This document shows positions 1-64,000 of a DNA stretch of 64,000 nucleotides, one piece after another. The DNA is from Trueperaceae bacterium. GTDB lineage: Bacteria; Deinococcota; Deinococci; Deinococcales; Trueperaceae. Where the stretch lies: positions 3,136,001-3,200,000 of the forward strand of contig OZ243913.1 in the NCBI GenBank assembly GCA_965213705.1. Direction: 5' to 3'. The position numbers and the translations under genes are program-made. A model generated the notes under the pieces. It ran no database searches. It was not told where the DNA came from and was given only the letters and a program-made list of their open reading frames with translations. How positions within the stretch are numbered: position 1 is the stretch's first letter; each line of letters begins with the position of its first letter.

Positions 1-234
1 TTCGTCGTCGTGTTGCCTGAAACTCTTCCCCACCACGCGGCGCACGTTTTTGAACGCATCCGCGCGGCGGTAGCGAATCACGCTTGGTACCGGATTCAGC
101 CCGGCCTGAACGTCACCGTCAGTATCGGCATTTCCGGCGACCTCTCGGTTGCGAGTTTCGACAAGCTCGTGGGTTTGGCGGATAAAAAACTCTACGAGGC
201 CAAACACAACGGTCGCAACCAGGTCAGGATATAG
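1..234 (+). CDS. GGDEF diguanylate cyclase domain, C-terminal part (5' truncated by window edge)
   Basis: Frame open from base 1: FVVVLPET...VTVSIGIS...ADKKLYEAKHNGRNQV, the typical GGDEF C-terminus. Confidence 0.85.
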   Translation, partial: FVVVLPETLPHHAAHVFERIRAAVANHAWYRIQPGLNVTVSIGISGDLSVASFDKLVGLADKKLYEAKHNGRNQVRI

Positions 235-305
235 GGTATAAAGGCCTTTTTTAGCCGTGACGGACGTTCGGCGTAGACGCAGTATCTGGTAAACTGTCAA
301 ACCTG

Positions 306-902
306 ATGAAGCAAAAAACTTTGGGCAAGGGCAGAATCATCTTTCTGAACGGCACCTCGAGTTCCGGCAAGTCGAGCATTGCCAAGGCGCTTCAAAACTT
401 GCTCGAGACACCTTTTCTTCACGTCTCAGCCGACGACTTTCTGTCGATGTTGCCCGAGCGTTTTGTAGACTACCTGTCGGGAGAGGCGGCGACAGAGGCT
501 GAGTTGGAGCAACTACGTCTGTATTTTCCTAAAGTTCTGGCTGGATTTCACGCCTCGCTAGCCGCCATGACGTCCGCAGGCAACAACTTGGTTGTCGACT
601 ACGTGTTTGAACAGCAAAATGACTTGCGCGTTTGTGTTGAAAAGCTGAGCGACGTGTGGGTCTTGTTCGTCGGCGTTCACTGTTCCCTGGACGAGCTCGA
701 GCGCCGTGAGAAAGGACGTGACAGGCTACAGGGGCTTGCCAGAGCCCAGCTCGGTGTCGTACACGCTCACGGAGTCTACGACGTCGAGGTGGACACTACG
801 CAAAAGAGTGTTGAGGAATGTGCCGAGCACATAAAACGTGTGTTTGACGACACCCCTGAACCCGACGCTTTCAAGCGGCTCAGGTCCGCGCTGCTGAGCT
901 AG
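306..902 (+). CDS. Chloramphenicol phosphotransferase-like (CPT family) P-loop kinase
   Basis: IIFLNGTSSSGKS Walker A, GNNLVVD, FVGVHC..ELERRE..RDR..GLA, YDVEVDT. Confidence 0.8.
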   Translation: MKQKTLGKGRIIFLNGTSSSGKSSIAKALQNLLETPFLHVSADDFLSMLPERFVDYLSGEAATEAELEQLRLYFPKVLAGFHASLAAMTSAGNNLVVDYVFEQQNDLRVCVEKLSDVWVLFVGVHCSLDELERREKGRDRLQGLARAQLGVVHAHGVYDVEVDTTQKSVEECAEHIKRVFDDTPEPDAFKRLRSALLS

Positions 903-1864
903 TTTTCCGGGTCGGGGACGGCGTTGAACGCCGCGGGCGGTCCCAGCGAACGCCAGTTCCATTCGCCGTCGCGACGCGGCGGCCAGATGACGGCGGTGGC
1001 CTTGCCGGCGACGGCCAGGGCGGGAATGGGTCCGAAATATTTCGAGTCTTCGCTGCCGCCCGGCGAACGGTTGTCGCCCATCACAAAGTAGTGGCCTTCG
1101 GGCACGACGAGGTCGAGGACGAATGGCTCGCCCTCGGGGGCGTCTTGGGGCACGGGCTCGAGCGCGGCAATCGTGCTGCCATAAAAAAGCTGTACGTTTC
1201 CGTCGGTGACCGGCAAGGGGTCGGGGTAGTAAGTGTCCAGCGGCAACCGGCTCGGCAGCGCGGCCCCGGCCTGGGTGTCGAAGCCGACCGAAAACCCCGT
1301 CACCCTACCGTCTTCTTGGGTCACGACCGGAAAGTCGACCGGCTCGGGCTGAATTTCGCCCGTGGCGGTGATAAAACCCTGGTCGACGGGTGCGTCGTTG
1401 ACATAGACTTGCCCGCCTTCGATACGCACGTGGTCACCCGGCACGCCGACGACGCGCTTGATAAAAAAGGGGCGGCACTGATAGAGGACTTGGGCCGGCA
1501 AAAAGCAGTTCGTTTCAATCTGCGCGTGCGGCGAGTTGGCGGGCTCGCGCACCACCACGATGTTGCCGCGCTGGTAGTCGCCCAGCACGCCCAAACGGCG
1601 CAACCAGGTGTCGTACTTGGGGATGAACACGCGGTCGCCGGTGAGGAGCGACTGTAAGACGTTGCTGCTGCCCACGCCGCCGTTTAGGTTGGGCCGCATC
1701 GAGCTGCCCACCACGCCGACGGTGTTGAAGGCGAAAGTAACAATCAAGAAAGCGACGACGAGCGCTTCGGCGTAGCCCCTCACCTCGTCCCAAAAGCGGT
1801 CGCTGGTGCTGGGGGTTTTGTCTGCGGGTGGCCCCTTGGCCGGGGCGGACTTGGTGTTTGCCAT
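899..1864 (-). CDS. lepB: Signal peptidase I
   Basis: TM segment then GSSMRPNL (catalytic Ser), FIKRVVGVPGD (Lys), YFVMGDNR..SEDS; start taken at MANTK. Confidence 0.92.
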   Translation of the reverse strand: MANTKSAPAKGPPADKTPSTSDRFWDEVRGYAEALVVAFLIVTFAFNTVGVVGSSMRPNLNGGVGSSNVLQSLLTGDRVFIPKYDTWLRRLGVLGDYQRGNIVVVREPANSPHAQIETNCFLPAQVLYQCRPFFIKRVVGVPGDHVRIEGGQVYVNDAPVDQGFITATGEIQPEPVDFPVVTQEDGRVTGFSVGFDTQAGAALPSRLPLDTYYPDPLPVTDGNVQLFYGSTIAALEPVPQDAPEGEPFVLDLVVPEGHYFVMGDNRSPGGSEDSKYFGPIPALAVAGKATAVIWPPRRDGEWNWRSLGPPAAFNAVPDPEN

Positions 1865-1869
1865 AGGGG

Positions 1870-2781
1870 CTAGTCTATCCTCTCGAGCGCGTTTAGCGCG
1901 TGACGTTCGGGCGAAACCTCCGCACGACGACGTTCTTGCCCCGACCAGGGCAGCAGCCCGGCTTCGGTAAACGCCTGCAGGGCCTGCTCTTCGCCGAGTT
2001 CGGTAACAGTCTTGACGGCGTAAAACGACTCGACCCGCACGTGCGGCATAGCGTGCTTGACGCGCACGTCGGCGGGGTGGAGGCAGTACTGCATCTCGGT
2101 CAGCACGCTCTGCATGATGTCGGTCGAGCGCAGCAGCATCTGCACCATCGGGTTGCGCCGCTCGAAGCGCATGGTGGCGATAAAACGCTCCCACCAGCGC
2201 CCGTCGGACGCGTCCGAAAAAGGTGAACGGCGCGGCGGCGTGGTGTCCGAGGCGATGGTGTAGTTCGCGTCCAAAAAACCCAGCGCCTCGACCGGGAGGT
2301 TGTTGATGATGCCGCCGTCGGCGAGCGTGCGCCCGCGGAACTGCAGCGGTTCGAAGGCGCCCGGGTAACAGCTCGAGGCCCGCAGCGCCGTAATCAGGTC
2401 GCCCTCGGTGATAATGACCTCTTCACCCGTTTCGACGTCGGCGGTGGTCACGGCGAGCGGTTTTTCAAGCTCGGCGAAGTCGCTCGGCAAATACTCGGCT
2501 AAAAAAGCGTGCAGACGTTCACCCTTGAAAAACCCGAACTGCAAAGAGAAGTCGATGACGTCGCGCCAGGAGAGCGAGCTGGCGACGGCGTGAATCTTGT
2601 CAGCCGAGTAACCCGCCGCGTAGAACGCACCCAAAACCGCGCCCATCGAGGTGCCCGCGACCACGTCTACTTTCAACTCGGTGCGCTCCAAGGCTCGCAA
2701 CACCCCGATGTGCGCGAAGGCCCGCGCCCCGCCGCCGCTCAAAACGAGACCCACCTTACGCTGCCGTTTGGCCGTTTCCAT
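1870..2781 (-). CDS. Patatin-like phospholipase (RssA/NTE family)
   Basis: LSGGGARAFAHIG, GTSMG nucleophile elbow, DGG motif. Confidence 0.9.
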   Translation of the reverse strand: METAKRQRKVGLVLSGGGARAFAHIGVLRALERTELKVDVVAGTSMGAVLGAFYAAGYSADKIHAVASSLSWRDVIDFSLQFGFFKGERLHAFLAEYLPSDFAELEKPLAVTTADVETGEEVIITEGDLITALRASSCYPGAFEPLQFRGRTLADGGIINNLPVEALGFLDANYTIASDTTPPRRSPFSDASDGRWWERFIATMRFERRNPMVQMLLRSTDIMQSVLTEMQYCLHPADVRVKHAMPHVRVESFYAVKTVTELGEEQALQAFTEAGLLPWSGQERRRAEVSPERHALNALERID

Positions 2782-2847
2782 GCCCGCCAATGTAGCACCC
2801 CGGCGTGCCGAACGGAGTAACGAAGTCTTGAAGGCGGCCCCGCCGGG

Positions 2848-4137
2848 TTGCACCCGAACCGGGTTACACTCGGGGGCGTGGCGGGACAAGTGCTGAACCG
2901 GGCGGGGCTGACCTTGCCGCAGTCGCACTACGACACGGTCGTGGTCGGCGGCGGGCTGCTCGGCTTGGCGTGCGCTTTCTACCTGCGCGCGCTGCAGCCC
3001 GAAGCGTCCCTCCTCGTCGTCGAACAAGACGGTATTCCGAGCGAGGAGGGCGCGACGTTCGCTTCGCCGGCCGTGGTCGGGGTCGAGTTTGGAGGAGTTA
3101 AATTTGGAGGTGCCGAGTTTAGAAGTTCCGCGGTGCAGCGCCGAGCCGACTGGGCACTGCGCGAGTTGGGGCACTTGTCCGGAGTCACCGGCGTCACGCG
3201 TCCGCACGACGTTCCCTTGCGCGCTGTGGGATTGTTGGACTTGCGAGAAACCGAGGCCGGAAACACGCAGCCGACCGAAACTCTGCTCGAGTCCCTAGCG
3301 CCGGAGCAGGCTCGAGGGATTCGAGAACTCGTCAACATAACCGCTTTTCCCCACGCGCGGATAGAGCCCCGCGGCGGCTACGGCAGCGCCGAGGCGGCGG
3401 CGCTCCACTACGGGCACGGGGCGCTCAAGCGCGGGGCCGACCTCGTGCTCAACACTCGAGCCGTGCCCCTGTCCGGAAGCGAGTTTAAGCTCGAGCGGCT
3501 CGAGTACGACCGCGCCATGCGGCGCGTGGTGACGGCGGTGGACAAGGTCACGGCCGAGAAAGTGGTCGTGGCGGCGGGGGCGAGCACGGTGCGAATCGTC
3601 GAAGACGCGCTCGGCGTGGTGCTGCCCTACAAGTCGGCTTACCGCCAGTACCCGCGCGTCGAGGCGGACGAACGCCTGCCGCTGCAAGACGGCCGCGTCC
3701 GTTTGCCGGTCGTCCGAGTAGCCGGTTTCAGCTTGCGCCCGCAAGGCGAAGGTTTGCTCGTCGTCCCGCCCGCGCCGCCGCCCGACCCGGACGGCTACGT
3801 GCCCACGGGCGCGCAGATGATGGGCGTGCGCGTCGGGGTGCGGCGGGAGCTGTTGGAGCGCTTGCTCGAGCACACGGACGAGGTTCCGGCCTTCGGCTGG
3901 GAAAGCCTCAACTTGGGCAAAACGGTTCACAGAGTGCGCGGCGCGTGGGACGTGCTGACGCCGACGGGGCAACCCGAATGGCGGCGCGCCGCAGAAACGA
4001 ACCTCTACGCCCTCGTCGGGGGCGAGCACGGTTTCGGTCTGGGCCTGGCGACGGCTTACGACCTGGCGGCGACGCTCTCCGGGCTGGGGGGGCGGCCTTG
4101 GAAAAGTACCGAGGACCGAGTGGAAAGTACCAAGTGA
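2848..4137 (+). CDS. FAD-dependent oxidoreductase (DAO-like)
   Basis: VVVGGGLLGLACA...LLVVEQ dinucleotide-binding motif; start codon uncertain. Confidence 0.7.
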   Translation: MHPNRVTLGGVAGQVLNRAGLTLPQSHYDTVVVGGGLLGLACAFYLRALQPEASLLVVEQDGIPSEEGATFASPAVVGVEFGGVKFGGAEFRSSAVQRRADWALRELGHLSGVTGVTRPHDVPLRAVGLLDLRETEAGNTQPTETLLESLAPEQARGIRELVNITAFPHARIEPRGGYGSAEAAALHYGHGALKRGADLVLNTRAVPLSGSEFKLERLEYDRAMRRVVTAVDKVTAEKVVVAAGASTVRIVEDALGVVLPYKSAYRQYPRVEADERLPLQDGRVRLPVVRVAGFSLRPQGEGLLVVPPAPPPDPDGYVPTGAQMMGVRVGVRRELLERLLEHTDEVPAFGWESLNLGKTVHRVRGAWDVLTPTGQPEWRRAAETNLYALVGGEHGFGLGLATAYDLAATLSGLGGRPWKSTEDRVESTK

Positions 4138-4183
4138 AAGTTAGGAAAGTCGTCCTCAGTACCCTCTGCTGTCTTTTCCTCGC

Positions 4184-6037
4184 TTAACCTTTTTTTGAGG
4201 CAGGAAGTCGAACGATGAAGACCTTGCTGCTTTTTGCGGGCAGCTCCACGTTCGCCACGCCGTCTTTGGCTTGTAGAGACTGAGACCTGAGCGCGGACTC
4301 GAGCCGTTCATCCTTCAAACCGGCCTTCCACACGGGCAGCTCGACGCTCACGGCCTCACCGCGGTTGACGGCGACGAGAACGACGTCGTCCCCCAACAAC
4401 CTTGCAAAGGCGTACACGTCACCTACGGCGTAAAGGCTTAAAAAAGCGCCCTCTTGCAGCACCTTGTGGTCGCGCCGCAGTTTGATGAGGGTTTGGTAGT
4501 GCGCGCGCAGGTCGTGGTCCCAGTCGCGCTCTTCCCACGGGAAGGTGCGCCTCGAGTCGGGGTCGTGACCGCCCATCAAGCCCACCTCGTCGCCGTAGTA
4601 CACGCAAGGCACGCCGGTGTAGGTGAAAAGCAGCGTCACGGCAATGTTCATCAAAGCCTTGTCGCCGCCGAGCAGCGTCAGCAAACGCGCGGTGTCGTGC
4701 GAGTCGAGCAGGTTGAACTGCGAAAGTTGAATCTCGAACGGGACGCGGCCCCGCGCTCGCAGTAACAAGTAGTCGAGGTCTCGAGCGTCTATCGCGACGC
4801 CGTCGCCCTGGTGATCCAAGCCCGCCAAAAACTCGACCACCGGCCGGGTGAAGCCGTAGTAATTCATGGCTCCGTCTTCCTGGTCGCCCTGCAGCCACTT
4901 CGTCGCCTCGAAAAAGTGCTCGCCCAAAAAGAAGGCTTGCGGGTTTTCCTGCCGCAACGTGCGCCGAAAGTGCCGGGCGTAGGTCGCGTTGTTCGTCGCC
5001 CCGGTGCCTTCGCCCAGCATGTGCAGCACGTCGAAACGCCAGCCGTCGATGCGGTAGGGCTCGCGCAGCCACGTCCTCAGCACGGCGTCGTCGTTTCCGT
5101 AAATTTTTTGCCTTACCGAAGGGTGGCTGTAGTTCAGCACCGGCAGCGTCCTGACGCCGTACCAGCCGAAGTAACTTTCGGGGTCGTCGCTGGTGAACGT
5201 GTAAAAACCGCGGGTCGGCGACTCGGCCGAACGGTAAGCGCCGGGCGTCGCGGCTTCACCGTAGCGGTCGAACCAGGCGTGCCGCTCCGAGGTGTGGTTG
5301 ACGACCGCGTCGAGAATAATTCTCATGCCTCGTTCGCGCAGCTCCCGGCACAGCCGCGCGAAGGTTTCTTTGCTGCCGAAGTGCGGGTCTATCTCGTCGT
5401 AATCGGCGGTGTCGTACTTGTGGCTGCTCGGCGAGGTGAAAATCGGGTTGAGGTACAGCGCGGTGACGCCCAAGTCCTGCAAGTACGGGAGTTTTTGTAG
5501 AATTCCGGCCAAATCGCCGCCGTAAAATTCGCGCGCGCCCTGCCGCCGGTCGGGAAGTTCACCCCAGGTCTTCGCCACGACGGGTTTGCCTTCGTAAAGA
5601 TACTCGCCGTCGCGGACGTTGTTGCCCTCGTCGCCGTCGAAAAAGCGTTCGGGAAAAATCTGGTAAAACACCTGCGACCACACCCAGCGCGCGGGCTCGT
5701 AGCCTGGGTTGAGGTGAAAGTGCAGGTCGCGCTCGGGAAAGTACGGCGTGACGCCCGCCTCGCTCAGCCAGTATTGCCGGCCGCCGACAATAAACTTGAA
5801 AGCGTAAAGGGTCACCTCTTCAGCCGGGTTGAGCCGTAAGGTTCCCTCGTAGAAGGTCCAGGTGGAGGTCGAGGCGGTTTCGCGCAGCGGGCTCAAGAAC
5901 TGTTCGTTGTCGGGTTCGCTGCGCAACCAGGCCCGCTCGAGCTTCGTTCCTACGGGTACGCGCAAGCGCAACCGGTACCGTCCGTCGCCGAGGTCCAAAA
6001 AGTCGGGAGTAGGGGCGTGAAACGCAAAAATTTCCAT
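4184..6037 (-). CDS. malZ: Maltodextrin glucosidase, GH13
   Basis: VFYQIFPERF, FYGGDL, LYLNPIF, HKYDT, DAVVNH, DGWRFDV, GEH, LLDSHDT, YYGDEVG. Confidence 0.88.
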   Translation of the reverse strand: MEIFAFHAPTPDFLDLGDGRYRLRLRVPVGTKLERAWLRSEPDNEQFLSPLRETASTSTWTFYEGTLRLNPAEEVTLYAFKFIVGGRQYWLSEAGVTPYFPERDLHFHLNPGYEPARWVWSQVFYQIFPERFFDGDEGNNVRDGEYLYEGKPVVAKTWGELPDRRQGAREFYGGDLAGILQKLPYLQDLGVTALYLNPIFTSPSSHKYDTADYDEIDPHFGSKETFARLCRELRERGMRIILDAVVNHTSERHAWFDRYGEAATPGAYRSAESPTRGFYTFTSDDPESYFGWYGVRTLPVLNYSHPSVRQKIYGNDDAVLRTWLREPYRIDGWRFDVLHMLGEGTGATNNATYARHFRRTLRQENPQAFFLGEHFFEATKWLQGDQEDGAMNYYGFTRPVVEFLAGLDHQGDGVAIDARDLDYLLLRARGRVPFEIQLSQFNLLDSHDTARLLTLLGGDKALMNIAVTLLFTYTGVPCVYYGDEVGLMGGHDPDSRRTFPWEERDWDHDLRAHYQTLIKLRRDHKVLQEGAFLSLYAVGDVYAFARLLGDDVVLVAVNRGEAVSVELPVWKAGLKDERLESALRSQSLQAKDGVANVELPAKSSKVFIVRLPASKKG

Positions 6038-6183
6038 GCGCGCCAGCTTACCAGAGGCGCGCGCCGGAGCGGTCGGGGGCGCAGCGTACGTTGGTGCCCA
6101 ACTCTGCAGCGGTCGTACTGGCACGGGCAAAAGCGTAGCCGGCAAACTTGTACCGGGGGCGCGACGGTTTAAGATTGAGGACG

Positions 6184-7068
6184 ATGACTGAAGAAAACAA
6201 ACCCCTGGCGGCCAGCGTCGTCATTCCTTGTTACAACTGCGCCGACGTGGTCGGTGAACAGCTCGCGGGGCTTGCAGACCAAGCGTTTGCCCGTCCTTGG
6301 GAAGTCTTGCTTATTGATAACGGCGGCACGGACGACCTGGCCGCCGCCGTAGCGCCTTTTGCAGACCGGCTGCCGGAACTGCGCGTCGTCATGGCGACCG
6401 ACGCGCGCGGCTCGGCGCACGCCAGAAACGTCGGGGCGCGGCACGCCCGCGGCGACGTGCTGCTCTTCGCCGACGCCGACGACGTGGTCGGTGCGGGTTG
6501 GCTGGCGGCGATGGTCGAGGCTTTGGAGCGCCACCCGTTCGTCGCTTGCCGGATGGACTTCGAAAAACTCAACGCGCCGAGCGAGGGCCGGGCGCGAAGA
6601 AGTATCCAGCAACAGGACTTGCAAAGCTACACCTACCCGGACTTTTTACCCCACGCGGCCGGCGGGACGCTGGGCGTGAGGCGGGAGGTACACGAGGCCG
6701 TGGGCGGTTTCGACACCTCGCTTTTAAGGTTGCAAGACACCGACTACTGTTGGCGCATTCAGCTTGCCGGCTTTGAGATGGCGTTCGTGCCCGACGCGGT
6801 CATTCACTACCGGCTGCGCGAGACGCTTTCGGAAACGTGGCGCCAGGCTTTCAGGTACGGCGAGTACAACGTCAAACTGTACCAACTTTACAGGGGCAAG
6901 GGCATGGGCAAACTCACCGTTCGGCAAGGTCTGCGCGCCTGGTACTACCTGTTGCGACAACTCCCGCGCCTGTTGCGGGTCGACGCGCGCGCAAAGGTAG
7001 TTTGGAGTACGGCGTGGCGGCTCGGTCGTCTGTACGGCTCGCTGCGCTACCGCGTGTTCGCGTTGTAG
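6184..7068 (+). CDS. Glycosyltransferase family 2
   Basis: SVVIPCYN, IDNGGTD, ARNVG, FADADD, GGFD..L...QDTDY. Confidence 0.88.
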   Translation: MTEENKPLAASVVIPCYNCADVVGEQLAGLADQAFARPWEVLLIDNGGTDDLAAAVAPFADRLPELRVVMATDARGSAHARNVGARHARGDVLLFADADDVVGAGWLAAMVEALERHPFVACRMDFEKLNAPSEGRARRSIQQQDLQSYTYPDFLPHAAGGTLGVRREVHEAVGGFDTSLLRLQDTDYCWRIQLAGFEMAFVPDAVIHYRLRETLSETWRQAFRYGEYNVKLYQLYRGKGMGKLTVRQGLRAWYYLLRQLPRLLRVDARAKVVWSTAWRLGRLYGSLRYRVFAL

Positions 7069-7072
7069 CTTG

Positions 7073-7624
7073 ATGACCCTGCCCGACGTCCCCGAAACCC
7101 TCGAGACCCGTCGCCTCCTCATCCGACCGCCGCGTCTGGACGACGTGCCGGAGCTTTACGCGGCAGTCTGTGAATCGCTGCCGGCCTTGAAACCGTGGAT
7201 GCCTTGGGCGACGGACGCCTATTCTCTGCAAAGCTGCGAGGAGAACACGCGGAGCGCGGTGGCGAAGTTCATTACCCGCGAAGACCTCCGCTACCACTTT
7301 CACGACAAAACGACGGGCGAGTTGCTCGTTTGCAGCGGCCTGCACCGCATCGACTGGCGCGTGCCCAGGTTCGAAGTCGGCTACTGGTGCCGCAGTTCGC
7401 AATCCGGCCACGGCTACGTGAGCGAAGGCGTCGCGGCGTTGACCGAACTGGCCCTGGAAACTTTGGGGGCGGCAAGGGTCGAGATTCGTTGCGACGACCT
7501 GAACCTGCGTAGTTCCGGCGTGGCCGAGCGCTGCGGTTACAGGCTCGAGGGCGTCCTGAAACACGACACCCGTTCGCCTACGGGCGAGTTGCGCTCGACG
7601 CGCGTCTATGCGCGCACCGCGTAA
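7073..7624 (+). CDS. GNAT acetyltransferase, RimJ/RimL family
   Basis: LETRRLLIRP, EVGYW, GHGYVSE, N.RS..VAERCGY.LEG. Confidence 0.88.
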   Translation: MTLPDVPETLETRRLLIRPPRLDDVPELYAAVCESLPALKPWMPWATDAYSLQSCEENTRSAVAKFITREDLRYHFHDKTTGELLVCSGLHRIDWRVPRFEVGYWCRSSQSGHGYVSEGVAALTELALETLGAARVEIRCDDLNLRSSGVAERCGYRLEGVLKHDTRSPTGELRSTRVYARTA

Positions 7625-7675
7625 AGCCGTTTCAAACAAAGATGAAATTTCGCAAGGTGCAAAAGGCACCTTGTT

Positions 7676-7704
7676 CCCCTCCTTTTAGGAGGGGTCAGGG
7701 GAGG
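7676..7704. repeat. REP-like palindrome CCCCTCCT-TTT-AGGAGGGG followed by TCAGGGGAGG
   Basis: 8-bp perfect inverted repeat plus G-rich tail, in an intergenic region. Confidence 0.5.
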
Positions 7705-7742
7705 TCCGCTTCTGTAACGACCTCCGCAGTGCCTTTGCAGAA

Positions 7743-7772
7743 GCAAAGCCCCTTGTTTAAGAGGGGCTTTGC
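7743..7772. terminator. Hairpin between convergent GNAT and rpoD genes
   Basis: GCAAAGCCCCT / AGGGGCTTTGC 11-bp inverted repeat. Confidence 0.6.
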
Positions 7773-7892
7773 GGGTCCGTCTAGGGTGACTGTTAAACAC
7801 CCTCGAGTTTGAGCTGTTGAGCTTGAACTGCTGAGCTTGAACCGTGCCTCGAGCCCGACACCGTCAAAAAGTCGCTTAGTCTAAAATGTCGC

Positions 7893-9245
7893 TCAGTCCA
7901 GAAAGTCGCGCAGTTTGCGGGTACGGCTCTCGTGGTACTTGAGCTTGCGGAGCGCCTTGTTTTCAATCTGGCGGATGCGTTCTCTCGTCACGCCGAAGTA
8001 AGCGCCGACCTCTTCAAGCGTGTGTTCACGCCCGTCGACGAGGCCTTTGCGCAGCTTCAAGACCATCGCCTCGCGCTCGTTGAGCTTGTCTAGGGCTTCT
8101 TCGAGTTCTTCGCTCAAAATCGTCTTGCTGGCCTGCTCGACCGGCGACTCGACGTTGTCGTCGGGAATGAAGTCGCCGTAAAACGAGTCCTCCTCGTCGC
8201 CGATGGGCGTCTCCAAAGAAAACGGCTCGCGCGTGAGCTTGAAGGCCTCTTCAACCTTGTCGGCGGTCCAGTCCGGCCCCATCGCGTCGGCGATTTCTTC
8301 GTAAGAGGGTTCGCGCGACAGCTCTTGCTGCAGTCGCCGTGAAGCGCGGGTGAGTTTGTTGATGGTCTCGACCATGTGAACCGGAATGCGGATGGTGCGC
8401 GACTGGTCGGCGATGGCCCGGTTGATGGCCTGGCGTATCCACCAGGTCGCGTAGGTGCTGAACTTGTAGCGGCGGCGGTACTCGAACTTCTCCACCGCGC
8501 GAATCAGGCCCTGGTTGCCCTCTTGGATGAGGTCTAAAAAGCTCATGCCGCGCCCGTTGTACTTCTTGGCGATGGACACGACCAAACGCAGGTTCGCTTC
8601 GATAAGGTGTTGCCGGGCGAGTTCACCGTCCTCGACGACGCGGCCTAGTGAACGTTTTTGGCGCTCTTCCAAAGCGTCGGTTTCCTCGGTCAGGCGCACT
8701 TTGGCCGCTTCGCCGTCTTCGATGCGCCGCGCCAAGCTGATTTCTTCTTCCAGTTTGAGCAGGTCAACCTTGCCGATTTCTTGCAGGTACTGCCGCACCG
8801 GGTCGTTGGTGCGCACGCGCGAGTCCGACATCGCCTCGGCGCGCGCTTCCAGTTCTTCGCGGTCGGGCTCGTCGTTGCCGAGGTCGTTTATCTCGTCGTC
8901 GACGTCCGAGTCAACGTCGATTTCCAAGTCTTCTAGGTCCTCGCCAAAACCTTCCAAGTCCTCGTCACCACTGATTTCGGCGTCGTCGATGACCTCGTCG
9001 TCGGCTAAGTCGGCGATGGCAATTTCTTTGGAGCCGAGCAGCTGTATCAAGTCTTCAAAGTTGGTGTTTTCGCTGTCTAAGTCCAGCTCTGCGAGCGCCT
9101 TGTTGAACGACTCGCTGATTTCAGCCGTGTCGAGGGTACCTTCGGACTGACCGCGCTCGACCAGCGCCGTGATGTGGGGAGACTCGAGCCAGACCTGACT
9201 CGCTTGTTCTTCGACCACTTCCTGCTTTACCTTAGCCTTTGCCAT
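7893..9245 (-). CDS. rpoD: Primary RNA polymerase sigma factor (sigma70 group 1)
   Basis: Acidic N-terminus, [61 protein letters not shown]...[10 protein letters not shown]. Confidence 0.95.
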
Positions 9246-9613
9246 AAAGCCTCCTTCACTTGGGTGCGGCAACTGGGTTGACGTCCTCGGGCCTTGAAAA
9301 CCCGGGTTTTGAAACGCACTACGTTTTGGGAATGTGGCGCCGTCCTAAAGCGCCCGTTTGTCAATAGTTACTCCAGTCGCCAAGGATAGCACCTTTTTGT
9401 GTTGGCGCTAGTTTGCGTTCCAGCTGTGGTCAACTTAACGCCGCTCGCGCGTGCGCCGATTTGCCGGCGCGTGAAACCCTGAAAAAAGGCTCCAAACCTC
9501 GACCCTGTGACGCCGGTCCGGCACCACCGGCACCAAGCCTCCGAGAACGTCGCGGGGTCAATGTGGGGCGCGCTCACGTCTTTTCGGCGGGGTTCTTGCG
9601 ATAGTGAAACCTT

Positions 9614-10645
9614 ATGCTTGCCCAGACCGAACCTGATAAACCCAACAAGTCCAAACGCGACTGGGACGTTGTCGTCGTCGGTGCCGGTGTGGCGGGTCTG
9701 AGCGCCGCGCGGGCGTTGCGCGCTGCGGGTGCGAACGTGCTCGTGTTGGAAAAAAGTCGCGGGCTCGGCGGCCGTTCGGCGACCCGCACCGTTCAAGGCA
9801 ACCGCGTCGACCACGGCGCGCAGTACTTCACCGTCCGGGACGAAGCGTTCAGGGCTCAGGTCGACGCGTGGCTCGAGACTGGCGACCTCGCCGTGTGGAG
9901 CCACGGTTTTCACACCCTGGACGAGGACGGCCTTCACGCACCCGACGAGGGCCACCCGCGCTACGTCTTTCCCGCGGGCATGAACACGTTCGGCAAGCTC
10001 CTCGCTGAAAACCTGGAAGTTAACCGAGAAACCCGCGTGACCGGCTTAAAACCCCGCGGCGACGTTTGGCAGCTCGAGACGAACGCAGACGGTGCGACCT
10101 TCGAAGCTCACACCGTCTTACTCAACCTGCCGCCCGAACAGGCCCTCGAGCTGTGCGCCGCGCACCTGGAAACGGGGCTGCGCGAAACGCTTCAGGGCGT
10201 CGTCATGCAACCTTGTTTCTCACTCATGGCCGGGTTCGATACCGACTCGAAACCCGAGTGGCGAGGGGTTAAATTCGCGCTGGGCGACAACCCCCTGGCC
10301 TGGGTGGCGCACGACAGCAGCAAGCGTGTGTTGCTCGGAGACACGCCCGAAAAAACCGCCCTGGTCGCGCACAGCACACCCGAGTTCGCTCGAGAACAGT
10401 ACGCGCTGCCCTTGGAAGAGGTCGAAGCGCTGCTCCTCACGGCGCTGCGTGACCTCGACCCGCGCTTCAGCGCGCCCCTCTGGACGAGTTTGCAACGCTG
10501 GCGCTACGCAACGGCAATTCGGCCTGCAGACAAACGCTGTCTACGACAGGGGGCGCTCCTTTTTTGCGGCGACTGGTGCGGCGGCAACAAGTTGGAAGAC
10601 GCTTACCTGTCGGGTTTGGCGGCGGCCAGCGCTCTGTCCGGCTGA
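9614..10645 (+). CDS. Renalase-like FAD/NAD(P)-dependent oxidoreductase
   Basis: VVGAGVAG, EKSRGLGGR.ATR, DHGAQYFT, QRWRYA, CGDW. Confidence 0.85.
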   Translation: MLAQTEPDKPNKSKRDWDVVVVGAGVAGLSAARALRAAGANVLVLEKSRGLGGRSATRTVQGNRVDHGAQYFTVRDEAFRAQVDAWLETGDLAVWSHGFHTLDEDGLHAPDEGHPRYVFPAGMNTFGKLLAENLEVNRETRVTGLKPRGDVWQLETNADGATFEAHTVLLNLPPEQALELCAAHLETGLRETLQGVVMQPCFSLMAGFDTDSKPEWRGVKFALGDNPLAWVAHDSSKRVLLGDTPEKTALVAHSTPEFAREQYALPLEEVEALLLTALRDLDPRFSAPLWTSLQRWRYATAIRPADKRCLRQGALLFCGDWCGGNKLEDAYLSGLAAASALSG

Positions 10646-10652
10646 CGCTCGA

Positions 10653-10994
10653 CTAAGCCCTGGCCCCGCTCGGAAAAATAAGAATCAGGTAATAAAGCAC
10701 CACCAAGCCGACCGGAGCCGAAAAGGTGAGAATAGCCAGCAGGTCGCGCTTTAGGTAAAACAGAAACCAACCCGCCAAGCTGAAAACGACGAGCGCTACC
10801 GGGTAAAGAAAATACAAGTTGCGCCAGAAACCCGTCAGGTAGATGTCGACAATCTGCCCGCCGTTGCCGGTCAGTAAAAAAAGCGCGCCCATCACCCAAA
10901 AAACCAGCACGCCCAAACCCGCAACTTGCAACGCCAGCGAGCTGAACAGTGCGAGGACGCGGTCACCCGTCATATCCGCCGTAGAGGTCTCCAT
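10653..10994 (-). CDS. Small hypothetical membrane protein (about 3 TM)
   Basis: Three hydrophobic segments; fills the gap between genes; start uncertain. Confidence 0.6.
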   Translation of the reverse strand: METSTADMTGDRVLALFSSLALQVAGLGVLVFWVMGALFLLTGNGGQIVDIYLTGFWRNLYFLYPVALVVFSLAGWFLFYLKRDLLAILTFSAPVGLVVLYYLILIFPSGARA

Positions 10995-11050
10995 GAGAGT
11001 ACAAAGTAGCACATTCGCCGCCACGGCCCAGGGACAAGTGTCCTACGGTC

Positions 11051-11095
11051 GTAGCCGATAGCTTGTGAAAGGGTCGACCACAAGCTATCGGCTAC
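11051..11095. terminator. Long perfect hairpin downstream of acyl-CoA dehydrogenase
   Basis: GTAGCCGATAGCTTGTG / CACAAGCTATCGGCTAC 17-bp inverted repeat. Confidence 0.6.
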
Positions 11096-11110
11096 AAGCC
11101 GCTTGGCGCT

Positions 11111-12469
11111 TTACACGAACGCGCTGAAGCCCGTAATCGCGCGGCCGACGACGAGGGTGTTGATTTCGTTGGTGCCTTCATAGGAATAGATCGCCTCGGT
11201 GTCACAGAAAAACCTGGCGACGTGGTTCTCGAGCAAAATCCCCTTGCCGCCGAAGATTTCGCGCGCCCGCGCCACCACGTCGCGGCAGCGCGAGGCGGTG
11301 AACACCTTGGCGAGCGAGGCGTGCTCGTCGCGCATTTCGCCCGCGTCTTGCATCCGCGACAAGCGAATGCACAGCTGCTGCATTGCCGTCACGTCGCCGA
11401 GCATACTGACCAAGTGGTTTTGGATGAGTTGAAAGTTGCCGATGGGTTTGCCGAACTGTTCGCGGGTTTGGGCGTATTGAAGCGCTTTTTCGTACGCGCC
11501 CAGCGCCGCCCCGACGCCTTGCCAGGCCACGCCGGCGCGGGTCATGCGCAGCACGTCGGCGGTGGTGCGGAACGAGTTCGCGTTTTGCAGGCGGTGCGTC
11601 TCGGGCACCCGGCACTCAGTCAGCGTGATGTGCCCGTTCTCGACGGCGCGCAGGGCGATTTTGCCCGTGATTTTTTCGACGCTGTAACCGGGCGTGTCGG
11701 TCTCGACGATGAAACCCTTGACCTCGTTGTCGGAAACGTCCCTGGCCCACACGATGACGATGTCGCTGAAGGTGCTGTTGCCTATCCAGTACTTTTCGCC
11801 GTTCAACACCCAAGTGTCGCCGTCGCGCTTACACGTGGTGGTGAGGCCGCCAGCGACGCCCGAGCCGACGTGCGGCTCGGTGAGGCCGAACGCGCCGACG
11901 ACCTCCATGTCCCGCATTTTGGGCAGCCAGTGGGCGCGCTGTTCGTCGCTGCCGCCCACCAAAATCGACAGCATGGCGAGGCCCGAATGCACGCCGAAAA
12001 AGGTCGCGGTCGACACGTCGATGCGGGCCATCTCGAGCGTGGCGATTCCCTCCAACACGGCCGCGTCCGCCGCGCGGCTGCCGTCCGGGTTGTAAAGCTT
12101 GCCGATAAGGTCCAGTTCGCGGAACTTGCCTATAAGCTGTTGCGGAAACTCGTCGCGCGACCAGTAGTCGTTGATGATGGGCTCGACCTCGCGCTCCATG
12201 AACGCGCGCACCTGCAACTGCACCTCGCGCTGCCGTTCGGTGAGGGTGCTGCCGAGCCCGTAAAAGTCGCCGTCGACTTCGGGTAAGTCTTTGGGTTTGC
12301 GCGCTTTGCTCATTTTCATCAGCGCGGCCAACGAGGCCTCGTCGAGCGACGAAACCAGCCCGACGAGTTCGTTCAGGTCGACTTTTTCAGCGAGCTTGCC
12401 GAGCTTGGACAAGTCCATCCCGTTCAGCAGTTTCATCGCGGTGCCCATGTCCTTCATGCCTAGTGCCAT
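11111..12469 (-). CDS. Acyl-CoA dehydrogenase (glutaryl-CoA dehydrogenase-like)
   Basis: [46 protein letters not shown]. Confidence 0.9.
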
Positions 12470-12499
12470 TGTTGTCTCCGTCCCGAATGAACCGGCGGG

Positions 12500-14401
12500 T
12501 TACAGGTCGACGACCACACCCGCCTCAAGGTCTTCACCCCGACCATAAAGCGCGGCCAGGTAAGCTTTGTAGGTTTCCAACACTTTGCTCCGCTTGACGC
12601 TCATTTTGGGCGTCAGCAGACCGTTCTCCAGGCTCACCTCGCCCAGCACGAGCGCCATGCGTTTGACGTTCGACCAGTGGGGCAGCGAAGCGTTCGCTTC
12701 GGTCACGAGGGTTTTGAAACGCGCTTGCACCGCCCCTTGCTCGAGGGCCGCCACGTCATCACCGCCGGACAGCGAAACGAGCGCCTCCGGGTTGACGAAC
12801 AGCAGCGCCGCGCAGTATTTTTCGCCCTCGCCCACGACCAGCGCGGTGTCGACGAGCGGACTGGCCTCTAACGCTTCCTCCACCGGTTGCGGCATCACGT
12901 ACTTGCCGGTGGAGAGTTTGAACAGGTTTTTGAGGCGGCCGGTGATGCGCAGGTAGCCGTCCGCGGTCATCTCGCCCTGGTCGCCCGTGTGAAACCAGCC
13001 GCCTTCGTCCAAAACTTCGGCGGTTTTTTCGGGGTTTTTATAGTAGCCCTTCATCACGTGGGGGCCGCGGGTGAGGATTTCCTTGTCCTCCCCGAACTTT
13101 ATTTCGACGCCCGCTACCGCCGGGCCGACCGTACCCGCCCGGTTGTGGCCGGGGCGGTTGTAGGCGATGACCGGGCTCGTTTCGGTGAGGCCGTAGCCCT
13201 GTAACACGGTCACGCCCGCTGCGCCGAAGGTGTTGACCAACTCAGCCCGCAACGCCGCCCCGCCGACGATAATCGTGCGAATTTCGCCGCCCAGGGCCTC
13301 GCGCCACTTTGAAAACACGAGCCGGTCGGCCACGCCCAGTTGCAGCGCGTACAGGCCCGTCGGCTCCTGCTCGACGTCGAAGCGGTCGGCAAGCTCCAAC
13401 GACCAGTCGAACAGCCGCCGCTTGACACCCGTCAAACCCTGCCCGGTCGCTACAATACGCTCGAACGCTTTTTCCAGCACGCGCGGCACCGCGGCGAAAA
13501 AGGTCGGCTTGACCTCTTTCAGGTCGTTGCGCAGCGTGTCCGGCGTGCTGAAATAAACCGACGCGCCCGCCCACATCAGGCAGTAGTGGAGCGTGCGCGC
13601 GAAGATGTGCGTCAGCGGCAAAAACGACAGCGCGGTCTCGCCGTGGGGTCCGTACCGGAACTCTTTCAACCCCGTCAGCGCGGCGATGGCGTTGGAGGAT
13701 ATGTTCTCGTGCGTCAACATCACCCCCTTGGGCATTCCGGTGGTGCCCGAGGTGTAAATCAGCGTCGCCACGTCGTCGGCGCGTGTTTGGGTGCGGAGCA
13801 GCTCGAGCCGCTCCGCCACATCCTCTACTTTTTGACCGGTAGCCATCAACTCGTCGAAAGTGTGCAGTTCTACGCCGTCCGGCAAGGCCACGTCGCCCGT
13901 CGGCGTCGCCCACAGCACGACCTTGTTCACGGACGTTGCCGGCAACAGCTTGACAATCTCTGTTAACAAGGTTTCGCTAGAGCACAGCAACACGCGGCTG
14001 TCGGTCTCGTTCAGGATGTGCTTGACCGCCTCGGGCGTGTGGGTCAGGTAGACGGGCACGTCTACCAGGCCTGCCAGCAAACAGGCCATGTCGCCCAAAC
14101 AAAACGACACGTCGCTGTGCGTGTAGAGCGCGACCCGGTCGCCGCGCTGCAAGCCTATCGTGCCCAAACCCAGCGCCACCGCTTCGGCCTGGGCGCGAAA
14201 GTCGCGGCTCGAGAGCGCCGTCCAGCCGTGCCCGAGCCGCTGGTTGAAGGCCGCCGGGTTGTCGTGACGTGCGCAGGCCTCGTCCAACAGCGACACCAGA
14301 GTACGGCCGAGCACGGTCTCACCGCTGTCCGCGGGGGCCGTGTAGACCTGTTGTTGCGGCGGAACCACCTGCGCTGACGAAGTGCCGGGAACCTGGTGCA
14401 T
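12500..14401 (-). CDS. Long-chain fatty acid-CoA ligase
   Basis: YTSGTTGMPKG, QGYGLTETSP, WFHTGD, RITGRLK; start taken at MHQVP. Confidence 0.9.
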   Translation of the reverse strand: MHQVPGTSSAQVVPPQQQVYTAPADSGETVLGRTLVSLLDEACARHDNPAAFNQRLGHGWTALSSRDFRAQAEAVALGLGTIGLQRGDRVALYTHSDVSFCLGDMACLLAGLVDVPVYLTHTPEAVKHILNETDSRVLLCSSETLLTEIVKLLPATSVNKVVLWATPTGDVALPDGVELHTFDELMATGQKVEDVAERLELLRTQTRADDVATLIYTSGTTGMPKGVMLTHENISSNAIAALTGLKEFRYGPHGETALSFLPLTHIFARTLHYCLMWAGASVYFSTPDTLRNDLKEVKPTFFAAVPRVLEKAFERIVATGQGLTGVKRRLFDWSLELADRFDVEQEPTGLYALQLGVADRLVFSKWREALGGEIRTIIVGGAALRAELVNTFGAAGVTVLQGYGLTETSPVIAYNRPGHNRAGTVGPAVAGVEIKFGEDKEILTRGPHVMKGYYKNPEKTAEVLDEGGWFHTGDQGEMTADGYLRITGRLKNLFKLSTGKYVMPQPVEEALEASPLVDTALVVGEGEKYCAALLFVNPEALVSLSGGDDVAALEQGAVQARFKTLVTEANASLPHWSNVKRMALVLGEVSLENGLLTPKMSVKRSKVLETYKAYLAALYGRGEDLEAGVVVDL

Positions 14402-14572
14402 GTGCGACTCCTTGAAGCGACGAAGACTTGAGACGAAATTTTGTACCGAGTACAAGTTTAGCACGAGTCCCACCGGCTCGCTAGGACAAAGATACAAAAA
14501 GGCCCGGCAAAAACAGCTCGAGGTTGGAACGCGGTGCTGAAACCGAGGCACCGGCTGAAAAGTGCGACCCGG

Positions 14573-15841
14573 TTACCGGCTCCAGAAAGCCATGTCCCCT
14601 TCCGCAACCGGCGTGACGGTGCCGTCCAACCCGACAACCACCACGCGCAAGGTCGGAATTTCTAAGTCGATGGCGGGCAGCACGAGGGCGTCGCTCTCGG
14701 GCGACCACAAACTGTGGCTGAGGGCGTACTGGTCGAAAAACGGCAAAAACTGCGCCACGAACTGCGGGCTCGGCGCAAAGCTCGTCAGCAGGCGTTCACT
14801 CTTCGTCACAACGTCGACGACGTAGACGTCCAGCAAGAGGGGACGGCCCTGCGCGCGTTGCGCGACCATTTCCGCGCTCGGCGCAGGTTCGGCGAGGTCG
14901 CCGCCCGTGGTGCGGCGGGGCGTGAAATAAGCGATACGGGCGCCGTCCGGCGACCAGAAAAAAGCGACCGCCGGTTTCTCGGTCAACGGCTCGAGCAGGC
15001 CCGACTCGGCACTCAACAGCTTGAGGGGTCCTGCCGAGGTCGGCGCCGCCTCGGTAGGACTTATAAACGCCAACTCGTCCCGAACGGGGCTCCAGGTCAG
15101 CGCGGCGAAGCCCTGGTGGGTGGCCTCCCGCCTGACGTCCAGGCTCGAGCCCGGTTTGCCTTCGACGACGACGTAGGTGTCCCGGTTGGGCTCCGCCGCA
15201 GCGTAGGCCACGTAGCGCCCGCTGGGCGAAAGACCGGGAGCTTGAAAGCGTCCCGGCGTGGCTAGGTTGGTGCCCAACGTGTCGCGCACCCGACTCGTAA
15301 AACCGAGCCGAGCGGTCTCGCCGAAAGCGTTCGCGTGGATGAACAAACCTTGTCCGTCACCTGTCCACTGCCAGTAAAAAGGCGACCCCGTCGCCAAAAG
15401 TCGGCTTTGGACGGTGCCGCTTACCCCCGCGACGTGCATACCGATACCCTCTCCGGGCCTGCTCGCCAGAAAACCGAGGGTCTCGCCGTCCGGAGCCCAG
15501 TAAAGGTAAAAGGGGGGTTCGTCCGAGCTGCGGTAAAGCTCCGCAGCTTCTTCGTTGGCAGCGTCCTCTAAAAGGCTTATAAAACCGCCCCCGGCGTCCG
15601 CGCCGAGCACCGCCAGCCGAGACCCGTCCGGCGACCAGGCCGGAAACTGAAAGCGTTGCGGCCCCGAACTCAGGACGCGGGTATCGGAGCCGTCGGGTGC
15701 GACCGTCGCCACCTGACCCTCCAAGGTGACGTAAGCGATGCGACCCGCCGTTTGCGAAGGCGCTTGCGAGAAAGCGGGCTGCCCGTGCCCGACCAACAGG
15801 AGAACAAGCCCGGTCAACAGGGGTCGTGCAAACATTTTCAT
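14573..15841 (-). CDS. Secreted TolB-like beta-propeller (PD40 repeats)
   Basis: Signal peptide; repeated WSPDG/WAPDG/SPSG motifs. Confidence 0.75.
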   Translation of the reverse strand: MKMFARPLLTGLVLLLVGHGQPAFSQAPSQTAGRIAYVTLEGQVATVAPDGSDTRVLSSGPQRFQFPAWSPDGSRLAVLGADAGGGFISLLEDAANEEAAELYRSSDEPPFYLYWAPDGETLGFLASRPGEGIGMHVAGVSGTVQSRLLATGSPFYWQWTGDGQGLFIHANAFGETARLGFTSRVRDTLGTNLATPGRFQAPGLSPSGRYVAYAAAEPNRDTYVVVEGKPGSSLDVRREATHQGFAALTWSPVRDELAFISPTEAAPTSAGPLKLLSAESGLLEPLTEKPAVAFFWSPDGARIAYFTPRRTTGGDLAEPAPSAEMVAQRAQGRPLLLDVYVVDVVTKSERLLTSFAPSPQFVAQFLPFFDQYALSHSLWSPESDALVLPAIDLEIPTLRVVVVGLDGTVTPVAEGDMAFWSR

Positions 15842-16070
15842 ACGTTCAGTGTAGCAGGGCCGGCCGTACAAAAGAGCGTTGCGTTTCGCGCTGGGGGCCT
15901 GTTTGGTCGGGAATTTGCGTATAACCGGTTTTGAAAGCGTTTGTAACAAATATCAGTGTAACAAACGTCAGCTTCAACGCGCTCGACACGCGTTTCGGCA
16001 CAGTCGTCTTGACAGCGTCTCGACAGACGCTTGGGCCTCGGTACGTTTTTAGACTCGGGTGAGTCCCTGG

Positions 16071-16442
16071 TCAGCCCCGTCCCGCCGGCTTTTGTTGACT
16101 GCCCCGCTCGGTTTTGGCAGCCTTCTCGGCGAACTCTCGGGCAAAAATCTTGATGTCGGCCATGAGCGAGGTGTTGTTCGTCGCCGTTTTGTAGGTGTCG
16201 GCCATCGACAGCAGGGTTTGAAAAAAGAAGTCGTTCATGTCTTCGACGCTCATGTCTTGGGTCCACAAGTCGATGCGAAGGCTGTTCCGAGCCTGGGGGT
16301 CCCAAAGGGCCAGGATCATCGCTTTGGCCGTTTGCACGCCCGGCTCGGGCGCGTCGTCGGCTTCCCACTCAATAGCGGTGACGCCCTCGTCGTTCATGTT
16401 TACAGCCAGACGTATTTCGCTCGTTTTCGTCACGGTTTTCAT
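16071..16442 (-). CDS. gldC: GldC family protein
   Basis: SEI...V..., I.W.A.D, KAM.L..WD, LRIDLWT.DM.V..M..FF.QTL.SMADTY..AT pattern recalled for GldC. Confidence 0.75.
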   Translation of the reverse strand: MKTVTKTSEIRLAVNMNDEGVTAIEWEADDAPEPGVQTAKAMILALWDPQARNSLRIDLWTQDMSVEDMNDFFFQTLLSMADTYKTATNNTSLMADIKIFAREFAEKAAKTERGSQQKPAGRG

Positions 16443-16652
16443 AGACCCCAGTTTACCGCTCGAGGACGAAAAGCGAGTCGTGCCGGTCGCCGCACGAACC
16501 CAAACTCCAACTCACCGTCGGTGTAAAGAACGTGGAAACGAAGTGTCAAAGCTATAGCGAGCTTTGAACACAAACTGTGCTGACGTTTCAACCCAAAATG
16601 GGGGCAAAATGATTATCAGTAAATAAATATTTATCGTTTTGCACATTTGTAC

Positions 16653-16681
16653 TTGACAGTTGGCACAGCGCAACATATCCT
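16653..16681 (+). promoter_or_regulatory. sigma70-type promoter for amt-glnK
   Basis: TTGACA-17 nt-TATCCT in an AT-rich intergenic region. Confidence 0.6.
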
Positions 16682-16729
16682 GTGACTCAGGTCGCTCTTT
16701 TGATTGAGTGGCTTCCCCAGGAGGCAAAA

Positions 16730-18004
16730 ATGAGGAAACGTTTGAGTGCGCTGTTGTTACTTTCGGTTTTGAGTGTCGGCTTGGGTCAGGCGGAAAACAT
16801 TGCCGAGCTCGAGTTCGCCTTCAACACGGTGGCTCTGCTGTTTTTCGCCGTACTCGTCGCACTTATGCAACCGGGTTTCGCCCTTTTAGAGGCGGGCCTA
16901 CACGGCGCTAAAAACGTCGTCAACATCTTTATGAAAAACATCGCCGACTTTGCCGTCGCGGGTCTGGCTTTTTGGGCGGTGGGTTTTACCATCATGTACG
17001 GCGCACCCTTGTTCATCAGCGGCTACACGGCGGAGGCTTTCGCCGGCCAAGCCGACTTTTTCTTTCAGCTCGTTTTTGCCGCCACAGCCGCGACCATCGT
17101 CTCGGGTGCGGTCGGCGGTCGCATGAAGTTTTCGGCCTACCTCGTCTTTTCAATTGTCATGACCGGGCTTATTTATCCGTACCTGGGTTCGTGGAAGTGG
17201 GGCGGCGGCTGGCTCGACGGGTTGGGCTTCGCCGACTTTGCGGGTTCTTCCGTCGTCCACGCGGTCGGGGGTTTTGCCGCGTTGGGTGCGGTTTTGGCGG
17301 TTGGCCCGCGTTTGGGTCGCTACGCGGGCGGCCGGGTCAACGCGATGCCGGGGCACAATATGGCCTTGGCCGGACTGGGCGTGTTTTTGCTGTGGATAGG
17401 CTGGTTCGGCTTCAACCCGGGTTCGCAACTCGCCTTTGGAACCACGGCCGACGCCACTATGGTCGCCAACATTTTTGTCAATACAAACCTCGCCGCCTCC
17501 GCGGGCGGCGTGGCGGCGCTGTTCTTGTCCTGGCTGATGTTCAAAAAGCCCGACTTCTCCATGACCATCAACGGCGTGCTGGCAGGGCTCGTCTCCATCA
17601 CGGCAGGTTGTGACGTCATCGTCGGCGGCAGCGCGGTGTTGGCAGGGCTTATCGGCGGCGTGCTGGTCGTTTTCAGCGTGCTTTTCTTTGACCGCGTCCG
17701 CGTCGACGACCCGGTGGGCGCGATTTCGGTCCACGGGGTTTGCGGCATTTGGGGCACCCTGGCCGTCGGTATCTTTGGCGGGGCCAACCTGGGCACCCAA
17801 CTTATCGGCACCTTGGCGTACAGCGGCGCGGCGTTTGCGGCAGGGTACCTCGTGTTCATGTTGCTCAAGTTCACGGTCGGCTTGCGCGTCACCGCCGAAG
17901 AGGAAATCACCGGCCTCGATTTGGCCGAACACGGCATCGAAGGTTACGCGCCCGACAACGCCCTGCGCAACCCCGTTGTGCTGAGCACCGCGGCGGGCGA
18001 CTGA
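16730..18004 (+). CDS. amt: Ammonium transporter
   Basis: MQPGFALLEAG, FFFQLVFAATAATIVSG, DFAGSSVVH, GWFGFNPGS, DDPVGAISVHG. Confidence 0.95.
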   Translation: MRKRLSALLLLSVLSVGLGQAENIAELEFAFNTVALLFFAVLVALMQPGFALLEAGLHGAKNVVNIFMKNIADFAVAGLAFWAVGFTIMYGAPLFISGYTAEAFAGQADFFFQLVFAATAATIVSGAVGGRMKFSAYLVFSIVMTGLIYPYLGSWKWGGGWLDGLGFADFAGSSVVHAVGGFAALGAVLAVGPRLGRYAGGRVNAMPGHNMALAGLGVFLLWIGWFGFNPGSQLAFGTTADATMVANIFVNTNLAASAGGVAALFLSWLMFKKPDFSMTINGVLAGLVSITAGCDVIVGGSAVLAGLIGGVLVVFSVLFFDRVRVDDPVGAISVHGVCGIWGTLAVGIFGGANLGTQLIGTLAYSGAAFAAGYLVFMLLKFTVGLRVTAEEEITGLDLAEHGIEGYAPDNALRNPVVLSTAAGD

Positions 18005-18047
18005 TGACCCTTTACTCGACCCCGTCGACGGGGTTTTCGGAGACTTT

Positions 18048-18401
18048 ATGAAGCTGATTACCGCCCTCATCCGACCCAACCGGTTGCCCCAAGTGAAAGA
18101 GGCGCTTTTCAAAGCTGGCGTCCGCGGTATTACGATTTCGCGTGTGAGCGGTCACGGCGGCCAGGGCGGTATTGTCGAGCAGTACCGCGGCAGTCAGTTC
18201 ATCGTCGAGTTTCACGAGAAAGTGCAACTCACCATCGGGGTGAGCGACGGCTTTGTCGAGACGACCGTCGACGCGATTGTCAAGGCGGCGCGAACCGGCG
18301 AAATCGGCGACGGCAAAATTTTTGTGCAACCCCTGGAAAGCGTCGTCAGGATTCGTACCGGCGAACGTGATACCGAAGCGCTGACGCCGGTCGGCGCCTA
18401 A
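18048..18401 (+). CDS. glnK: P-II nitrogen regulatory protein
   Basis: MKLITALIRP, EQYRG, ARTGEIGDGKIFV, RIRTGE; directly downstream of amt. Confidence 0.92.
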   Translation: MKLITALIRPNRLPQVKEALFKAGVRGITISRVSGHGGQGGIVEQYRGSQFIVEFHEKVQLTIGVSDGFVETTVDAIVKAARTGEIGDGKIFVQPLESVVRIRTGERDTEALTPVGA

Positions 18402-18569
18402 CCGGGGCTCGCCGAGACGTCGTCTGGTGGGGGCGGGTTTGGCCGCCCCTACGGCGTGGTGATACGGCATGGTGAAGAAACGATGCCAACGATGCTGTAC
18501 CAGGGATGCCCGTACTACAAGGTTACCCGTATTGAGGGTGCTGTGGTCGAGACGAGTTCGCTTGGGTCT

Positions 18570-19745
18570 TCACCCCAACAGTGCGGCCCGCAACGCCGCC
18601 AGGTCGGCGGCGTCGTTGTAGACGTTCGGCGCGACCCGGACCGCGTCGCCGCGCACGGAGACGTAAACGCGCTCCGCCTCGAGCCGCCGCTTGAGAGTGT
18701 CCAGTGCGACCCCTTCCGGCAAACGCAACCCGAACAGGTGTCGGGCCGAATAAGTTTCCGCCTCGAGCCGGTAGCCGTAAGCCTGCACCTCTTGAAGCGT
18801 GTCCTGTACCAACTCGCGGCAGTAAGCCTGTACCCGCTCGGGCCGCCGCTCTAAAAGCTGCTCCAGGGCCGCGTTCACCATCGGCAACAGGATGGGGTTG
18901 CTGCGCTCGCCCATGTCGAAGCGAACCGCGCCGGGCGCGTAGGCGTCTTGGTAGTCCACCAAACGGCTGAAATCCTCGCTACCGCGCCGCGTCAGCCAGT
19001 TGTCCTCCAACGGCAGGGCGTTGTCAAAACGGGGGCCGTAGTAGGCGAAACCCAGTCCGTAAGGCCCCATCAGCGTTTTGTACCCGGCTACGAGGAGCGC
19101 GTCGGGTTGCCACGCCGCCACGTCGAAAGGCAGCGCGCCGACCGACTGAGTCGCGTCGACGACGAACCATGCCCCGACCTCACGGGCTCGAGCGCCGAGC
19201 GCCGCTAAGTCGAACAGCGTGCCGTCGGTCCAGTGGGCGTGCTCGACGGCGACGAGGGCGGTGCTGGCGTCTATAGCGGCGAGCAAGCGCTCGTTCCAAA
19301 GAGCGCCGCGGTTTGCGCCCGCGGGCGGCGCGACGGTGCGCACCTCCGCACCGTGCTCGGCGAACCTGCGCCAGGCGTAGACGTTGCTGGGAAACTGTTC
19401 AGCCGGCACGACGATGTTTTGCCCGGCCTGTACCGAGACGTTTTTGGCGACGGTGGCGACTCCGTAGGATACCGCCGGAGTGATAGCGACGCGGTCAGCG
19501 TCGGCGTTGACCAGACGCGCAAACAAGCTGCGCGCACGCTCGCTCTCGGGAAAAAAAGTTTCAGGAGGAAGGTTGACGGGGTTACTTTTGCGCGCCACGC
19601 CCTGCAAGCCTGCGGCCTCGACCGCTCTGGACAAGGGCGACATGTAAGCGCAGTTGAGGTAGTGAACGTCCGCAGGCAAAGAAAACTCGGACTTTTGACA
19701 ACTTAAGGGTTCGGCGGTGGGGGCTTGCAAACTATTCACGCTCAT
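18570..19745 (-). CDS. Class V PLP-dependent aminotransferase (cysteine desulfurase-like)
   Basis: YLNCAYMSP, QFPSN..W, VDATQSVGA, GYKTLMGPYG. Confidence 0.85.
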   Translation of the reverse strand: MSVNSLQAPTAEPLSCQKSEFSLPADVHYLNCAYMSPLSRAVEAAGLQGVARKSNPVNLPPETFFPESERARSLFARLVNADADRVAITPAVSYGVATVAKNVSVQAGQNIVVPAEQFPSNVYAWRRFAEHGAEVRTVAPPAGANRGALWNERLLAAIDASTALVAVEHAHWTDGTLFDLAALGARAREVGAWFVVDATQSVGALPFDVAAWQPDALLVAGYKTLMGPYGLGFAYYGPRFDNALPLEDNWLTRRGSEDFSRLVDYQDAYAPGAVRFDMGERSNPILLPMVNAALEQLLERRPERVQAYCRELVQDTLQEVQAYGYRLEAETYSARHLFGLRLPEGVALDTLKRRLEAERVYVSVRGDAVRVAPNVYNDAADLAALRAALLG

Positions 19746-19820
19746 ATACAGCAAGTTTAAGACATCGGGCTCATCAGGTAAAGTGCAGCCGTGACGCGTT
19801 CAGGGGCAGGTTCGTCCCGG

Positions 19821-21212
19821 TCAACCGCTGTCCTCGCGCCCGTTTTGGGCCGCCCAAGCCGCGTAGCTTCCTTCAAGCTCGACAACGTTGTCAAAACCCG
19901 CCGCGCGCAGGGCGCTGCCTACCACCGTCGCCCGCGCGCCGCTTTGGCAGTGCAGCACGATGGGGATGTTCTCGGGCAGGCGTGTCCGCTCGGCCAGCAC
20001 CCGGCCCGCGTGAAGTTGCGTCGCGCCCGGCAGGTGACCGTCTTGATACTCGGAGGTGGTGCGTACGTCCAAGATAAAGGGACCGTTCAAGCGTTTGAGG
20101 TCGTCGGGGGAAAGGGTGGGAACGGGCTCGAGCCGCAAGCCGTCCAAACTTGTCACAAACCCGGTGACCCCGTCCATCCCAATGCGGCTCAGTTTGGCGC
20201 GCAGCGCCTCGGCCTGCGCACGGTCTTTTGCCAGGACGACCACGGGACGCTCGTCTTCCGGGTCCAAGACGTACGCGGCGTAAGTGGCAAATTTACCGCC
20301 CGCCGGGACGTGGAGCGAGCCCGGCACCGAGGCCGCCAAAAAGGCCTCTCTGGGCCGCGTGTCGACCAAAACGAGGTCGTGGTGGGGCTCGAGGCGGTCG
20401 GGACTTAGCTCCTCGAGCGCCGACCGCTCCCCCAAAAGCGCCGGCCCCGCGCGGTTTTGCCGCTTCATACGGCCGAAGTAACGCGGCGCGTCGGGTTGAC
20501 CGCCCAGCAACTCGCGCACGAAACCGGCTTCGTCATCCGAAGCAAAAAACTTAGCCCACCAAGCAAAACGCCGCTCGTAGCCGACCGTGCTGCTCGCCAC
20601 CGCGCCCAGCGCTTTGCCGCAAGCGCTGCCCGCCCCGTGACCCGGCCACACCTGCACGTAGTCGGGTAGAGTCAGAAACTTGGTTTGCAAGCTTGTAAAA
20701 AGCCCCCTCGCCCCCTCCTGACGTGTGTCAGCGCCGCCCGCCACCTCGTCCAGCAAGTCGGGGCGGCCCACGTCGCCGACGAACACGAAGTCACCGCTGA
20801 ACAAAAAGCCAGGCTTGTCGGTCGTCGCCCCGTCGGTCAAGAGAAAGGACAAATGTTCCGGCGTGTGGCCGGGCGTGTGCAGCGCGGTTACCTTGAGGTT
20901 GCCCAGTTCGAACACATCGCCGTCGCCGAGCTTGACGTCGCCAAAAGCGTAGCGCCAGTCGCTGCCCCCCTCGCCGGAAACGTAAAGCGTCGCGCCGGTC
21001 CTGGCAGCGAGTTCCGCAGAGCCCGACAAGTAGTCGGCGTGAATGTGCGTTTCGGTCACCTTGACGATGCGCAAACCCTGCCGCGCCGCTTCGTCCAGGT
21101 ACACCGCAACGTCGCGACGCGGGTCGACGACTAGGGCTTCGCCACTCGCCTGACAAGCGACGAAGTAACTCGCTTGGGCCAAGTCGTCGTCGTAAATCCG
21201 TTTTAGAAGCAT
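19821..21212 (-). CDS. MBL-fold persulfide dioxygenase-rhodanese fusion (CstB-like)
   Basis: ETHIHADYLSG, HTPGHTPEH, PGHGAGSACGK, two rhodanese domains with C-terminal HCQSGAR. Confidence 0.85.
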   Translation of the reverse strand: MLLKRIYDDDLAQASYFVACQASGEALVVDPRRDVAVYLDEAARQGLRIVKVTETHIHADYLSGSAELAARTGATLYVSGEGGSDWRYAFGDVKLGDGDVFELGNLKVTALHTPGHTPEHLSFLLTDGATTDKPGFLFSGDFVFVGDVGRPDLLDEVAGGADTRQEGARGLFTSLQTKFLTLPDYVQVWPGHGAGSACGKALGAVASSTVGYERRFAWWAKFFASDDEAGFVRELLGGQPDAPRYFGRMKRQNRAGPALLGERSALEELSPDRLEPHHDLVLVDTRPREAFLAASVPGSLHVPAGGKFATYAAYVLDPEDERPVVVLAKDRAQAEALRAKLSRIGMDGVTGFVTSLDGLRLEPVPTLSPDDLKRLNGPFILDVRTTSEYQDGHLPGATQLHAGRVLAERTRLPENIPIVLHCQSGARATVVGSALRAAGFDNVVELEGSYAAWAAQNGREDSG

Positions 21213-21223
21213 CTCTGTCTCCA

Positions 21224-21392
21224 AGCTGTTGTGTCTCTGAGCTGCTGTGTCTCTGAGCTGCTGTGTCTCTGAGCTGTCGTGTCTCCGGGCTGAGGTGTTT
21301 TCCGGGCCGCGGTGTTTCCGAAATTGCGGCGTTTCCGGAGTGGTGCGTTTCCGGACTGGTGTGTCCACAGACCTGTTGGGTTTCCAGACTAC
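21224..21392. repeat. Degenerate 16-17 bp tandem repeat, about 10 units (AGCTGCTGTGTCTCTG type)
   Basis: Three near-identical units followed by progressively diverged units ending in TTTCCG. Confidence 0.75.
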
Positions 21393-21433
21393 TATCAAAA
21401 GGTTTCTTCAAACAACCGGGGCGGCGGCTGGGG

Positions 21434-22993
21434 TTACTCGAGAAAATCCCTCTGAGTCCTCGCCGGAGCCCCCGCCCGAGCCTCCGGCGTCCACAACCGC
21501 GTCAACCACTTTTCGGCGAAGGGCGGCACGTTCTCCAGGACAACGTGGAGTCCGGCCTCGGCAGCGTCTGAGAGCATCTGCTTGATTGCCAGCGCGCCGC
21601 TCAGGTCGATGCGGCCGAGCCCACCCAAGTCCAACACGACCGTCTCAGCCTGCGGGTGCTCGGCGAGCGCGCCGCTCAAGCTGTCCTCGAGCCGGAACGC
21701 CGAGCCGAACCAGAGCACGCCGAGGGGCAGAATCGTGAGGGTGTCCGCTTCAAAGCGCCACCGCACCACGAGCCGCTGCTCGCGCCACAGGTGAATCGCC
21801 ACCGCCAAGCCGATGCCGGACAGCAGCGCGTAGTCGATGCGCGGCGCGAGGAGCAGCGTCAGGACGAACGTCACCCAGGCGAGCAGCGCTTGTGGCCGGG
21901 ACAAGTTCTTGAAAGCCCACAGTTCGCGCAAACGGACGAGTTTGCTCACCGCCGCGATGACCACCGCGCCCAGCACGGCTTTCGGCAACGGGGCAACCAA
22001 AAAGGTGAACGGCAAAAACATCAGCACCGCCACGCCCGTCACCGCGCCGCTCCAGCGCGTCTTGGCCCCGGCCAGCCGGTTTACCGAACTGCGCGCGAAC
22101 GACCCTCCGACCGGAAAACCGCCGAACAGACCCGCCGCTAAGTTGGCTGCACCTTGGCCAATAAACTCCCGATTGGCCTGCCAGCGGCTGCGCTCTTGGG
22201 TCGCGTAGGTTCTAGCGATGGAGGCGGCCTCAGCGAAACCGACCAGCGCGATAACCACGCCGCCGACCAGGAGTTGCGGCAGCGCGCGCCAGGGCTGCAC
22301 CAGCCGCAACGGCGGCAACCCCGCCGGAACCTGCCCCACCCGCTCACCGCCGTAACCGAAAAAGCTGCTGTACAAAATTCCTAAAACGACCGCGACCAGA
22401 ACACCGGGAAACAGCGGGTGAACGCGCTTGCCCGACCCGACGAGAACCAAGGTGACCAACGACAACAGCAGCGCAGCGGGCCGCCACGCCCCGGGCTGCG
22501 ATACGGCCGAAAGTGCCCGCGGGATGACGCCGTTGCCCGCCGCCGACACGCCCAAGGCCGCCGGCAACTGCGACAGCACGATGAGCAGCGCCGCCGCCGA
22601 CATAAAGCCTGACAACACCGGTTGCGACAGCAAGTAGGCCACGCTGCCCAAACGCAACAGCCCCACCAGCACCCGCGTCACCCCGACGATGAGCGCGAGC
22701 AGCCCCGCGTAAGCCACGTACTGTGCGCCGCCCGGCGTGGCGAGCTGGCTCAGCACCCCGAAGGTCAGCAGGGACGTAGTCGCGACCGGCCCGGTTTGCA
22801 AGTACGGGCTCGAGGCGAAAAACGCCGCCGCCAACGCCGCCGTTCCCACCGCGTACAAACCTGTATAGGCAGGCATTCCGGCGAGTTCCGCGTAGGCTAG
22901 CGACTGCGGGATAGCGATGAGCGCTACGCTCAAACCTGCGACCAAGTCGGTCAACGCAGGTTTGCCGGGAACCGCCGAGACTGTGCGCACCAC
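21434..22993 (-). CDS. SulP family anion permease with STAS domain
   Basis: DLVAGLSVALIAIPQSLAYAELAG, GLY, GSFARS, C-terminal STAS-like region. Confidence 0.92.
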   Translation of the reverse strand: MVRTVSAVPGKPALTDLVAGLSVALIAIPQSLAYAELAGMPAYTGLYAVGTAALAAAFFASSPYLQTGPVATTSLLTFGVLSQLATPGGAQYVAYAGLLALIVGVTRVLVGLLRLGSVAYLLSQPVLSGFMSAAALLIVLSQLPAALGVSAAGNGVIPRALSAVSQPGAWRPAALLLSLVTLVLVGSGKRVHPLFPGVLVAVVLGILYSSFFGYGGERVGQVPAGLPPLRLVQPWRALPQLLVGGVVIALVGFAEAASIARTYATQERSRWQANREFIGQGAANLAAGLFGGFPVGGSFARSSVNRLAGAKTRWSGAVTGVAVLMFLPFTFLVAPLPKAVLGAVVIAAVSKLVRLRELWAFKNLSRPQALLAWVTFVLTLLLAPRIDYALLSGIGLAVAIHLWREQRLVVRWRFEADTLTILPLGVLWFGSAFRLEDSLSGALAEHPQAETVVLDLGGLGRIDLSGALAIKQMLSDAAEAGLHVVLENVPPFAEKWLTRLWTPEARAGAPARTQRDFLE

Positions 22994-23035
22994 TCCAGCC
23001 TAGCACTTCCGAAGTCGAACACCGTCCCGAAACCA

Positions 23036-23052
23036 ATACCCCCCAGCCGTAT
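23036..23052. promoter_or_regulatory. CsoR/CstR-type operator ATAC-CCCCCAGCC-GTAT
   Basis: ATAC/GTAT inverted ends flanking a C-tract, between divergent sulP and the CsoR-family gene. Confidence 0.65.
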
Positions 23053-23067
23053 GCTAAGCTCGTATCC

Positions 23068-23376
23068 ATGACGCTAGAGACGGGTGCGACGCCAGCCACC
23101 GACCCGACCCGGTCCGAGACCGAGTCGGCGGCCAAGCTCGAGACCAAAGGCAAACTCATCAACCGCCTGAAGCGCTTGGAAGGCCAGGTGCGCGGTTTGC
23201 AAAAGATGGTCGACGAAGAACGCGACTGCAGCGAAATCCTCACGCTGCTCTCAGGCATTCGCAGCGCCCTGAACGCGACCGGCGACCTCATTTTGGAAAC
23301 CTACGTCGAGGAGTGTTACGGCTCTCAAACCGACCCCGACGCCCTCGTGCGGGCGGTCAAACTCGCTCGAGGCTGA
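23068..23376 (+). CDS. CsoR/RcnR family regulator (CstR-like)
   Basis: NRLKRLEGQVRGLQKM..E.RDC..IL; second Cys in EEC; lacks the Cu-binding His. Confidence 0.85.
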   Translation: MTLETGATPATDPTRSETESAAKLETKGKLINRLKRLEGQVRGLQKMVDEERDCSEILTLLSGIRSALNATGDLILETYVEECYGSQTDPDALVRAVKLARG

Positions 23377-23459
23377 GACGCGGTTTTCTCGAGCCTCTTT
23401 TTCAGCTCAAACTTGCCACCGGACAACACCAAACCGGGCGACTCGAGGGGTAACCGAGC

Positions 23460-24893
23460 TTGAACGAAACGACCGACGACCTCTGTTTTACAAGCGCGAC
23501 CGAGCTGCGGCGGCGCTTGAGGGCCAAAGAACTCTCCTGTACCGAGGTCATGCAAGCGCACGTCGAGCGCCTTGAGCAGACAAACCCGCTGCTGAATGCC
23601 GTCGTCACCTTCGAACCCGAACGAGCCTTGAAACAGGCGGCGGTGGCCGATGGGGCGCTGGCTCGAGGCGACGTTCTAGGCCCGCTTCACGGGCTGCCCA
23701 TCGCCCACAAAGACCTCGTCAATACCCGAGGCGTGCGCACGACCTACGGCTCGCCCATCTACAAGGATTTCGTGCCCGAGGCCGACGACCTACTCGTGAC
23801 GCGGCTTAAAAAGGCTGGGGCCATCAGCCTCGGCAAGACGAACACGCCCGAATTCGGGGCGGGGTCGCAGACGTTCAACAAAGTTTTCGGGGCGACGCGC
23901 AACCCCTACGACCCCAGCAAAACCTGCGGGGGCAGCAGCGGCGGCGCGGCGGTCGCGCTTGTCAGCGGCATGGTCCCGCTGGCCGACGGCAGCGACATGG
24001 GTGGCTCGCTGCGCAACCCGGCGGCGTTTTGCAACGTGGTCGGTTTTCGGCCCACGCCGGGGCGCGTGCCCAATGTGCCCACAACTTCCGCCTGGGCCAC
24101 CTTGAGCGTGTCCGGGCCGATGGCGCGCACGGTCGAAGATGTGGCGCTGCTGCTCAGCGTGATGGCCGGACCCGACCCGCGCAGCCCGCTGAGCAGGCCC
24201 GAAGACCCGCGGCGGTTTGCCCAACCTCTGGCTCGAGACTTTACAAACACCCGCGTCGCCTGGTGTCTGGACTTCGCCGGCTTGCCCTTCGACCCGCGGG
24301 TGACGGCGGCGCTCGAGCCGCTCGCCAGGGTTTTTAGCGACCTCGGCTGCATCCTCGACACGCCGCAACCGGACTTCAGCGGGGCGGACGAGGCTTTCAA
24401 GACGTTCAGGGCGCACGCCTTCGCCGCGAAGTTTCACCCTTTGCTCGAGACGCACCGCGACCTGTTGAAAGACACGGTCGTTTGGAACGTCGAACAAGGG
24501 CTCAAACTGAGCACCCTTGACTTGGCTCATGCCGAAGAAGCGCGCACCGAGTTGTTCGTGCGTTTTGCCGAGTTTATGAAAACTTATGACTACCTCGTGC
24601 TGCCGGTCACACAAGTACCCCCGTTCGACTTGAACCAGCCCTGCCCTAGCGAAATAAACGGCGTGACAATGGACACCTACATCGACTGGATGAAGTCTTG
24701 CTATTACATCAGCACGGTCGGCAACCCGGCTATCAGCGTACCGGCGGCGTTTACCGAGGACGGCCTACCCGTCGGGCTGCAAATCGTCGGGCGGTATGGG
24801 CAGGACTTGGAGGTCTTGCAACTCGCCCACGCTTTCGAAGGGGCGACGCGCGTCGGCGACAAGCGTCCGCCTCTAAAAAACCTGCAGCCATGA
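23460..24893 (+). CDS. Amidase signature family protein
   Basis: GPLHGLPIAHKD, GKTNTPEFG, GGSSGG, GSDMGGSLRNPA. Confidence 0.92.
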   Translation: MNETTDDLCFTSATELRRRLRAKELSCTEVMQAHVERLEQTNPLLNAVVTFEPERALKQAAVADGALARGDVLGPLHGLPIAHKDLVNTRGVRTTYGSPIYKDFVPEADDLLVTRLKKAGAISLGKTNTPEFGAGSQTFNKVFGATRNPYDPSKTCGGSSGGAAVALVSGMVPLADGSDMGGSLRNPAAFCNVVGFRPTPGRVPNVPTTSAWATLSVSGPMARTVEDVALLLSVMAGPDPRSPLSRPEDPRRFAQPLARDFTNTRVAWCLDFAGLPFDPRVTAALEPLARVFSDLGCILDTPQPDFSGADEAFKTFRAHAFAAKFHPLLETHRDLLKDTVVWNVEQGLKLSTLDLAHAEEARTELFVRFAEFMKTYDYLVLPVTQVPPFDLNQPCPSEINGVTMDTYIDWMKSCYYISTVGNPAISVPAAFTEDGLPVGLQIVGRYGQDLEVLQLAHAFEGATRVGDKRPPLKNLQP

Positions 24894-24987
24894 AAAAACC
24901 CCGCTGGTCGGCGGGGTCAAAGGGAGGTAGGGTTAAAGTAGCACCCCGGTAGAAAAAGCGGCGTGAAGGAATCCACAACTGCAAACA

Positions 24988-25045
24988 AGGAGGTGGGGAG
25001 TAGGGGGTAAAGTCAAAAGCTTTTACCCCCTACTCCCCACCTCCT
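24988..25045. repeat. 24-bp perfect inverted repeat (REP-like or bidirectional terminator)
   Basis: AGGAGGTGGGGAGTAGGGGGTAAA-10 nt-TTTACCCCCTACTCCCCACCTCCT between convergent amidase and carA. Confidence 0.75.
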
Positions 25046-25059
25046 ACTTACCTCACCCT

Positions 25060-26214
25060 CTACAGCGCCACCGACTCCGCCCGCACGGCGGGCAGCGCCG
25101 ACGCGCCCTCGAAGGCGTTGACCTCTTCGATAAAGCGCCGGAACAAGTACGAGGCGTCGTGCGGGCCGGGGCTCGCTTCGGGGTGGTACTGGACGCTGAA
25201 GACCGGGTAGCGCACGTGGGCCATGCCTTCTAAGGTGCCGTCGTTCAGGTTGACGTGCGTCGCCCGGAACTGCCCGCCCGGAATCGAGTCCACGTCGACG
25301 ACGTAGTTGTGGTTCTGGCTGGTGATTTCGACCTCGCCCGTGACGAGGTTTTTGACCGGCGTGTTGGCGCCGTGGTGGCCGGTCGCGAGTTTCGTCGTCT
25401 TGCCGCCGACCGCCAACCCGAGGAGCTGGTGGCCCAAGCAAATCCCATAGGTCGGCAGCAGGCCCAGCAGTTGCCACACCGTGTCGTGGGCGTACTTGGG
25501 GCCGTCGGGGTCGCCGGGGCCGTTGGAGATGACGAGGCCGTAGGGGTTGAGCGCCATAATCTGCGCGGGCGTGGTCTGGGCGGGCACGACGATGACCTCG
25601 GCCCCGGCCTGCTCGAGCTTGTACACAATCGAATGTTTGATGCCGAAGTCGATAACCGCGACGCGCGGACTCGTCTTGAAAGTGGGGCGGGCGTAGGGCA
25701 GTGAGGTTGTCACCTCGGGCGTCATGTCGCGCCCGTCGATGTCGGCGTGCTCGAGCGCCTCCTTGACGAGCGCCGCGTCCATGTCTTTGTCGGTCTTGCC
25801 GTGGTAGATGACACCCTTCACCACGCCGCCCGTGCGCAGCCGCCGGGTGAGAGCCCTCGTGTCGATGCCCTCGATGCCGACGATGCGGTGGCCCTCCATA
25901 AAACTCTGCAGGTCCTGGTTCGAGCGGTGGTTGCTCGCCGTGCGCGAAAACTCGCGGACGATAAAGCCCTTGGCGAACGGTTTGTTCGACTCCATGTCGT
26001 AGACCGACACGCCGTAGTTGCCGATGTGTGGGTACGTCATGGTGACGATTTGCCCGTGGTACGAGGGGTCGGTCAAAATCTCCTGATAGCCGGTCATGGC
26101 AGTGTTGAAGACGATTTCGCCGACGGTTTTGCCCTGGTAGCCGAAGGCGTAACCGTAGTAGACGGTGCCGTCTTCCAGCGCCAGCACGGCCGGGGGTTTG
26201 TTGAGGAGCGACAT
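25060..26214 (-). CDS. carA: Carbamoyl-phosphate synthase small subunit
   Basis: [46 protein letters not shown]. Confidence 0.96.
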
Positions 26215-26258
26215 GACGGTTACTTTAGCACCGCCAAGTGGGCGGTTGGGTTTACAGC

Positions 26259-26443
26259 CTATGACAAGTCCGCGATGACCAGACCATCGACCTTCTCGAA
26301 GTGACTATCCAGGGTCATCAGTTCCGCACCTGTTTCCATCACGTGCGCAGCTATCCAGCTGCTCCGCGCCGCGGATGCAGCTGACGACGTTTGCTTGCCC
26401 CTTCTAAGGCGACGTAGACATTTGTGTCGAGCAGAATCTTCAC
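26259..26443 (-). pseudogene. VapC/PIN toxin remnant with large internal deletion
   Basis: GTG-KILLDTNVYVAL joined out of frame to [26 protein letters not shown]; the central part of the PIN domain is missing. Confidence 0.8.
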
Positions 26444-26696
26444 GACCAAAGGGACTCGTCGATGGTCCCGAAGACCTCGAGCGTCTCTAAAACGCTGCTG
26501 CCTCGTCTTCGTGCCAAGAGCCCGCGAGGTGGTCCAAGCTGCTGCCGACCTTGTCAGTTGCCCCCTTACCGAGTCCAGCGCCCTCGCGCAACAACATTAG
26601 GGCAGCTTTGTTGAGGGAAATGCCATGTTGCTCAGCAACCTCCTGAAGTTTCTTTTCAATATCACGGTCGAAACCGCGCAGGGTGAGCCGTTCCAT
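26440..26696 (-). pseudogene. RHH-type antitoxin, frameshifted near the 3' end
   Basis: ORF stops at 26487; adding one T restores FLETLEVFGTIDESLWS* whose TGA overlaps the toxin GTG. Confidence 0.65.
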
Positions 26697-26946
26697 TTTC
26701 TTCTCCTAGCGAATCGAACTTTAAATCGTTATAAGGCGGTAAGCGAGTCACGGAGTGGGACCAGCGGTTTCACCACCTCTGTCTCTACGCGTTTACCGCC
26801 TCGGCAGCTTTGTTGAAAGCTTCGACCACGAAACAAGGACACGCTCGCTCGAGGGATTTTCCAGGCTATTTTCACGACACGACATCCCGCCCCAGCCGAC
26901 AGACATCTCACCGGCGGCCCGTATACTTGACCCAGGAGTTGGAGTG

Positions 26947-28332
26947 ATGAAACAAGGTTTATACATCCCGCTCGTGAGCGTTCACGGGCTTATTCGAGCG
27001 CAGAATTTGGAACTCGGGCACAACGCGGACACGGGCGGCCAAACGAAGTACGTGGTCGAACTCGCGGCGGCCTTGGCCGAATGCGAGGACGTGGCGCAAG
27101 TCGACCTGTTCACCCGCCGCATCGAAGACGACGACTACTCGAGCGACTACGCCCGAAGCGTCGAGCCCATCAGCGACCGCGCGCGAATCGTACGCGTCGA
27201 CTGCGGCCCGCCGGGCTACGTGCGCAAAGAACTCCTCTACCCGTATTTGGACGAGTTCATCACCAACACGCAACGCTTTATCGAAGACGAAAAGCTTACA
27301 CCCGCCCTCTTCCACGGCCACTACGCCGACGCCGCCTACGCAGCACTGCGACTGGCGAAAAGCTACCACGTCCCTTTTTTGTTCACCGGCCACTCGCTCG
27401 GCCGCAACAAGGTCAAGGCCTTGCTCAAGTCGGGCTTGACACATGAGGACGTCGACGCGCAGTACAGCATGAGCACGCGCATCCAAATAGAGGAGGAAGC
27501 GCTCCGTGAAGCCGACGTCGTCATCGCCTCAACCGAGTATGAAATTCATACAGGCTACGAACTCTACGCCGCGCACCGGCGGGCGAACTACAAAGTGGTG
27601 CCGCCCGGCATCGACGTAGACACCTTTTACCCTTACTACTACGACGACGACCCGAACGCGAGGCGCGACGAAGGTTTGCTGCAGGCGAGGGCGCGGATGC
27701 GGCAGGAAATCGGGAGATTCCTCACCCAACCCGACAAACCGCTCATCCTCGCCATCAGCCGGCCCGACCGCCGCAAAAACATCGGCGGACTCGTCGAAGC
27801 GTACGGCGAGGACAAAGAGTTGCAGAGTATCGCCAACCTGGCAATCTTCGCGGGCGTCCGCAAAGACATCGAGCGGATGGACGACAACGAGCGCGAAGTG
27901 CTGACCGAGCTGCTGCTGCTGATGGACAAGTACGACCTCTATGGCAAGCTCGCGCTGCCCAAAAAGCACGACACCGCGACCGACATCCCCGAACTCTACC
28001 GGATGGTGGCGAAGGGTCGCGGCGTATTCATCAACCCGGCGCTGGTCGAGAACTTCGGAATTACTCTCATAGAGGCCTCGGCCTGCGGCTTGCCCATCGT
28101 CTCGACGAACTTCGGCGGGCCGAACGACATCGTCGCGAACTGTCACAACGGGATTCTGGTGGACTCGAGAGACGCCGGCCAAATCCAGGGGGCGCTCAAA
28201 AAGATTCTCGTCGACGACGCGCTGTGGCAAGAGTATTCGCAAAACGGCGTCATCGGCGTGCGCGAGCACTACGTGTGGTCGGCCCACTGCGAGACCTACC
28301 GGGAGGTGGCGCGTGACGCAAAAGCGGCCTGA
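26947..28332 (+). CDS. Sucrose-phosphate synthase (GT4 domain only)
   Basis: SVHGLIR..NLELG..ADTGGQ.KYVVEL, HGHYADA, FTGHSLGR, RPD.RKNI, GVFINPALVENFGITLIEA. Confidence 0.85.
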   Translation: MKQGLYIPLVSVHGLIRAQNLELGHNADTGGQTKYVVELAAALAECEDVAQVDLFTRRIEDDDYSSDYARSVEPISDRARIVRVDCGPPGYVRKELLYPYLDEFITNTQRFIEDEKLTPALFHGHYADAAYAALRLAKSYHVPFLFTGHSLGRNKVKALLKSGLTHEDVDAQYSMSTRIQIEEEALREADVVIASTEYEIHTGYELYAAHRRANYKVVPPGIDVDTFYPYYYDDDPNARRDEGLLQARARMRQEIGRFLTQPDKPLILAISRPDRRKNIGGLVEAYGEDKELQSIANLAIFAGVRKDIERMDDNEREVLTELLLLMDKYDLYGKLALPKKHDTATDIPELYRMVAKGRGVFINPALVENFGITLIEASACGLPIVSTNFGGPNDIVANCHNGILVDSRDAGQIQGALKKILVDDALWQEYSQNGVIGVREHYVWSAHCETYREVARDAKAA

Positions 28333-29056
28333 GTGGCTACTCGTCAGCGACATCGACAACACCCTGACCGGGGACGCTGAGGCGCTTGAAAAATTGATGG
28401 GTTTGCTTCACGCCAACCGTGACCGAATCGCCTTCGGCGTTGCGTCGGGACGCTCTTCAGAGTTGATACAGGAGGCTGTCGAAGCGTTCGGCTTGCTCGA
28501 GCCCGACCTCATCATTTCAAGCGTCGGCAGCGAGATTTACGGCGAGGGCGACGTGGGTGAACGCTACGCCGAGCACGTCGGCGCGGGCTGGGAACGCGAG
28601 CGCGTGGTGGGGGCGTTGAAAGACCTCGAGGGCTTGACCTTTCAAGACGAAACCGGGCAGAGACCCTATAAGGTCAGCTTCAACACGAGCGGTGACGTGA
28701 TGCCGCGGGTCGAGGCGGCGGTGCGCGCGGCCGGCCTCAACGTTACGCTCATTCACTCGCACGGCGAGTTTTTAGACGTGCTGCCCGAGCGCGCCGCCAA
28801 GGGCAAGGCGGTTCGCTTCGTCGCTGAAGCTTACGGGTTGCCGCTCGAGAAAATCATCGTCGCGGGCGACTCGGGCAACGACGCCGACCTGTTGACCTGT
28901 GGGGCTAAAGCCGTCGTGGTTGGAAACTACAGCGCGGAACTCGAGCCTGTCTTAGAAAACGAAAACATCTACCTCGCCAAGGCTTTTTATGCGGCGGGGG
29001 TGCTCGAGGGGCTTAGAGCTTACGGCGTCTTGACCCAAGTGAACATCACCGTCTGA
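28313..29056 (+). CDS. Sucrose-phosphate phosphatase-like HAD IIB hydrolase
   Basis: SDIDNTL, ASGR, KVSF, DVLP..A.KG.A, AGDSGND; GGAGG RBS before the GTG. Confidence 0.85.
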   Translation: MTQKRPEWLLVSDIDNTLTGDAEALEKLMGLLHANRDRIAFGVASGRSSELIQEAVEAFGLLEPDLIISSVGSEIYGEGDVGERYAEHVGAGWERERVVGALKDLEGLTFQDETGQRPYKVSFNTSGDVMPRVEAAVRAAGLNVTLIHSHGEFLDVLPERAAKGKAVRFVAEAYGLPLEKIIVAGDSGNDADLLTCGAKAVVVGNYSAELEPVLENENIYLAKAFYAAGVLEGLRAYGVLTQVNITV

Positions 29057-29171
29057 GCGACCTCGTTTCTGCCAGCTCGTCCTTGAAACGGTTTTGCTCG
29101 ACTGAGTTTCTGCACGGGAGCTAAAGTGTGTTGATTTGTTTCGTTTATTTCGGTTGTGCTAAAGTGGCATT

Positions 29172-29615
29172 ATGGAGACGGCCGAAACCTCAACCGAAAC
29201 CCGACAAGACAAGGAACGTGCCGAGCTAGCGAGTGCTTTCCTGGCGGGGCAGCAAACCGGCGTTTTCAAGCTGAAGGTCTCGGGCAGTGGCTCAAAAGAG
29301 GTGGCCCTACCCTTTGTTGCCGTGCCTCTGCTCAGGCAAGTTCTCGAGCTGATAGCGCAGGGAAAAGTTGTCGCCATCCTGGCACGAGACACCGAGCTGT
29401 CTACCCAAGAAGGTGCCGACCTGCTCAACGTCTCTCGACCTTACTTTGTCAGTTTACTCGACAACGGCGAGCTGCCTCACCATAAGGTAGGGACGCACCG
29501 CCGTGTTTTGCTCGAGGACGTTCTCACCTACAAACGGCACCTAGCTGAGAAGCGTAGAGAAGCCCTAAAAAAACTTACCGAACAGGCCCAGGAGCTGGCT
29601 CTTGGCTACGAGTGA
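29172..29615 (+). CDS. Excisionase-type HTH DNA-binding protein (antitoxin-like)
   Basis: ELSTQEGADLLNVSRPY...LLD.GE.P..KVGTHRR; coupled to a PIN gene. Confidence 0.85.
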   Translation: METAETSTETRQDKERAELASAFLAGQQTGVFKLKVSGSGSKEVALPFVAVPLLRQVLELIAQGKVVAILARDTELSTQEGADLLNVSRPYFVSLLDNGELPHHKVGTHRRVLLEDVLTYKRHLAEKRREALKKLTEQAQELALGYE

Positions 29616-30175
29616 TTACCGCCGTTCTCGACGCCAACGTTCTCTATCCTGCCCCCTTACGCGACCTGTTGATGCACCTGGCGCTTGTCAACTTGTACCG
29701 GGCCAAATGGACGAACGAAATTCATGACGAGTGGATACGGAATGTCCTGAAAAACCGACCCGACTTAGAGCGAAGCCAACTCGAGCGCACCAAAAAGCTC
29801 ATGAACGCCCACGTGCTCGACTGCCTGGTAACGAACTACGAAGGTTTGATTTCTCGACTCGAGCTTCCCGACCCCCATGACCGGCACGTATTGGCTGCGG
29901 CTATCCAAGCTCGAGCCGACCTCATCGTGACCTTCAATTTGAGCGACTTTCCAGAGCGAGTGTTGAGCGAGCACGGGGTCGGAGTCCAGCACCCCGACGT
30001 TTTTGTCCACACCTTCGTCGAACAGGATGTAGAGGCCATCTGCACCGCCGTAAAACGCCAGCGAGAGGATTTGAAGAAGCCCCCTTTCACTGCGGAGCAA
30101 TTGCTGAATGTTTTCGAGAAGCAGGGCTTGGTACAGACCGCTCGCGCCCTCAGGACACACGGCGACGCTCTTTAG
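29612..30175 (+). CDS. PIN domain protein (putative toxin)
   Basis: VLDANVLYP..LRD, LPDPHDRHVLAAA, IVTFNL.DFP; GTGA overlap with upstream gene. Confidence 0.88.
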   Translation: MITAVLDANVLYPAPLRDLLMHLALVNLYRAKWTNEIHDEWIRNVLKNRPDLERSQLERTKKLMNAHVLDCLVTNYEGLISRLELPDPHDRHVLAAAIQARADLIVTFNLSDFPERVLSEHGVGVQHPDVFVHTFVEQDVEAICTAVKRQREDLKKPPFTAEQLLNVFEKQGLVQTARALRTHGDAL

Positions 30176-30208
30176 TGGCGTCTTTAGCAGCAAAAGTGTA
30201 GACTCCGG

Positions 30209-30328
30209 CTCGAGCCTATCCTGAACGACAAGAATATCTACCTCGCCAGGGCGTGTCACGCGGCGGGGGTGCTAGAGGGGCTTGGGGTTTACGGCGTTCT
30301 GCCAAACGTTTCAGTCACGCAGAGTTAG
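30209..30328 (+). pseudogene. Diverged duplicate of the 3' end of the spp-like gene (28940-29056)
   Basis: Translates LEPILNDKNIYLARACHAAGVLEGLGVYGVLPNVSVTQS* vs LEPVLENENIYLAKAFYAAGVLEGLRAYGVLTQVNITV*; 24/38 identical by manual alignment. Confidence 0.85.
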
Positions 30329-31287
30329 GAAAACGTTTCACCGCGGCGCACCGTGTGGGGTCCGACACGCGCGCGCGCCTCGACCGTGCAGTCTTCCAAG
30401 TAAGCGTAAGCGCCGATAAACGCGCCTTCGCTAACGTGCGTCTCCCCTTTTAGAATCACGCCCGGCTCGAGCACCACGTCCGGCCCCAAAAACACCGTGT
30501 CGTCGATAAAGGTTGTTTCAGGGCTCGTCATGGTGACGCCCGCGGTGAGCCAGCGGTCACGAATCCGGTCGCGCAAAATCTTGTCGATGTTTGCTAAGTG
30601 GCGGCGGTCGTTGACGCCCAACACTTCGGTTTCGTCCGCGACGGTGAGGGTGTTCACGTCGTCGCCTGCTTGCAGGTACAAGCTCGGCAAGTCGGTGATG
30701 TAGTATTCGCCCGCCGCGTTGTCGCTCGAGAGTCCCGCCGCCTTGTCGAACACGGTCGCGTCGAAAATGTACAGCCCAGGGTTGACCTCGTTGATGTGCT
30801 TCTCATCGGGCGTGGCGTCTTTTTCCTCGATAATTTTGAACACCTTGCCGCCCGCGTTGCGCACGATGCGGCCCAAACCGGTCGGGTCTACGACCTGGCA
30901 GGTCACGAGCGTCATGCCGCGCTGACCGCGCTGTTTGGCGACGAGGTCTTGGAGCGTCTCGGTTTTGATGAGTGGGCCGTCGCCGTTCAGCACGAGCACG
31001 TCGCCGACGAAGTCGTGGAGGATTTCTTTCGCCTGCAACAGTGCGTGGCCGGTGCCGAGTTGTTTTTCTTGTAAGACGAAGTTTACGTCGTACTCTTTCA
31101 TCCGTTCTTTCACAGCGTCGGAGCCGTGGCCCACCACCACCACGACGCGCTCCGGATGTAGGGGTTGGACGGCGCGCAGGACGTGCTCCAAGAGCGGCCT
31201 ACCCGCCGCCTCGTGGAGCATCTTGGGCGTTTTGGACTTCATGCGCGTGCCCATGCCCGCGGCGAGCACGACGACGGCCAAAGCCAC
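30325..31287 (-). CDS. glmU: GlmU-like uridyltransferase, short (320 aa)
   Basis: LAAGMGTRMKS..PK.LH, QLGTGHA, GRIVR, IIEEKDA, GEYYITD, GVNDR; only the first hexapeptide repeats are present. Confidence 0.8.
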   Translation of the reverse strand: MALAVVVLAAGMGTRMKSKTPKMLHEAAGRPLLEHVLRAVQPLHPERVVVVVGHGSDAVKERMKEYDVNFVLQEKQLGTGHALLQAKEILHDFVGDVLVLNGDGPLIKTETLQDLVAKQRGQRGMTLVTCQVVDPTGLGRIVRNAGGKVFKIIEEKDATPDEKHINEVNPGLYIFDATVFDKAAGLSSDNAAGEYYITDLPSLYLQAGDDVNTLTVADETEVLGVNDRRHLANIDKILRDRIRDRWLTAGVTMTSPETTFIDDTVFLGPDVVLEPGVILKGETHVSEGAFIGAYAYLEDCTVEARARVGPHTVRRGETFS

Positions 31288-31288
31288 G

Positions 31289-32206
31289 CTAGCGCCCCCT
31301 GGCCTTCATCGCCAAGCGCTCTTTCTTGTCGGTGCGGTCGGGGTCCATCGTAAAGAGCATGTACAGCGCCAACAGCGCCAACAGCAAGCTCACGAGTTGC
31401 GTCAGGGTAAACAAGCCTACGCCGCCCTCGTTGTCTAAGTACACCTGCCAGGTCAGCGGGTTGTCGCGGAAGGGCTCTTCCAACACGCTGCGCAACACCG
31501 AATACCACAGCACCATCTGCCAGAACGCGTAGCCCGGCGTCCGGCTGCGGCGCAGCGCTATGACGGTAACCATGAGCAGCAACACGCCGATAATTACGCC
31601 GTAGCCCTGCGTCAGGTGAACGGTGCACGGCTGGCCGAGCGCGAAGGGCTCGGCACAGACAGGTGGATAGAAAGACCACAGGTTGTCCCCGAACACAAAG
31701 CGTCCGAACGCGCCCCAAGTCGGGGTGCCCGGCTCGGGCCAGTTGAAACCGATGGGCCAGTTCGTCAACCGCCCCGCCGTATCGGTGCCGTTCATGATGT
31801 TGCCCAAGCGCCCGCCGATGATGCCGAGTCCCGCCACCGGGGTCATCACGTCCAGATAGGCCCACATGTTGAGGTTGTGGACGCGTGAATACAACCAGGT
31901 CGCAAACACGATGCCGATAGCCCCGCCGTGAATGCTGATGCCGCCCTGCCAGATATAGAGGCTCGAGAGCGGGTCGCCACCGGGCCCGAAAAACGCGCTC
32001 GGACTCGTCAAGACGTAGACAAGCCGCGCCCCGACGATGCCCGCGACGACCAACCACACAGCCATGTCGAGAATTTTTTCGGGGTCGAGCCCGCGACGTT
32101 CGGCCAGCCGCGTCGCCCAAACCGAACCGATGAGCACGCCGAGCGCGATAAACAGGCCGTACCAGCGCAGCGCCAGCGGCCCCACTTGCAACATGATTGG
32201 GTCCAT
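31289..32206 (-). CDS. lgt: Prolipoprotein diacylglyceryl transferase
   Basis: RWYG, GARL.YV, IWQGGISIHGG, GRLGN, R...E.FR. Confidence 0.93.
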   Translation of the reverse strand: MDPIMLQVGPLALRWYGLFIALGVLIGSVWATRLAERRGLDPEKILDMAVWLVVAGIVGARLVYVLTSPSAFFGPGGDPLSSLYIWQGGISIHGGAIGIVFATWLYSRVHNLNMWAYLDVMTPVAGLGIIGGRLGNIMNGTDTAGRLTNWPIGFNWPEPGTPTWGAFGRFVFGDNLWSFYPPVCAEPFALGQPCTVHLTQGYGVIIGVLLLMVTVIALRRSRTPGYAFWQMVLWYSVLRSVLEEPFRDNPLTWQVYLDNEGGVGLFTLTQLVSLLLALLALYMLFTMDPDRTDKKERLAMKARGR

Positions 32207-32419
32207 ACATCCTCCAGAAGAACTCGGTCAGGTCGGGGGTCGGTCTCGGCCAAGTCACCAGGCCGAGACCGTGCGCCCCTCCACGAAGCACTTCAACACA
32301 AAGCACCCCAGTATAAAGCACCAAGAGTATATAGCGAACGCCCGAACAGGGAAGTTGCTTTTTCGACTCGAGCCTGCGCAACCCAGCCGGCGCGGTGGGG
32401 CTGTAAAACGCAGGTAATT

Positions 32420-32899
32420 TTAGACGAGTCGGGGGAACACCACGAACCCTATAGCGACGACGATGAACGTTTGCGTCACCATGCCCCCCAACGTGCCGAC
32501 GAACACCCCGAATCCGGCCCGCAACGCCTCTCGCGGGGCGCGGCCGGTCAGCAGTTCGGCACCCACCGCGCCTGCCAGTGCGCCTATCAAAAAACCGAAA
32601 GGAGGCAGCAAGAACAGCCCCAACAGCGCCCCGACAACGCTGCCCCACAGGCCCGCGCGGCTCGCCCCGAAGCGCCGCGCGCCTATCAGGCCCGCCACGT
32701 AGTCCACGAGTAGCGCCAAAACGGTCAGCCCTGCGACGACGAGGAGCGGCGTGAGTCCCAGGGACTCGAAGCCCGTCAGCCACGCTGCCAACAAGGCACC
32801 CACCGCAGCCAGCGGTACCCCCGGCAACACCGGCAAAAAGATACCCACAAGCGCGGCCAACGCAAAAACAGCGAAGAGGACAACAGCGAGCGCCGTCAC
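32420..32899 (-). CDS. DUF456 family membrane protein
   Basis: PVLPG.PL, DYVAG..GARRFGAS..G.WG. Confidence 0.8.
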   Translation of the reverse strand: MTALAVVLFAVFALAALVGIFLPVLPGVPLAAVGALLAAWLTGFESLGLTPLLVVAGLTVLALLVDYVAGLIGARRFGASRAGLWGSVVGALLGLFLLPPFGFLIGALAGAVGAELLTGRAPREALRAGFGVFVGTLGGMVTQTFIVVAIGFVVFPRLV

Positions 32900-32909
32900 T
32901 GCCGCGCCC

Positions 32910-34085
32910 TCACTTTCCGAGCGCCGCGACGCCCGGCAGTTCGCGACCCTCGAGATATTCCAGCGACGCCCCGCCCCCGGTCGAGATGTGGTCGACGCGC
33001 TCCGCCACGCCGACGGCGTTCACCGCCGCCACAGAATCGCCGCCGCCCACAACCGTAAAGCCGTCCAAAGCGGCCACTGCTTCGGCGACGGCGCGCGTGC
33101 CCCGGTCGAAGGGCGCAACTTCGAACACGCCCATCGGCCCGTTCCAAAGCACGGTCTTCGCGTTCTCGAGCGCGGCCTGATACGTCACCCGGGCTTTGGG
33201 GCCGATGTCCAGACCCATCATTTTGTCGGGAATACTGTCGGAGGGATAAACTTCGGTCTCGACACCCGCTTCGATTTTGTGGGCGCAAACGGAGTCCTCA
33301 GGCAAGTAAAGTCTGACGTTCCGGCGCTCGGCCCGCTCGAGCAGGTCCCGAGCCAGCTCCAGTTTGTCGTCTTCGACGAGCGACTTGCCTACCGCGCCGC
33401 CTTGCGCCTTGAAAAAGGTGTACGCCATCGCCCCGCCGATAAGAATTTCGTCGGCAAGGCCGAGCAAGTTCTCGATCACGCCGATTTTGTCCGAGACCTT
33501 CGCGCCGCCCAAGACGACCTTGAAGGGTTTTTCGGGCTTGTCGAGGAGTTTGGACAAGGTGCCGATTTCTTTCTCGAGCAACCGCCCCGCCGCGCTCGGC
33601 AGCAGCCGGGCGACGCCCTCGGTCGAGGCGTGCGCGCGGTGCGCCGCGCCGAAGGCGTCGTTGACGTACAGGTCGGCGTAGGCGGCGAGCTTGCGCGCCA
33701 TTTCGGGGTCGTTTTTGGTTTCGCGGGCGTCGAAACGGGTGTTCTCGAGCAGCGTCACACTGCCCGCGGGCGCGGCCTGGACAAACCGCTCCTGCTCGGC
33801 GGAAACCGGGCCGTCGGTTGCGAGGTAGCGCACCTCGCGGCCCAAAAGCGCGCCCAAACGCGTGGCGACCGGCCCCAAACGCTCGTTCTTGTCCACCCCT
33901 TTGGGCCTTCCTAAGTGACTCATCAATATCAGGGTCACGCCTTTGTCGAGCAAGGTTTCAAGCGTCGGCAGCGCGGCCCGGATGCGGGTGTCGTCGGTGA
34001 CCTCCCCCACCCTGACGGGCACGTTGAAGTCGACGCGGACGAGCACGCGCTTGTCGTTTACCTCGAGGTCGTCTAGTGTTTTCAC
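32910..34085 (-). CDS. pgk: Phosphoglycerate kinase
   Basis: VRVDFNVP, SHLGRP, LLENTRF, NDAFGAAHRAHAS, GGAKVSDKI, ISTGGGASLE. Confidence 0.97.
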   Translation of the reverse strand: MKTLDDLEVNDKRVLVRVDFNVPVRVGEVTDDTRIRAALPTLETLLDKGVTLILMSHLGRPKGVDKNERLGPVATRLGALLGREVRYLATDGPVSAEQERFVQAAPAGSVTLLENTRFDARETKNDPEMARKLAAYADLYVNDAFGAAHRAHASTEGVARLLPSAAGRLLEKEIGTLSKLLDKPEKPFKVVLGGAKVSDKIGVIENLLGLADEILIGGAMAYTFFKAQGGAVGKSLVEDDKLELARDLLERAERRNVRLYLPEDSVCAHKIEAGVETEVYPSDSIPDKMMGLDIGPKARVTYQAALENAKTVLWNGPMGVFEVAPFDRGTRAVAEAVAALDGFTVVGGGDSVAAVNAVGVAERVDHISTGGGASLEYLEGRELPGVAALGK

Positions 34086-34127
34086 AGGTTCCTTCCGATA
34101 ACGAGTCTATTAAACGATTAACGACAC

Positions 34128-34215
34128 CCACTCAACAGCGGCTAACCCCCCGGCCGGTACGCGTGCCAGAGGCCCCCTAAGGATAAGGCGTGCGGCCACG
34201 TCACCGCTACGGTGG
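34128..34215 (-). ncRNA. Candidate structured RNA in the pgk leader
   Basis: Nested inverted repeats CCAC/GTGG, AGCGG/CCGCT, GGCCG/CGGCC, ACGC/GCGT forming a bulged rod. Confidence 0.3.
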
Positions 34216-34360
34216 AGCTACGGTGGAGGACATTCCCGCCTCGAGCTTTGCACGTTTGGACAGGTCTCAACAAGGTTGCTGCGACGAACCCTGCGACATC
34301 TCCAAACCTTACCGCTTCATCTTAGAAACCCGCGCACCGTTCGGGTGTAAACTGTCTGGT

Positions 34361-35470
34361 ATGAACGGACTTAGTATGAACGGACAAAAGATTCGCGTGC
34401 TCGAGCTTGCCGGTTCGCCCTATGACATGGGTTACACCCACGGGCGGCGCTTCGCCGACGATATTCGCGCTTTTGCCGAGGAGCGCGTGCGCTTGAGCGG
34501 CGACGCGCGTTGGGTAGGGCAGAACTTGGCGGCGGACGAGGTGTTAGCCATCGCCGACGCTTGTCTGGACGAGCACGAGCGCTACGCCCCCCACTTGGTC
34601 GAAGAACTGCGCGGCATGGCCGACGCGACCGGCCTCACCCTGGCCGAACTCATCGTCGTGAACGGCTTTACCGACTTTATCGACACGGTTTACAATGCGG
34701 CGAACCTGCGCGTGCCGGTTCCCGCCCACGCGGGCGCGGACAACTGCACGGCGTTTTTGGTGCCGAACAACAAGGCCGAGGGGGGCCGGGGCTTTTACGG
34801 CCAAACCTGGGACATGCACGACACCGCCACCGAGCACGTCATCATGTTGCGCAGCCAGCCCAAGAACAAGCCCGAGTTTTTGGCCTTCACGACGGTGGGC
34901 TGCGTCGGCATGATTGGGATGAACAGCGCAGGCTTAGCCATCGGCATCAACAATTTATCGGCGACCGACGGGCAAATCGGCGTGACCTGGCCGTTCGTGG
35001 TGCGTAAAGCTTTGGAGCAGGATAACGCCGACGACGCTCTCACCTGCATCACCGACGCTAACCTCGCGGGCGCGCACAACTACATGCTGATGGACGCCTC
35101 GGGCAAGGGTTACAACGTCGAGGCGACGCCGAGCCGGAACGAGGTGACGCCGCTCGAGCAAAACCCCATCGTCCACACCAACCACTGTCTCGTCGACCAC
35201 ACCAAAGGTATGGAGCGTGAACGTGAAGCGGCCTCGCAGAAAAGTTCCGAAGCGCGGATGAAGCGGGGCTACGGGCTGCTCGAGCACCACGGCGTCACCG
35301 TGGAGGACCTGCAAGCTTTGACTCGAGACCCCGAGAGCATCTGCGTGACCTCGAAACCGCCGCGCCACGTCGAGACCTGCGGCGCGGCCATCATGCGCCC
35401 CGCGACGGGGGACTTTTGGGCGGTGTGGGGTTTGCCGAGCGACAACGAGTACGAGCACTTCGAGCTTTGA
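34361..35470 (+). CDS. Peptidase C45 / Ntn acyltransferase
   Basis: MG..HG, ADNCTAF (autocleavage Cys), GQTWD, G.N.AG, HTNH. Confidence 0.85.
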   Translation: MNGLSMNGQKIRVLELAGSPYDMGYTHGRRFADDIRAFAEERVRLSGDARWVGQNLAADEVLAIADACLDEHERYAPHLVEELRGMADATGLTLAELIVVNGFTDFIDTVYNAANLRVPVPAHAGADNCTAFLVPNNKAEGGRGFYGQTWDMHDTATEHVIMLRSQPKNKPEFLAFTTVGCVGMIGMNSAGLAIGINNLSATDGQIGVTWPFVVRKALEQDNADDALTCITDANLAGAHNYMLMDASGKGYNVEATPSRNEVTPLEQNPIVHTNHCLVDHTKGMEREREAASQKSSEARMKRGYGLLEHHGVTVEDLQALTRDPESICVTSKPPRHVETCGAAIMRPATGDFWAVWGLPSDNEYEHFEL

Positions 35471-36111
35471 TTCTGCCTGATTTTCACACGGTTTTGCTGT
35501 TCGCCGTCGCCGCGGCTGCACTCGTCTCGGCACCGGGGCCGGCGACGCTCTACATCGTCACGCGCAGTCTGGACGGCGGGCGACGGGCGGGCATGGCCTC
35601 GGTGCTCGGCATCAACACCGGCGCGCTGGTCCACATCGGCGCGGCGGCGCTCGGGCTCTCAGCGCTGCTCGCCTCGTCCGCGCTGGCCTTCAACGCGGTG
35701 AAGTACGCGGGCGCAGCGTACCTCGTGTATTTGGGCGTTCGGAAACTGCTCAGCAAAGAGCGGGTGAGTATAGAGGGTCAAGTTGAGCCTCAAACCCTCG
35801 CGCGCACGTTTTATCAAGGTATCGTCGTCAATGTCCTCAACCCCAAGGCCGCGCTGTTCTTTTTCGCCTTTCTGCCGCAATTTATAGACGTGAACGCGCC
35901 CGGTGCCGCGCTGCAAATCCTGTTTTTAGGCGCGGTTTTCATCGCTATCGCCTTTGTTGGTGACAGCACCTACGCGTTGCTGGCAGGTGGCGTGAGAGGG
36001 TTGTTGAAACGCAGTAAAACGTTTTCAAGAACGCAAAAGTACCTGACCGGCGGCATTTACATCCTGCTTGGGCTGGGTGCGGCGTTCGCAGGCTCGAGCA
36101 AGCTTAAATAG
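35467..36111 (+). CDS. LysE/RhtB family exporter
   Basis: PGP...YIV.RS, GAAYLVYLG, NVLNPKA.LFF.AFLPQF; TTG start overlaps upstream TGA. Confidence 0.9.
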   Translation: MILPDFHTVLLFAVAAAALVSAPGPATLYIVTRSLDGGRRAGMASVLGINTGALVHIGAAALGLSALLASSALAFNAVKYAGAAYLVYLGVRKLLSKERVSIEGQVEPQTLARTFYQGIVVNVLNPKAALFFFAFLPQFIDVNAPGAALQILFLGAVFIAIAFVGDSTYALLAGGVRGLLKRSKTFSRTQKYLTGGIYILLGLGAAFAGSSKLK

Positions 36112-36134
36112 CCGTGTGTCTGCTACATTGAAGT

Positions 36135-36713
36135 ATGGCTCTACCAACCCACACCATGACAGAGGGACAACCTTCCCGTCACCGCTTCACCGTGGACCAG
36201 TTTCACACCATGATTGAAGCGGGCGTGTTCACCGAGGACGACCGGCTCGAGCTTGTCGACGGAGAAATCGTTGAAATGTCCCCTATCGGCAGTCCTCACG
36301 CAACTTGTGTTCGGAAGCTGACCAACTTGCTCGTCAGGTTGAGCGAAAGCATCATCGTTGATGTTCAAAACCCGCTCAGCTTGTCTGAATCATCGGAAGT
36401 CTATCCCGATTTGCTTGTTCTAAAGTATCAAGACAACTTCTACGCCGACCACATTCCCAATGCTAAGGATGCCCACCTCGTCATCGAGGTTTCCGACTCT
36501 ACCTTGTTCTATGACCGCACCGTCAAGCTGCCCCACTACGCCGCGGCGGGAGTTGCCGAGGTGTGGATTGTGAACCTGAACGCCGAACGGGTTCTGGTTC
36601 ACCGCGACCCGCTGGACGGGGTTTATGGGCGGGTTGAAGAAGTCAAACGGGGCGGCAAGTTGAATGTTATGGCTTTGGGCAGCCTCGAGCTGGACCTTGC
36701 CGACATCTTGTAG
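36135..36713 (+). CDS. Uma2 family endonuclease
   Basis: RLELVDGEIVEMSP, PD..V, LVIEVSDST..YDR..K...YA.AGV.E.WIV. Confidence 0.9.
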   Translation: MALPTHTMTEGQPSRHRFTVDQFHTMIEAGVFTEDDRLELVDGEIVEMSPIGSPHATCVRKLTNLLVRLSESIIVDVQNPLSLSESSEVYPDLLVLKYQDNFYADHIPNAKDAHLVIEVSDSTLFYDRTVKLPHYAAAGVAEVWIVNLNAERVLVHRDPLDGVYGRVEEVKRGGKLNVMALGSLELDLADIL

Positions 36714-36728
36714 ATGATTGACCTCTAA

Positions 36729-37358
36729 ATGATAAACCTCGTCACGCTCGAGCCCCACCACGCCGGTTCCCTCGAGCAACTCCAAATCGCCTGCTTCCCC
36801 ACCCTCGCCGCCCACGAACTCATGCGCGAGGAGCACTTTTTGAGCCACGCCCGTCTTTTTCCCGAGGGCAGTTTTGTCGCGCTCGACAGGGAGCACGTCG
36901 TCGGCCTCGGCTCGGGTTTTTTTATCGACTTCGACTTTGAAAATACTCATCACACCTTCAAAGACGTCATCGCCGCCGGTTATTACACGAACCACGCGCC
37001 CGCGGGCGCGTGGTACTACGGCGCGGACATCAGCGTCCACCCGGACTACCGGGGGCGCGGCATCGGCAAGTTGCTTTACGAAGCGCGCAAGAGTTTGGTC
37101 AAGCGCAGCAACCGCCGCGGCATCGTCGCGGGCGGCGTGTTGCCGGGATATGCCGAGCACAAGGGCAAACTGACGGTACAGGAATACGTCGACAAAGTCG
37201 TCGCGGGCGAGCTGCTCGACCCCACGCTCAGCTTTCAGCTTAAAAACGGTTTTGAGGTTCGGGGCTTGCTCGAGAACTACCTCGAAGACGCGGCTTCCGA
37301 TAACTGGGCGACCTTAATCGTGTGGGAAAATCCTGATTACGACGCTCAAGCTGCTTGA
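36729..37358 (+). CDS. GNAT acetyltransferase
   Basis: DISVHPDYRGRGIG, DPTLSFQLKNGF, ENYLED. Confidence 0.85.
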   Translation: MINLVTLEPHHAGSLEQLQIACFPTLAAHELMREEHFLSHARLFPEGSFVALDREHVVGLGSGFFIDFDFENTHHTFKDVIAAGYYTNHAPAGAWYYGADISVHPDYRGRGIGKLLYEARKSLVKRSNRRGIVAGGVLPGYAEHKGKLTVQEYVDKVVAGELLDPTLSFQLKNGFEVRGLLENYLEDAASDNWATLIVWENPDYDAQAA

Positions 37359-37696
37359 ACCTCGAGATGCCTAACCAAACCCGAGTAAGCTTCGTTTATT
37401 TTTTTGACGAGTTCGGTCGCTGCCGCGCGCCTTTCCGGGTCTTGGAACTTGTCGGGGTGGTACTTTTTCATCAGTCGCTTGTAAGCCGCCCGCACCTCCG
37501 GTAAATCGGCACCGTAAGGTAGCTCGAGGACGATGTAGTGTTTGGCAAGGACGGGGTCTTTGCCGTCGTAGTTGTCCTTGACCTCTTGCCAAAAATCCTC
37601 TTGAAAAAAAGGATGTTTGACCGCGCCCTCGAAACGGCCGAGGCGGTGGTTGACCTCGCTGCGCAAGATGCGCCAGAGGCGGTTGGGAATACTCAC
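37346..37696 (-). CDS. DnaJ (J) domain protein
   Basis: Y.VLEL...A...EVRAAYK.L.KKYHPDK...INEAY. Confidence 0.85.
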   Translation of the reverse strand: MSIPNRLWRILRSEVNHRLGRFEGAVKHPFFQEDFWQEVKDNYDGKDPVLAKHYIVLELPYGADLPEVRAAYKRLMKKYHPDKFQDPERRAAATELVKKINEAYSGLVRHLEVQAA

Positions 37697-37859
37697 GCTT
37701 ACAGTTTACAAGATTGGCTTGGAAGCGGCTTCCGTGAAAAGTCGGAGAGGGCTTCCTCGTCTCGCTCATGTGAACGCTTTCCAGACAGAAGTTTATGTGA
37801 ACTCTCCTACCTCGCAAACTTTCTAAGCTGACCGGTCTGCCACTCTTCACACTTTCAGG

Positions 37860-38372
37860 CTAAATCAGCTCTTTTTCGGTTAAGTAGAATTTCAGCGCGG
37901 CCTGGTCGACCCAAGAAAACTGCTCTTGGTTGTCAGCAAGCATAGTTGCAACTTGCGTAACAGGTAGCCACATGATGTTTTCAGTTTCGTCGCCTACGTT
38001 CAAAAGCGTGCCCTCGGCGTGACACAAAAAGTAAACACCCATAGAGTCAACAGGACCCTCTAACGTTTGGTAGACCGCGTAGGGACGCAAACACTCGACC
38101 TTTTTGTCGCCGCTTGTGCTTTCAATTCTCGAGGTATGACCTTCAATGAAGGTAACATCTAAACCCGTTTCTTCTTTTACCTCGCGCTTCAGGGCATCAA
38201 GCAGGGATTCGTAAGGGTCGAGACGACCTCCCGGCAGTTCGGTGGTCTTAGCAGACTCATGAGATTTGTTGCGAGTTTGCAGGACAATTTCAACTCCCGT
38301 AGCGTTGTGACGCTCGATAATAGCCCTGGCGTTTACGTGAATAGTTTTACTCTTCGACTTCAAAAAAGGCAT
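37860..38372 (-). CDS. NUDIX hydrolase (lower GC than its neighbours)
   Basis: Nudix box ELPGGRLDPYESLLDALKREVKEETGL. Confidence 0.85.
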   Translation of the reverse strand: MPFLKSKSKTIHVNARAIIERHNATGVEIVLQTRNKSHESAKTTELPGGRLDPYESLLDALKREVKEETGLDVTFIEGHTSRIESTSGDKKVECLRPYAVYQTLEGPVDSMGVYFLCHAEGTLLNVGDETENIMWLPVTQVATMLADNQEQFSWVDQAALKFYLTEKELI

Positions 38373-38395
38373 GTCAAAGTATAAAGCCTCTACCT

Positions 38396-39316
38396 TCAAC
38401 TCTCCGAATTTCGTTGCTGCAACACCAGCGAAATACCCACCAGGACGGTCGAGGCCACAATCATCAGCGTCGAAATCGCGTTGATTTCGGGCGAGACGCG
38501 CTGTTTGAGCATCCCGTAAACGAAAATCGGCAGGGTGTCGTCGCCGACGCCCTTGGTGAAAAAAGTGACCACGTAGTCGTCCAGGGACAGCGTGAGCGCC
38601 AGCAGCGCGCCCGCTAAGATGCCGGGCAACAGCAGCGGAAATGTGATGCGCCAAAAGGTCTGAAACCGGTTGGCGCCTAGGTCGTTGGCCGCCTCTTCAA
38701 GATTCGTGCTCATCGTTGCCAGACGCGCCCGCACCACGATGACAACGTAAGAAATGTTGAAGGCCACGTGCGCGATGATGATGGTGGCGAAACCGCGGGT
38801 CACGCGCTCGCCCGTTACGCCCTGGTAAAAGTCGAACATGATGCCGAAGAAAATGGCGAGTGACACCCCTTGGGTGATTTCGGGGATGACGACGGGGAGG
38901 TACAGCAGCGCGTCGATAACGCGCCGCCCCGGAAAACGCCCGCGGTGGATGGCGAGCGCGAGCGTGGTGCCGATGACGGTGGCGAGGAGCGAGGCACTGA
39001 ACGAGACGATTAAGGAGTTGCCGAGAGCAGAAAGCAACTTTTCTGTCACGAAACTCGCCCCGCCCGAGCCCGCCGCGAAGATGTTCTCGTACCACCGCCA
39101 GGTAAAGCCGCGCCACACCGACACCGAGGCCGAGTCGTTGAACGAAAACACGACGAGTACAAGAATAGGTGCCCACAGGAAAAAGTAGTTGACAAACGGT
39201 GTTACCCATAGGCCGACCTTGCCAATCCGGCGCACGGTGAGGTCGCGGCTCAACTTGCCCTTGTCGACCTGAACGTCCGCCGGTTGAACCGCGACCCGGT
39301 CAGCCACCCCGCTCAC
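38396..39316 (-). CDS. Polyamine ABC transporter permease (PotC-like)
   Basis: FSFN, FT.RWY, LEEAANDLGA EAA loop, SLDD, TLP. Confidence 0.88.
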   Translation of the reverse strand: MSGVADRVAVQPADVQVDKGKLSRDLTVRRIGKVGLWVTPFVNYFFLWAPILVLVVFSFNDSASVSVWRGFTWRWYENIFAAGSGGASFVTEKLLSALGNSLIVSFSASLLATVIGTTLALAIHRGRFPGRRVIDALLYLPVVIPEITQGVSLAIFFGIMFDFYQGVTGERVTRGFATIIIAHVAFNISYVVIVVRARLATMSTNLEEAANDLGANRFQTFWRITFPLLLPGILAGALLALTLSLDDYVVTFFTKGVGDDTLPIFVYGMLKQRVSPEINAISTLMIVASTVLVGISLVLQQRNSES

Positions 39317-40166
39317 CCCGCTCCTGCCCGAAGCGGATGTAAACCGCCACGCCCACCAGCACGATGACGATTAAGACGATGGAAATAGCCGAGCCGAGCG
39401 GCGTGTTGGCCCGCCCGCCGAACTGCCGCGCAATCAAGTTGCCGATCATGAGTCCGCGCGTGCCGCCCAACAGGTCGGGCGTCACGAACGAGCCGATGGC
39501 GGGGATGAACACGAGCATCGAGCCCGCCACGACGCCCGGCAGGGTTAACGGGAACACGACGCGCCAAAAGGTGTGCCAGTCGTTCGCGCCGAGGTCGTTC
39601 GCCGCCTCGACGAAGCGAAAGTCCAGCCGTTCGACCGCCGCGTAGACGGGCAGAATCATAAACGGCAAAAAGCCGTAAACGAGGCCCAGGATGACAGCAA
39701 AGGGGGTAAAGAGCAGCTCGAGCCCCCCGCCCAAAAACGGCACCCTACTGAGCAACGTGTTGACGATTCCCTCAGGCCCGATAATGGACTTCAAGGCGTA
39801 AGTGCGCACCAAAAAGTTCGTCCAAAAAGGCAGCAGAATCAAAAAGAGCAGGATGAGCCGCGTGCGCGAACCTTTGCGGGTGCTGATGAAAAACGCCATC
39901 GGGTAACCTAAAACCAAACACCACAACGTCGTGTAGAGCGCAATCCTGAGCGAGCGCCACACCACCGTTCCGAACACGTCGAAGGTACGCTCATAATGTG
40001 CAAACGTCCACGGCAGTATCGGCGTGCCGCCGACGCCCTTAGTTAAAAAACTCGCCGCGAGCACGAACAGCAGTGGCAGCATGAAAAATACCGTCAGCCA
40101 AAAAATACCGGGGAAGCCGAGCCAGAAACCCTTTTGTTCGGGGCGCTGTTTTAGGCGGCGATTCAT
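39300..40166 (-). CDS. Polyamine ABC transporter permease (PotB-like)
   Basis: LPFWTNFLVRTYA, LPFMILPVY, EAANDLGA, FIPAIGSF.TP.LLGG. Confidence 0.88.
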   Translation of the reverse strand: MNRRLKQRPEQKGFWLGFPGIFWLTVFFMLPLLFVLAASFLTKGVGGTPILPWTFAHYERTFDVFGTVVWRSLRIALYTTLWCLVLGYPMAFFISTRKGSRTRLILLFLILLPFWTNFLVRTYALKSIIGPEGIVNTLLSRVPFLGGGLELLFTPFAVILGLVYGFLPFMILPVYAAVERLDFRFVEAANDLGANDWHTFWRVVFPLTLPGVVAGSMLVFIPAIGSFVTPDLLGGTRGLMIGNLIARQFGGRANTPLGSAISIVLIVIVLVGVAVYIRFGQERGERGG

Positions 40167-40287
40167 GGCCGCTTATCGTAACAGGTCGGCTGGGGAGAGG
40201 TAGAGAGTCGGTGCAGTGGCGAACAACCTCTGGCTTGCCCTACCCATGTTCCCTACCCACGACAGCCTGCGTTATGCTTGAGCGCGC

Positions 40288-41214
40288 ATGACCGACGCCC
40301 TCACCGAACTGCAAAGGCTCACCAACTTAGACGCTGGCCTGCTGACGAAACTGCTCGAGTCGGTCATCTCCATCGGGGCGCTGTGGCTGCTGCAGCGGCT
40401 GCTGATTTGGCTCGTGTTCCGGCGGCTGGAAAGCCCGCGGCTGCGCTACCGCTGGCGCAAAACCATCAACTATACCGCGGTCGCCCTGGGCGTCGTGGTG
40501 GTGGCGCGCGTGTGGCTGCTCGGCCTCACTTCGCTGGCGACGTTTTTGGGTTTGGTGTCGGCGGGTTTGGCGATTGCGCTGAGCGACATCGTCACGGGTT
40601 TGGCGGGCTGGGTGTTCATCTTGACGCGGCGGCCGTTCGAGGTCGGCGACCGCATCGAAATCGGCGAGTACCGGGGCGACGTCATCGACCAGCGCCCGTT
40701 CGCTTTTTCACTGATGGAAATCGGCAACTGGGTCCACGCCGACCAGTCGACCGGGCGCATCGTCCACATCCCCAACGGCCGGGTGTTGCGCGAACCGCTC
40801 GCCAACTACAGCCAGGGCTTCGACTACATCTGGCACGAGCTGCCGGTGATGGTCACGTTTGAAAGCGACTGGGAAAAGGCCAAGGCGATTTTGAACGAGG
40901 CCGTTACCGAACACGCCGAAAGTTTAAGCGATTCGGCGGCGCGGCGGGTGCGCATGGCGGCGCGGCGCTACTACATCGTTTTTTCCAAACTCACCCCCAT
41001 CGTTTACCTGAGCGTCGAGGACAGCGGCGTGCTGTTGACCATGAGGTTTTTGTGCCAACCGCGGCGGCGGCGCGGCACCTCGGAAGCGATTTGGGAACAC
41101 GTGCTGCGCGAGTTCGCCAAACACGACGACATCGACCTCGCCTACCCCACGCAGCGCATTTACAACAACCGGCTCGAGGGCAAACCCGGCGCGGGCGGCA
41201 GACCGCAGGCTTGA
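40288..41214 (+). CDS. MscS family mechanosensitive channel
   Basis: AGLAIAL.D, RPFEVGDRIEIG...GDVID, IPN, AYPT. Confidence 0.9.
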   Translation: MTDALTELQRLTNLDAGLLTKLLESVISIGALWLLQRLLIWLVFRRLESPRLRYRWRKTINYTAVALGVVVVARVWLLGLTSLATFLGLVSAGLAIALSDIVTGLAGWVFILTRRPFEVGDRIEIGEYRGDVIDQRPFAFSLMEIGNWVHADQSTGRIVHIPNGRVLREPLANYSQGFDYIWHELPVMVTFESDWEKAKAILNEAVTEHAESLSDSAARRVRMAARRYYIVFSKLTPIVYLSVEDSGVLLTMRFLCQPRRRRGTSEAIWEHVLREFAKHDDIDLAYPTQRIYNNRLEGKPGAGGRPQA

Positions 41215-41265
41215 ACCTCCAAAAGCAGGAAAATCTTGAAGTTACCAAGTTGCGCACAACAGGTC

Positions 41266-41382
41266 GTCCACTGCGAACGAATGTGAAGCAGGCCCGAAGT
41301 GCGGCAATCTCAACGTTTGAAACGCGCCGTCTCTGCGCTTGCGTGAGGTTGCTTCGTCCGCTTTCGCTCCCTCGCAACGACA
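41266..41382. repeat. Degenerate palindromic intergenic element (GTC..TGCGA...GCAATCTC / GAGGTTGC...TCGCAACGAC)
   Basis: Outer and inner inverted repeats resembling REP/RPE-type elements. Confidence 0.5.
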
Positions 41383-41557
41383 AATTTAGGTGCAAACCGA
41401 CTTCACGGTCGCCCTATCCCCAAAAGTGAGCCGCCCTGCTTGACGCTTCCGCGGGTGTTAAGCTAGGCTGGGAAGCGCTAAAAACAGTTCAGCCACGGAA
41501 ACGTCTCAGTCATGGCCCGGTACTTTCGGTACGGTCTCAGTTCGGAAGGGACTTTTG

Positions 41558-42028
41558 ATGAAGCTCGAGGGTTCGCACACGATTTCGGCCCCGCGCAGCG
41601 TCGTTTGGGAGATGTTGCAAGACCCGGACGTCCTCGCCCAGGCCACGCCCGGCGCAAAAAGTATGGAAAAAGAGGGCGAGGACGCTTACACGGCAACGCT
41701 CGACATCGGCATCGGCCCGGTGCGCGGCACCTTCGACGGCCGTGTCCACATCAGCGACAAAGACGAGCCCGAAGCCATGACCCTGAACGTCCAGGGACAA
41801 GGCGGTCCGGGCGGTATCAAAGCCGTAGGGAGGTTGCGGTTGGAGGACAAGGGCGACCAAACCGTCATCCACTGGGCGGGCGAGCCGCAGATTTCGGGGC
41901 GTTTGGCCGCGGTCGGCGCGCGCCTCGTCGGCGGCGTCGCCAAAAAGATGGCGGGGCAGTTTTTCGACAGCGTCGACAAGCAGGCACAAGGCTACCAAGC
42001 AACCAAGGCAGCAAAAACCACAGCGTAA
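41558..42028 (+). CDS. coxG: CoxG / SRPBCC protein
   Basis: VW..L.DP..L....PG, G.L..VG.RL, QFF; first gene of the cox cluster. Confidence 0.85.
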   Translation: MKLEGSHTISAPRSVVWEMLQDPDVLAQATPGAKSMEKEGEDAYTATLDIGIGPVRGTFDGRVHISDKDEPEAMTLNVQGQGGPGGIKAVGRLRLEDKGDQTVIHWAGEPQISGRLAAVGARLVGGVAKKMAGQFFDSVDKQAQGYQATKAAKTTA

Positions 42029-42040
42029 GGACGGGTGTCA

Positions 42041-42526
42041 ATGGAAGTCACAGTAGAAGTCAACGGTCAGAGTTACAGCCGCGACGTCGAGCCGCGAACG
42101 CTCCTCGTCCACTTCGTCCGCGAGCACTTAGGCCTCACCGGCACGCACGTCGGTTGCGAAACCACAACCTGCGGCGCGTGTACGGTCTTGCTGGACGGTG
42201 ACGCGGTGAAGTCCTGCAACGTGCTCGCGGTCCAAGCCGACGGCATGAAAGTTACCACCGTCGAAGGCCTTGCCAAGGGCAGCGAGCTTCACCCCATCCA
42301 AGAAGGCTTTTGGGAGGAGCACGGTCTGCAGTGCGGCTACTGCACGCCCGGCTTTTTGATGGCGACGGTGCAGTTGCTCGAGCGCAACCCCAGTCCCAGC
42401 GAAGAAGAGATTCGCCACGGCCTGGACGGCAACCTGTGCCGCTGCACGGGCTACCACAACATCGTCAAGGCCGTGAAGTATGCCGCCGAGAAAATGCAGG
42501 GCCAACAAGCAGTCGCCGCGGACTAA
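42041..42526 (+). CDS. coxS: Molybdenum hydroxylase 2Fe-2S subunit
   Basis: [27 protein letters not shown]. Confidence 0.93.
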
Positions 42527-42672
42527 CGCGAGGGCTCGAGCCTACTACAGACCTCTAAGGTTGAGCATGTAGGTTTTTAGATGAGCGCTTTTTAGGACCT
42601 TGGCGAACAGCCTGACAAAATTGCAAACGGACGAGACTGTAAACAGACAAGGCGACAGACAAGGAGCAAAGC

Positions 42673-45051
42673 ATGAGCGAAACTCCAAACGAGACCTTTT
42701 TCGGTAAACCCGTCAAGCGCAAGGAAGACCCGCGCTTTATCACCGGGCGCGGCAACTACGTCGACGACATGAACCTGTCCCGGCAGGTCCACGTGGCGAT
42801 GGTGCGCAGCCCCCACGCGCACGCGACGATTAAGTCCGTCAACGTGGACAAGGCCAAGGCCCACCCCGGCGTGATTGACGTGATTGTGGGCCAGGAAATG
42901 CTCGACGCGGGCATCGGCTCGATTCCAGCGGGCTGGCTGCTTGACGGCCTCAAAACGCCGCCTCACTACGCCATAACCGTCGACAAGGCGCGGCACCAGG
43001 GCGAAATCGTCGCGGCCGTCATCGCCGAAGACCGGCACGCGGCTGAAGACGCAACCGACCTGGTCGAGGTCGAGTACGAAACGCTCTCCGGCGTCGCCCA
43101 TCCGGGTAAAGCTTTGGAGGACGGGATAGCTCAGGTCCACGACGACGCCCCCGGCAACGTCGCTTTTCAGTGGTCCATCGGCGACAAAGAGGCGACCGAC
43201 GCGAACTTCGCTCGAGCCGCCAAAACGGTCAAGCTGACGCTGCGCAACAACCGACTTATTCCCAACGCCATCGAACCGCGGGCCTCGATTGCCGACTTCA
43301 ACCCCGGCACCGGCGAGTACACGCTCTACACCACGAGTCAAAACCCGCACGTCCACCGACTGATCATCGCGGCCTTTGTAATGGGGATTCCCGAGCACAA
43401 ACTGAGGGTGGTGAGCCCCGATGTCGGCGGCGGTTTCGGCTCGAAAATTTTCCAGTATCCCGAAGAAATTATCGTCCTGTACGCCTCGAAAAAGCTGGGC
43501 CGCCCGGTCAAGTGGACGGCGAAGCGATCGGAAAGTTTTCTGACCGACAGCCACGGCCGCGACCACGCCAGCGAGGCGGAGATGGCCGTCGACGAAAACG
43601 CCAACATCATCGGGCTGCGCGTGAAGACGGCGGCGAACTTAGGCGCTTACCTGACGCTGTTCGCGCCCGCCGTGCCGACGTACCTTTACGGCACGCTGCT
43701 CGCGGGGCCGTACAGGACGCCCGCGATTCACTGCGAGGTCACGGGTGTGTTTACCAACACGACGCCCGTGGACGCCTACCGCGGCGCGGGCCGGCCCGAG
43801 GCGACGTACCTCGTCGAGCGCATGGTGAGCCGCATGGCGCAAGAGTTGGACATGGACGCGGCCGAGTTTCGCCGCCAGAACTTCATCGCGCCCGATGCGT
43901 TTCCTTACCAAACGCCGGTCGCCCTCGTTTACGACAGCGGCAACTACGGCCCGGCGCTCGACAAGGCTTTGGAGCGCGCCGGTTACGCCGACCTGCGTAA
44001 ACAACAGGCTGAAATGCGCAAGCAAGGGCGTTACATGGGTATCGGTTTTTCGACGTACTTGGAGGCTTGCGGCTTAGCGCCCTCGGCCCTCGTCGGCACG
44101 CTGGGCGCGCAGGCGGGGCAGTGGGAAAGCAGCCTCATCCGGGTCGCGCCGACCGGCAAGGTTGAAGTTTTCACCGGCTCGCACAGCCACGGGCAAGGGC
44201 ACGAGACGGCCTTCGCGCAAATCGTCGCCGACGAGTTCGGGGTAGGTATGGACGACGTCGAAATCGTCCACGGCGACACGGCCAAGATGCCCTTTGGTTG
44301 GGGCACCTACGGCTCGAGAAGCGCCCCCGTCGGCGCGAGCGCCATCGTCAAGGCGGTGGGTAAGGTCAAGGACAAAGCCAAGAAAATCGCGGCGCACCTG
44401 TTAGAGGCTCGAGAAGAAGACATGGAGTTCGAGAACGGCAGTTTTCACCCCAAGGGCTCGCCCGACAAGTCGGTGAGTTTTACCGACATCGCGCTGCAAG
44501 CTTACCTGGCGCACAACTATCCGGCAGACTTGGAACCGGGGCTCGAGGCGACCGCGTTTTACGACCCACAGAACTTCGTCTACCCGTTCGGCACGCACAT
44601 CGCCGTGGTCGAGGTGCAGCCGGACACAGGGCACGTTACAGTCCTCCGTTACATCGCCGTGGACGACTGCGGGCCGCAAATCAACCCCTTAATCGTGCAG
44701 GGCCAGGTTCACGGCGGCATCGCGCAGGGCGTGGCGCAGGCGCTTTACGAAAACGCGCTCTACGACGACAACGCGCAGCTCCTCAGCGCCAACTACATGG
44801 AATATGCGCTGCCGCGCGCCGAGAACTTCCCGAGTTTTGAAATCGACCACACCGTCACGCCGAGCCCGCACAACCCGCTGGGCGTCAAGGGTATCGGCGA
44901 GGCGGGCTGTATCGCCAGCACCGCGGCGATGGCGAACGCTGTGAACGACGCACTCGAGCCCTTCGGCATTCAACATCTCGACATGCCGCTGAGCCCGCCC
45001 CGCATCTGGCAAGCCATTCAGGACGCCGCGCCCGCGCAAGCGGCGGACTAG
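42673..45051 (+). CDS. coxL: Molybdenum hydroxylase large subunit, form II CoxL-like
   Basis: R.EDPRFITG.G.Y.DD, GGGFGSK, AYRGAGR, GQGHET, KGIGEAG. Confidence 0.88.
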   Translation: MSETPNETFFGKPVKRKEDPRFITGRGNYVDDMNLSRQVHVAMVRSPHAHATIKSVNVDKAKAHPGVIDVIVGQEMLDAGIGSIPAGWLLDGLKTPPHYAITVDKARHQGEIVAAVIAEDRHAAEDATDLVEVEYETLSGVAHPGKALEDGIAQVHDDAPGNVAFQWSIGDKEATDANFARAAKTVKLTLRNNRLIPNAIEPRASIADFNPGTGEYTLYTTSQNPHVHRLIIAAFVMGIPEHKLRVVSPDVGGGFGSKIFQYPEEIIVLYASKKLGRPVKWTAKRSESFLTDSHGRDHASEAEMAVDENANIIGLRVKTAANLGAYLTLFAPAVPTYLYGTLLAGPYRTPAIHCEVTGVFTNTTPVDAYRGAGRPEATYLVERMVSRMAQELDMDAAEFRRQNFIAPDAFPYQTPVALVYDSGNYGPALDKALERAGYADLRKQQAEMRKQGRYMGIGFSTYLEACGLAPSALVGTLGAQAGQWESSLIRVAPTGKVEVFTGSHSHGQGHETAFAQIVADEFGVGMDDVEIVHGDTAKMPFGWGTYGSRSAPVGASAIVKAVGKVKDKAKKIAAHLLEAREEDMEFENGSFHPKGSPDKSVSFTDIALQAYLAHNYPADLEPGLEATAFYDPQNFVYPFGTHIAVVEVQPDTGHVTVLRYIAVDDCGPQINPLIVQGQVHGGIAQGVAQALYENALYDDNAQLLSANYMEYALPRAENFPSFEIDHTVTPSPHNPLGVKGIGEAGCIASTAAMANAVNDALEPFGIQHLDMPLSPPRIWQAIQDAAPAQAAD

Positions 45052-45058
45052 GAGATTT

Positions 45059-45916
45059 ATGTACCCCGAAGCCTTCACCTACCACGCGCCCTCGTCGCTG
45101 GACGAAGTCCTGTCACTCATGCAGGAACACGGTTACGACGCCAAAGTGTTGGCAGGCGGCCACAGCCTGCTCCCGACCATGAAGCTGCGCCTCGCCACAC
45201 CCGCGCACCTCATCGACCTGAAAAACCTCAGAAGCGAGCTGCGCTATATTCGTGAAGAGGGCGAATCGCTCACCATCGGCGCGCTCACCACGTACCAGGA
45301 CCTGATAGATTCCGAGCTGGTGCGCGCCAAAGCTCCACTGCTCGCCGAAACTCTGGAGCACGTCGGCGACATGCAGGTGCGCAACTTGGGCACCTTAGGC
45401 GGCTCGATTGCCCACGCCGACCCCGCGGGCGACCCACCCGCGGCGATTTTGGCGCTGAACGCGACGATGACGATTCGCGGCCCCGACGGCGAACGCACCG
45501 TGGGGGCGGACGAGTTTTTCCACGGCTTTTTCGAAACTGCCGTCGGCGAGGGCGAAATCCTGACCGAAATTCGTATTCCAGCGCAAACGGGCGGCTCCTC
45601 GTACCAGAAGTTTCGCCACCCCGCGAGCGGCTACGCGGTCTGCGGCGCGGCGGTAGTGTTGGAGAAGTCCGGCGACCAGGTTGCCAGCTGCCGCGTCGCC
45701 TTGACCGGCGTGTCCGAGGGCGCGTACCGCGCTACGGGTGTGGAAGATGCGCTCATGGGTCAAGGCTACAGTGCCGACCTAGCCGCCGACGCCGCCGCCC
45801 ACGCGACGGACGGTATCGACCCGCTGGAAGACACCTTTGCCGACGCCGCTTACCGCCGCCAACTCGCCAAAACGCTTACCAAGCGGGCGGTTCAGGCGGC
45901 TTGGGAAAACGCCTAA
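45059..45916 (+). CDS. coxM: Molybdenum hydroxylase FAD subunit
   Basis: LAGGHSLLP.MKLR, QVRN.GT.GG..AHADP. Confidence 0.92.
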   Translation: MYPEAFTYHAPSSLDEVLSLMQEHGYDAKVLAGGHSLLPTMKLRLATPAHLIDLKNLRSELRYIREEGESLTIGALTTYQDLIDSELVRAKAPLLAETLEHVGDMQVRNLGTLGGSIAHADPAGDPPAAILALNATMTIRGPDGERTVGADEFFHGFFETAVGEGEILTEIRIPAQTGGSSYQKFRHPASGYAVCGAAVVLEKSGDQVASCRVALTGVSEGAYRATGVEDALMGQGYSADLAADAAAHATDGIDPLEDTFADAAYRRQLAKTLTKRAVQAAWENA

Positions 45917-45929
45917 ACTGCTTTTCAAC

Positions 45930-45962
45930 GCAAAAAGGCCGAGCGACGCTCGGCCTTTTTGC
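45930..45962. terminator. Bidirectional intrinsic terminator
   Basis: GCAAAAAGGCCGAGCG-A-CGCTCGGCCTTTTTGC between convergent genes. Confidence 0.85.
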
Positions 45963-45979
45963 ACGAAACCCAGTCTTCC

Positions 45980-46291
45980 CTACGCGTTTCCGCCCTCCGG
46001 ACGGTGCAACGTCTCGGCCCAGGTGTCGACCTGCTCTTCGGCGGCTCGAGCCTCGAGCCCATAGCGTTCTTGCACTGCAGCGACAAACCTGTCGCGGTCA
46101 CCCTCGGTAGCGTCGATTTCGTTGTCGCTCAAGAGGGGCCAGTGTTCGTGGATACGACCCTTCAAACGTTGCCAGTCCGCCTGTATAAAGGTCCACGACT
46201 CGCCCTGGCGGTTGCTAGCGGGTGGCGCTTCGACTGCCGAACGTTCTTTGATGCGCTCCGCGATACCGTCTAAATCGTCATCACTTGCCAT
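45980..46291 (-). CDS. CsbD-like general stress protein
   Basis: W..LKG.I...W..L.D.E....EG.RD......QERYG...AE.QV..W. Confidence 0.75.
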   Translation of the reverse strand: MASDDDLDGIAERIKERSAVEAPPASNRQGESWTFIQADWQRLKGRIHEHWPLLSDNEIDATEGDRDRFVAAVQERYGLEARAAEEQVDTWAETLHRPEGGNA

Positions 46292-46667
46292 AGCTGCTCC
46301 TCACTGAAACGCCACTTGCCGGACACTTCACTCAGGACACTGTTCGCCGGCGCAGGGGCTAATGACACCGCTTAGGGGCGTTTCCATTCTTGAACTTTAC
46401 ACTCTCGAACATTACGACGCCACACCGAGCACGAGTATAGCCCAAGGGCCTTTCAAACCTGCGCGGTAACTACATGTGCGGTAACTACGAACGTTGGACT
46501 CAAAAAGCGCGTTCGACCGCCCCCTGTTGAAACCGTCGCGAACATAGAAAAATCCACCTGTGCTCTCTACAGAGTTAGCCTGTTTCATCCAAGGGTGAAC
46601 CGCCGGCAAGCTAAACCCTCAGCATTCAAAAGTGTTCAAACTCGCAAAAATCAAATGAAATACGATG

Positions 46668-46709
46668 ACACGAGAAAGAGGTTGACAGAACCCCTTTCTC
46701 GTGTATAAT
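46668..46709 (+). promoter_or_regulatory. Consensus promoter embedded in a 16-bp-arm inverted repeat
   Basis: TTGACA (46682) -16 nt- TATAAT (46704); ACACGAGAAAGAGGTT-gacag-AACCCCTTTCTCGTGT with 1 mismatch. Confidence 0.75.
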
Positions 46710-46713
46710 GACA

Positions 46714-46774
46714 AGCAAGAGAGGTTCTCAGCAAACGCTGCCCCCCGGCGGAGAATCTCTCTTTTTCGTTTTTT
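46714..46774 (+). ncRNA. Candidate ~60-nt small RNA (hairpin with C-rich loop and U-tract)
   Basis: Immediately after the -10: AAGAGAGGTTCTC...CGCTG-CCCCC-CGGCG-GAGAATCTCTCTT then TTTCGTTTTTT; no ORF downstream on +. Confidence 0.5.
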
Positions 46775-46925
46775 ACCTACACATTTTTCTTAATAGCTCT
46801 TCAGTCGATTACAAGTCTAAGTAGTTCTTCAAGACATTGCTAGAAACGTCTGTTGACCTGTACGAGTACACCTAACTAAATTTAGCAGTACGTTTGTACC
46901 TGATTTTTAATTCACACTGACAGAC

Positions 46926-47570
46926 TCAGATTATCGGGCTGTTTGCCAGTCCTAGGTCCCTTGCCCAAACCGCAAGTTCTACGCGGGAATGCACACCGAC
47001 TTTGTCGTAAATGCGACTGACGTAGTTGCGTATGGTTTGTTCGGCCAGGTCGAGTTCGTTGGCGATGTCGCCGTTGTCTTTGCCCTGGGCGACCAAGTTC
47101 AAGACGTCGCGCTCACGGTCGGTCAGGTCCCTGAGAACGCTGTCACTGAGGCTGACTTCGTGGAGTTTGCTGAAGACCGCCCGGCTGAACCAAGTTCCGC
47201 CGTGCCCGACTGTTCGCACCGCACTGATGAGTGCATCGGGAACTTCGTCTTTCAAAATATAGCCCGCAATGCCGGCCTTGACGAGGCTCCGCACGTACAC
47301 GCCGTCGTCGGACGCTGTCAGGACCAACACGTTGACCTCCGGGGCGGCGTCTTTGAGTGAGGTCAAAACCTCGAGAAAAGAGGGGCCGGGCATGTTCAAG
47401 TCAAGGATGAGTACGTGAGGCGCGAGACGCCGGCACAAACTCTGTACCTCGTTGCCGTTCGACGCCTCCCCCACGATGCGGATTTCAGCGGCGCCGCTGA
47501 GCGTGGCGCGAATGCCGGAGCGCATCAGCGGGTGGTCGTCCGCAATCACAACGCCGATAAACTCGGCCAT
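46926..47570 (-). CDS. NarL/FixJ family response regulator (orphan)
   Basis: IADDHP..R.G, LDLNMP, GYILKD, LuxR HTH LT.RE..VL.L...G..N..IA..L. Confidence 0.92.
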   Translation of the reverse strand: MAEFIGVVIADDHPLMRSGIRATLSGAAEIRIVGEASNGNEVQSLCRRLAPHVLILDLNMPGPSFLEVLTSLKDAAPEVNVLVLTASDDGVYVRSLVKAGIAGYILKDEVPDALISAVRTVGHGGTWFSRAVFSKLHEVSLSDSVLRDLTDRERDVLNLVAQGKDNGDIANELDLAEQTIRNYVSRIYDKVGVHSRVELAVWARDLGLANSPII

Positions 47571-47790
47571 CAGGGTCTACCTCTGGAGGACAGTCTCACC
47601 TCTAACATCCTATCCTATTTTTACACAACTTCGTGGAGTCAGACTTCAAAACCGTACAATGTCCGTTCGTGGCTCGAGTGCGAGACACAGGACGTTTCAA
47701 GACTCCACACACGTGTGGGTGTTCGCAAAAAAGTAGCGGAAAAGCAGGAAAAGCGAACGCCGACGATTGATACAACCACGCTCAAGTTTC

Positions 47791-47819
47791 TTGACAAATT
47801 TCCGCCCGTCCTGTATAAT
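47791..47819 (+). promoter_or_regulatory. Perfect sigma70 promoter of the second sigma gene
   Basis: TTGACA-17 nt-TATAAT; GGAGG RBS just before the ATG at 47966. Confidence 0.85.
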
Positions 47820-47965
47820 TTTGGGTAGATATGTGAGTTTTTCGGCAGCTTTTCTCAAACGTTTTTCCACCGGCAAATTTCTACCGGCAATTTCCACCGA
47901 CAAACCAACTTTTTCAGGGACGCTCCAACAGCGTTCCCCGTTTCAGGCTCAAGGAGGGCAACGGT

Positions 47966-49330
47966 ATGGCTACCGCACTACAAGCGACCAATCACGGTTG
48001 GTTCGAAGCACCCGAAATTCAAGCCCTGTTCGAAGAGGGTTCTTCGCAGGGCACACTTCAACTCGACGACGTTCGTCAGGCCTTCGACGCGCTCGTCTTA
48101 ACGGACGCGTTCGAGGTCGACGCAGCCGAGGACTTCGGCGTCCTCACGGACGTGCTGAACGCTCGAGGTATCGAGCTGGAAAGCGACTCGGACGGCGCGC
48201 AACAGGAACTCGACGACGCTGAGGTTGACGCTGAAATTGACGGCGAAGACGACTTGAGCCTGGACGACGCGGACGAAGGTTTTGAGGCCGACGGCGACTT
48301 AGACGGCGACCTGGACGAAGACCTAGACGACCCGGACGAAGGTGTGAGCGACCGCGATGCCGCCGAGGAGGCGGCCAGCGACGAGTTCTACGCCCGTTCT
48401 GCCAACAAGGTCGACACCACCGACCCGGTACGGCACTACCTGAGCGAAATCGGCCGAGTGCCGCTCCTGACCCGGTCCGAGGAAATCGACCTGGCGCGGC
48501 GCATCGAGGCGGGCGAGGAAGCCAAAGAGCGGCTCGAGGCCGCCGGTTTGTCTGAGCGTGACCGCCGCGCGCTCCAGCGGGTTGTAGAAGATGCCGACAT
48601 GGCTCGTGGCAGCATGATTAATGCCAACCTGCGCCTCGTCGTGTCGGTCGCCAAAAAGTACAAGGGGCGCGGCCTGAGCCTCCTCGACCTTATCCAAGAG
48701 GGCAACCAAGGACTGATGCACGCGGTCGAAAAGTTCGACTACAAACGCGGCTTCAAGTTCAGCACCTACGCCCACTGGTGGATTCGCCAGTCGGTGAGCC
48801 GCGCGGTCAACAACCAGTCGCGCACCATCCGCCTGCCCGTCCACATGATTGAGACCGTGAGCAAGCTGCGCGCCGCCAGCAAACGGCTCGAGCAAGACCT
48901 CTCCCGCGACCCCACCTTCGAGGAAATCGCGCACGCCCTGGGGCCGGACTGGACAGCCGAAAAGGTCGAGGAGACGATTCAGTTCGCCCGCGAACCCATG
49001 TCGTTAGAAAAGCCCGTCGGCGAGGACGAAGGCACCTACCTGGGCGACTTTATCGAGGACGAGAGCATCGTCTCCCCCGTCGAGCAGACGATGCAGACTG
49101 CGCTTGGCGAAACCCTGGACGAAGCCTTCGGCTTTCTGGACGACCGCGAAGCTAAGATTCTCAAGATGCGCTACGGACTCTTAGACGGCGAAGAGCACAC
49201 GCTGGAGCAAGTCGGCGACGTGCTCGGCGTGACCCGCGAACGGGTACGCCAACTCGAAGCCCGCGCCATGCGCAAGCTCAAGTACTTCGAGAAACGCAAC
49301 CGCAAACTGCGCGACTTCTTAAGCGTGTAA
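47966..49330 (+). CDS. Second RpoD-family sigma factor (group 1/2 paralog)
   Basis: [61 protein letters not shown]...[10 protein letters not shown]. Confidence 0.93.
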
Positions 49331-49343
49331 CCAGGCTCGCACG

Positions 49344-49378
49344 AAAGCGACCTCGTAAGGTAACGGGGTCGCTTTTAT
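49344..49378 (+). terminator. Intrinsic terminator after the second sigma gene
   Basis: AAAGCGACCTCGT / ACGGGGTCGCTTT stem followed by T-rich tail. Confidence 0.75.
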
Positions 49379-49464
49379 TGCTCGACCAGCGACTACCCAG
49401 CCCTCGCTCAGCGAGCGCGGCGCAGTTCAAAATCGGTCCCGCGGCCTTCATGATGACACCGGGA

Positions 49465-50703
49465 TTATCTCTTGCGGTGCCTGGCTCTTACCAATCGGTC
49501 GAGGTTGCGCATCACATAGCTAGCGCTCGAGCCGTGAACTATCATCGAGACGAGGATGACGAAGCTGACGGTCGACCACAGTAGGGCGGCACCGTCGAAG
49601 GCTTCTCGGTTGAGGGCGTAGGCCAAATAGTAAAGCGAGCCGACGCCCCTGATACCGTAAAAACTGATAACCAAACGCTCATCGCGGGGATGGCTCGAGC
49701 CCAGCAGGGCGACTAAGCCTGTGAGCGGGCGAATCACGAAGATGATCGCCAAACCCGCCAGCGCCGCCTGCCAGGTGAGGTGGACGAGCAGCCCCTCGGC
49801 AAGCAAGCCTCCAAAAAGGACGAGCAGGAGCGCCATCAAAAGGCGCTCGAACACCTCTGAAAAGTCGTGCAGTTCTTGATGGTGGCTGTGCGTGCGCTCG
49901 TTCTGCCTGACCACGAGCGCCGCGACGAACACAGCCAGAAACCCGTAGCCGTGCAGAAGCTCGGTCACACCGTAGGCGACAAAGGTGATGGCGAGAACGA
50001 CGAAACCTTCGCGCGTTTTCGAGATGTCCGGAAAAGACTCCACCCGAAAGAGGAGTTGGGCGAGCGCAAAGCCGACAGCAACCCCGGCAACGACCGCCAA
50101 CAGGGTCTTGTACAAAACGTCCATCATAAACCAGTCTTGAAGCCAGGTCATACCCGGTACCCCCACCAGGGCGATGGCTAGGTAGGTAAAGGGAAAAGCG
50201 AGCCCGTCGTTCAGCCCCGCTTCGGAGGTCAGGGCGAAGCGAACTTCCCCCTCTTTCTCCTCATGAGGAGCCCCGACCTGGATGTCCGAGGCGAGCACAG
50301 GATCGGTCGGAGCGAGCACCGCGCCCAGCAGTAAGGCAGAGGCCGGAGCCAGACCTATCAACCACCAACCCGTCAAAGCTACGGCGGCGACGCAAAGCGG
50401 CATTCCAACGCCCAGAAGCCGCCAGGTCAAGCCCCAACTCTTCCAACCGACGGGCCGACTCAACTTCAACCCCGCTCCGGTCAGCGCGACGATGACGAGC
50501 AACTCTGTAAAATGCTGGGTAAAGCGGCCACTTTCCAAGGGGTTGGGCAGATAAACCCCTATGGGAAGGCTGAACAACAGGACACCGGCGACCACATACA
50601 GGGTCGGAAAAGACACGGGCGACTGGTCGACGAGGTGAGGAAGCCAAGCAGCCCCGATAAAGGCAAAACCTGTCAGGGTGAGGGTCACGATATAGGGGTC
50701 CAC
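49465..50703 (-). CDS. NhaP-type (CPA1) cation:proton antiporter
   Basis: LAPTDPVLA, LTSEAGLNDGLAFPF, YGIRGVGS.YY. Confidence 0.9.
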   Translation of the reverse strand: MDPYIVTLTLTGFAFIGAAWLPHLVDQSPVSFPTLYVVAGVLLFSLPIGVYLPNPLESGRFTQHFTELLVIVALTGAGLKLSRPVGWKSWGLTWRLLGVGMPLCVAAVALTGWWLIGLAPASALLLGAVLAPTDPVLASDIQVGAPHEEKEGEVRFALTSEAGLNDGLAFPFTYLAIALVGVPGMTWLQDWFMMDVLYKTLLAVVAGVAVGFALAQLLFRVESFPDISKTREGFVVLAITFVAYGVTELLHGYGFLAVFVAALVVRQNERTHSHHQELHDFSEVFERLLMALLLVLFGGLLAEGLLVHLTWQAALAGLAIIFVIRPLTGLVALLGSSHPRDERLVISFYGIRGVGSLYYLAYALNREAFDGAALLWSTVSFVILVSMIVHGSSASYVMRNLDRLVRARHRKR

Positions 50704-50929
50704 AGACCACCTCCTTGACTAGTCGGGTTCATAGCGCTACTTAAACTCGCCCCGGCCCGGAACAAAGTTTGAACCAAACAGCTTAAACAGACAGCCGCGA
50801 CCAAAGCTCTTCGCAGCAGCCTGGGCTCGAGCAACGAGCCTTTTTTCTCCTCGGCGTCCGCAGTTTCAAATTGATGCTGAAGACGCTCGAGCCAGCACGC
50901 GTCAGGCCTACGGCTTGCCACCGGCGGCT

Positions 50930-52102
50930 CTACGCCCCCGCCTCGAGCCGCAACCCGTCCAAGCGCCGCACCCACTGCGCTGGCTCGCGGATTTCGGGCA
51001 GGGTGGGCAGGTTGACGGGTCGTTCCCACACGCGGTTCAAAAAGTCCAGGCCGCGCTGCGCGACGACCGCGTTGACAAACGCCTCGCCCTCTTTGTACTG
51101 GGCACGTTTTAAGTCCATGCCCATAAGGCGCTCCAACCCTTCTTCCAAAGCGGAACGCTCGGCCTTTTTGGCCTTGACCTGCCGCTCGATTTCGCTGAAA
51201 CTTGGTAGCAGGCGTTCGCCGAGCACGTTCATCACGTGGTCGGAGTAGCCCTCGACCAAGGACATGAGCGCTTGCAGTTGCTCGAACAGGGAGCGCTCTT
51301 CGGCGCTCATGAGCCAGGTCAAGGGGTGGCGCTCGAGCGACGCGCCCCGCGCCAGGCGTTTTAGGAGCGACCCCAAACCCACGCCCTGCTCGGCCAACTG
51401 GGCGGTCATAAGCCTCAAAAACTCGCTCAACAACGCGCTGAAGTGGTCGCGCACCCAAGGATGGGCCTCGAACTCGAACACGTGCGTGACCTCGTGCAGG
51501 GCTATCCAGTAGCGGAACTCGTCGCTCAAGCCTAGTTGCTGTTGCAAACGGGCGATGTTCGGTTCGACAAAGTAGAGCGTGCCCTGGTTTTTGGGCTCGG
51601 GCGACAGGAGGCCGAGTTCGTACTGGCCCAGCACGCGCCGCGCCAGGTAGCCGAACATGCCGCCCAGCTGCACGCCCGCCACGGGGGCGTCGAGTTTGCT
51701 GCCGCGGCCCTGGGCGTAGAGGTCGGCGTAGAGGTCCTCGAGTGGCCCCAGCATGTGGGCCAGGGTCGCAAAGTTGGCGCTCAGCCACTCCTTGCGGTCG
51801 ACCACGACCACGCTGTCGATGGATACCGGCAAGGCGACGCCCAAGTAGTCACGGATGGCGGCCTCGCTCTGCTGCGAAAACGCCAGGTACTCGGCCTCAC
51901 GCGCGCGGCGGTCCGTGACCGGGTGCTGGTCCCAGCTTGAGACACGCAGGGCTACCCGGCGGGCGCGGGCCCAGTCGATAGGGCCGGGGTTGACGCTCGG
52001 CTCAGCGCGTTTCAACCGCTGCGCCACGTAACCCACGCCGACGCCCGCCGCCGCCCCGACGAGCAGGGGCAGACCCAAACGCTGCCAGTTTGTCTTAGCC
52101 AT
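50930..52102 (-). CDS. Zincin-like metalloprotease (DUF2342 type)
   Basis: RVLGQY, PNI, WIALHEVTH, MSLVEGYSDHVM, K.AQY..GE.FV. Confidence 0.8.
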   Translation of the reverse strand: MAKTNWQRLGLPLLVGAAAGVGVGYVAQRLKRAEPSVNPGPIDWARARRVALRVSSWDQHPVTDRRAREAEYLAFSQQSEAAIRDYLGVALPVSIDSVVVVDRKEWLSANFATLAHMLGPLEDLYADLYAQGRGSKLDAPVAGVQLGGMFGYLARRVLGQYELGLLSPEPKNQGTLYFVEPNIARLQQQLGLSDEFRYWIALHEVTHVFEFEAHPWVRDHFSALLSEFLRLMTAQLAEQGVGLGSLLKRLARGASLERHPLTWLMSAEERSLFEQLQALMSLVEGYSDHVMNVLGERLLPSFSEIERQVKAKKAERSALEEGLERLMGMDLKRAQYKEGEAFVNAVVAQRGLDFLNRVWERPVNLPTLPEIREPAQWVRRLDGLRLEAGA

Positions 52103-52517
52103 GAGAACTCCTTTGGTGATAGCTTAAGGTGATAGCTTAAGCGGTACACGCTTGCAGGGTACTCCTTCAAAAGTCGGAGCGCTGTCGGACGGCGTGACGG
52201 TGGGGCGACCGCGAGGCCCGCTTGCCCTACACCCTGTTGCCGCAAGGGAGCGGACGCGCTAAGGCAACCCTACGTTAAGAGCGCCGCCGGACGAACCGTT
52301 TTACACAGTCGAACGAGTTTGCGGTCACTCTGCGTGACGGTTGGGCAGGCTCGAGTCCGCACGAAACGAGCAGACCGCCTGAGCTATCGTTTCACACTCG
52401 TGGCCGTGAGCACGCGGAAAATGTCTCGAGCGGTTCGCAGTCAGGTTCTTGCGCGTCCCTTTAGGGTAACGAGGGTCGTCACCTCGGCGGCCTCCCGACA
52501 CAAGTGCGCCGTCGGCC

Positions 52518-53894
52518 TCACTCGTCTAAGTTTTTCAAAACGCTCTGGACGCCCTCGCTGTAGGTCGGGTGGACGAAGACGGCGTCTCGAGCCACCTGGT
52601 AGGGTACGTTCGCGTTCATGAGTGTGATGTAGGTGTGGACCATCTCCGCCCCCTCGGCGGCGATGACGGCGGCACCCAACAGGTGGTCGTTCGCGCCGTC
52701 GACAACCACCTTGATAAAGCCGCCCGGGCGCCCTTCTTCGCGTGCCCGGCCGTTGCTTTTCATGTCGTAGCGAGCGACCTTGACGGCCCTGCCCGTTTCT
52801 TTCGCCTCGCGTTCGGTCATGCCGACGCGCCCCAGTTGGGGGTCGACGAACACGGCGTAAGGAATGACGCGGTGAGTCGTGTGCGAGCCGTCGCCCAGGA
52901 TTTGCGATTCTAAAACGCGGTAGTCGTCGTAAGCGGTGTGCGTGAACATGGGTCCGCCGCGGATGTCGCCGGCGACCCACAAACCTTGAACGTTCGTCGC
53001 CAAGCGTTCGTCGACCTTGACAATGCCCTTGTCGCTCATTTCGGTGCCGACGGTCTCGAGCCCTAGGTCGTCCGTGTTGGGCTTGCGACCGGTTGCCACG
53101 AACAGGTGCGTACCCGTGACGGTACTCTCCTTACCGTCCCGCTCGAAAGTCAGGGTGACGCCGCCGTCGCTCGAGACCTTTTTGGCCTTGGCGTTCAACT
53201 CGAAGGTAATGCCCTCGTCTTCGAGGATTTCTTGCAGCTTCGCAGCCACGTCTTCGTCCTCGTGCGCGGCGACTTGTTCGTGCGACTCGACGACGGTGAC
53301 CCGCGCGCCCATGCGCCGGTAGAACTGACTCATCTCGAGCCCGATATAGCCGCCGCCCAAAATAATCAGGTGCTCGGGCAAGGTGGTGTGCTCGAGCCAG
53401 TTGCCCGAATGAATAAAGTCCAGCTTGTCCAGACCTTCGACCTTCGGGACAAGGCTGCGGGTGCCGGTATTCAGCACGACGCGCGTGGCCGCGACGCCCT
53501 CTTCACCGACGGTAAGCTCAAAACCCTCCGCCGCCTTGCCCGTCAGGCGCGCGTGACCGCGGAGGAGGGTGGGCGCGTCGTCGCCGCCGAACTTGTCTTG
53601 CAAACCGGTGCGCGACTCCTGCAAAATCGTCTTGGCGCGCTCCAAAACCGCTGCGAAGTCGACCCCTACTTCGGGGACGCGCAAGCCGTAGTCGGCCGCC
53701 CGCCGCGCGTCGTAGGCGAGCCGCGCCGAGGCGATGACGGCCTTGGTCGGCGTGCAGCCGAAGTTGACGCAACTCCCGCCCAAGTGTTCCCGCTCGGCGA
53801 GGGCGACCTTTTGGCCTTTTTTGGCGAGCGCTACGGCCAGCGGAATCCCTGCCTGACCCCCGCCGATGACGAGCGTATCGAATGTTCTTGGCAC
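52518..53894 (-). CDS. Pyridine nucleotide-disulfide oxidoreductase (MerA/LPD-like, no C-terminal Cys pair)
   Basis: IGGGQAG, GGSCVNFGCTPTK, GGGYIGLE, HPT. Confidence 0.88.
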   Translation of the reverse strand: MPRTFDTLVIGGGQAGIPLAVALAKKGQKVALAEREHLGGSCVNFGCTPTKAVIASARLAYDARRAADYGLRVPEVGVDFAAVLERAKTILQESRTGLQDKFGGDDAPTLLRGHARLTGKAAEGFELTVGEEGVAATRVVLNTGTRSLVPKVEGLDKLDFIHSGNWLEHTTLPEHLIILGGGYIGLEMSQFYRRMGARVTVVESHEQVAAHEDEDVAAKLQEILEDEGITFELNAKAKKVSSDGGVTLTFERDGKESTVTGTHLFVATGRKPNTDDLGLETVGTEMSDKGIVKVDERLATNVQGLWVAGDIRGGPMFTHTAYDDYRVLESQILGDGSHTTHRVIPYAVFVDPQLGRVGMTEREAKETGRAVKVARYDMKSNGRAREEGRPGGFIKVVVDGANDHLLGAAVIAAEGAEMVHTYITLMNANVPYQVARDAVFVHPTYSEGVQSVLKNLDE

Positions 53895-54258
53895 GTTGAC
53901 AGTCCCTTCTGGTCTTTCCCCAGCGTCCGGCCTTCAGCTTACATTTTCTCAGCTTCGGTCGGTGCCGGCCTTCGTCGTGTTTTTGTCAACCGATGTTGTC
54001 AATTGTTGTTAACCGGTGTTGCGACCAAATTCTTGTAACCCGGTCACTTTCAGCATCGCCTTCAAACGTGCGGTTGGACTAGGGCGTTGCCGACAAACTT
54101 GCCGACAAACTCGCCGACGAAGCGGTGTAGGCTCGAGCCGGCCAAGGCCGCGGGCAAGAACCGCCCCTGAACAATCGCGCCTGACCAATCGCGTTTGTCT
54201 ACCAGCCGACAATGCAGCGCGCCCAAACCCGCGACACTTACTTTCAGGAGGCCACACC

Positions 54259-54543
54259 ATGCCCAAAGCAACCTGGAACGGCGCCGTGCTCGCCGAGAGC
54301 GACACGACCGTGACGGTCGAAGGCAACCACTACTTTCCGGCCGAGGCGCTGAACCGAGACCATTTCAAACCTTCGACTCAAACGAGCGTTTGCCCCTGGA
54401 AGGGCACCGCTAAGTACTACGACGTCGAGGTGGACGGCAAAACGAACGCGGGCGCGGCTTGGTACTACCCCGAACCCAAAGACGCCGCCACGAGCATCAA
54501 AGACCGCGTCGCCTTTTGGCGCGGGGTGAGCGTCGAAGACTAA
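54259..54543 (+). CDS. DUF427 family protein
   Basis: VEGNHYFP, CPWKG.A.YY, AAWYYPEPK, VAFW. Confidence 0.88.
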   Translation: MPKATWNGAVLAESDTTVTVEGNHYFPAEALNRDHFKPSTQTSVCPWKGTAKYYDVEVDGKTNAGAAWYYPEPKDAATSIKDRVAFWRGVSVED

Positions 54544-54608
54544 ACGAGCGTGAGGCAGCGGCGGGTCACGGACGGCGGGTCACCGTCACACGACACGAGG
54601 TTGTCGCC

Positions 54609-55004
54609 GTGAACGTAAGCGCCGTTCGCCTCAAACCCGGCGACGACCTCCGGGCTTCCTTGTTGGCGCGCTGCACCGAGCAGGGTGTCGAGGCCGCCTG
54701 TGTGCTGACCTGCGTCGGCAGCTTGGAGCGAGCCGTCGTCCGCTTCGCCGACGCGTCCGCCGGAACGGTCTTGACGGGAAAGCTCGAGATTCTCACGCTT
54801 TCGGGTACGCTGTCGCGGCACGGTGCGCACCTGCACATCTGCGTGGCCGACAAGAACGGCCGCGTTCGCGGAGGTCACCTGCTGGACGGCTCGACCGTTT
54901 ACACGACGGCGGAAACCGTCCTCGGCATCCTGCCGGGCGTGTTCAGACGCGAGTTCGACCCGGCGACGGGCTACCCGGAACTCGTCGTCGAAGACTGGTT
55001 CTAG
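54609..55004 (+). CDS. PPC/DUF296 domain protein
   Basis: RLKPGDDL, CVGSL, EIL.LSGT, HLHI, GGHL, TTAE; start uncertain. Confidence 0.85.
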   Translation: MNVSAVRLKPGDDLRASLLARCTEQGVEAACVLTCVGSLERAVVRFADASAGTVLTGKLEILTLSGTLSRHGAHLHICVADKNGRVRGGHLLDGSTVYTTAETVLGILPGVFRREFDPATGYPELVVEDWF

Positions 55005-55184
55005 GCATCGCCCCGGCGGAACGTTACGCCAAGTTCGGGGCGTGAACGGGACACTTTTTGTGCAGGTTTTTTGCAACGCTCGCGGTTTGTGACGCGTCTT
55101 GCAGGATACCCCACACGGGTATTGAAGTGTACAGACGCTTCGGGGCCCGGATGGTAGGCTGAGGGCAGTTTGTAGGAGGTAAAC

Positions 55185-56177
55185 GTGGCTAAATCCGAAC
55201 ATCATTACGACCTCGCCATTATCGGTGGCGGTCCGGCCGGACTGACCGCTGGTATTTACGGCGGTCGCGGGCAACTCAGCGTCGTCGTCTTAGAAAAGGG
55301 CTTACCGGGTGGGCAAATCGCCCAAACGCAAGAGGTCGAAAACTACCCTGGGTTTCCCGACGTTGTCAGCGGCCCCGAGCTGTCGCAGCGCATGGTGCAA
55401 CAAGCCGAAAAGTTCGGCGCGAAAATCGTTATGGAAGAGGTAACCGGGCTCGAGCGCCGACCCGGCGGCGGTTTCACTGTCAAGGGTTACGAGGCCGACT
55501 ACGTCGCCAAAACCGTCGTCATCGCTACGGGCGCGAACCCGCGCCGCTTGGACGTGCCCGGCGAGGACGAGTTCTACGGGCGCGGCGTGTCCACCTGCGC
55601 CACCTGTGACGGCTTTTTTTACCGGGGCAAAGAGGTCGTCGTCGTCGGCGGCGGCGACGCGGCGGTCGAAGAGGGAATGTTTTTGACCAAGTTTGCCGAC
55701 AAGGTCACCGTCGTTCACCGCCGCAGCGAACTGCGGGCCAACAAAGAAGCGCAGAAACGCGCCTTTGCCAACCCCAAGATGCACTGGCTTTGGAACACGG
55801 TCGTCGAGGAAGTTCTGGGGGAGGCCGGCCAGGTGGTCGGCGTCCGCACCCGCAACACGGAAACCGGCGACGAGAGCGTCTTGAAAACCGACGGCGTGTT
55901 CGTCTACGTCGGGCACATTCCCAACACGGACTACCTAAAGGGCGTCGTGGCGCTGAACGACCACGGTTACGTCGACGTCAAAAACGAAATCTTTACCGAT
56001 GTTGAAGGCATCTTCGCGGCTGGAGACGTGTCGGACGAGGTTTACCGGCAACTCTCGACGAGTGTGGGGGCCGGGACTCGAGCCGCGATGGCGGCCGAGC
56101 GCTGGCTCGCCGAGCAACCCGGCGAAGACGTGGTGGTAAGCGAGTGGCTCGACACGAGTGCGCGCGTCGGAGCCTGA
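55185..56177 (+). CDS. trxB: Thioredoxin reductase
   Basis: [35 protein letters not shown]. Confidence 0.95.
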
Positions 56178-56249
56178 GCGTACCGACGGCCTTGTTCACG
56201 GCAACCCGCTTTCAACGAACCTGTCGGTAAGCAGTGGTAGGGCACGAGC

Positions 56250-56282
56250 AAGCCCGAGAAACCTAAAGGGTTTCTCGGGCTT
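56250..56282. terminator. Hairpin downstream of trxB
   Basis: AAGCCCGAGAAACC / GGTTTCTCGGGCTT 14-bp inverted repeat. Confidence 0.65.
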
Positions 56283-56402
56283 CGCCCGTTACCAAACTCC
56301 CCGCTCGGTCCTGAAAACCCCTGGTCGCTAGGACCCTTCGACACCCTACATACTGACACTTTCGTGACACTCTCCAGCCGTCCCAGAGCCTAAAATGAGG
56401 AC

Positions 56403-57527
56403 ATGAACCAAGGACCGACCGGCATCGTCATGATGAATTTGGGAGGGCCGAAAAACCTCGACGAGGTTCAGCCTTTCTTGCTCAAACTGTTCGAAGACCG
56501 CGAAATCATCCAACTGCCCGTGCAAAAATACCTGGGACCGTTTATTGCCAAGCGCCGCACCAAGAGCGTGCAACAAAACTACGCCGACATCGGCGGCGGC
56601 TCGCCCATCCTGAAGTGGACCGAAGCGCAGGGCCGCGGCATGGTCGAACGCCTGGACTTTCTAAGCCCGGAGACCGCTCCGCACAAGTTTTACGTGGCGT
56701 TTCGCTACGTTCACCCGTTTAGCGAAGACGCGCTGCAAACCATGAAGGCCGACGGGGTGAAACGCGCCGTCGCTTTTACCCAGTACCCGCAGTTTTCCTG
56801 CTCGACGACGGGCTCGTCTTTGAACGAACTGTGGCGGGCGGCGCGGCGGGTGGGGCTGCAGGACGCGTTTGAATGGAGCGTCATCGACCGCTGGCCCACA
56901 CATCCGCGCTTTATCGAGGCGATGACCGAGACGGTCAAACAGGGTTTGCAGCAGTTCGACGAACAAGAGCGCGACGACGTGCTGATTTTGTTCAGCGCGC
57001 ACTCGCTGCCGCTCGACGTTATCAACCGGGGCGACGCCTACCCGGCCGAAATCGGCGCGACGGTTCACGAGGTGATGAAGCGGCTCGAGTACGGCCACGA
57101 ATACCTACTCGCCTACCAGTCGGACGTGGGGCCGGTGCCCTGGCTCGGGCCGAGCACCGAAACCGTGATTGAGGACTTGGGCGCGAAAAAGCGCAAAAAC
57201 GTCCTCGTCGTCGGGATAGCCTTTACGAGCGACCACATCGAAACGCTCCACGAACTCGACATCGAGTACGGCGAACTCGCGCACGAGGCGGGCATCACCA
57301 ACTACCGACGTGCGCCCGCGCTGAACGGGCTGCCGCTGTTCCAGGACGCGCTGGCCGACGTCGTGTTGGAGCACCTGCAAAGCGGCGAAGCCTGCACCAA
57401 ACAGTACGGCCTCCGCTGCCCCGGCTGCGTCAACCCGCAGTGCCGCAATATCCTGAACCCAGTTGCCCCCTACAAGCGTTCGAACGTGAGCGCGTCGAAG
57501 AAGAACAAAGAGTATCAGGCAGTTTAA
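56403..57527 (+). CDS. hemH: Ferrochelatase, animal-type with [2Fe-2S] ligands
   Basis: NLGGP, IGGGSPI, YPQFSCSTTGSSLN, FSAHSLP, WLGP, FTSDHIETL.ELDIEY, C-terminal CPGCVNPQC. Confidence 0.93.
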   Translation: MNQGPTGIVMMNLGGPKNLDEVQPFLLKLFEDREIIQLPVQKYLGPFIAKRRTKSVQQNYADIGGGSPILKWTEAQGRGMVERLDFLSPETAPHKFYVAFRYVHPFSEDALQTMKADGVKRAVAFTQYPQFSCSTTGSSLNELWRAARRVGLQDAFEWSVIDRWPTHPRFIEAMTETVKQGLQQFDEQERDDVLILFSAHSLPLDVINRGDAYPAEIGATVHEVMKRLEYGHEYLLAYQSDVGPVPWLGPSTETVIEDLGAKKRKNVLVVGIAFTSDHIETLHELDIEYGELAHEAGITNYRRAPALNGLPLFQDALADVVLEHLQSGEACTKQYGLRCPGCVNPQCRNILNPVAPYKRSNVSASKKNKEYQAV

Positions 57528-57528
57528 T

Positions 57529-57578
57529 GAGGGGGAAGGAGGGGGTAAAACCAAAAACCTTTACTTCCCACCTTCTCT
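57529..57578. repeat. Degenerate copy of the 24988-25045 palindrome
   Basis: GGGGAAGGAGGGGGTAAAA-CCAAAAAC-CTTTACTTCCCACCTTCTC between convergent genes. Confidence 0.5.
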
Positions 57579-57597
57579 TTATCCCATTTTCCCGTTT

Positions 57598-58158
57598 TCA
57601 ACCCTCCACTCGCCAATACGCACCGCCCCCGCCTTCGCGCGCCATGAGACCGAAGTCTACGAAGCTGCGCCTCATGCGGGCGGTGTCTTCGTTGTAGCGC
57701 TTGAGCACCACATTGACCTCGCGCTCGCTGTAGCGCTTGCCCGTTTCGAACGCCTCCAAAACGTAGCGCAAGATGACGAGATACTTTTTCTGTTGCGTCG
57801 GAAAAGCGGTCACCTCGCCGTTGGGACCTGTGAACGTTTGTAGAACTTTGCGTTCAAAGGCGCTCAAATCTACGTCGCCGGCTAAGTCGGGCAGTTTTTC
57901 CTCCTCAAAGGCAGTCTTCGCCACGTCTTGCAGCACCTGCGTTTGTAAGTGGTAGAGGCGATAGTGCCCGTCCGTTTTGGCCTCGACCAGGCCGACGTCG
58001 GCAAGACGGCGTAGGTGGTGGCTCGTGGTGGAGTCGCGCAGCTCGAGCAACTCCGCTAACTCCTCGACGCTGCGGGGTTCGTGGGCCAACAAACCGACTA
58101 TTTTCAGGCGGTTCGCATCTGCTAGGGCTTTAAAAAGGGACAACACTTCGGGCTGCAT
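57598..58158 (-). CDS. ArsR-family regulator with DUF2087 domain
   Basis: FKALAD.NRL.I, S..SHHL..L..GLV; C-terminal Y.E.EVN..L....D.A..RR..VD.G. Confidence 0.85.
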   Translation of the reverse strand: MQPEVLSLFKALADANRLKIVGLLAHEPRSVEELAELLELRDSTTSHHLRRLADVGLVEAKTDGHYRLYHLQTQVLQDVAKTAFEEEKLPDLAGDVDLSAFERKVLQTFTGPNGEVTAFPTQQKKYLVILRYVLEAFETGKRYSEREVNVVLKRYNEDTARMRRSFVDFGLMAREGGGGAYWRVEG

Positions 58159-58307
58159 GTTGGTACTCCGTTTCGACACGCATAACATCAATTAGATGTA
58201 TATCAAGATGATTCTATATCAATTGGTTAGCTCACGCAAGTCTCGGTGAGTTCTATGCCAAAGTTTGAAGGTTTTATCGCCAGTTGTAATTGAGCTAAAC
58301 TGTTTGC

Positions 58308-58856
58308 ATGATTAAGCCTCTGCAAAGCGTTCTGAGTGCTGACGAGTACCTCGAGTTGGAAAAGTCGAGTGAAGAGCGGCATGAGTATGTAGAAGGTCGC
58401 CTCTATGCGCTGGCGGGCGGGAGCGGGCGTCACAACCGTATCTCCCTGAACATTGCGGCAGCTTTTTTGGCCGTGGCGTCGTCAAAGTGCCGCGTTTATC
58501 AGGAAGGCATGAAGTTACAAGTAGGCGAGACGGTTTTCTATTACCCTGATGTGATGGTCGTGTGTGACAAAGAAGAACCCGACCCCTATTTTGAGACCGA
58601 GCCCTGTATTTTGGTCGAGGTTCTCTCACCCAGTACCAAACACATCGACGTGCGCGAGAAAATGCTCGAGTACAAGCGCTTGCCCAACTTGCAGACTTAC
58701 CTTATCGTCGACCCGGACAGTTTGTTCGTGCGGCACTTGTGGCGTGACGCCGAAGGCGACTGGCAACAGCAAGACGTTACCGGCAGCGGCGACCTCGCCA
58801 TGCCGTGTTTGGGTACGTCGTTGAAGCTGTCGCAAATCTACCGAGGTGTGTTTTAG
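58308..58856 (+). CDS. Uma2 family endonuclease
   Basis: RHEYVEG...A.AGGS..HN.I, YYPDVMV.C, VEVLSPST...D..EK...Y. Confidence 0.9.
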   Translation: MIKPLQSVLSADEYLELEKSSEERHEYVEGRLYALAGGSGRHNRISLNIAAAFLAVASSKCRVYQEGMKLQVGETVFYYPDVMVVCDKEEPDPYFETEPCILVEVLSPSTKHIDVREKMLEYKRLPNLQTYLIVDPDSLFVRHLWRDAEGDWQQQDVTGSGDLAMPCLGTSLKLSQIYRGVF

Positions 58857-58899
58857 CGCGAGAAAGACCAAGTCCGTCCCACGCTTTTTAAGTAAAGGG

Positions 58900-60378
58900 T
58901 CAAGCTGTCCTCGAGCCCAAAAACTCTACCAACAACCGCACGCCGAAACCCGTTCCGCCTTTGGTGGTGTAACCGCCGCCCTTGTCGGCGAGCGCCATCC
59001 CGGCGATGTCGAGGTGCGCCCAGGGGTAGTTTGTGAACTCCTGCAGAAAAACGGCCGAGGTGCCCACGCCGCCCGTCCGGCCACCGGTGTTTTTGATGTC
59101 GGCCACGTCGGAATTGATGGTCTTTCGGTAGTCCTCGTAGAGCGGCAGGGGCCAGACGCGCTCGAAACTGTGCGTACCCGCCGCGACCAGGGCGTCTTTT
59201 AGGGCGTCGTCGGTGCTGAACAAACCCGCCGCCACGCCCTTGCCGAGCGAGATGACGGCGGAGCCGGTCAGTGTCGCCAAGTCGATGACGAGGCTCGGGC
59301 TGTAGCGCTCGGCGTAAACGAGGGCGTCGGCCAAAATCATGCGGCCCTCGGCGTCGGTGCTGATAATTTCGATGGTCTTGCCGTTGCTGGCCCGAATCAC
59401 GTCGGCGGGGTGGTAAGCGTTCGCGTCGGGCATGTTTTCGGTCGAGGGGACGATGCCGACGACGTGCAGGGGCAAGTCCAATTCCCCGACCGCCCGCATC
59501 GCGCCCAGCACCGCCGCCGCGCCGCCCATGTCGGACTTCATCGCGCCCATGTTGGCGCTGGGTTTGATGCTGATGCCGCCGGTGTCGAAGGTGACGCCTT
59601 TGCCGACCAAGACGACGGTCTCGAGGTTCTCACCGCTAGCCCCGTGCTCGAGCACGATGAACTTCGGCTCCTCGCCCGCGCCCTTGGCGACGGCCAAAAA
59701 TGCGCCCATGTCGCGTTCTGCGGCCCAGGCCCGGTCACCGACAGTCAGTTCGAAGCCGTACTGCTCAGCCATCTCTGCGGCGACCGCAGCAAGCTTGCTC
59801 GGCGTGGCGACGTTCGGCGGCATGTTGACGAGGTCACGCGCCAAGTAAACGCCCGCCGCCACAGCTTGCGCCGTCTTCACGCCCGCTTCGACCGCGCTCA
59901 AGTCGTCTTCGGTTACGACGGTCAAGGCAGAAAGTTCGTTCGTTTCCTCTTTTTGCTTGTCGGCGTCGAAGCGGTACACCGCCAGCAGCGCGCCCTCGGC
60001 GGTCGCCTGCGCTGCGGCTTTGGGCTCGAGGTCTGCGCCGTGAACAATGCTGGCGACGTGCTTGCCGTTCAGCTTGCGCGCCCGCTTGACAGCGGCGGCC
60101 GAGGCCTTGCGGACGGTTTCTAAGTCCAGCTTGTCCCGCTCGCCCAACCCGACGACGACGACGCGCTTGGCCGTGAGCGCCCCACGCGGGTAGAGCACAG
60201 TTACCTCGCCCGTTTCACCCTTAAAGTCGCCCTCGCTGACGCGTTCGCGCAACGCGCCGCCCAACGTCTCGTCTACCTCACTCGCCGCGCCCTCCAAACC
60301 GCCGTCCTTGAAAACGCTGACGACGAGGGTGTCCGCTTCGGTTTCGTGGATTTTTCCTGTGACTGTTTTGATGTCCAT
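58900..60378 (-). CDS. pepA: Leucyl aminopeptidase (M17)
   Basis: VGKGVTFDTGG, MKSDMGG, TDAEGR, DLATLTG, WAHLDIAG. Confidence 0.93.
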   Translation of the reverse strand: MDIKTVTGKIHETEADTLVVSVFKDGGLEGAASEVDETLGGALRERVSEGDFKGETGEVTVLYPRGALTAKRVVVVGLGERDKLDLETVRKASAAAVKRARKLNGKHVASIVHGADLEPKAAAQATAEGALLAVYRFDADKQKEETNELSALTVVTEDDLSAVEAGVKTAQAVAAGVYLARDLVNMPPNVATPSKLAAVAAEMAEQYGFELTVGDRAWAAERDMGAFLAVAKGAGEEPKFIVLEHGASGENLETVVLVGKGVTFDTGGISIKPSANMGAMKSDMGGAAAVLGAMRAVGELDLPLHVVGIVPSTENMPDANAYHPADVIRASNGKTIEIISTDAEGRMILADALVYAERYSPSLVIDLATLTGSAVISLGKGVAAGLFSTDDALKDALVAAGTHSFERVWPLPLYEDYRKTINSDVADIKNTGGRTGGVGTSAVFLQEFTNYPWAHLDIAGMALADKGGGYTTKGGTGFGVRLLVEFLGSRTA

Positions 60379-60525
60379 GTGAACCTCCAAATGTGCGCAC
60401 GCTACCACGAGGTTCATTCTTCGACTGAAAGACGCAACGATTTCGGCATCATTCCCTCACCCTGGTTCAGCCTCACTTGGCTCGGTATACTTTAAACCGA
60501 GCTTCACAGGGTCAGGGAGGACGAA

Positions 60526-62376
60526 ATGGCTTACGAGTTCGAGCAGTTTACGGCGGTGCGGCTCTTCACGAGCGCAGCTTACTCACCGGACGGCAGGAGT
60601 ATCGCCTACATCGCCAACACCTCGGGTGAGTTCAACCTCTGGACGATGCCCGCCGGGGGCGGTTTCGCGCGGCAGCTCACCGGCTTTACGGACAAGGCGG
60701 TGCGCAGTTTCAAGTGGTCGCCGGATTCACGGCGCATCGCCTTTACCGCCGACCATCACGGCGACGAGATGCACCAGGTTTACGTGATGGAGGCCTCAAA
60801 CAGTTGGCCGCGGCAGCTTACCGACGCGGCGAACGTGCAGTATTCGCTCTCCAGCTGGACGCCGGACGGCAAGCGTCTTATTATCACCGGCAACGACCGC
60901 GAGCCGACCGAGATGGACCCGCAACTGCTCGAGGTAGAGACGGGCAGCGTAAAACGCCTCATGACCGGCGGGCGCTATTACGGCGCAGAGGTGTCGCCGG
61001 ACGGGAAACACCTCCTCATCGTCGAACTCAACGGCAACACCGACCAGAACATTTTTGTTTACAACCTCGAGACCGGCGAACACACCAACGCCACCGAACA
61101 CGAAAAGGAAACCGTTTTTTGGCCCGGTCCTTGGAAGAACGACGGCAGCGGTTTTTACCTCGTCACCAACGACGGGCGTGAATACAACGGCGTGGCGTTT
61201 TACAGCCTCGAGCGCCAAACTTGGGACTGGGTGTACACGCCCGAGGCGGACATCGAGCACGTCGTTGTGTCCGCAACCGGCGACATGATTCTTTACAACG
61301 TCAACGTCGCGGGCGGCTCGCAACTGCACACTGGAGAACACAGCGAAGGAAGCAGCGACGAGCAGAGTTTACCGGAGTTGCCCCTGGGCATCATCTCCGA
61401 CCTCGACCTGAACCCCGATGGCAGCAAGGCGGTGCTACTTTTCTCGAGACCGCAAGAGGCCGTCAACTTGTACGAACTCGAACTGGCGACAGGGGGCTTG
61501 CAGGCGCTCGAGCAAAGCATGATTGGCGGCATCGACTTAGACGACTTGCTCGAGCCCGACCTCATCCACTACTCGAGCTTCGACGGGCGCGATGTCCCCG
61601 CGTGGCTTTACAAACCCAGAAACGCCGAGGGGAAGTGTCCCGTTGTCCTGTCGATTCACGGCGGCCCCGAATCGCAGGAGCGGCCTGGATACGCCTACGC
61701 GGGGCTGTACCAGTACCTCTTGAGCCGCGGCGTCGGCGTGCTCGCGCCGAACATTCGCGGCTCGACGGGTTACGGCATTACTTACCAAAAGCTCATCCAC
61801 CGCGACTGGGGTGGCGACGAGCTGAAAGACATCGAGCACGCGGCGAAGTATTTGCAAGGCTTGGACTGGGTGGACGGGGAACGCTTGGCGGTGTTCGGTG
61901 GCAGCTTCGGCGGTTTCGCCGTCTTAAGCGCGGTGACGCGCCTGCCCGACTACTGGGTGGCGGGCGTGGACATCGTGGGGCCTGCGAACCTCGTCACCTT
62001 CGCCAAGGCCGTGCCGCCCCACTGGCGCGCGATGATGAAAACCTGGGTCGGCGACCCCGAGGAAGACGCCGACTTTTTGATGGAGCGCTCGCCCATCAGC
62101 TACGTCGAGAACGTCACCGTTCCCCTTCTCGTCATCCAGGGCGCGAACGACCCCCGCGTGGTCAAGGCCGAGTCGGACCAGATGGTCGAAAAAATGCGTG
62201 AAAAAGGCTTGGCAGTCGAGTATTACGTCGATGATAAAAGCGGCCACGGCCCCACCAACCGCGAGGAGCGCAACAAGTGGATGCGGATGAGCGGCGACTT
62301 TTTGCTCACGCAGTTCGGGCTGGGAGAAGGGCTCGAGCCCACCGACGAAACCGCCGAAAGGGAGGCTGCCGACTGA
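60526..62376 (+). CDS. S9 family peptidase (beta-propeller plus alpha/beta hydrolase)
   Basis: [31 protein letters not shown]. Confidence 0.92.
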
Positions 62377-62449
62377 AGCTCGAGCCGACTCGCTAAACAC
62401 CAAGCCTTTCAACTCAGAAATTCACTGGACAATGCGCTAAGCTGAGGTC

Positions 62450-62710
62450 ATGGTCAACGCCCACGCCACCCTCACGATTCCGCAGGATGTTCTCGACTCC
62501 GCCCGGCTCACGGCGGAAGAAGCGAAGCAGGAACTCGCCGTGAGCCTTTACGCCAACGGTCGCTTGTCCGTCGGCAAGGCTCGAGAGCTGGCGGACATGT
62601 CGCTGTGGAGCTTCCGGCATCTTCTGGCTTCGAGAAATATCCCCGTCCACTACGGCCTCGAGGACCTAAAGGATGACCTCAACACCTTAAATAATCTAAA
62701 GCGTTCGTGA
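62450..62710 (+). CDS. UPF0175 family protein (antitoxin-like)
   Basis: ELAV.LY..G.LS.GKA.ELA.M....F..LL..R.I. Confidence 0.85.
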   Translation: MVNAHATLTIPQDVLDSARLTAEEAKQELAVSLYANGRLSVGKARELADMSLWSFRHLLASRNIPVHYGLEDLKDDLNTLNNLKRS

Positions 62711-63196
62711 TTGTCGCTGATACCTCACCGTTGACCAACCTCGCAGCCATCGGACAGTTTGAACTTCTGGCGAAACTTTACGGCCGACTTTACATTAGCC
62801 GAGGCCGTGTGGCAAGAACTAAATGCCGACGGTAAACGCCATCCCGGACGAGAGGAAGTGGCTGCCGCCGAATGGGTCGAACGCCATAAGGTCAACAATC
62901 TTTCGCTCGTTCAAGCACTGCAACGCGATTTGGACCCAGGTGAATCGGAAACCATCGCGCTGGCCGTAGAGTTGAGTGCCGATGTTGCACTGCTCGATGA
63001 GCGTGAGGGGCGTCACGCAGCCAAACGGCTCGGTGTACGAACACTCGGAGTAGTGGGAATTTTGCTCGACGCTAAAACCCACAACTACATCCGCACCGTC
63101 AAACCCCATCTCGACGCCTTGCGGACGGTCGCGGGATTCTATTTGCGAGACACTGTCTACGAGCAAGTTCTAGCTATCGCCGCTGAGCTAAACTGA
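62707..63196 (+). pseudogene. DUF3368 / PIN-like toxin with +1 frameshift near 62797
   Basis: GTG-IVADTSPL.NLA.IG...LY..LYI switches frame to AEAVWQEL...LDPGESE.IALA...LLDE..GR. Confidence 0.8.
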
Positions 63197-63203
63197 CCAG
63201 TCT

Positions 63204-64000
63204 ATGAGCACACCCACCCAAACCGTCGCCATCGTCGGAGGAGGCGTGTCCGGGCTGGCGACGGCTTTTTTCGTCCGCCAAGCAAAGCCCGACTGGCGCG
63301 TCACCGTGTTTGAAAAAGAGTCTGAGCCCGGCGGCAAGGTGCGCTCCTCGGTGCAAAACGGTTTCACCTTCGACTGGGGGCCGAACGGCTTTCTGGCGAA
63401 CGTCCCGGAGACGGTAGAGTTGGCAAAAGCGCTCGGTTTGACAGAGGTTTTGCAACCCGCCGCCGACACGGCCAAGTACCGTTTTCTCTATCAAGACGGC
63501 GGACTGAGGCCGCTGCCCGACGCGCCGCCCAAGTTCCTCACGACCGAGTTGCTGTCGCCGTTCGAAAAGGTGCGGGCAGGGCTCGAGCTGTTCAGCCGCC
63601 CCGGCGACCGCGAAGAAACCGTTTATGCCTTTGTAGCCCGCCACTTCGGCAAGGGTTTCGCCGACGCTCTCGCGGGCGCGGCGGTCCTGGGCATTACCGC
63701 AGGCGACGCGAAAGAACTCAGTGTAGACGCCCTATTTCCGAGGTTGCGAGCCCTCGAGCGGGAACACGGCAGCCTTCTCCGCAGCCTCGTCAAACAGCAG
63801 CGCGAGGCGAAACAGCGTCCCAAATCGGCGGGGCGTTTGACGAGCTTCAAGGCGGGGGGCATCGGCACACTCGTCGAAACTTTGCGAACGCGGCTCGGTG
63901 ACAGTTTTCAAACCGGCACCACCGTCACCGGTCTCTCCCCCACCGCTCGGGGCTACACCTTGGCACTTTCGAACGGTGAGACCTTCAGCGCCGACGCGGT
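63204..64000 (+). CDS. hemY: Protoporphyrinogen/coproporphyrinogen oxidase, HemY family (runs off window end)
   Basis: Manual translation: VAIVGGGVSGLATA, FEKE..PGGKVRS, FTFDWGPNGFL, GITAGD...LSV..LFP. Confidence 0.88.
   Translation, partial: MSTPTQTVAIVGGGVSGLATAFFVRQAKPDWRVTVFEKESEPGGKVRSSVQNGFTFDWGPNGFLANVPETVELAKALGLTEVLQPAADTAKYRFLYQDGGLRPLPDAPPKFLTTELLSPFEKVRAGLELFSRPGDREETVYAFVARHFGKGFADALAGAAVLGITAGDAKELSVDALFPRLRALEREHGSLLRSLVKQQREAKQRPKSAGRLTSFKAGGIGTLVETLRTRLGDSFQTGTTVTGLSPTARGYTLALSNGETFSADA

Follow-up and report, generated by a model that had tools for sequence, protein, structure and literature searches.

A mitochondrial-type ferrochelatase in Trueperaceae, from a bacterial lineage that is likely the closest relative of the mitochondrial enzymes

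The ferrochelatase gene and its product

The DNA analysed here (the window) is a stretch of 64,000 nucleotides from a Trueperaceae bacterium, called a soil-type bacterium, whose assembly consists of one contig and is 98% complete. On the forward strand, which also carries the hemY gene discussed below, positions 56403..57527 encode a ferrochelatase of 374 residues (mitochondrial-type PpfC), as judged from the open reading frame, homology and alignment. Profile searches returned Pfam PF00762 at 369 bits (cut-off 27) and TIGR00109 (hemH) at 359.5 bits (cut-off 124.6). The conserved first strand, which begins at residue 6, argues for Met1 as the probable start, while some gene callers use Met10 (365 residues); an N-terminal targeting peptide is absent. 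This single-copy gene, which encodes the sole ferrochelatase of the host genome, is flanked by trxB and an ArsR regulator gene, and its GC content (0.608, genome 0.609) and GC3 (0.81, similar to the neighbours) are those of its surroundings. A promoter scan near the gene found no sigma-70 site, and terminator matches were at chance level. Elsewhere in the window, positions 47966-49330 encode a sigma-70 factor of the primary type with an acidic N-terminal region.

By sequence, the best match among solved structures is human FECH (E 6e-138, 463 bits), with 58% identity over 345 columns, as compared to 352 bits and 48-49% identity for the yeast ferrochelatase and 113-127 bits and 26-27% identity for the Bacillus and Listeria CpfC. 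The original prediction had recognized long blocks of human FECH in the protein, and every block quoted was found in the translation. The animal-type label which it derived from them holds insofar as the enzyme is mitochondrial-type and is otherwise too narrow: the protein is equally close to some protist-type proteins (61.5% identity to P0197, versus 58-61% to vertebrate FECHs), it does not have the animal insertion and its tail is non-opisthokont-like.

With the full-length human chain 7ctc_A as the numbering reference, residues 5-349 correspond to human residues 68-413 with one gap. The catalytic His200 (57000..57002; human His263) is invariant in 30 of 30 aligned rows and the catalytic Glu280 (57240..57242; human Glu343) is likewise invariant in the 30-row alignment. 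Residues ~29-58 (56487..56576) align with the active-site lip, a segment whose role is described in PMC13564367 and which, in the passages concerned, is the mark of PpfC and is absent from CpfC; in the alignment, about 13 of its residues are missing from CpfC-type proteins. Four cysteines had been proposed as cluster ligands, and they do align with those of human FECH: Cys133 (56799..56801) with Cys196, and the C339-x2-C342-x4-C347 motif (57417..57443) with C403/C406/C411. Both cysteine motifs are kept in 120 of 120 bacterial proteins (the query and 119 homologues, one arachnid match being excluded). A [2Fe-2S] cluster is thus predicted on Cys133/339/342/347, as in human FECH, and membrane binding would be a further predicted property. 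Calling this ligand arrangement typical of animals as opposed to most bacteria was an overstatement, as bacterial C-terminal clusters are known from passages of PMC8529089 and PMC13564367.

The AlphaFold model (pLDDT 86) matches the class II chelatase fold, with equivalents of the catalytic His and Glu present. It superimposes on human FECH (1HRK) with a TM-score of 0.88 and an rmsd of 1.9 Å, an overlay which is not independent since the model was built from an alignment including vertebrate FECHs. Over residues 331-350, in the region of the cluster tail, pLDDT values were 83 and 65.

Haem pathway and hem operon in Deinococcota

The host genome contains hemA, B, C, D, E, L, F and Y. No chdC and no hemJ were found in it, and neither hemN nor ALAS gave a match above cut-off. 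Its hem operon is split into pieces. The hemY gene (63204..64000, 471 residues, extending past the window end) had been noted about 6 kb from the ferrochelatase gene; it lies 5.7 kb downstream and seems to have been replaced too, but it is not part of the ferrochelatase operon. Its product is of the Myxococcus-like PgoX type and falls outside the CgoX-type Thermus/Deinococcus clade. More generally, Trueperaceae HemY is closest, among solved structures, to Myxococcus PgoX and stands apart from Thermus- and Deinococcus-type HemY in the tree, and Trueperaceae HemF is bacterial. A eukaryote-like origin of the whole pathway was considered and rejected on these grounds, along with the result for ALAS.

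The distribution of these genes was followed across 299 Deinococcota genomes, in which family f1 was taken as Trueperaceae from its named close homologues. The mitochondrial-type enzyme is encoded in 88 of the 101 other f1 genomes (68-93% identity, some partial), the Truepera radiovictrix orthologue being 83% identical. Any match at all was obtained in 90 of these 101, the two remaining ones being weak in G252 and ordinary (32%) in G282. None of the 197 genomes of the other four families encodes it, the best match being at most 37% identical. Hence the enzyme does not cluster with ordinary Deinococcus or Thermus HemH, the outcome that would have spoken against the original prediction, and it is separate from them in trees. 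Genes for hemF were found in 76/101 f1, 9/12 f3 and 0/185 f2, f4 and f5 genomes, and chdC in 1/101 f1, 0/12 f3, 107/108 f2, 10/15 f4 and 61/62 f5 genomes. The unpublished genome G267 counts among the 88 and the 76, and none of the claims rests on it. Because kin are not independent, these counts represent a few events rather than hundreds, and the order of genes in the operon is the stronger evidence.

Gene order was compared in 20 hand-chosen regions. In a Thermaceae-type genome (L067, f5), it reads hemA-C-D-B-sensor-regulator-hemE-chdC-cpfC-hemY. In the Trueperaceae region L054, it reads hemA-C-D-B-sensor-regulator-hemE-hemF-FECH, and L050, L051, L055, L058 and L062 are similar. The sensor kinase and response regulator inside the operon (L054:4276-6176; L067:4166-6033) are retained through the pathway swap. 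Trueperaceae have thus likely exchanged the coproporphyrin for the protoporphyrin pathway, with hemF and FECH filling the operon slots of chdC and cpfC. A change of haem pathway had been suspected at the outset, together with a search of the genome for chdC, hemF and hemN; the distribution of chdC and hemF and the operon position now support it.

Taken together, the lip, the presence of hemF and hemY without chdC and the operon position point to a protoporphyrin ferrochelatase that came with hemF and a new hemY. In the mechanism we propose, the ancestor of Trueperaceae would have acquired FECH from another bacterium along with hemF and a PgoX-type hemY, and the acquired genes would have taken the places of chdC and cpfC in the pre-existing hem operon. 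Haem synthesis would start from glutamate (C5 route), reach coproporphyrinogen III and continue through HemF and HemY to the ferrochelatase, which would catalyse the final step, the insertion of Fe2+ into protoporphyrin IX; this pathway would require oxygen.

Several genomes depart from this arrangement. In genus g22 (L052, L053, L061), the FECH gene stands beside the hem-operon sensor kinase, while hemF (0/14) and hemY (0/6) were not detected; such genomes are possibly protoporphyrin scavengers. Neither hemF nor hemY was found in G201, G206 and G211, and nine f1 genomes, some with and some without the FECH gene, give no hemY match. The lack of hemF in g22 and of hemY in these nine genomes indicates that the FECH gene also persists without the pathway. 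L059, another f1 sequence, groups apart from five other Trueperaceae rows, and more than one acquisition is therefore possible.

Within f1, chdC together with a CpfC-type hemH was found solely in G282 (L049, G282:C1:936600-940700; L355). In an RpoB tree of 29 genomes, it is nested in f1 as sister to G298 (support 98), and f3 stands beside f2. Its cluster reads chdC-hemE-hemY-hemH, an order unlike that of L067, without hemF, and its second HemY groups with those of its f1 relatives. G282 has likely reverted to the coproporphyrin pathway by a later transfer. In family f3 (L063, L064), hemF occurs without chdC, HemY groups with that of Trueperaceae and hemH has an internal cysteine-rich insertion; this family reached the protoporphyrin pathway with another type of hemH.

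The bacterial lineage and its position relative to eukaryotes

A scan of GTDB for the cysteine motifs returned at least 120 rows, with at least 64 from Gemmatimonadota, 29 from Deinococcota, 7 from Chloroflexota, 3 from Streptomycetaceae, 10 without name and 7 others. Among the matches listed, members from outside Deinococcota are 59-75% identical and have the cysteine tail in common, and rows from Acidobacteriota, Binatia and Proteobacteria are only 30-40% identical and without it. In samples of single phyla, the mitochondrial-type enzyme was found in 38/301 Gemmatimonadota, 2/251 Chloroflexota (one being the seed genome) and 0/301 Pseudomonadota genomes; the unpublished G456 counts towards the Gemmatimonadota denominator only. 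The 38 Gemmatimonadota have no chdC (0/38) and mostly have hemF (34/38); 20 hand-picked genomes with CpfC-like matches (34-39%) all have chdC (20/20) and lack hemF (0/20). The closest outgroup is a tail-less grade of 41-50% identity, usually encoded beside a PgoX-like hemY. No relative was found in viral contigs, and on plasmids the best match was 40% identical, with nothing mitochondrial-type in the best 40 of 161 records. The ESM Atlas returned generic ferrochelatase clusters only, Pseudomonadota being the commonest phylum in the two nearest, although the Atlas warns that its taxa are unreliable.

Besides chdC and a ferrochelatase of the native type, the actinomycete Streptantibioticus ferralitis (L222, G301:C66) has a complete cassette for the protoporphyrin pathway, in which hemY-FECH adjoins hemE-hemF-hemA-hemC-hemB. 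In trees, the HemF and HemY encoded there are the sisters of the Trueperaceae proteins (SH-aLRT 99; 92 with f3 included), which suggests a shared mobile module. Two more Streptomycetaceae match the motif (L157, L178). Other unusual arrangements are a Gemmatimonadota region (L207, G433:C5) with a PpfC-like hemH and a PgoX-like hemY, then chdC-hemE-cpfC-hemY side by side; two identical-scoring FECH-type copies in Candidatus Chloroploca mongolica (G300:C116, C135), in which neither hemF nor chdC gave a match; a member of the bacterial clade fused to DUF454 (P0215); and protist FECH models fused to a methyltransferase domain (P0129, P0132).

The careful tree comprised 79 rows and 361 columns (LG+G4). 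Excluded from it were near-duplicates more than 73% identical to another row, incomplete sequences, one Pseudomonadota match (L381) and the outgroups lying farthest away (archaeal, actinobacterial, Leptospira and f3-type hemH). Its eukaryotic rows cover animals, fungi, Albugo, Hondaea, Paulinella, Nonionella, choanoflagellates and proteins with N-terminal extensions; many non-opisthokont rows were called eukaryotic from such an extension and their tree position, and there are no named Amoebozoa, Discoba or ciliates. Eukaryotes and the bacterial lineage group together (100/99). Eukaryotes alone form a clade (100/99) which is monophyletic in 998 of 1000 bootstrap trees; the 23 bacterial rows are supported at 92/90, the placement of Bellilinea (L102) at their base being unresolved, and support for a group of five Trueperaceae rows is 100/95. 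Of 1000 bootstrap trees, none joined the bacteria to opisthokonts and one joined them to non-opisthokont eukaryotes. Quick trees, two of them with a mixture model, also recovered eukaryote monophyly (92-100), the quick mixture-model tree and the tree with nine Pseudomonadota carrying SH-aLRT support only. In the latter, to which a second Chloroflexota sequence and the nine best usable Pseudomonadota matches were added, Chloroflexota branch below eukaryotes (SH-aLRT 90 and 80, unstarred) and Pseudomonadota fall outside. Without L102 and with near outgroups only, the bacterial and the eukaryotic sequences form sister clades (97 and 92). The choanoflagellate FECHs (P0176, P0177, P0181; Didymoeca, Stephanoeca) branch with those of Hondaea and Nonionella, not with those of animals or fungi, which suggests transfer or paralogy within eukaryotes.

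For the root, the outgroup was regrafted on the fixed ingroup topology at 62 positions under LG+G4 and at 18 of those in the other treatments. Every tested root within eukaryotes was rejected (AU p <=0.010 under LG+G4, 62 positions; <=0.008 under PMSF; <=0.020 after removal of 30 or 50 biased sites), the rejection being marginal under SR4 recoding (<=0.042). Trueperaceae as the position of the root likewise failed the test (p <=0.008), which discards this family as donor to eukaryotes. Roots on the eukaryote stem (p 0.42-0.55) and on L102 (p 0.82-0.87) both stand, so that sister and paraphyletic arrangements are not separable. The GARP content is 0.338 in the outgroup, 0.318 in the bacterial ingroup and ~0.25 in eukaryotes, a difference which the removal of 30-50 sites left unequalised; since outgroup and bacterial ingroup are both GARP-rich, the root may be pulled towards bacteria. 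With these tests we infer the direction and timing of the transfers: the bacterial lineage is likely the closest relative, and not a descendant, of mitochondrial FECH, as its sister or its source. This lineage, found in Gemmatimonadota, Trueperaceae and some Chloroflexota and Streptomycetaceae, would already have had the cysteine tail, and would be sister to, or paraphyletic around, all sampled mitochondrial FECHs. The original prediction had left the choice between a eukaryote-to-bacterium transfer and a bacterial sister clade. The latter has held up, and a crown-eukaryote donor is discarded by the rejected roots and by the bootstrap counts.

An earlier donor among eukaryotes has to be weighed separately. 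An early eukaryote might have given mitochondrial FECH to a bacterium, from which it then spread between phyla, and the patchy bacterial range (38/301, 2/251 and 0/301 in the three phyla sampled), the high identity (58-61%) and the tail in common with non-opisthokont eukaryotes would fit such a history. Compositional bias could misplace the root, and a stem-eukaryote donor, before the last common ancestor, would yield an identical sister topology. We nevertheless consider this scenario unlikely: within-eukaryote roots are rejected under four treatments, the bootstrap trees hardly ever join the bacteria to non-opisthokonts and never to opisthokonts, two Chloroflexota sequences branch below eukaryotes with the unstarred supports given above, and the companion hemF and hemY are bacterial. 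It has also been proposed, in passages of PMC8529089, that mitochondrial FECH is of alphaproteobacterial origin. The bacterial lineage could then stem from the same gene, its close relatives having been lost or remaining unsampled, a history which appears less probable still. Indeed, the best identity in 301 Pseudomonadota genomes, a small sample with classes not given, is 42%, the nine usable top matches form a separate outside clade without a Cys196 equivalent, and a closer tail-less outgroup (43-50%) comes from Gemmatimonadota and metagenomes; in its favour, several Pseudomonadota matches have C-terminal cysteines and the phylum is the commonest one in the two Atlas clusters with unreliable taxa.

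Regarding function, a coproporphyrin ferrochelatase, or a role in salvage or iron release instead of de novo synthesis, seems very improbable. Ancestral Deinococcota use the coproporphyrin route, to judge from the distribution of chdC and from passages of PMC5095920, and g22 genomes have the gene but neither hemF nor hemY; yet the host has no chdC to finish coprohaem, the lip is present and all other genes of the protoporphyrin pathway are in the host genome. Contamination of the assembly by eukaryotic DNA, for which high identity to human FECH is the sole point, has next to no probability, given the single contig, the bacterial neighbours, the host-like GC and GC3 and the lack of a targeting peptide, and it is refuted by the family range, with 88/101 relatives and Truepera radiovictrix at 83%. 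The account as a whole, of a protoporphyrin ferrochelatase acquired from bacteria with hemF and hemY and belonging to a lineage sister to or around mitochondrial FECH, is in our judgement probably correct as far as sequence comparison can tell.

Significance and comparison with known systems

Already known were this kind of enzyme and, as a single bacterial representative of the clade, Gemmatimonas. In passages of Nagayasu et al. (2013; PMC3596385), Gemmatimonas aurantiaca is the single bacterium in the eukaryotic 'blue' clade, and in those of Weerth et al. (2021; PMC8529089), C-terminal motifs occur in several bacteria, G. phototrophica being motif-positive; the sample described there includes five Deinococcus-Thermus genomes, none with the motif, and no Truepera. 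Down-regulation of hemH in G. phototrophica has been reported (PMC11406998). Passages of PMC5095920 place Deinococcus-Thermus with HemQ, and those of PMC13468126 count Chloroflexota among minor LECA donors, with no passage on ferrochelatase. Neither Truepera nor Deinococcus is mentioned in the pertinent passages of PMC5115734, PMC4870792 and PMC6078071. Literature listings, which do not cover tree figures, so that an earlier mention is possible, gave nothing further on Truepera and ferrochelatase or haem synthesis, or on a link between eukaryotes and these bacteria. What is new is the family-wide pathway swap within the operon, the breadth of the lineage, the root tests and the likely reversion.

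The tree points to a donor of a core mitochondrial enzyme outside Alphaproteobacteria, contrary to the proposal of PMC8529089. A broader reading can be offered tentatively, with somewhat less than even confidence: mitochondrial FECH, with its Cys196/403/406/411 cluster in place, would have passed from this non-alphaproteobacterial lineage, whose deepest sampled members are Chloroflexota, into the eukaryote stem, and a mobile hemE-hemF-hemY-FECH module would today convert coproporphyrin-pathway bacteria to the protoporphyrin pathway, with switches both ways in Trueperaceae. This family provides a clean natural case of replacement of the coproporphyrin by the protoporphyrin pathway within one operon, plus a likely reversion. 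The role of the [2Fe-2S] cluster of FECH is still undefined according to passages of PMC8529089 and PMC13564367. A bacterial enzyme of this type, with the human ligand set, occurs in a cultured type strain, Truepera radiovictrix, and would make it possible to ask directly whether the lability of the cluster, its sensitivity to NO and the dependence of the enzyme on it predate mitochondria.

Among known ferrochelatases, the human and metazoan FECHs (PDB 1HRK, 2QD3) share with the Trueperaceae enzyme the catalytic residues, the lip and the four ligand cysteines, all of which align. They differ by a one-residue insertion (near query residue 291) found only on the animal side, whereas the Trueperaceae enzyme is without a targeting peptide, has another tail and branches outside the eukaryote clade. 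Past the last cysteine, this tail (CRNILNP) resembles that of non-opisthokont eukaryotes. The HemH of Gemmatimonas aurantiaca and G. phototrophica is a bacterial precedent: sampled Gemmatimonadota homologues are 59-75% identical to the Trueperaceae enzyme, the named Gemmatimonas proteins being compared by description, and the passages of the papers on them contain no multi-phylum clade, Trueperaceae, pathway swap or root test. The PpfC of Caulobacter crescentus (C-terminal cluster) and of Myxococcus xanthus (internal cluster), also compared by description from passages of PMC8529089, are bacterial enzymes with verified [2Fe-2S] clusters; the best Pseudomonadota matches are 35-42% identical to the Trueperaceae enzyme, without a Cys196 equivalent, and branch apart from it. 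Finally, Deinococcus and Thermus HemH (CpfC type) have in common with the Trueperaceae enzyme the fold family and the operon slot, but they are at most 37% identical to it, have neither lip insert nor cysteine tail and are paired with chdC rather than with hemF.
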